From the NCBI GenBank assembly GCA_023388935.1, contig JAEWFG010000235.1:16353-40352 (forward strand): 24,000 nucleotides of DNA, in the 5' to 3' direction. Position numbers and translations under genes: made by a program. The DNA comes from Pseudomonadota bacterium (GTDB lineage: Bacteria; Pseudomonadota; Alphaproteobacteria; Rhizobiales; Xanthobacteraceae). The notes under the pieces are model-generated. The model was not told the DNA's origin. It saw only the letters and a list, made by a program, of their open reading frames with translations, and did not search any database. Within the stretch, counting starts at the first letter, position 1; each line of letters begins with the position of its first letter. This document shows positions 1 to 24,000 of this stretch, piece by piece.

Positions 1-1635
1 ATCACCGCGACCTTCGGGTTAGAGACCGAAGAGCCCGATGTCGTGAAATTCTCGGTCGAGGGCATCGAGGCCGGCCAGACCACTTACGGCCATCGCTTCC
101 TCGCGCCGTCAGCGATTCCCGTGCGGCGCTTCGAGGACTACGAAGCGAAGCTGCTCGCCGCGAAGGTCGTGCTCGACCCCGAGCGCCGCAAGGACGCGAT
201 CATCACCGACGCCAAGCAGCTTGCGTTCGCGCAAGGCTTTGACCTGGTCGAGGACCAGAACCTGCTCGACGAGGTCGCGGGCCTCGTCGAATGGCCGGTC
301 GTGCTGATGGGTTCGTTCGACCAGGAATTCTTGGCGACGCCTGCGGAAGTCATCCGCGCCACCATCCGCAACAACCAGAAGTGCTTTGTCGTCAGCGATC
401 CCAAAACAGGGAAGCTCGCCAACAAGTTCATCCTGGTCGCCAACATCGAGGCGACCGACGGCGGCAAGACCATCATCGCCGGCAACGAGCGCGTGATCCG
501 CGCGCGGCTGAGCGACGCGAAGTTCTTCTACGAGACGGACCTCAAGACGAGGCTCGAGGACCGTCTGCCGAAGTTCGATCAGATCGTGTTTCACGAGAAA
601 CTCGGTACACAGGCCGAGCGGATTGAGCGTATCGAACGGCTCGCCGCCGAGATCGCGCCGCTCGTCGGCGCCGATGTCGCCAAGGCCAAGCGCGCCGCGC
701 ACCTCGCCAAGGCGGATTTGCTGACCGAAGTCGTCGGCGAATTCCCGGAGGTGCAGGGCCTGATGGGCAAGTACTACGCGCTGGCGCAGGGCGAGGACGC
801 TTCCGTCGCCGCCGCCTGCGAGGAGCACTACAAGCCGCAGGGCCCTGCCGATCGCGTGCCGACCGATCCGGTCAGCGTGGCAGTGGCGCTCGCGGACAAG
901 CTCGATACGCTCGTCGGCTTCTGGGCGATCGACGAGAAACCAACGGGAAGCAAGGACCCGTATGCGCTCCGGCGGGCTGCACTGGGTGTGATCAGGCTGA
1001 TCGCCGAAAATGCGCTTCGGTTGTCGCTGATGAAGGCGGCTGAGTCTGCAATCGCAGGATTGCGGGAAATTGGTACGCCACAGGCACTCATTGACCCTGA
1101 TAAAGTTCCGAGCGACCTTCTCGCCTTCTTCGCCGACCGCCTCAAGGTGCAGCTTCGCGAGCAGGGCGCGCGTCACGATCTCGTCGATGCCGTGTTCGCG
1201 CTCGGCGGCCAGGACGACCTCCTGATGATCGTCCGCCGCGTCGACGCGCTCGGCAAGTTCCTCGATAGCGATGACGGCAAGAATTTGCTCGCCGGCACCA
1301 AGCGCGCCAGCAACATCCTCTCGATTGAAGAAAAGAAGGACAAGCGCACGTTCGACGGTGCGCCGGACGCTGCGCTCTACAGCCTCGGCGAGGAGAAGGC
1401 GCTGGCGAAGGCGATCGGCGAGGTGAAGGCGGAAGCAAGCGCTGCTGTCGCTAGGGAAGACTTTGCTGCCGCAATGAGCGCGATGGCGAAGTTGCGCCCG
1501 CCGGTCGATGCGTTCTTCGACAAGGTTCGCGTCAACGACGACGATGCGAAGGTGCGTGAGAACCGACTGAAGCTGCTGAATGAAATCCGCAGCGCGACGC
1601 GTGCTGTGGCGGATTTTTCGAAGATCCAGGATTGA
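1..1635 (+). CDS. glyS: Glycine--tRNA ligase beta subunit, 5'-truncated by the window edge
   Basis: Frame 1 is open from nt 1 to the TGA at 1633-1635, so the listed Met at 43 is internal. The translation ([81 protein letters not shown]) fits the bacterial GlyS family. Strong GC3 codon bias. Confidence 0.93.
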
Positions 1636-1640
1636 GCTCT

Positions 1641-1757
1641 CGTGCCCCGGACGCAGCGCAGCGCTTCTTCAGCGGTGCGCTGCAGAGCCGGGGCCCATGT
1701 CAGCCGCATAAGATTCTGGGTCCCGGGTCGCGCTTCGCTTGCCCGGGACACGAAAGC
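1641..1757. repeat. REP/MITE-like hairpin-rich intergenic element
   Basis: Nested inverted repeats are present: GCCCCGG...CCGGGGC and GTCCCGGG...CCCGGGAC. The ends (CGTGCCCCGGAC / CCCGGGACACG) are roughly inverted. This is the same style as the GC-rich intergenic repeats common in Bradyrhizobium and Rhodopseudomonas genomes. Only one copy lies in this window, so copy number is unverified. Confidence 0.5.
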
Positions 1758-1767
1758 ACACGAGCGC

Positions 1768-1791
1768 AAAAAAGCCCCACCCGGTGGGGGG
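1768..1791 (-). terminator. Rho-independent terminator downstream of the DUF1236-like gene
   Basis: The minus strand reads CCCCCCACCGGGTGGGGCTTTTTTGCG, a short GC stem (CCCCA/TGGGG) followed by a T6 run. It lies ~85 nt after the stop at 1875. Confidence 0.55.
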
Positions 1792-1874
1792 AGACCGGGC
1801 AGGGCCTGATGTCCGATTTAACGCTGCTCGCATCAGCCTGATGTGGCGCGCCGGACATCGAGTTGAACGCGTGG

Positions 1875-2228
1875 CTAGTCCATCACCTCGACGATGCGCC
1901 GCGAGCGCGGCTCGACCAGCACGGTCTCGCCGTTCACGACGGTGTAGCGATACGTCGTCGCGCCGAAACGTTGCGGCACGTCATAATAAGTGATGCCGCT
2001 TTCGGGTAACGTGGTGCCGACCACGACTCGATCCGGAATGCTGAACGCAGGCACACGTTGTTCAACGACATACTCGCGGAAAGCCGGGCGCTGTTCGATC
2101 GCGATGGTCGGACCGCCATCGATCACGACGGGCGCGCGTCCCACCGTGATTCCGGTTTGCGCCTGCGCCGCGACGGGCGAGCCGATCGCGGCCGCGAGCG
2201 CTGCAAGTGCAAGAATCCTGTTCCGCAT
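1875..2228 (-). CDS. Small secreted protein, DUF1236-like
   Basis: ATG at 2228 is preceded by AAGGAG (minus strand cgAAGGAGttgtccATG). The N-terminus MRNRILALAALAAAIGSPVAAQAQ is a Sec signal peptide. The mature part (RPAFREYVVEQRVP, YYDVPQRFG, YRYTVVNGETVLVEP) resembles DUF1236 repeats. The 152-aa ORF-track version starts further upstream without an SD. Confidence 0.75.
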   Translation of the reverse strand: MRNRILALAALAAAIGSPVAAQAQTGITVGRAPVVIDGGPTIAIEQRPAFREYVVEQRVPAFSIPDRVVVGTTLPESGITYYDVPQRFGATTYRYTVVNGETVLVEPRSRRIVEVMD

Positions 2229-2449
2229 GGACAACTCCTTCGACGTGATTTCGGAAACGCCAGTGGCGCGACCGGTTGCCAATGCATGCGTGCTGGCAAT
2301 GTTCCGGGAAAAGCCCCGCCGCATTCGCGGCAATTTCGCGCAGTTTTCGCGAAGGCGGGAACTCGTACGCGGCTTGCGCGTCTCTACCCGCGGAACGCGG
2401 TCCGCTATGATCCGGCCGCGATTCGCATCACCCCACAGAAAGACAATCC

Positions 2450-2605
2450 ATGCACATCACTGTCGCCCACATTTCGCCGATTCTGTCGTTGATTGCGGGT
2501 GTGCTCATCCTGATCATGCCACGACTCCTCAATCTGATCGTCGCGATCTTCCTCATCATCAACGGCGCGATCGGGCTTGGACTCCTGAAGTGGCTCCACC
2601 TATAG
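2450..2605 (+). CDS. Small membrane protein, DUF3096-like (51 aa)
   Basis: Read by hand because it is below the ORF-track cutoff: ATG 2450 to TAG 2603-2605. Translation is MHITVAHISPILSLIAGVLILIMPRLLNLIVAIFLIINGAIGLGLLKWLHL, giving two hydrophobic helices. It resembles the short DUF3096 family as I remember it. The SD is weak. Confidence 0.5.
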   Translation: MHITVAHISPILSLIAGVLILIMPRLLNLIVAIFLIINGAIGLGLLKWLHL

Positions 2606-2698
2606 CTCCAGGGGGGCATTTTCCGGAACAGTTCGACTTGCGCGGGCCCGCCCAAAATGGTGTAAGGCCCGCGATTTCCCCTTCCTCTCGCAGGTTGT

Positions 2699-5620
2699 GT
2701 GCAAGCTATGGCCAAAGCCGCCTCGAAGCCTAAGAAAATGCAAGCGAAATCAAAAGCCTCCGCCGGGACGAAAGCCCCGCCGGCGGCCCGCAAAACGGTC
2801 GCCAAGAGCGCTCCGAAGCCGGTCGCCAAGCCGGCTGTGAAGCCCGCTGCGAAGGCTGCGACCAAGCCGGTTGCGCCAAAGGTTGCCGCCAAGGTCGCTG
2901 CGAAGCCTGCTCCGGGCAAGGCCGCACCAAGCGTGGCCAAGGCCGGCAAGTGGGTCTTCACGTTCGGTGATGGCAAGGCTGAAGGCCGGACGGAGATGCG
3001 CGACCTGCTCGGCGGCAAGGGCGCCAACCTCGCCGAGATGGCCAATCTCGGCCTGCCGGTGCCTCCGGGCTTCACCATCCCGACCTCGGTCTGCACCTAC
3101 TTCTACGCACACGACAAGTCCTATCCCAAGGAGCTTCAGTCGCAGGTTGAGAAGGCGCTGGACCATGTCGGCAAGTTGACCGGCAAGGTGTTCGGCGACA
3201 CCAGGAACCCCCTGCTCGTGTCCGTGCGCTCCGGCGCGCGCGCCTCGATGCCGGGCATGATGGACACCGTGCTCAATCTCGGTCTGAACGACGAGACCGT
3301 GGAAGCGCTCTCGGAACTGTCGGGCGACCGTCGCTTCGCCTATGACAGTTATCGCCGCTTCATCACCATGTATTCGGACGTGGTGCTCGGCTTCGAGCAT
3401 CATCACTTCGAGGAAATTCTCGACACCTTCAAGGACAGCCAGGGCTACACCCTCGACACCGATCTGTCCGCCGAGGACTGGGTCGAACTGGTCGGCAAGT
3501 ACAAGGATGCGGTCGCGCGCGAGACGGGCAAGGATTTCCCGCAGGATCCGCACGACCAGCTCTGGGGCGCGATTGGCGCAGTGTTTTCATCCTGGATGAA
3601 CGCGCGCGCGGTGACCTACCGCAAGCTGCACGACATTCCCGAATCCTGGGGCACCGCGGTCAACGTGCAGGCCATGGTGTTCGGCAACATGGGCGAGACG
3701 TCGGCGACCGGCGTCGCCTTCACCCGCAACCCCTCGACCGGCGAGAGCAAGCTCTACGGCGAGTTCCTGATCAACGCGCAAGGCGAGGACGTGGTGGCGG
3801 GCATCCGCACGCCGCAGGACATCACCGAGGAGGCGCGGAAGGAATCGGGCTCCGACAAGGCCTCGATGGAATCGGCGATGCCGGAGGCCTTCAAGGAACT
3901 GACGCGGATCTACACGCTGCTCGAGAAGCACTACCGCGACATGCAGGACATGGAGTTCACGGTCGAGCAGGGTAAGCTCTGGATGCTCCAGACCCGCGGC
4001 GGCAAGCGCACTGCGAAAGCGGCGCTGCGCATCGCGGTCGAGCTTGCCAACGAAGGTCTGATCTCGAAGAAGGAAGCGGTGACGCGGATCGATCCGGCGT
4101 CGCTCGACCAGCTCCTGCATCCGACCATCGATCCCGACGCCAAGCGCGACGTGATCGCGACCGGCCTGCCGGCCTCGCCCGGTGCAGCCTCCGGCGAGAT
4201 CGTGTTCTCCTCGGATGAAGCGGCCAAGCTTCAGGCCGACGGCCGTAAGGTGATTCTGGTCCGCATCGAGACCAGCCCCGAAGACATCCACGGCATGCAT
4301 GCCGCTGAAGGCATCTTGACCACGCGCGGCGGCATGACTTCGCATGCTGCGGTGGTTGCGCGCGGCATGGGCAAGCCCTGCGTCTCCGGCTGCGGCACCA
4401 TCCGCGTCGACTACGGCCGCGGCACCATGAGCATCGGCTCGCGCACCTTCAAGACCGGCGACGTCATCACCATCGACGGCTCGCTCGGCCAGGTGCTCGC
4501 CGGCCGCATGCCGATGATCGAGCCGGAGCTCTCCGGCGAGTTCGGCACGCTGATGAACTGGGCCGACCAGGTCCGCAAGATCGGCGTGCGCGTCAATGCC
4601 GACACGCCGGACGATGCGCGCACCGCGCTCAAGTTCGGCGCGGAGGGCATCGGCCTCTGCCGTACCGAGCACATGTTCTTCGAGGAGACGCGCATCCGCA
4701 CGGTGCGCGAGATGATCCTCTCCGAGGACGAGCAGGCGCGCCGCGCCGCGCTCGCCAAGCTGCTGCCGATGCAGCGCGCCGACTTCGTCGAGTTGTTCGA
4801 GATCATGAAGGGGCTTCCCGTCACGATCCGCCTGCTCGATCCGCCGCTCCACGAATTCCTGCCGCACACCCATGCCGAGGTCGAGGAAGTGGCGCGCGCC
4901 ATGAACACCGATCCGCGGCGCCTGGCCGACCGCGCGCGCGAGCTCTCGGAGTTCAATCCGATGCTCGGCTTCCGTGGCTGCCGTATCGCGATCGCATATC
5001 CCGAGATCGCCGAGATGCAGGCGCGCGCGATCTTCGAGGCGGCCGTCGAGGCGCAGCGGCGCACCGGCAAGGCCGTCGGCCTCGAGGTGATGGTGCCGTT
5101 GATCGCGACCAAGGCCGAGCTCGATCTCGTCAAGGCGCGGATCGATGCGACCGCGCAGGCCGTCATGCGGGACACCAACACCAAGCTCGCCTATCAGGTC
5201 GGTACCATGATCGAGCTGCCGCGGGCCTGCCTGCTCGCGGGAGAGATCGCCGAGAGCGCCGAGTTCTTCTCCTTCGGCACCAACGACCTCACCCAGACGA
5301 CCTATGGCATCAGCCGCGACGATGCGGCGAGCTTCCTCGGTCCCTACGTGACCAAGGGCATCCTCGCGGTCGATCCCTTCATCTCGCTCGACCAGGAGGG
5401 GGTCGGCGAGCTGATCAAGATCGGCGTCGCGCGCGGTCGCAAGACGCGCGCCTCGCTCAAGATGGGGATCTGCGGCGAGCACGGCGGCGATCCTGCGTCC
5501 GTCGCCTTCTGCAACGCGGTCGGCCTCGACTACGTCTCCTGCTCGCCCTACCGCGTGCCAATCGCCCGTCTTGCGGCAGCGCAGGCCGCGCTCGGCAAAG
5601 CGGCCGCGAGCCAGGCGTAA
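2699..5620 (+). CDS. ppdK: Pyruvate, phosphate dikinase with an Ala/Lys/Pro-rich N-terminal extension
   Basis: From KWVFTFGDGKAEG (nt 2948) onward this is canonical PPDK. It includes GGKGANLAEM, the phospho-His region LTTRGGMTSHAAVVARGMGKPCV, and the PEP-utilizing C-terminal GLCRTEHMF...FSFGTNDLTQ...CGEHGGDP. The start is uncertain: ATG 2699, 2708 or 2738 give the extension, and GTG 2933 would give a conventional N-terminus. Confidence 0.93.
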   Translation: MQAMAKAASKPKKMQAKSKASAGTKAPPAARKTVAKSAPKPVAKPAVKPAAKAATKPVAPKVAAKVAAKPAPGKAAPSVAKAGKWVFTFGDGKAEGRTEMRDLLGGKGANLAEMANLGLPVPPGFTIPTSVCTYFYAHDKSYPKELQSQVEKALDHVGKLTGKVFGDTRNPLLVSVRSGARASMPGMMDTVLNLGLNDETVEALSELSGDRRFAYDSYRRFITMYSDVVLGFEHHHFEEILDTFKDSQGYTLDTDLSAEDWVELVGKYKDAVARETGKDFPQDPHDQLWGAIGAVFSSWMNARAVTYRKLHDIPESWGTAVNVQAMVFGNMGETSATGVAFTRNPSTGESKLYGEFLINAQGEDVVAGIRTPQDITEEARKESGSDKASMESAMPEAFKELTRIYTLLEKHYRDMQDMEFTVEQGKLWMLQTRGGKRTAKAALRIAVELANEGLISKKEAVTRIDPASLDQLLHPTIDPDAKRDVIATGLPASPGAASGEIVFSSDEAAKLQADGRKVILVRIETSPEDIHGMHAAEGILTTRGGMTSHAAVVARGMGKPCVSGCGTIRVDYGRGTMSIGSRTFKTGDVITIDGSLGQVLAGRMPMIEPELSGEFGTLMNWADQVRKIGVRVNADTPDDARTALKFGAEGIGLCRTEHMFFEETRIRTVREMILSEDEQARRAALAKLLPMQRADFVELFEIMKGLPVTIRLLDPPLHEFLPHTHAEVEEVARAMNTDPRRLADRARELSEFNPMLGFRGCRIAIAYPEIAEMQARAIFEAAVEAQRRTGKAVGLEVMVPLIATKAELDLVKARIDATAQAVMRDTNTKLAYQVGTMIELPRACLLAGEIAESAEFFSFGTNDLTQTTYGISRDDAASFLGPYVTKGILAVDPFISLDQEGVGELIKIGVARGRKTRASLKMGICGEHGGDPASVAFCNAVGLDYVSCSPYRVPIARLAAAQAALGKAAASQA

Positions 5621-5647
5621 GCGAAGAGTCGAAATGCTGGATGCGAG

Positions 5648-5678
5648 AGAGGGGGGCCAAACCCGCCTCTTTCGTCTT
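5648..5678 (+). terminator. Putative rho-independent terminator after ppdK
   Basis: AGAGGGGGG-ccaaa-CCCGCCTCT forms an imperfect stem with one mismatch, followed by TTCGTCTT. It starts 28 nt after the ppdK stop. Confidence 0.45.
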
Positions 5679-5974
5679 GGGCGACACCGTCTCCACATCG
5701 TCATTGCAATGACGGCGGAAGGAACCGCGCGTGTCCCGTAATGAGACGCGCCGTCAAGAGTTCCTTCACCATTCGCGTTGACCGAATGTTTACCGCTTCA
5801 CGTGAGGAGGCATTTACCAGCTCGCGCGATCACTTCGTGAAGGCACCTGTGTTCGCTTGAGTGTGCCGTGCGCGCAACGGCGATTAACGCCCCGGCAACC
5901 TAAATCGGATACTTACGACAAAGATCGAATTGCACGGATGTGCCGACTTCGATCAGACGAGCGTGAGCGTATCG

Positions 5975-7429
5975 ATGTTTGTGTTGCGTAACCATCCGAA
6001 GGGCGTGCGGTTCGCGTCCTTCGGAATCGGTCTCTGCATCTTCGCATTGATGCCGAGAGAGACCGGTTATCAGGACATTGCCTCTCTGCTGGCGCGTCAG
6101 CCCGGCGTCGCCGAACGTTGGCAGAAGCAGGTGTTTTCTGCGGCGTCCTCGATTCAGCTCGCCACCTACAGTTTCTCCCGGCCGATCGGAACTTCGGTTC
6201 CGCAGAGCGCGATGGTTCGCCTCGCAAGCCTCGATGGCCGCGACGTCACCGGCGCGATCAGCCGCAATCCGGCACTCCAGGCGCCGCCGCGCTACCAGGC
6301 CGCCGATTTTCCCAAGGTCGATCGCGCTCTGAAGGGCGATCGCCTCGCCATTGTTGCGCCCACGCAGGCTCCCGCGACGGCCGCACCGACCACGGCTCCG
6401 GCGCAGGAGGATCCTGCGACGTCGAACAGCTCGGTGTTCGGCGCCAAGACCGTCGCCTTGCCGCAGGCGATGTCGCCGGAGTCCGCGGCTACTCTCGATC
6501 CGGAACTCGAGGAAGCACTGCGTGCGCCGCCGCTGGCGCAATATACCAACCCGCCGCAGGCCAGTGACGCCGCGCGCCCGCTTGCGATCGAGCCGCTCGA
6601 AGCGCTGAAGCAAGCGACCATTCCGGCTGCGCCGCCGCGCGATCCTTTCCGTGTGAAGACCTCGAACCTGTTCTTCGGCAGCTCCTCGCTCGGCGGCAGT
6701 CCCGAGAGCATCGAGAGCTGGGAGCCCGGTGCTGAGCCGCTGATCGTGATGCCTGATCCCGACATGAAGGTGACGGCCTCGCTGTCGCCACCGTCGGAGG
6801 ACGTTGCCAAGGACATCGAAAGCGGCGAGAGCGTCGCGCCGAAGGGCGAGGTCAACGCCGACAATCAGCGCGGCAAATCACCCGCGGAGCGGCTTGCGCT
6901 CGACGACAAGTCGCGTGCGAAGTCTGAAAAGTGTCTTGCCGAAGCCGTCTACTTCGAATCGCGCGGCGAGGCCGTGCGCGGGCAGATGGCGGTTGCGCAG
7001 GTGGTGATGAACCGCGTGTTCTCCGGCAAATATCCGGACACTGTGTGCGGCGTGGTCTACCAGAACAAGTATCGTCACCTGGCCTGCCAGTTCACCTTCG
7101 CCTGCGACAATAATCCCGACGTGATCCGCGAGCCCGAGATGTGGGAACGCGCGAAAAAGATCTCGAAGGCCATGCTCGACGGCCAGATCTGGCTGCCCGA
7201 AGTCGGCAAGTCCACGCACTATCACGCCTATTGGGTGCGTCCGTCCTGGGTCGCCGAGATGAAGAAGATGTACAAGTTCGGCGTGCACACCTTCTACCGG
7301 CCGCGCGCCTGGGGCGACGGCAGCGAGGAACCGAGCTGGGGCACGCCGGCGCAGACCGCCGCACTCTCTGCCGAACTTATCCAGGAAGCGAAGAGCTCCG
7401 CCGAGATGGGTGTGAGCGAGCGGCGGTAG
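5975..7429 (+). CDS. Cell-wall hydrolase, SleB/Hydrolase_2 family, with a long Pro/Ala-rich N-terminal region
   Basis: The C-terminal ~150 aa (CLAEAVYFESRGE...GQMAVAQVVMNRV...YPDTVCGVVYQ...CQFTFACD...THYHA) match the SleB-type cell-wall hydrolase domain. The N-terminus has one hydrophobic segment (FASFGIGLCIFALM). The start is ambiguous between ATG 5975 and the ORF-track start at 5930. Confidence 0.85.
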   Translation: MFVLRNHPKGVRFASFGIGLCIFALMPRETGYQDIASLLARQPGVAERWQKQVFSAASSIQLATYSFSRPIGTSVPQSAMVRLASLDGRDVTGAISRNPALQAPPRYQAADFPKVDRALKGDRLAIVAPTQAPATAAPTTAPAQEDPATSNSSVFGAKTVALPQAMSPESAATLDPELEEALRAPPLAQYTNPPQASDAARPLAIEPLEALKQATIPAAPPRDPFRVKTSNLFFGSSSLGGSPESIESWEPGAEPLIVMPDPDMKVTASLSPPSEDVAKDIESGESVAPKGEVNADNQRGKSPAERLALDDKSRAKSEKCLAEAVYFESRGEAVRGQMAVAQVVMNRVFSGKYPDTVCGVVYQNKYRHLACQFTFACDNNPDVIREPEMWERAKKISKAMLDGQIWLPEVGKSTHYHAYWVRPSWVAEMKKMYKFGVHTFYRPRAWGDGSEEPSWGTPAQTAALSAELIQEAKSSAEMGVSERR

Positions 7430-7440
7430 TGCGCTCGCGG

Positions 7441-7558
7441 CTCATCCTTCGAGACGCCCGCCAATGCGGGCTCCTCAGGATGAGGTCTCGTTTCGCGGCG
7501 AGATCCCCGACCCTCATGGTGAGGAGCGCCGCCTTGCCGCGCGTCTCGAACCATGAGG
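7441..7558. repeat. REP-like double-hairpin intergenic element between convergent genes
   Basis: Hairpin 1 is CTCATCCT(7441-7448)...AGGATGAG(7477-7484) with inner GCCCGC/GCGGGC. Hairpin 2 is CCTCATGGT(7512-7520)...ACCATGAGG(7550-7558). This is typical of Bradyrhizobium-type intergenic repeats and probably acts as a bidirectional terminator. Confidence 0.55.
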
Positions 7559-7575
7559 CCGAGCATGTTCGCAGT

Positions 7576-8454
7576 TCACGCCTCGATATCGAGCGCGCAG
7601 TCGAAGTTTGGCGCCGAATGAGTCAGCGCGCCGGATGAGACGTAGTCGACGCCAGTTGCCGCGATCGCTGCGATCGACTCCAGCGTGACGCCGCCGGACG
7701 CTTCCAGGGCGACACGGCCTTCGGCGAGCCGCACCGCCTCGCGCAGCCTTGCAAGGTCCATGTTGTCGAGCAGCACGGCGTCAGCCATTCCGCTGTCCAG
7801 GACTTCGCGTAGTTGCGCCAGCGTATCCACCTCGATCTCGATCTTGACGAGATGGCCGGCATGGGCGCGGGCGCGCTCCAGCACGGGGCGGATGCCGCCG
7901 GCGACCGCGATATGGTTGTCCTTGATCAGGATCGCATCATCGAGGCCGAAACGGTGGTTGAAGCCACCGCCGCAGCGCACCGCGTATTTCTCCAGCGCCC
8001 GCAATCCCGGCGTGGTCTTTCGCGTGCAGCAGATGCGCATCCTGGTGCCTTCGGTGCGCGCGACATGGTCCGCCGTCAGCGTCGCGACGCCTGACAGGCG
8101 GCCGACGAAGTTGAGGGCGGTTCGCTCCGCCGTGAGAATGGCGCGGGCCGGGCCGGAGATCGTCAGCACGTGCTGGCCGCGGGCAACGTGCGCGGCGTCG
8201 CGGACATGGGCGCGCACCTCGATGTCGGATGAGAGCTTCTGCAGGGTCGCGAGCGCGAGCGGTAATCCGGCGATCACCCCGGACTGGCGCGCGACGAGGA
8301 TCGCTTGCGCCTTTGTCGCCTCCGGGATCGTCGCCAGCGAGGTGATGTCGCCGGCGCGGCCGAGATCCTCGTCGAGCGCGCGATGCACGGCCTCGTCGAT
8401 CGCAAGCGGCGAGAGGAAGGCGTCGGGATTGAGCAGTGAGGTCGGGGTGATCAT
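7576..8454 (-). CDS. nadC: Nicotinate-nucleotide pyrophosphorylase (quinolinate phosphoribosyltransferase)
   Basis: 292-aa ORF with typical NadC features: [46 protein letters not shown]. It is the last gene of the nadABC cluster. Confidence 0.93.
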
Positions 8455-8464
8455 GGGGCTTCCT

Positions 8465-10072
8465 TCAGGCGATCATGGATTGCGCAATGCGCGGCAGTGG
8501 ACGGTCGCTCAAGCGTTCCGCGACTTCGCGCGCCGCGGCGAGTGTGGTCATCGTTCGCCGCGCCAGCGTGGGCACATCGGCCGGATGGTCGGAGCGGAAA
8601 TGCGCGCCGCGGCTCTCGCGCCGCGTCAAGGCCGCAGCGGCGACGAGCAGGGCTGACGTCGCCATGTTGCGGACCACGATGCTTGTTGCTTCGCGCTCGA
8701 TCGCGGCGAAGCTGCGCACGGCCTGCGCAAGTCCGTCACCGTCGCGGATCACGCCGACATGCGCGCTCATCGTCGCGCGCAGCCGCGCCGCGGCCGCAGC
8801 ATCCGGTGCATCGCCCATTGTCCTCACTAGCGCGTCGGGCAGACGGGCAGGCGAGGGGATCGCGCGGCCGGCGATGTCGTCGGCGATGCGCGCGGCGTAG
8901 ACCACCGCCTCCAGCAGCGAATTGGAGGCGAGCCGGTTGGCGCCATGCGCGCCGGTGGACGACACTTCGCCACCGGCCCAGAGCCCGTCGATCGAGCTGC
9001 GGCCGCGACCGTCGACTGCGACGCCGCCCATGTGGTAGTGCGCGGCGGGCGAGATCGGGATGGCCTGCGTGGCGGGATCGATGCCGGCGGCGATACAGCT
9101 CGCATGCACCGTCGGAAATTTTTCGGCAAAGCGCGCGCCCAGCGCCTCGCGCGCATCGAGGAACGCGCCGCGTCCGGCCGCGATCTCGGCGAACACGCCG
9201 CGGGCGACGATGTCGCGCGGCGCGAGCTCGGCGAGCGGGTGGCGCGCGAGCATGAAGCGTTCGCCACGACCGTTGATCAGCGTCGCGCCTTCGCCGCGCA
9301 GAGCCTCGGTCGCGAGCGGTGCCGGATCGCGGCCGACCCTGATGGCTGTGGGGTGGAACTGCACGAATTCGGGGTCGGCAATCACGGCGCCGGCGCGCGC
9401 GGCGATTGCAAGGCCCGATCCGCTGGCCTCAAGCGGGTTGGTGGTGACGGCATAGAGATGGCCGATACCGCCGGTGGCGAGCACGACCGCGCGCGTGGCG
9501 AGCAGGATCGGCCGTACCGCCGCGTTGCCAGCCTCGCGCAATTGAAGACCGGTGACGGCGCCGTCCTCCGTCAAAAGCGCCTCGGCGGCGAAACCTTCGA
9601 TCAGGCGGATCGACGGTGTCCGGCGCACGGCTTCGACGAGCGCCGCGATGATCGCGGCTCCCGCGCCGTCGCCACACACATGCACGATGCGTCGCGCTGA
9701 ATGCGCAGCCTCGCGCCCGACTGCGAGCCTCCCCTCCAGGTCGCGGTCGAACGGCACGCCATAGGCGAGCAGATCGTGGATTCGCGGCGACGCCTCGCGC
9801 GCAATCCCTAGCGCGACCGCCTCATCGACGAGGCCGCCGCCAACGGCGATGGTGTCGGCGCCGTGCGCCTCGGGACTGTCGCCCTCGGCCACGGCCGCTG
9901 CGATGCCGCCTTGCGCCCATGCGGACGATGCACCCTGTCCGAGTGGCGCGACCGAGATCAGCGTCACAGGCCGCGGCGCGAGTTTGAGTGCGCAGAAGAG
10001 TCCGGCGAGGCCTCCGCCGACGATAACGACGTCGTCGCTGCCGCGAGTGAGGTTGTGGATGTTATCCTGCAT
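8465..10072 (-). CDS. nadB: L-aspartate oxidase
   Basis: 535 aa. It has an N-terminal FAD fold ([11 protein letters not shown]) and flavoprotein motifs ([41 protein letters not shown]). There is a 10-nt gap to nadC and a 9-nt gap from nadA. Confidence 0.94.
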
Positions 10073-10081
10073 ATTCTGCCC

Positions 10082-11188
10082 TCAATTCTTCAGATTGATC
10101 ATCCGTTCGACCGAGCGCCGTGCGCGCGTTGCAAGCGCGGGATCAATCGTGACCTCCTCGCGAAGCATCAGCAGGCTGTCCAAAATCTTGGCGAGCGTGA
10201 TGCGCTTCATGTGCGGGCAGAGATTGCAAGGACGCAGCATCTCCACATCCGGCAGCTCGGCGCGCACGTTGTCGGCCATTGAGCATTCCGTGATCATGAT
10301 GAGTCGCCGCGGCCGCTTCTCGCGCACCCAGTTGATCATGTGCGCGGTCGAGCCGGTGAAATCGGCTTCCGCCAGCACGTCAGGTGGACACTCCGGATGC
10401 GCAATGATCCGTACCGAGGGATCGGCCTCGCGACAGCCGCGCAGTTCTTCGCCGGTGAAGCGCTCGTGCACCTCGCAGGCACCCTCCCAGGCGATGATCT
10501 TCACATCGGTTTTCGACGCCACATAGGTCGCAAGATAGCGGTCGGGCAGGAAGATCACGCTTGGCGCATCCAGGCTCTCGACCACTTGCACCGCGTTGGA
10601 CGAGGTGCAGCAGATGTCGACCTCGGCCTTCACCTCCGCGGAGGTGTTGACGTAGGCGACGACGGGCACGCCGGGAAATTTTTCTCGGAGCAGCCGCACG
10701 TCGGCGCCCGTGATGCTGGCGGCAAGCGAACAGCCGGCGCGTGCGTCGGGGATCAGCACCGTCTTGTCCGGGTTGAGCAGTTTTGACGTTTCCGCCATGA
10801 AGTGGACGCCGCACTGGACAATGATGTCGGCCTTCACCTTGGTGGCTTCGACCGCGAGCTGGAGCGAGTCGCCGCCGATGTCGGCGACGCAGTGGAAGAT
10901 CTCCGGGGCCTGGTAGTTGTGTGCGAGGATCACCGCGCCCCGCGCCTGCTTCAGCTCGTTGATCGCCTTGATGGTGGGCGCCATCAGCGGCCACTCGATC
11001 GGCGGGATCACGTGCTTCACACGGTCATAAAGAGGCGCGGTCGCGCGTTCGACCTCCGGCGTCCATTCCAGCGCGGGCATCGGCAGCGCGGGTCCCCTTC
11101 GCGCCGGCGCGGCGCGGGGGAAGGTGGTGACCTGGCCCTGCGGCCGGTTGGCAAAGTCGTCGGGGCCGTAAATTCCAGTGATCGGCAT
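10082..11188 (-). CDS. nadA: Quinolinate synthase
   Basis: NadA motifs are present: [58 protein letters not shown]. The preferred start is ATG 11188 (MPITG...) with GGGAGG 6 nt upstream. The ORF-track start at 11275 would run through the operator/promoter region. Confidence 0.92.
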
Positions 11189-11211
11189 TGGAGCCTCCCG
11201 TGCATGATAAT

Positions 11212-11230
11212 TATACTCAATCTGAGCATA
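11212..11230. promoter_or_regulatory. Operator-like 19-bp palindrome 1 upstream of nadA (TATACTCA-N3-TGAGCATA), overlapping a minus-strand TATAAT
   Basis: TATACTCAATCTGAGCATA has half-sites TATRCTCA in inverted orientation. A perfect minus-strand TATAAT at 11210-11215 overlaps its edge. It sits 24 nt upstream of the nadA ATG. Confidence 0.6.
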
Positions 11231-11287
11231 TAAGGAGCCTGAGAAATCCGGCCGAAAGGCCGGTGCGAATTTCATCGCGGCTTTATA

Positions 11288-11306
11288 TATGCTCAGTATG
11301 AGTAAA
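11288..11306. promoter_or_regulatory. Operator-like 19-bp palindrome 2 upstream of nadA (TATGCTCA-N3-TGAGTAAA)
   Basis: TATGCTCAGTATGAGTAAA has the same half-site and the same 3-bp spacer as site 1. The centres are 76 bp apart. Confidence 0.55.
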
Positions 11307-11520
11307 TCTAAGATAACATGCCAGGAAGGGCGCTGCTAGGTCCGGTCGCACACATTCTCGTCAAGTCGCGCATGAGGCGAGGCTGCGTTGAAACGCAATG
11401 CTCCCGCGGAAGCTCTTCGTGAAACGCAACCATTTTTAGGTTGGGGTTTTCATGCATCTGCATTAAATGCGTGACCCGCGGCCGCCTATTCCGGATCCGC
11501 CAACGACAGATGAGGAAGTG

Positions 11521-12774
11521 ATGTCGACACAAGTGGGCGAGCTCGGTCCGGTCTCACGTTCCTCGAATTGGCGTACGCCAGCCGTCATCATTCTCTGCGG
11601 TTGTGCGATCGGCATGCTGGGCTTCGGCCCGCGATCGGCGCTCGGCTTCTTCGTGCAGCCGATGAGCCATGAGTTCGCCTGGGGCCGCGACGTGTTCGGT
11701 CTCGCGATCGCCGTGCAGAATCTGTTGTGGGGATTGGGCCAGCCGCTCGCCGGCGCGGTCGCTGACCGCTTCGGCCTGTTCCGCGTGATGTGCGTCGGCG
11801 CGGTGCTCTATGCCGGCGGCCTGCTGTTGATGCGCTACTCCTCGACACCGCTGTCGCTCAACATCGGCGCCGGCGTCATGGTCGGTTTTGGTCTGGCTGG
11901 CTGCTCGTTCAATCTGGTGTTGTCGGCATTCACCAAGCTGCTGCCGGCCGAGAAGCGCGGCCTTGCGCTCGGCGCCGGCACCGCGGCGGGCTCGTTCGGC
12001 CAGTTCCTGTTCGCGCCGATCGGCGTCGCGCTGATCGACAATTTCGGCTGGCAGCAGGCGCTCTCCGTGTTCGGTTTCCTGATGCTGCTGATCATCCCGC
12101 TGTCGCTGGCGCTGTCCACGCCACCGGTCGCAGGCCCGGCAAATGCGGCGCCTGCGGATGAGCAGACCTTCACCAGGGCGCTCGCGGAAGCCTTCGGCCA
12201 TCGCTCCTACGTGCTGCTGGTGCTCGGCTTCTTCACCTGCGGCTTCCAGCTCGCCTTCATCACCGTGCATTTGCCGGCCTTCCTGGTCGATCGCGGCATC
12301 TCGACGCAAACCGGCGGCTGGGTCATCGCGGCGATCGGCCTTTTCAACATCGTGGGATCGCTGAGCGTCGGCTATCTCCAGAACTCGCTGCCCAAGCGCT
12401 ACATCCTCTCCACGATCTATCTCATCCGCGCGCTCGCCACGCTCGCCTTCATCTCGTTCCCGATCACGCCGTTCTCCGCGATCGCGTTCGGTGCGATCTC
12501 GGGGCTGACCTGGCTGTCGACGGTGCCGCCGACCTCGGCGCTGGTGGCGCTGATGTTCGGCACGCGCTGGCTTGCCACCCTGTATGGCTTCGCCTTCGTC
12601 AGCCATCAGGTCGGCGGCTTCCTCGGCGTCTGGCTCGGCGGCATCGTGTTCGAGCGATTCGGTTCCTATACGCCGATCTGGTGGCTCTCGATCCTGTTCG
12701 GCGTGCTCTCGGCGCTGATCAATCTTCCGATCGTCGAGAAACCGGTCCAGCGAGCGGTTGCACAGCCTGCCTGA
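11521..12774 (+). CDS. MFS transporter of unknown substrate (possibly oxalate/formate-antiporter-like)
   Basis: About 12 predicted hydrophobic helices, with an MFS loop motif region (GAVADRFG) and a central hydrophilic loop. The preferred start is ATG 11521, with GAGGAAG 5 nt upstream. It is divergent from nadA. Confidence 0.85.
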   Translation: MSTQVGELGPVSRSSNWRTPAVIILCGCAIGMLGFGPRSALGFFVQPMSHEFAWGRDVFGLAIAVQNLLWGLGQPLAGAVADRFGLFRVMCVGAVLYAGGLLLMRYSSTPLSLNIGAGVMVGFGLAGCSFNLVLSAFTKLLPAEKRGLALGAGTAAGSFGQFLFAPIGVALIDNFGWQQALSVFGFLMLLIIPLSLALSTPPVAGPANAAPADEQTFTRALAEAFGHRSYVLLVLGFFTCGFQLAFITVHLPAFLVDRGISTQTGGWVIAAIGLFNIVGSLSVGYLQNSLPKRYILSTIYLIRALATLAFISFPITPFSAIAFGAISGLTWLSTVPPTSALVALMFGTRWLATLYGFAFVSHQVGGFLGVWLGGIVFERFGSYTPIWWLSILFGVLSALINLPIVEKPVQRAVAQPA

Positions 12775-12814
12775 TCGGCTAAACATCCCCTGAAACAAGT
12801 CAGGGAGTTCAGCC

Positions 12815-13801
12815 GTGGCCACATTCAAGGCGATCCGGATCGACAAGGCGGACAAGGGCACCACCGCCGCGCTCACGCAGTTCGACGAAGCCGAGCTGAT
12901 GGACGGCGACGTCACCGTCCGCGTGGAATGGTCGACGTTGAACTACAAGGACGGCCTCGCGCTCACCGGCAGGGCGCCCGTGGTGCGCCGTTTCCCGATG
13001 ATCGCCGGGATCGATTTCGCCGGCACGGTCGAGCAGTCCTCGCATCCGCAATGGAAGGTGGGGGACAAGGTCGTCTGCACCGGCTGGGGCATGGGCGAGA
13101 CCCATCTCGGCGCCTATGCCGAGAAGGCGCGGGTGAAGGGCGACTGGCTGGTCGCCTTGCCGCAGGGCCTGTCGGCCCGCGACGCCATGGCAATCGGTAC
13201 CGCCGGCTTCACCGCGATGCTTTCGGTGCTGGCGCTGGAGAAGCACGGTCTGTCCCCGAAGAGCGGCCCCGTGGTGGTGACGGGCGCCGCCGGCGGCGTC
13301 GGCTCCGTTGCCACCGCCGTGCTGTCGAAGCTCGGCTACCACGTCATTGCGTCCACCGGCCGCGCCTCGGAAGCGGACTATCTGAAAGAGATCGGTGCGG
13401 CCGAAGTCATCGACCGTAATGAATTGTCGGCGGCGGCCAAGCCCCTTGCCAAGGAGCGCTGGGCGGGGGGCGTCGACAGCGTCGGCTCGACCACGCTCGC
13501 GAATCTCTTGTCCATGACAAAGTACGGGGGCGCGATCGCGGCGTGCGGCCTGGCGGGCGGCATGGACCTGCCGTCGTCTGTCGCCCCTTTCATTTTGCGC
13601 GGAGTGTGCCTTCTCGGCATCGATTCCGTGATGTGCCCGATTGAGCCGCGGAAAGCCGCCTGGCAGCGCCTGGCGTCCGATCTGGATCGGACAAAACTGT
13701 CTGAAATCACTAAGGAAATTCAGATCGACGAAGTTCCTGAGTGGGGCGCGAAAATCCTTGCCGGCCAGGTCCGCGGCCGCATCGTGGTTAAAATTGTCTG
13801 A
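12815..13801 (+). CDS. YhdH/YhfP-family NADPH:quinone oxidoreductase (AcuI-type acrylyl-CoA reductase-like), MDR superfamily
   Basis: GTG start at 12815 with CAGGGAG upstream. The N-terminus ([10 protein letters not shown]...[20 protein letters not shown]) and the nucleotide-binding [12 protein letters not shown] are characteristic of the YhdH subfamily. Confidence 0.88.
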
Positions 13802-13882
13802 CGGCGTTTAGACTTTACCAACCAAGCTGCGCCAATGTTGCCTCAGTTGCCAAAACTAGGGTAGCGAGTTCCCTGTTTACCC

Positions 13883-13919
13883 GCTTGCAGGTTCCTGCAC
13901 GCCTGTGAAATTAATTTCA
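13883..13919. repeat. Two adjacent palindromes: GCTTGCAGG-TT-CCTGCACGC and the perfect 14-bp TGAAATTAATTTCA
   Basis: At 13883-13902, TGCAGG/CCTGCA arms flank a central TT, with partial outer extension. At 13906-13919, TGAAATTAATTTCA equals its own reverse complement. Both lie in non-coding DNA at the core/island boundary. Confidence 0.6.
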
Positions 13920-14195
13920 GGGACTTCGTAACTAGCGGGCCAGCCCCCATATTGCGCAGAACCGAGGCTTTTTGCGGCTGAACCTAACCAAAGTGTCACT
14001 GTTTTGAGCTATTTCAGCCTTGCGGAAACAAAACTGCTATGCGAGGGTTGCCTTACGGGAGATAAGTTTTGAGGTGAGAACGGCCTCCTCACGCGCCTGA
14101 TGATCGAACGTTCGTCAGGCAAAGTAGTCGGGTAAAACCGGCGAAGAGATCTGGGTGTGGGCATCCCAGCAAATCGAATTTCCCGAAACTATACT

Positions 14196-14227
14196 AAAGG
14201 GGCTCCGATCTAGGTCGGGGCCCTTTT
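14196..14227 (-). terminator. Hairpin terminator downstream of the 133-aa gene (bidirectional-looking)
   Basis: AAAGGGGCTCCGA-tctagg-TCGGGGCCCTTTT forms a 9-bp stem with one bulge and one G-U pair, flanked by A3 and T4. It starts 6 nt after the TAA at 14233-14235. Confidence 0.55.
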
Positions 14228-14232
14228 CAGTT

Positions 14233-14634
14233 TTACACTGCTACGACCCGCAAGAAGCCCTTTTGGCGGCGCGTTTGAGCCTTCTTTTCTGACACCATAT
14301 AGAAGCTCGAAATGTGATACTTGCCTTGGCCGTCAGGGATCAATTCTACTGCGACCAATATAAGCGACGCTATCGCTCCAACGTATCCCCAAATTTCGAT
14401 GCCGCTATTCGTGTGGTCATCCCCGATATAACGGGGATTGGAAATCACGCCGGCTAAGTGGGGGAGACACTTCGGGTAGTCATCCGGATGGCGCCTGTAT
14501 GCATGCCGCTGCGCGCCTCGCGTCAATATCACTTCGCCCGGCTCAAGCTCCGTCCCTAGGGTCTTATTGACCGTAGCTACCGGCAAGTGCCCGATGATCA
14601 AATCCGGGTTTTTGGGGGGGCGATGTTTTGACAT
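14233..14634 (-). CDS. Putative BECR-fold (PBECR-like) nuclease/toxin, 133 aa
   Basis: The ORF uses foreign codon usage. Its layout is VILTRGAQRHAYRRHPDDY, then LPHLAGVISNPRYIGDD, then LILVAVELIPDGQGKYHISSFYMVSEKKAQTRRQKGFL. This matches the pattern I associate with phage Barnase-EndoU-ColicinE5/D-RelE-like nuclease domains. The assignment is by eye only. Confidence 0.6.
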   Translation of the reverse strand: MSKHRPPKNPDLIIGHLPVATVNKTLGTELEPGEVILTRGAQRHAYRRHPDDYPKCLPHLAGVISNPRYIGDDHTNSGIEIWGYVGAIASLILVAVELIPDGQGKYHISSFYMVSEKKAQTRRQKGFLRVVAV

Positions 14635-14665
14635 GATAAATAGGCCGCCTCAGGTGGCGGCCTCT

Positions 14666-15253
14666 TCAATCCATGACACTGCTGGAAGCAGCCGGTGGCG
14701 CGGCTGCCTCTTCATTGCCGCCTTCGTCGGCGGCAGCGCTGTCGGCAGCAGATGAAGCTAGTTGATCCTTTTCCCCATTTTTCCGAGGCTTCCCGGCCTT
14801 TCGGAGGCCCGGATACCATTCGAGAAGGCCGAACAAGTCGGTGCTCGGTATCCTGACGAACGTGACTGTGTTCTTTCCGAGCGATATACGAATGCTTTGC
14901 TTCTGGCTTTCGGGGTTGGTGGTACCGAAGTCGTAAGCGCCCTGGATCAGGGCCTCTTGAATGTCCTCAACCGAAGCGGGCGATGGAGAGCCGCCGCTAG
15001 CTTCGGCGCGAGCCTCCATGATCGTGCGAACCGCCGTCGCAAATGGCTTGCCCAGAAAATCGCCCGGTTGGAACTGCTTCGCGGTACGACGCGCGCTCGC
15101 GTTAACGTCGCCTCCGCTCTCGACGTCGCCAAAGCGCGGTTCGACGCCCGACATTTCGTCATAGCCGTTGACCCAACGCTTTAGGCGCGCGGCCTCACTG
15201 ATGTGAAACGCGATCTTCTCAAGTGCCTTTGCTACAACGGGGTCATCAGCCAA
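14666..15253 (-). CDS. Protein with HARE-HTH-like winged-helix domain and acidic/Ala-rich tail, 195 aa
   Basis: TTG start at 15253 with GGAGGA 7 nt upstream. The segment FLGKPFATAVRTIMEARAE...SVEDIQEALIQ...ISLGKNTVTFVRIPSTDLFGLLEWYPG follows the HARE-HTH pattern. Compare the RpoE-delta N-terminal domain, which ends ...RF...WGLRSWYP. Confidence 0.6.
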   Translation of the reverse strand: MADDPVVAKALEKIAFHISEAARLKRWVNGYDEMSGVEPRFGDVESGGDVNASARRTAKQFQPGDFLGKPFATAVRTIMEARAEASGGSPSPASVEDIQEALIQGAYDFGTTNPESQKQSIRISLGKNTVTFVRIPSTDLFGLLEWYPGLRKAGKPRKNGEKDQLASSAADSAAADEGGNEEAAAPPAASSSVMD

Positions 15254-15255
15254 TT

Positions 15256-15279
15256 CTGCATCCTCCGATTGAGGTGCAG
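15256..15279 (-). promoter_or_regulatory. SD-sequestering hairpin immediately upstream of the TTG start of the 195-aa gene
   Basis: The minus-strand RNA is CUGCACCUC-AAUCG-GAGG(A)UGCAG, a 9-bp stem with one bulge. The GGAGGA Shine-Dalgarno lies almost entirely in the 3' arm, and the TTG start is 2 nt after the stem. Confidence 0.45.
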
Positions 15280-15700
15280 ATCATTTAGTGCAAAATGGCG
15301 GAACTCGCAAGTGTTCCTGTTAACTCCCCTGTGTTTACTCAAAGATTTTTATGATCTAATTGATATTGCTATATTTTTACTTTGGGAAAATTCCTTGGAG
15401 TTATATATTGTTTTGCGCGGAGACTGCGAGGACTTCGCCCGGCTAACCTTCGCCGTCCCGGCGCGACCCCTTGTCTGCCCGTTCGGCCAAGTTCTGCGGC
15501 GCCCTGATTGTTTCAGCGCATGCTTGTTCTCCAAAGAAAGCGCGGGCGCATGGGTCGGCGTTTACGGCTCCGGCAAATGGAATGGGCGGCCCGAGGGAAG
15601 GTGTCAGGGGGATAAGGCCCCCCGGTGCGCCCGATCATTGCCGGCGATCTAGCGGGGCGGGGGAGTACGGCTCCTAAACGACATCCATCAGCGGCCGGTT

Positions 15701-15973
15701 TTAAGAATTGTTCATGAGGGAAGCCCCAACCAACAGGGCAAAAAACGTAACCCAAGAAGCCACATTCGCCGAAACCGCTTGCCGACGAGATACCGCATAT
15801 AAAGATGCAGGAAGCCATAGAAGAGCAGTTACCAGCAGCGGCCTCAAACGACCGCGAACGGTATATTCCCTAACGTAGCCCGGCTGCTCGATGATTGGCT
15901 GACGCAAGTCCCGCCAAACGTAATGAAGGCCCGTCAGCACGTAGGCCAATCCGATCATCACTATAGTCATCAT
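15701..15973 (-). CDS. Small integral membrane protein (3 predicted TM helices), 90 aa
   Basis: MMTIVMIGLAYVLTGLHYV / LRPLLVTALLWLPASLYAV / VASWVTFFALLVGASLM. GC3 is low. Its ATG directly follows the TGA of an upstream start-less open frame (GGA TGA ATG ATG). Confidence 0.55.
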   Translation of the reverse strand: MMTIVMIGLAYVLTGLHYVWRDLRQPIIEQPGYVREYTVRGRLRPLLVTALLWLPASLYAVSRRQAVSANVASWVTFFALLVGASLMNNS

Positions 15974-16136
15974 TCATCCTGCCCCCGAGGCTGCCTTAGT
16001 TGGCCACCCCTCTCTCTGATTGGATCGTCCTTGCAGATCATCGAAGATACACGCCACCGTGTCGAGCGACAGCTTGCGCTGGAGATGCGCGCCAGACAGT
16101 GTTGCTCGAAGGCGACAGGGGACGTTAAGTCGGTAT

Positions 16137-17900
16137 TCACAGGATCGCCTGTTGCGTTGCCTCCCAGCGGCCTAGTCCGATCATGTCTCTCCTACCGTAG
16201 CTCATGGTTCCATGGGTAGCTAAAACGAGGCTGGTAAGCCCTTGTTCTTCCAGCGCTTCTTTGGCGGAACGCATCTTGGGAACAATGTCCCCGCCCATAA
16301 TCGCGGAAATCCGGGCATATGGCGTCACCTCAACCGGGCGCCGCTTGCCCGTCGGGTGCACCACGACCCGATCAAAGACGTTGCCGAAGGCTACACGGAA
16401 GGGCGCTACCTCAGCCTCGGTCAGTTTGACGTTGGTCAGGGCCGCATGCATGGCCTCGATGTTTTGGCGGAAGGTCTGGATCATGGCCGGATGCAGCGCC
16501 ACCACGTTGCCGCCGCCATCCGCCTCCGCCATCCGGACTTTATCCGCGAGCCCGGCTCGCTCTAGCTCCAGCGCCTTCAACTTCTCCTTCAAGGGAGCCA
16601 GCGGCATGTCCGGATCAGTCATCGCGGTAACGATGCGGTCAATCTTCTCTAGGGTCTGATTGAGCGCGCGCTGGGCGGCCCCAAGGTCGCGGCTGGCGGC
16701 TCTCTGCCGCTTCGTCCATTCCTTGTGGGCGCCCTCGGTATATGCCGCAAGGGCTTCGGCATCGAGATTGTGCTTGATGCCATGCAAGACGGTGGCCTCG
16801 ATCTCCACGAGGTCATAGCTTTTTGAGTTGGTGCAAACGCCCTTCTGGCGGGCATTGGTGCATCCGACCCGGGTATGCTCACCCGCTTTCGACCAGACGA
16901 TTGCCATGGTGCCGCCGCAGGCGCCGCAGAGGAGCCGGCCGGCGAGCATGTGATTGACGATGGATTTTTTATAGACGCGCGGAGCCGATCCTTGGCGGCT
17001 GCGCATTTTGCGGACCTCTTGCGCGCGATCCCATAAGTCCTGATCGATGATGCGCAGATGCGGGACTTGGACCGTCAGCAAATCCTCGGGGCGTCCCTTC
17101 TGCTTGTTACGCTTCTCTGTCTCGGGATTGATGACGCTGCGGTGACTATTCCAAACAAGTTCGCCGATATAAATGCGATTGCCGATAATGCCTTTCCCGC
17201 TTCCGCTGCCGGCAATGAAAACCGTATGGTTCCACTGGCCGCCTGACGGGCTCGGAATGCCCTCGCGATTGAGCCGAGCGGCGATGTCACGCACGGGTTC
17301 AAGGTTGGCGAACTCGGTGAATATCCGCTTGATGATCGGCGCGGTGTCCGGATCGATCTCGCGCTTGAACGACGTGCCCGCGACCTTGCGATGGCCATAA
17401 GCTGGCCTCCCGGGCATCAAACCCTCCCGGACCCTGCCATCCCATGCGCGGCGAAGCATATTACCAAGGTGCTTGCGAAACTCTTGGTTCATGATGCCGC
17501 TCATGCCGACGCGCATCGTGGTGAGCGGGCCCTCTAAGTCGATCAGTTCGATTTGCCGGTGCGAAATCCGCTTGAAGTCGCGAGCGCTGTCCGCGAGATC
17601 GCGCGACATGCGGGAAAGGCTCTCAATGATCACCGCCTCGAAAGTGCGGTCCCTTGCGGCCACGTCTCGCATCAACTCCAACCAGCCGGCGCGGCCTAGC
17701 GTGCCCGCCCCTGAGATCGCCTCGTCCTTGTAGTATCGAACGATCTTGTAGCCGTGTTGCTTCGCGATTTTTTCGCAAAGCTGAAATTGGTCATCTATTG
17801 ACCGGGCGCTTTGTCGGTCGCTTGAGTAACGCGCGTATGCCACCGCTTCTTTTGGTTTCGTCATTTTCCCCTTCATCGCCGTATTGACGTTGCCATTCAT
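16137..17900 (-). CDS. Large serine recombinase (integrase)
   Basis: The N-terminal resolvase catalytic domain is present (AVAYARYSSDRQ...IDDQ...DEAISG...SLSRMSRD). It is followed by the recombinase domain, a zinc-ribbon (LLCGACGG...VGCTNARQKGVCTN) and a coiled-coil region. The likely true start is ATG 17864 (MTKPK), with GAAGGGGA upstream, rather than 17900. Confidence 0.92.
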   Translation of the reverse strand: MNGNVNTAMKGKMTKPKEAVAYARYSSDRQSARSIDDQFQLCEKIAKQHGYKIVRYYKDEAISGAGTLGRAGWLELMRDVAARDRTFEAVIIESLSRMSRDLADSARDFKRISHRQIELIDLEGPLTTMRVGMSGIMNQEFRKHLGNMLRRAWDGRVREGLMPGRPAYGHRKVAGTSFKREIDPDTAPIIKRIFTEFANLEPVRDIAARLNREGIPSPSGGQWNHTVFIAGSGSGKGIIGNRIYIGELVWNSHRSVINPETEKRNKQKGRPEDLLTVQVPHLRIIDQDLWDRAQEVRKMRSRQGSAPRVYKKSIVNHMLAGRLLCGACGGTMAIVWSKAGEHTRVGCTNARQKGVCTNSKSYDLVEIEATVLHGIKHNLDAEALAAYTEGAHKEWTKRQRAASRDLGAAQRALNQTLEKIDRIVTAMTDPDMPLAPLKEKLKALELERAGLADKVRMAEADGGGNVVALHPAMIQTFRQNIEAMHAALTNVKLTEAEVAPFRVAFGNVFDRVVVHPTGKRRPVEVTPYARISAIMGGDIVPKMRSAKEALEEQGLTSLVLATHGTMSYGRRDMIGLGRWEATQQAIL

Positions 17901-18205
17901 GTGCTGCTGCGATCCGGCCCAGCTCCCGCATCAGCGCTAACCAGTTCGCCCGTTGGCTTGGGTGATTTGGATCGCGCGGGTCGTTAGGATCGAGCGGCCG
18001 GACTATTCCCAGCCTCTTACGCCCTTCGGATTTGCGGGAAGAAACGCGGGAACGCATATTCGGAAACTCTGTCGCACATGCGGGAGAAGGCTAAAAAGTT
18101 CAATACTTTCCGGTATCTATCGACAGTCCCGACATTTTTCGGGTCGGGTTTTCGGCCCTCGGGCCAAAAGGGCCACGCACTCAGGGGCTGATTTGCGCCG
18201 TCGGG

Positions 18206-18427
18206 TCAGCCGCCCGGATCGGGCCCAGCCGGGGCCCGGCGCGCCCGGGCCGCCCGGCTCGCTTCCGCTTTCCGCTCCGCCGTTCGATGGCGCACGCGAG
18301 CCTTGTGGCATTCCCGGCATACCTTCATTCTCCCTTGCGGCGAGCCATCGCGGGTCCTCATGTAAAAATCCTCGATTGGCTTCTCTTGGAGGCACGTTGC
18401 GCAAACCTGGCGCTTCAGCTCATTCAT
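18206..18427 (-). CDS. Small zinc-ribbon protein (CxxC...CxxC), 73 aa
   Basis: MNELKRQVCATCLQEKPIEDFYMRTRDGSPQGRMKVCRECHKARVRHR... GGAGGGAG lies upstream. The ATG at 18427 overlaps the stop of the HNH gene (ATGAATGA). The 148-aa ORF-track version is an upstream extension into the HNH gene. Confidence 0.6.
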   Translation of the reverse strand: MNELKRQVCATCLQEKPIEDFYMRTRDGSPQGRMKVCRECHKARVRHRTAERKAEASRAARARRAPAGPDPGG

Positions 18428-18815
18428 CGCGGGTCTCCCTCCGGTTCTGGATCGAGCGCTTGGGCCAACGCGAGCGGCGCGGCTCGCGCTGATTTCGCGG
18501 TGTGAGCACCCGTCGCCGGAATTCATCGTGCTCCGCCGACACGCGCTTGATCTTCGCGATCTCGGGAATGTCGATCTTGGCCGTCTTGATCCGGTGCGCC
18601 GGCTTAAAGCGCGGCACCAAATTCCACGGCTCGGTCGGGCCGCCAGCCTCAACCCGAAAAGGGTAGTGATCGAAATCGAACAGCCCGATGATCTGCGCGC
18701 TCGTCATCTGCTTTGCCTCTTCCCACGGGATCAGCGGCTTGCCGTGCTCGTCGGTGATCGCAAGCAGCGCGGCGGCGCATTTGTCAGACAGGTTTGGCGG
18801 CTTACGTGCACTCAA
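18420..18815 (-). CDS. HNH-family endonuclease-like protein
   Basis: TTG start at 18815 with GGAGAA 7 nt upstream. The motif FDFDHYPFRVEAGGPTEPWNLVPRFKPAHRIKTAK shows the H...N...H arrangement seen in phage HNH proteins. Confidence 0.65.
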   Translation of the reverse strand: MSARKPPNLSDKCAAALLAITDEHGKPLIPWEEAKQMTSAQIIGLFDFDHYPFRVEAGGPTEPWNLVPRFKPAHRIKTAKIDIPEIAKIKRVSAEHDEFRRRVLTPRNQREPRRSRWPKRSIQNRRETRDE

Positions 18816-18833
18816 TCCGGCTTTCTCCGGTAT

Positions 18834-19178
18834 TCAATTCTGCGCGTCGCTATCCTGACGACCTTGCGAACCCCTCGGCATCCGATCGAGCACTGCGCCG
18901 ATGATGCTCGATGGATTGCCGTGTTCGTCGCGCGTGACGGCGCTAATCAGGTTGTCGATCTGCGCGCCGTATTGAAGCGCCAGGGACAGGACAACCGCGC
19001 CATCACGAGCGATGGCCTCGATCTCCTGCCCCGACTTGCCGCCGGTCATGAACACCTCTCCGATCGAGCCGTCTTCATAGAAACCGAGCGTCACCGCGAA
19101 GGTTCGATCGAACCCGCCCCATTCGATCTCGAACGTTTCGGCATGGCGCCGCTGCGGCAAGCATCGGCGATCAGCCAT
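18834..19178 (-). CDS. TSCPD-like domain protein (stand-alone homologue of the class II ribonucleotide reductase C-terminal region)
   Basis: The start at ATG 19178 overlaps the previous stop by 8 nt. GSIGEVFMTGGKSGQEIEAIARDGAVVLSLALQYGAQIDNLISAV resembles the conserved ...EIFI..GK.GS......ISLALQYG... block. Confidence 0.55.
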   Translation of the reverse strand: MADRRCLPQRRHAETFEIEWGGFDRTFAVTLGFYEDGSIGEVFMTGGKSGQEIEAIARDGAVVLSLALQYGAQIDNLISAVTRDEHGNPSSIIGAVLDRMPRGSQGRQDSDAQN

Positions 19179-19419
19179 CTGGCGCTTCCTCTTTGGCAAT
19201 GAGCTTGCAGGCTTCAAGGAAGCCTTCGTCGGCCATCTTGAGGTTGTTGCGGCTGATGTAGAGCGAGAGCGAGAGCAGCGTAGCGAGGATTTCCGGCAAT
19301 ATGGTCTCCGGCGGATAGATCGGCGCAAGCCGCCGCTGCACCGTCAGCACCGCTTCGCCGATCGTCAACCGCATCTTCCGCTGCTCGTCGATCGTCAGCT
19401 CGTCATCATCCGTCATCAC
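19171..19419 (-). CDS. Hypothetical phage protein, 82 aa
   Basis: Its start codon region (GTG 19419 / ATG 19416) overlaps the stop of the upstream gene, and its own stop overlaps the downstream start by 8 nt. Codon bias is consistent with its neighbours. No family was recognised. Confidence 0.5.
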   Translation of the reverse strand: MMTDDDELTIDEQRKMRLTIGEAVLTVQRRLAPIYPPETILPEILATLLSLSLYISRNNLKMADEGFLEACKLIAKEEAPDG

Positions 19420-19616
19420 ACGGCCTGCGGTTGCACTGGCGCGGCCTTCGCTTTGCGCTGCCGCTTCTGCTTTTCCGGCAGCACCGCTGCGTAGTGCTGG
19501 ATCGCGGCGACCAACTCGTCGGCGTCCTGCTTGGTGCTGATCGCGGCCGTGATGTGCAAATCGATTATGCCGCTCTCGGTCTTGAGTTGCAGATCAGCGC
19601 CTTTCGGTAGTTTCAT
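19416..19616 (-). CDS. Hypothetical phage protein (66 aa from MKLPKG; 83 aa if started at 19667)
   Basis: MKLPKGADLQLKTESGIIDLHITAAISTKQDADELVAAIQHYA... with a basic tail. GGAGAA lies upstream of ATG 19616. The choice of start is ambiguous. Confidence 0.5.
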   Translation of the reverse strand: MKLPKGADLQLKTESGIIDLHITAAISTKQDADELVAAIQHYAAVLPEKQKRQRKAKAAPVQPQAV

Positions 19617-19774
19617 TTCCAAGTTCTCCAACTCTGCCAAAAATATCGTGCGTTGCCCGCCGCCCATAACGCCAGCACGATGGCGAGCGGCGCGAGATCA
19701 GCGATCAACGCGACTTCTCCTGTCGGCGGCTTTGCGTACAACGAACCCGTGCCGCCTTGCGGGTCCGAAAACCG

Positions 19775-19969
19775 TCATCTCTCGCCTCGCCAAATCTGAT
19801 TGAGAACCAGATCGTCGCGGTGCCGGTGGACATCGAGCATTCCGAGGGATTTCCAATCGGCATACCAGCGGTCGACTTGGACCGACCAATAGAGCCACCG
19901 CACATGACGGATGATCGGCAGTCGCCAAAACCAAGAGACTGGCGGCGGCATCCGAGGATGTAGGTTCAT
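19775..19969 (-). CDS. Hypothetical Trp-rich small protein, 64 aa
   Basis: ATGA start/stop overlap with the upstream gene at 19966-19969. It is the only ORF here whose boundaries fit the coupled operon. Competing ORFs overlap it on both strands. Confidence 0.4.
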   Translation of the reverse strand: MNLHPRMPPPVSWFWRLPIIRHVRWLYWSVQVDRWYADWKSLGMLDVHRHRDDLVLNQIWRGER

Positions 19970-20157
19970 CGCAATGTCCCATCACAATAGCGGTCGATAT
20001 CGTCGTCGTTCATTCCCGCTTGCGCGAGCCGCCGAAAGAATTCGTCGCGATCAATCTGCCCATTGCCGAGCCGCGCCAGCAGATCGTCCATGATCTCACG
20101 CTTTGTTTTCGTTTTCGCCGGGCGCTTGCGCGATCTCGTTGTCGCTCGGCCATGCAT
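19966..20157 (-). CDS. Hypothetical small protein, 63 aa (or 41 aa from MDDLL at 20091)
   Basis: It lies in the operon, 6 nt after the coiled-coil gene stop. It has a basic N-terminus and an acidic helical C-terminus. Confidence 0.4.
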   Translation of the reverse strand: MHGRATTRSRKRPAKTKTKREIMDDLLARLGNGQIDRDEFFRRLAQAGMNDDDIDRYCDGTLR

Positions 20158-20162
20158 TCATC

Positions 20163-20519
20163 TCAGTGCTCGGTTTCACCGTCGGTGTGTACCGCGCCGT
20201 TGGTTTGGCGATGGACGATCGCCGCGATACCGCTTTCGATCTCGCCCGCCGCCGCATGCTGCTGGTCGACGTGACGCTCGCTCGATGCGTACTGCTTCAA
20301 GCCGTGCATCAAGGTCGCGCCGCACTGATCCAGCAGGCTCTTGATGGCTTCGGAGCGACGCAACAGGGCGTCGCGATCGGCATTTGCCTTGGCGAGCTGA
20401 GTTTTCAAAGCGTCGTTTTCGAATTCGAGCACGGCGTTCTTCTTGCTCAGCGCATCGAGTTCGGCGCGCATCGACAACAGATCGGTCTCAAGCTTCGTGA
20501 TTTCAGCCGCAAGCGTCAT
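20163..20519 (-). CDS. Coiled-coil protein, 118 aa
   Basis: A heptad-like N-terminal half (ITKLETDLLSMRAELDALSKKNAVLEFENDALKTQLAKANADRDALL). AAGGA lies upstream of ATG 20519. Confidence 0.55.
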   Translation of the reverse strand: MTLAAEITKLETDLLSMRAELDALSKKNAVLEFENDALKTQLAKANADRDALLRRSEAIKSLLDQCGATLMHGLKQYASSERHVDQQHAAAGEIESGIAAIVHRQTNGAVHTDGETEH

Positions 20520-20595
20520 CGCGTTAGTTCCTTTGATCGAGGGTGGAAATCCTGGCGGCCAGGGTAGCGGATAGGGCTTGGGCCTTCACTCACGG

Positions 20596-20799
20596 TCAAA
20601 CCTTCCGACGCAGTTGAGAACGCAACATCGCGACATAGCGGCTGGACACGGCGCCGCCGCGATGGAGGGCGATGCTCCTGCGGTTGCCGGCGCGATCCGT
20701 GAAGTTGACGCGCGTATGCCTGCCGCCCTCCGTGATCGATACATCTGACCCACCAAGTTTGCGAACGGCGTTCGCGATGTCCCGCACCAGCTTGCGCAT
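20596..20799 (-). CDS. HicA-like small protein, 67 aa (tentative)
   Basis: MRKLVRDIANAVRKLGGSDVSITEGGRHTRVNFTDRAGNRRSIALHRGG...LRSQL parallels the HicA layout (G.NHLKLRF..GRRSVMPRH.....L...LKQLG). Only the last third of the 193-aa ORF-track entry is used; the rest is Arg/Ser-rich out-of-frame overlap with the upstream gene. Confidence 0.4.
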   Translation of the reverse strand: MRKLVRDIANAVRKLGGSDVSITEGGRHTRVNFTDRAGNRRSIALHRGGAVSSRYVAMLRSQLRRKV

Positions 20800-20809
20800 G
20801 TGTGACCGG

Positions 20810-21235
20810 CTACTCTCCGAAGATCGCAGCCTTGATATCCTCGGCGTAGCGCTCGACCGCTGCCTTGACGGCCGGTCGCGCGCGATTGAAAGCCCGTTCA
20901 ATGTGCGACAAGGGCGCGTCCGTGACGGCGACTGCGAACGCGATGATCTTGTGACGCTTCTCGACGATCTCCGCGTTGCGGCTGTCGCCGACGACCTGAT
21001 CTTTCGTGAGCCCGAACGCGCTGGCCCCGACGTGAAGTGCGTTGCCAACTTTGCGGGCCGGGTTCGTCTGGCACAGTTTTTGGTATTCGCTCGCCATGGT
21101 CCGATAGCGGTCGCGTTGCTTGTCGGCGCCGATGTTCGACATCGCCGAAACCAACATCGGGCGGGCCGCTTCCGCACTGCGCGTCCTCCTGAGTGACACC
21201 ATTCGATTGCCCGCCGCCGCTGTGAGAATTTTCAT
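20810..21235 (-). CDS. DnaA domain-IV-like helix-turn-helix protein, 141 aa
   Basis: GAGGAA lies upstream of ATG 21235. SRNAEIVEKRHKIIAFAVAVTDAPLSHIERAFNRARPAVKAAVERY resembles the DnaA C-terminal DNA-binding domain pattern (R....R..AMYL......S...IG..F.R.HSTV). Confidence 0.55.
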   Translation of the reverse strand: MKILTAAAGNRMVSLRRTRSAEAARPMLVSAMSNIGADKQRDRYRTMASEYQKLCQTNPARKVGNALHVGASAFGLTKDQVVGDSRNAEIVEKRHKIIAFAVAVTDAPLSHIERAFNRARPAVKAAVERYAEDIKAAIFGE

Positions 21236-21238
21236 CTG

Positions 21239-22195
21239 TCATTCCTCGGTGGTGGTTAGCGGTCGATTGGCTGGGAATCCGGGCCCGGCGACGGCTTCAT
21301 TGGAATGTTCTGCGGCAACTTCCGACTTTGCTTGCTTTGCTTTCGGCGCAGTCTGCGCGTCGATCTCGGCAATCGCGGCCTGCCCGAGCGCAGCGGCGTT
21401 GCCGCGCAGGCGCGACAAGAGACCGGGCGAAACATCGCGGGCCTGATCCGACGCAGCGGAGACGACGGCAAATCCGGCATCTTCCATTTCGTCTCGGCCA
21501 TACATGCCGGAGATCACGTCCGGGCAATACATTCGCGCCCAGTCTCTGCTCATGTTGTAGAACAGTTGCAGGTCGGCCTTAGTGTCCCACAGCGGCGACC
21601 CCTTCACTTTGCCTTTGTCGTTGTGGCCCGGGTGAAGTTTGCCGAGCGTGAATTGCTCCGGATGGGCATCGAGTGGCGGGAAGTAGCGCGGCTCAGTCTC
21701 GCCACGAAACGTCGCCCAAACCCGGCAGCGCCGCTTGTCGCCTTCGCCCTCATAAGCGACTTGCAAGCGCGTGGTGATCGGCGCGCGGGCCTCGACGATC
21801 GCGTGAAAGAATTGGCTTTCATAGGCGATGCGCTGCACTTTTTGCCCGCTCTGCCATTGCTCGACGAGATAGGACCAATTCGCCAGGGCGAGCGGCGACA
21901 CACCCAATTCCTGCGCGCGCAGGCAATTTGCGAAGCACATGCCGACGTTGCCTTGCATGTGCGGCGGGATCATCGCTCCAGCGGAGGAGAGCAGCTTTGC
22001 CGCGTCCACCATGTCGCGCAGGTTGGCATAGTCGACGCCGCCGCCGCGAAACAACTGCACGCTCTCGGTGCGCTCGGTGACGACTTTCTCCGCGTTACCC
22101 TCGACCAGATCGCGGCGTGTCACTCGGTCCGATGCGGCGGATTGCTGCGGCGGCGGCGATTGCGGACGCTCTGTCGTGTTGAGTTCGGTAATCAT
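21239..22195 (-). CDS. recT: RecT/Bet-family single-strand annealing recombinase
   Basis: The core (MCFANCLRAQELGVSP...IAYESQFFHAIV...SPLWDTKADLQLFYNMSRDWARMYCPDVISGMYGRDEM) is typical of RecT-family proteins. The start at ATG 22195 (MITELN) overlaps the exonuclease stop (TGATG). The 337-aa track version extends into the upstream gene. Confidence 0.8.
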   Translation of the reverse strand: MITELNTTERPQSPPPQQSAASDRVTRRDLVEGNAEKVVTERTESVQLFRGGGVDYANLRDMVDAAKLLSSAGAMIPPHMQGNVGMCFANCLRAQELGVSPLALANWSYLVEQWQSGQKVQRIAYESQFFHAIVEARAPITTRLQVAYEGEGDKRRCRVWATFRGETEPRYFPPLDAHPEQFTLGKLHPGHNDKGKVKGSPLWDTKADLQLFYNMSRDWARMYCPDVISGMYGRDEMEDAGFAVVSAASDQARDVSPGLLSRLRGNAAALGQAAIAEIDAQTAPKAKQAKSEVAAEHSNEAVAGPGFPANRPLTTTEE

Positions 22196-23106
22196 CACGC
22201 GGCCTCCCGCAATTGATATTTCACTCGATCGTCGATCGACTTCCGCGACCACTCAGGAAGATCGATATATTCGGCATCCGGGCGATCATCACCGGGCCCG
22301 GGCCAATTGCCGGACTGGTGGCATTGCCAGAAGATGTCGGCAGCCATGTCGTTGAGCTGCTGGCCGCGCGCCAAGTCCTCGTCTTTGAATGTGGTGGCGC
22401 GCACGCAATAGGGCGGCTTGTTCTCGACCCATAGCAGGGTGAACGAGTTGGCGGGAATGCCGAGCGCTCGCGCGCCTTCCATCACCATCGCGGCTTGCTG
22501 ATGATAGCCGAAATCGACGATGGAGCGCTGCAGATCGCGGTAGAGCACCGAGCTAGTCGTCTTGAGGTCGACGAAATCGCCGCTGTCGTTCGGCACCATA
22601 TCGGGCTTGGCTTTCTTGATGAAGCCGCGTCGGTCGCGCCAGAACATCGCGATCTCAGAGAGCCCGGTGAGCATGCCGCCCTTGACCAGCGGAAAATTGC
22701 CGAGCGAAATGATCATTCCTTTGGCGTGTCGTGCCATCGTCGGCGTGATGATCGTTTTGCCTGCCGCGATCTGATCGGCCTTCCACTTCTGCCCGATCTT
22801 GGTGCGGGCATTGTAGTCGGGAGGGCAGAGCGCGAATTCATCCTTGAACGGTTTTCCGGTGATCGCCGCATGGATGAAGCTGCCGAGCGCCATTGCTTCG
22901 GTTTCGTCCGTCTCGGGGCGGTCGGGATTGAATGGCGAGCGGTGATACGCGTGCGCAGGCGAAAAGCGGATCAGGTCGCGCAAGAATGAAGAGGAGACGC
23001 TCACCGCACCCTTGCAGACATCGGCGCGGTGATAGGCCGGCATCGGCATGTCGCTGACGGCGCAAGGTGCTTCGATAGGCTGATCTTTCCAGACGACTAA
23101 CTGCAT
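22195..23106 (-). CDS. PD-(D/E)XK exonuclease, RecE/exodeoxyribonuclease VIII-like
   Basis: GSFIHAAI...KPDMV...GDFVDLKTT...FGYHQQAAM fits the PDDEXK motif set (D...D/E-x-K, then QxxxY-like). It is paired with recT directly downstream. The start is ATG 23106, or GTG 23121. Confidence 0.75.
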   Translation of the reverse strand: MQLVVWKDQPIEAPCAVSDMPMPAYHRADVCKGAVSVSSSFLRDLIRFSPAHAYHRSPFNPDRPETDETEAMALGSFIHAAITGKPFKDEFALCPPDYNARTKIGQKWKADQIAAGKTIITPTMARHAKGMIISLGNFPLVKGGMLTGLSEIAMFWRDRRGFIKKAKPDMVPNDSGDFVDLKTTSSVLYRDLQRSIVDFGYHQQAAMVMEGARALGIPANSFTLLWVENKPPYCVRATTFKDEDLARGQQLNDMAADIFWQCHQSGNWPGPGDDRPDAEYIDLPEWSRKSIDDRVKYQLREAA

Positions 23107-23541
23107 TCTCGGTACTCGCACGCAAACCTGTAACGCTCTCGCGGGAAATGCTTCCTGTGAGTTCGACCGTGGGCGCGCGTTTAGATGACGCGCGCGATTT
23201 TACGTTTGATCAGTTGAGGGCCGTCCGCTGCAATTTGTGGCGGTCGGTGCACCGTTAGCCTTACGTGCTCGAATTCTTGGTTTTGCTTCCGAGCCCGCAA
23301 ATCATCCTTCCGCTTCGGGTGCGCTGTCAACAGGGATCGGCTGCCTCTATCGGACATTTTGACGCGAGCGAAACATGCGGGAACTTTTCAACCTGCGTGC
23401 GAGTGCAATTCTTCTCGCCAGTGTGTTGTTAGCCGCCGAGTTTCTATCGGCGTTTATTTTGCGTAAATCGCGGCGCCGACTTGCGCCATCGGCGAAGCAA
23501 CGTCAGACCATGATCTGTTTTGCTTTGCGAGTGGCGGCACA

Positions 23542-23979
23542 ATGCGAACCATCGAACGACCATGGAATGATGCGGACACGCGCGAGCTTCGCAAACTGTG
23601 GAGCGCTAACGCGCCGTCGTCGCTGATCGCCAATATGCTCTACCGATCACGAAGCTCGGTATGCGGCAAGGTTTCCAGATTGAAGTTGAAGCGCGAAAAG
23701 AAGCCGATCCTGCCGACGAAAGCGCGGGTGAGATCGCGCCAGGCGAAAGCGGCGCAGCCGCTCAACGTGAGCAACGCGCCAATGAAATTTGGCTCGATCG
23801 AGAGCTATGCGCCGAAGCCGGTCCCGTTCCTGAAAGCGAAGCAGTGGCACTGTCGAGCTGTGCTCGACGAAAAAGGCCGCGATGGCCTTGCGCTGTTTTG
23901 CGGCGCGCGGGCGGTGCGCGGGCACGCATGGTGCGAACATCACTTGATCCGTTTCACCACAGCGCAGGGGCGAGCCTAG
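23542..23979 (+). CDS. gcrA: GcrA-family cell-cycle regulator homologue (phage-borne)
   Basis: The N-terminal part PWNDADTRELRKLWSANAPSSLIANML..SRSSVCGKVSRLKL matches the GcrA N-terminal HTH (WT.E....L..LW..G.SAS.IA..LG.vSRNAViGKvHRLgL). The C-terminal part HCRAVLDE...ALFCGARAVRGHAWCEHH matches the conserved Cys/His C-terminus. Confidence 0.8.
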   Translation: MRTIERPWNDADTRELRKLWSANAPSSLIANMLYRSRSSVCGKVSRLKLKREKKPILPTKARVRSRQAKAAQPLNVSNAPMKFGSIESYAPKPVPFLKAKQWHCRAVLDEKGRDGLALFCGARAVRGHAWCEHHLIRFTTAQGRA

Positions 23980-24000
23980 CCATGTCGTTGCCACGCATGG

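Follow-up and report, generated by a model that had tools for sequence, protein, structure and literature searches.

A probable mobile module of a PBECR-family predicted RNase gene and a skipping-rope RNA beside an independent winged-helix gene

Genes and features of the locus

The window, by which we mean the whole 24-kb stretch of DNA analysed, carries two minus-strand ORFs, a 195-aa gene and a 133-aa gene, that are separated by a spacer of 31 nt. The first-pass annotation had described this pair accurately, and all of its coordinates and quoted peptide segments were found. The features of the locus are as follows, from left to right.

13860-14663: variable cargo slot, from the stop codon of the 195-aa gene to the 3′ flank of the core ADH gene, occupied here by the PBECR and skipping-rope module
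13985-14063 (plus strand): conserved flank 5′ of the small RNA, presumed to be its promoter or a 5′ extension of it
14064-14177 (plus strand): skipping-rope sRNA (RF02924; 42.3 bits, gathering score 36.7), in convergent orientation to the PBECR gene
14196-14234 (plus strand): Rho-independent terminator of the sRNA, with a stem formed by 14196-14208 and 14215-14226 and then the U-tract TTTTCAGTTTT
14233-14634 (minus strand): PBECR gene, 133 aa, ATG start
14642-14663 (minus strand): GC-rich spacer hairpin, AGGCCGCC-ACCTGA-GGCGGCCT, 7 nt before the PBECR ATG and at the 5′ edge of the PBECR module
14666-15253 (minus strand): 195-aa gene, TTG start
16137-17900 (minus strand): large serine recombinase gene with Resolvase, Recombinase and Zn_ribbon_recom domains

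The 133-aa product had been likened to phage-associated BECR-fold RNase-like domains on the basis of its residue pattern, and a Pfam scan bears this out, since both PBECR3 (PF18812; 38.1 bits against a cut-off of 30, E 1.7e-9, profile positions 4-113 of 115) and PBECR2 (PF18810; 27.6 bits against a cut-off of 27.1) scored above cut-off. The AF2 model of the protein has an alpha/beta layout with a pLDDT of 90.4, and a structure search with the model against the PDB returned no significant match, the best BECR-type entry being MqsR at an E-value of 0.45. Among 36 homologues from two phyla, H44, H49 and Y112 are invariant, in agreement with the earlier naming of the two histidines as conserved, while E80, S110 and R122 are conserved in at least 94% (S110 in 94% and R122 in 97%). 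H44 is located in the modelled helix 39-48 and S110 in the strand 106-114. The PBECR active site, as outlined in the account of these domains by Iyer et al. [quoted passage not shown] Judged by its sequence, the 133-aa gene is a solo gene for a predicted endoribonuclease of the PBECR3 family whose catalytic-type residues are intact. The only match from PADLOC, PHROGs and NCBIfam, to phrog_29609 (function not assigned), fell on this protein, and tblastn with it found no match among 50,697 phage records.

On the opposite strand and beyond the stop codon of the PBECR gene lies a genuine skipping-rope RNA, which the first-pass annotation had overlooked. The cmscan match covers the full model (positions 1-80 of 80) with an E-value of 5e-8 and is the sole gathering-level Rfam match in the 24-kb window. 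Compensatory changes occur in 14 of the 44 predicted pairs among seven copies; conservation is stronger in the RNA region, whose helices covary, than in the PBECR gene. Taken alone, the skipping-rope core has a modest folding z-score of -1.7, which counts against the reading favoured below. The terminator that follows has an MFE of -24.0 kcal/mol (z = -5.6 against shuffles), and its hairpin is kept with compensatory changes in all aligned copies, an arrangement in keeping with the description of skipping-rope as a motif and then a terminator in Weinberg 2017 (PMC5737381). Because the U-tract extends into the PBECR stop codon, transcription of PBECR, which is read from the opposite strand, may stop at this hairpin as well. 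The 5′ flank of the sRNA is part of a block that aligns at 74-80% with five related loci (L012, L014, L015, L042 and L043), and the homology ends at about 13985. A sigma-70 consensus was sought in 13985-14063 and no match was found, which likewise counts against our reading and makes the promoter role of the flank a presumption. The RNA is single-copy, and tandem repeats of its size were absent from 13700-16300.

The pair had also been placed in an islet of low GC3, and the values agree. GC3 is 0.63 and 0.64 in the two genes, whereas the core genes next to them (ADH and MFS) have 0.84-0.85 and the genes of the prophage 0.72-0.75. The dN/dS ratios against homologues, 0.03-0.06 for the PBECR gene and 0.07-0.16 for the 195-aa gene, indicate that both are under strong purifying selection. 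A recombinase gene does exist where an integrase had been noted, although its type is that of a large serine recombinase, and to its right extends phage-like DNA encoding RecT, a PDDEXK DUF3799 protein, a GcrA-like protein and TSCPD. Synteny with the prophage-free Bradyrhizobium loci L040 and L011 reaches window positions 15385-15420 or thereabouts, so both genes lie outside the serine-recombinase prophage, in a pre-existing islet. The idea that the pair is cargo of a prophage end, a so-called moron, was rejected on this ground, since the prophage-free genomes are syntenic on both flanks of the islet.

The 195-aa gene and its junction with the PBECR gene

The TTG start of the 195-aa gene is preceded by GGAGGA at a distance of 7 nt, and the closest homologue, in L040, has an identical leader but an ATG start. 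The product has a coiled coil at its N-terminus, which a linker joins to a winged helix, and it ends in an acidic tail that is disordered; in the AF2 model, a helix spans residues 5-34, the linker has low confidence, and the winged-helix core at 71-153 has a pLDDT above 90. The winged helix ends with the pattern F-x-[RK]-[IL]-x(3-5)-[FW]GL-x-EWYP. The protein had been called HARE-HTH-like, and the winged helix itself is supported by the model, whereas the assignment to HARE-HTH fared less well: no Pfam family, including HARE-HTH, matched the protein at E<=1, HARE-HTH matched none of its 134 relatives at E<=0.01 (DUF7669 alone was matched, in five of the 134), and none of its homologues carried a precomputed Pfam domain. 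In Foldseek, forkhead domains ranked top (E 0.08, probability 0.98), with RpoE at ranks 10 and 26. Profile searches with the family matched GCN4 coiled coils and, weakly, RNA polymerase delta, forkhead and H1; the family profile matched four delta chains weakly at residues ~68-130 (E 0.01-0.5), and a domain-only profile gave E 0.12-0.4 for GH1 and FOXO and about 1 for delta, in the wing only. Similarity to RNA polymerase delta is marginal (E 0.01-1) and does not extend beyond the wing motif. PADLOC, PHROGs and NCBIfam yielded no match for the protein and nothing useful for its 134 relatives.

The family is large and uncharacterised, with 783 cluster representatives at E<=1e-3, and scans for it in genome contigs and in metagenome contigs returned only 4 and 19 loci, respectively. 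Its genes elsewhere are usually accompanied by a small gene of ~80 aa, a tRNA-like element and an IS1-like DDE gene, and they likewise end in terminator-like hairpins. The IS1-like terminal repeat of one such locus, L005, was sought in the window and not found; since these termini are not evident in the other DDE-carrying loci, they are not established as a general IS boundary. We consider the 195-aa gene to be an independent accessory gene whose coiled-coil and winged-helix product probably binds DNA.

It had been proposed, instead, that the 195-aa protein partners the PBECR protein, as a sensor, antitoxin or immunity protein, in a new two-gene conflict system. The two genes are co-directional and 31 nt apart, DNA-binding-type genes are often found upstream of PBECR genes elsewhere (a conserved protein of ~260 aa, X260, in L012, L014 and L015, and a MerR-family gene in L055), a small upstream ORF in L038 that looks like an HTH by eye overlaps PBECR by 4 nt, and the modelled acidic disordered tail of the 195-aa protein could in principle bind a basic RNase. 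Against this stands the survey of homologue neighbourhoods that the proposal itself invited. The two families were never found together, let alone adjacent, in 77 related loci outside the window (0 of 39 other 195-family loci and 0 of 24 other PBECR loci); some of the contigs are short, and the informative part of the 195-family set amounts to about 20 distinct loci. Orthologues 79-84% identical to the 195-aa protein adjoin other genes in place of PBECR, and the protein therefore bears no sign of partner-specific adaptation; PBECR homologues of 75-82% identity, in turn, have other upstream genes or none. X260, which was considered as a relative of the 195-aa protein, was rejected because neither BLASTP nor HMM similarity was detected between the two. 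It could be the real regulator or antitoxin in the three loci that carry it, and this counts against the reading we favour.

The homology of the DNA itself is mosaic at this point. Homology to the solo-PBECR locus L042 extends up to 14663 and homology to the 195-gene locus L040 begins at 14664, so that the junction between the two sets of relatives falls inside the 31-nt spacer. The spacer also contains the terminator-like hairpin, which has 8 pairs, 7 of them G-C, an MFE of -19.7 kcal/mol (z = -4.0) and a poor U-tract after it; similar hairpins occur in L015, L042 and L011. No Shine-Dalgarno sequence was found within 5-9 nt of the PBECR ATG. Co-transcription of the two genes could occur in the window if the hairpin does not terminate. 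The slot that begins at the stop codon of the 195-aa gene differs in content in two other Bradyrhizobium genomes: between the same flanks, L040 has a 163-aa ORF, and L011 (B. erythrophlei) has a 193-aa protein with a precomputed match to PF27200 YjaZ that our Pfam scan did not reproduce. The window was also searched for traces of four genes, namely X260, the 163-aa gene, the YjaZ-like gene and the IS1-like DDE gene, and none turned up. With homology breaking at the gene boundaries, a stable hairpin between the genes, no PADLOC match and no recurrence of the pair, the two-gene cassette is not supported as a reading of this locus.

Linkage of skipping-rope RNA to PBECR genes

A different partner for PBECR emerges from the other side of the gene. 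A skipping-rope RNA follows the PBECR gene in all of the protein-ascertained loci with downstream sequence, 14 independent loci in two phyla being the whole of this protein-side count, and it reaches the gathering score in 12 of them. The RNA lies 25-140 nt from the PBECR stop codon. Matches at gathering score follow PBECR in six other alphaproteobacterial loci (L012, L014, L015, L042, L043 and L037) and in five of six plasmid loci (L051-L055), with 59-73 bits in Bacillus and Brevibacillus; in L038 (19.6 bits) and L050 (31.2 bits) the match is below threshold, with position and orientation kept. In Alphaproteobacteria the RNA is convergent with PBECR, whereas in Firmicutes both lie on one strand. 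The linkage holds down to 25% protein identity, across the two phyla and among differing surrounding genes, and the settings include prophages or prophage ends, plasmids and islets. The linkage of the RNA to PBECR genes is tight, essentially obligate, in Alphaproteobacteria and Firmicutes.

The reverse search gave a different picture. PBECR was found 59-116 nt away from 8 of 21 confirmed viral skipping-rope RNAs, and the remaining 13 had no PBECR in the fetched locus, with no Pfam PBECR family within 1 kb, orphan status being judged within the fetched flanks. The neighbours of the orphan RNAs include phage tRNAs, a tmRNA and further ncRNAs. The linkage is asymmetric, then: no PBECR gene in the sample lacks the RNA, and the RNA in phages often lacks PBECR. 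Weinberg 2017 (PMC5737381) reports that a single protein domain tends to be encoded close to skipping-rope RNAs, in either orientation, an association termed “compelling” there; the main text of that paper leaves the protein unnamed and offers no functional hypothesis, and its supplement may record the protein.

Possible roles of the RNA and comparison with known systems

We consider it probable (about 0.6) that the locus holds a mobile module of a PBECR RNase gene and a skipping-rope RNA beside an independent winged-helix gene. The functional unit would be a compact mobile module of ~680 bp (13985-14663) rather than a pair of protein genes, made up of the GC-rich hairpin, the solo PBECR3 endoribonuclease gene and the convergent, separately transcribed sRNA with its own strong terminator, and it would have been inserted into the variable slot directly after the stop codon of the unrelated 195-aa gene. 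The RNA and the RNase probably interact directly. Antisense pairing is unlikely to be the mode of interaction because the RNA is found on either strand relative to PBECR, and an antisense, type I-like main mechanism was rejected for the same reason. By analogy with type III toxin-antitoxin logic, the likeliest arrangement would be one in which the RNA, encoded in cis, is an antidote to a potentially toxic RNase or regulates it, and the orphan phage copies would then serve as decoys or antidotes; this mechanism we put forward tentatively, at somewhat less than even odds. A still broader proposal, to which we would give less credence again, is that PBECR and skipping-rope form a widespread, uncharacterised class of RNA-protein toxin/antidote or defence systems, in which a single, highly structured sRNA restrains or programs the RNase and the orphan RNAs of phages, some of them in tRNA arrays, are decoys that disarm the PBECR of the host.

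The same linkage evidence would equally suit a ribonucleoprotein with a non-toxin role, in which the RNA is a substrate, product, cofactor or specificity determinant of PBECR and stands in no antidote relation to it; for example, the RNase might mature the sRNA, or the RNA might direct or activate the RNase against invader or host RNAs. The conservation of skipping-rope was said to suggest “a sophisticated biochemical function” in Weinberg 2017 (PMC5737381), the account of PBECR domains in PMC5512222 allows that they may act on specific mRNAs or CRISPR RNAs and not as general toxins, and the occurrence of orphan RNAs among phage tRNAs, a tmRNA and ncRNAs would be in keeping with an RNA that is active in its own right. 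The asymmetry of the linkage, however, fits an antidote/toxin pair better than an obligate ribonucleoprotein, and we regard this alternative as the less likely of the two. Far less probable is mere co-mobility, with the RNA and PBECR as functionally unconnected cargo and PBECR as an effector of phage origin that acts by itself. Unrelated cargo does accumulate at prophage ends and in plasmids and islets, and solo PBECR genes in phages are described in PMC5512222 with no RNA partner mentioned in its account of them, but hitch-hiking leaves unexplained a linkage that persists down to 25% identity, in two phyla, on either strand and among varied neighbours. The discoverers of the RNA, too, judged its association with a protein compelling (PMC5737381). 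The two-gene system of the 195-aa and PBECR proteins is, if anything, the least probable reading, for the reasons given above.

The rejection of a two-protein defence cassette avoids a wrong annotation, and the large coiled-coil and winged-helix family to which the 195-aa protein belongs is brought to attention. Skipping-rope, an orphan structured RNA since 2017, gains a testable role beside a predicted BECR-fold RNase, and the key question becomes whether PBECR is toxic and whether the RNA neutralises it. If the antidote mechanism is true, it would provide a function for an RNA motif for which the main text of its discoverers gave no hypothesis, and it would constitute a new RNA-antidote system, with an RNase fold different from that of ToxIN and with possible phage counter-defence.

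In type III toxin-antitoxin systems such as ToxIN, CptIN and TenpIN, mobile elements carry an endoribonuclease gene next to one that encodes a small structured RNA and has a terminator of its own, and phage-borne antidote-like RNA copies are a known route of escape from ToxIN. The window resembles these systems in that a predicted endoribonuclease gene adjoins a small structured RNA with a terminator, and the asymmetry of the linkage fits the escape logic. It differs from them in that the RNA is single-copy and forms no tandem repeat array, which counts against our explanation, in that the RNA can be convergent, and in that the protein is a predicted BECR-fold RNase and not of the ToxN-type fold. 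Type II toxin-antitoxin modules can have BECR-fold toxins such as RelE, MqsR and HigB. The small DNA-binding-type gene upstream of a small RNase gene and the short spacer are reminiscent of these modules, whereas the window genes are not conserved as a pair, show mosaic homology and have a hairpin between them. With the HARE-HTH domain, or N-terminal domain of the RNA polymerase delta subunit RpoE (PF05066), the 195-aa protein shares a winged helix of three helices and a beta-hairpin and an acidic disordered tail; it departs from that domain in the lack of a Pfam match, in matching forkhead or linker histone as well or better, and in its extra N-terminal coiled coil.

The RNA of the window conforms to skipping-rope (RF02924) as set out in PMC5737381, being above the gathering score over the full model, having a 3′ terminator and adjoining one protein family. 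What differs here is that the partner is named, as a PBECR-family predicted RNase, a name that the supplement of that paper may already give, and that the asymmetry of the orphans is shown. On the protein side, the closest comparison is with the PBECR domains that Iyer et al. 2017 (PMC5512222) described in phage polyvalent proteins. The profile, the His in the N-terminal helix with the C-terminal Ser, the solo form and the mobile-element setting of homologues are shared with them. The window copy differs in that it carries no fused MuF, portal or other polyvalent domain, is located immediately outside a prophage and has a structured sRNA companion of a kind not mentioned for PBECR in that account.

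The two ORFs and their setting

The two minus-strand ORFs, which the first-pass annotation had taken for a HARE-HTH-like protein and a PBECR-like nuclease composing a candidate new conflict cassette beside an integrase, were recovered with exactly the coordinates, lengths and 31-nt spacer described there. The features discussed are as follows.

Features of the window (coordinates, strand, description)
14064-14177, +, skipping-rope sRNA (Rfam RF02924; 42.3 bits against gathering 36.7, E 5e-8, full model)
14233-14634, -, PBECR ORF, 133 aa (ORF call)
14666-15253, -, 195-aa ORF, TTG start (ORF call)
15701-15973, -, 90-aa ORF rich in hydrophobic residues, no family match
16137-17900, -, large serine recombinase (Resolvase, Recombinase and Zn_ribbon_recom domains)
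18834-19328, -, TSCPD-domain protein, phage-type early gene
21239-22252, -, RecT-like protein, phage-type early gene
22195-23121, -, PDDEXK DUF3799 protein, phage-type early gene
23542-23979, +, GcrA-like protein, phage-type early gene

The TTG start of the 195-aa gene is credible because GGAGGA is located 7 nt upstream and the closest homologue shares the leader, with ATG instead of TTG. The dN/dS values against homologues, 0.03-0.06 for the PBECR gene and 0.07-0.16 for the 195-aa gene, indicate strong purifying selection on both. The proposed low-GC3 islet was also borne out, with GC3 of 0.63 and 0.64 in the two ORFs versus 0.84-0.85 in the adjacent ADH-type oxidoreductase and MFS genes and 0.72-0.75 in phage-like genes. 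The supposed integrase is a recombinase of the large serine type; the RecT, PDDEXK DUF3799, GcrA-like and TSCPD genes, which span 18834-23979, lie to its right, and 15386-17900 forms the left end of a prophage-like insertion, where the 90-aa ORF possibly encodes a small membrane protein. Because synteny with L040 and L011, two Bradyrhizobium loci carrying relatives of the 195-aa gene, reaches ~15385-15420, the islet lies outside this prophage. Synteny with L040 is lost there, roughly 130-170 nt upstream of the 195-aa gene start, and the insertion may therefore have altered the promoter region of that gene.

Relationship between the PBECR and 195-aa genes

Profile HMMs of both families, run over all 77 other fetched loci, detected a 195-family gene in 39 and a PBECR gene in 24, and no locus contained both. 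Among its closest relatives (84%, 81%, 79% and 73% identity), the gene for the 195-aa protein is always followed by something other than PBECR: L040 has a 163-aa ORF at this place, B. japonicum (L005-L010) and L041 have an IS1-like DDE gene, and L011 (B. erythrophlei) has a 193-aa protein whose precomputed YjaZ (PF27200) hit was absent from the Pfam scan run here. PBECR homologues of 75-82% identity likewise have other upstream neighbors: an unrelated ~260-aa protein (L012, L014, L015), no gene (L042), or, within the immunity region of a prophage, a DUF2569 protein (L043). The DNA homology is a mosaic, in which 13985-14663 matches PBECR loci and 14664-15385 matches 195-gene loci, and the breakpoint is the first base of a hairpin (-19.7 kcal/mol, z = -4.0) inside the spacer. 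Terminator-like hairpins end many 195-family genes. The window, L040 and L011 all have a 195-family gene on one flank and the 3' end of the ADH gene on the other, yet differ in the single-gene cargo between these flanks (PBECR with its sRNA, the 163-aa ORF and the 193-aa protein, respectively), which marks a variable slot (window 13860-14663; L040 2072-3143; L011 6613-7636). Several of the slot junctions, as well as L015 and L042, carry a similar hairpin (AAGAGGCCGCC...GGCGGCC). With no joint loci, mosaic homology and variable slot content, these comparisons do not support the two-protein cassette as one functional unit.

The ~260-aa protein belongs to an unannotated family (~257-270 aa; L012 5212-5985, L014 5125-5937, L015 5124-5918, L036 4146-4985) whose gene directly precedes PBECR in three Bradyrhizobium lineages. 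The family has no relationship to the 195-aa protein, and one member shows a weak AAA_assoc_C match (E 2e-4). In those lineages the PBECR module could have this protein as a third component.

Scans against Pfam, PADLOC, PHROGs and NCBIfam gave no match for the 195-aa protein, and its family (783 cluster representatives at E<=1e-3) is wholly without annotation. The model begins with a long helix (5-34), which a low-confidence linker joins to a winged-helix core (71-153, pLDDT >90), and ends in an acidic disordered tail. In the Foldseek ranking, forkhead domains come first (E 0.08), with RNA polymerase delta in 10th and 26th place. The N-terminal part of the family profile matches GCN4-type coiled coils, and residues ~68-130 match four delta chains (E 0.01-0.5). 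A domain-only profile of the winged helix finds linker histone and FOXO (E 0.12-0.4); its match to delta (E about 1) covers the wing motif only. HARE-HTH matched 0 of 134 members. Taken together, the fold, profile and Pfam results uphold the winged helix and leave HARE-HTH membership unproven, at most a lead; the protein is best read as an oligomeric, probably DNA-binding winged helix independent of PBECR.

In seven other lineages (L003, L004, L005-L010, L017, L022, L026, L041), the 195-family gene is part of a conserved unit (e.g., L005 5487-8130), in which an ~80-100-aa gene comes before it and a ~300-aa IS1-like HTH+DDE gene after it. A 75-77-nt tRNA-like element, called Ser-GCT (no long variable arm), Ser-ACT or Thr-CGT, separates the 195-family and DDE genes in six of the seven (all but L003), and another (Cys-ACA) precedes a related DDE gene in L015. 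In L005, an inverted repeat of 22 nt (GGTAATGCCTCAGTTTGAAATT, 95% complementary) flanks the unit together with a DUF6894 gene. One possibility is that the unit is an element of the IS1 family that carries passenger genes and is associated with a tRNA-like RNA. Insertions have a hotspot in a comM-like Mg-chelatase gene: it is split in Bradyrhizobium sp. RD5-C2 (L044 3987-9235) by an island with a 195-family gene, an HTH_3 gene and an IS1595 transposase, and interrupted in one B. japonicum strain (L010 8180-10059) by a different large serine recombinase element. The 195-aa family also occurs in phages, since a 174-aa member (L039 4878-5402) sits in a 101-kb viral contig, between 357-aa and 630-aa ORFs that appear terminase-like and portal-like from position and size alone.

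The PBECR gene and the skipping-rope RNA

The PBECR assignment of the 133-aa product held: it exceeds the Pfam cut-offs for PBECR3 (38.1 bits; cut-off 30) and PBECR2 (27.6 bits; cut-off 27.1), and the confident AF2 model (pLDDT 90.4) has an alpha/beta layout. Comparison with PDB folds was uninformative. [quoted passage not shown] Over 36 homologues from two phyla, with identity down to 25%, H44 and H49, the histidines singled out in the first-pass annotation, are invariant, as is Y112, and E80, S110 and R122 are conserved at >=94%. The protein is thus a PBECR-family member, a predicted BECR-fold RNase.

The element overlooked in that annotation is the RNA beside this gene. In all PBECR loci, conservation extends over about 250 nt downstream of the gene and includes long stretches without change, and the skipping-rope sRNA here, convergent with the PBECR gene, is the sole gathering-level Rfam match in the window. 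Its strong terminator (-24 kcal/mol, z = -5.6) extends its U-tract into the PBECR stop codon, and compensatory changes affect 14 of 44 predicted pairs across seven copies. A weak, sub-threshold match to the Bradyrhizobiaceae sRNA BjrC68 (14183-14233, +; 19.4 bits, gathering 39) coincides with the terminator hairpin and is probably nothing else.

Skipping-rope RNAs at other PBECR loci (RF02924 gathering score, 36.7 bits)
L012, L014, L015, L042, L043, L037: 40.5-52.6 bits; just past the PBECR gene, convergent
L038 (37% identity): 19.6 bits, below gathering; same place and strand
Bacillus mycoides, B. thuringiensis and Brevibacillus laterosporus plasmids: 59-73 bits; 110-140 nt past the PBECR gene, same strand
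Two Sinorhizobium plasmids: 47.5 bits; about 30 nt past the PBECR gene, convergent
Azospirillum plasmid: 31.2 bits, below gathering; convergent

An independent tblastn search, aimed at homologues of PBECR (25-42% identity), supplied the plasmid loci. A gathering-threshold scan of four 195-family loci (L005, L011, L040, L041) found no skipping-rope RNA. In the opposite direction, a search for the RNA core by sequence pattern retrieved 22 viral contigs. A PBECR-like ORF lies 59-116 nt from the RNA in eight, and 13 of the remaining 14 are confirmed skipping-rope RNAs (39.8-67.4 bits). Around these 13, the fetched loci contain no PBECR, and none of the 80 ORFs within 1 kb matches a Pfam PBECR family. 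Neighbors of these orphans include ribonucleotide reductase, thymidylate kinase, HU, primase-helicase, a tRNA array, a permuted tmRNA and DUF3800-VIII RNA. One lies within a 13-tRNA array (L064 645-2857), one directly ahead of the permuted tmRNA (L072 7076-7510), and one adjoins DUF3800-VIII RNA (L066 1104-1366). The counts from both sides point to an asymmetry: among the loci examined, PBECR is never seen without the RNA, and the RNA is frequently alone in phages.

Possible role of the RNA

The window thus carries a mobile module of a predicted PBECR RNase gene and a skipping-rope sRNA gene, and what survives of the first-pass annotation is its ORFs, the PBECR family and the winged helix. Weinberg et al. 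2017 (PMC5737381) describe skipping-rope as highly conserved, with a 3' terminator and no self-cleavage, and as associated with one protein domain encoded close by on either strand; their supplement names the protein, which may be PBECR. Among the papers covered by our literature search, none names both "PBECR" and "skipping-rope". The window copy is a further instance of a known, uncharacterised RNA-protein association. What makes it of interest is that the partner is a predicted RNase, which, with the asymmetry, renders the function of the RNA directly testable.

Because the strand of the RNA relative to PBECR varies, we infer that RNA and protein would interact directly. The one-sided dependence fits an RNA that might act as an antidote or regulator of a potentially harmful RNase, by a logic resembling that of type III toxin-antitoxin (TA) systems, with orphan phage copies possibly acting as decoys; we assign this reading a probability of about 0.35-0.4. 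The main alternative, somewhat less likely, is that PBECR and the RNA form an RNP, with the RNA serving as substrate, cofactor or specificity element.

The defining feature of type III TA systems is a tandem-repeat antitoxin RNA. The PBECR/skipping-rope system, in contrast, has no tandem repeats, and its protein is a predicted BECR-fold RNase rather than a ToxN-type one, so that an antidote RNA of this kind would make the system work like type III TA without being a member of the class.
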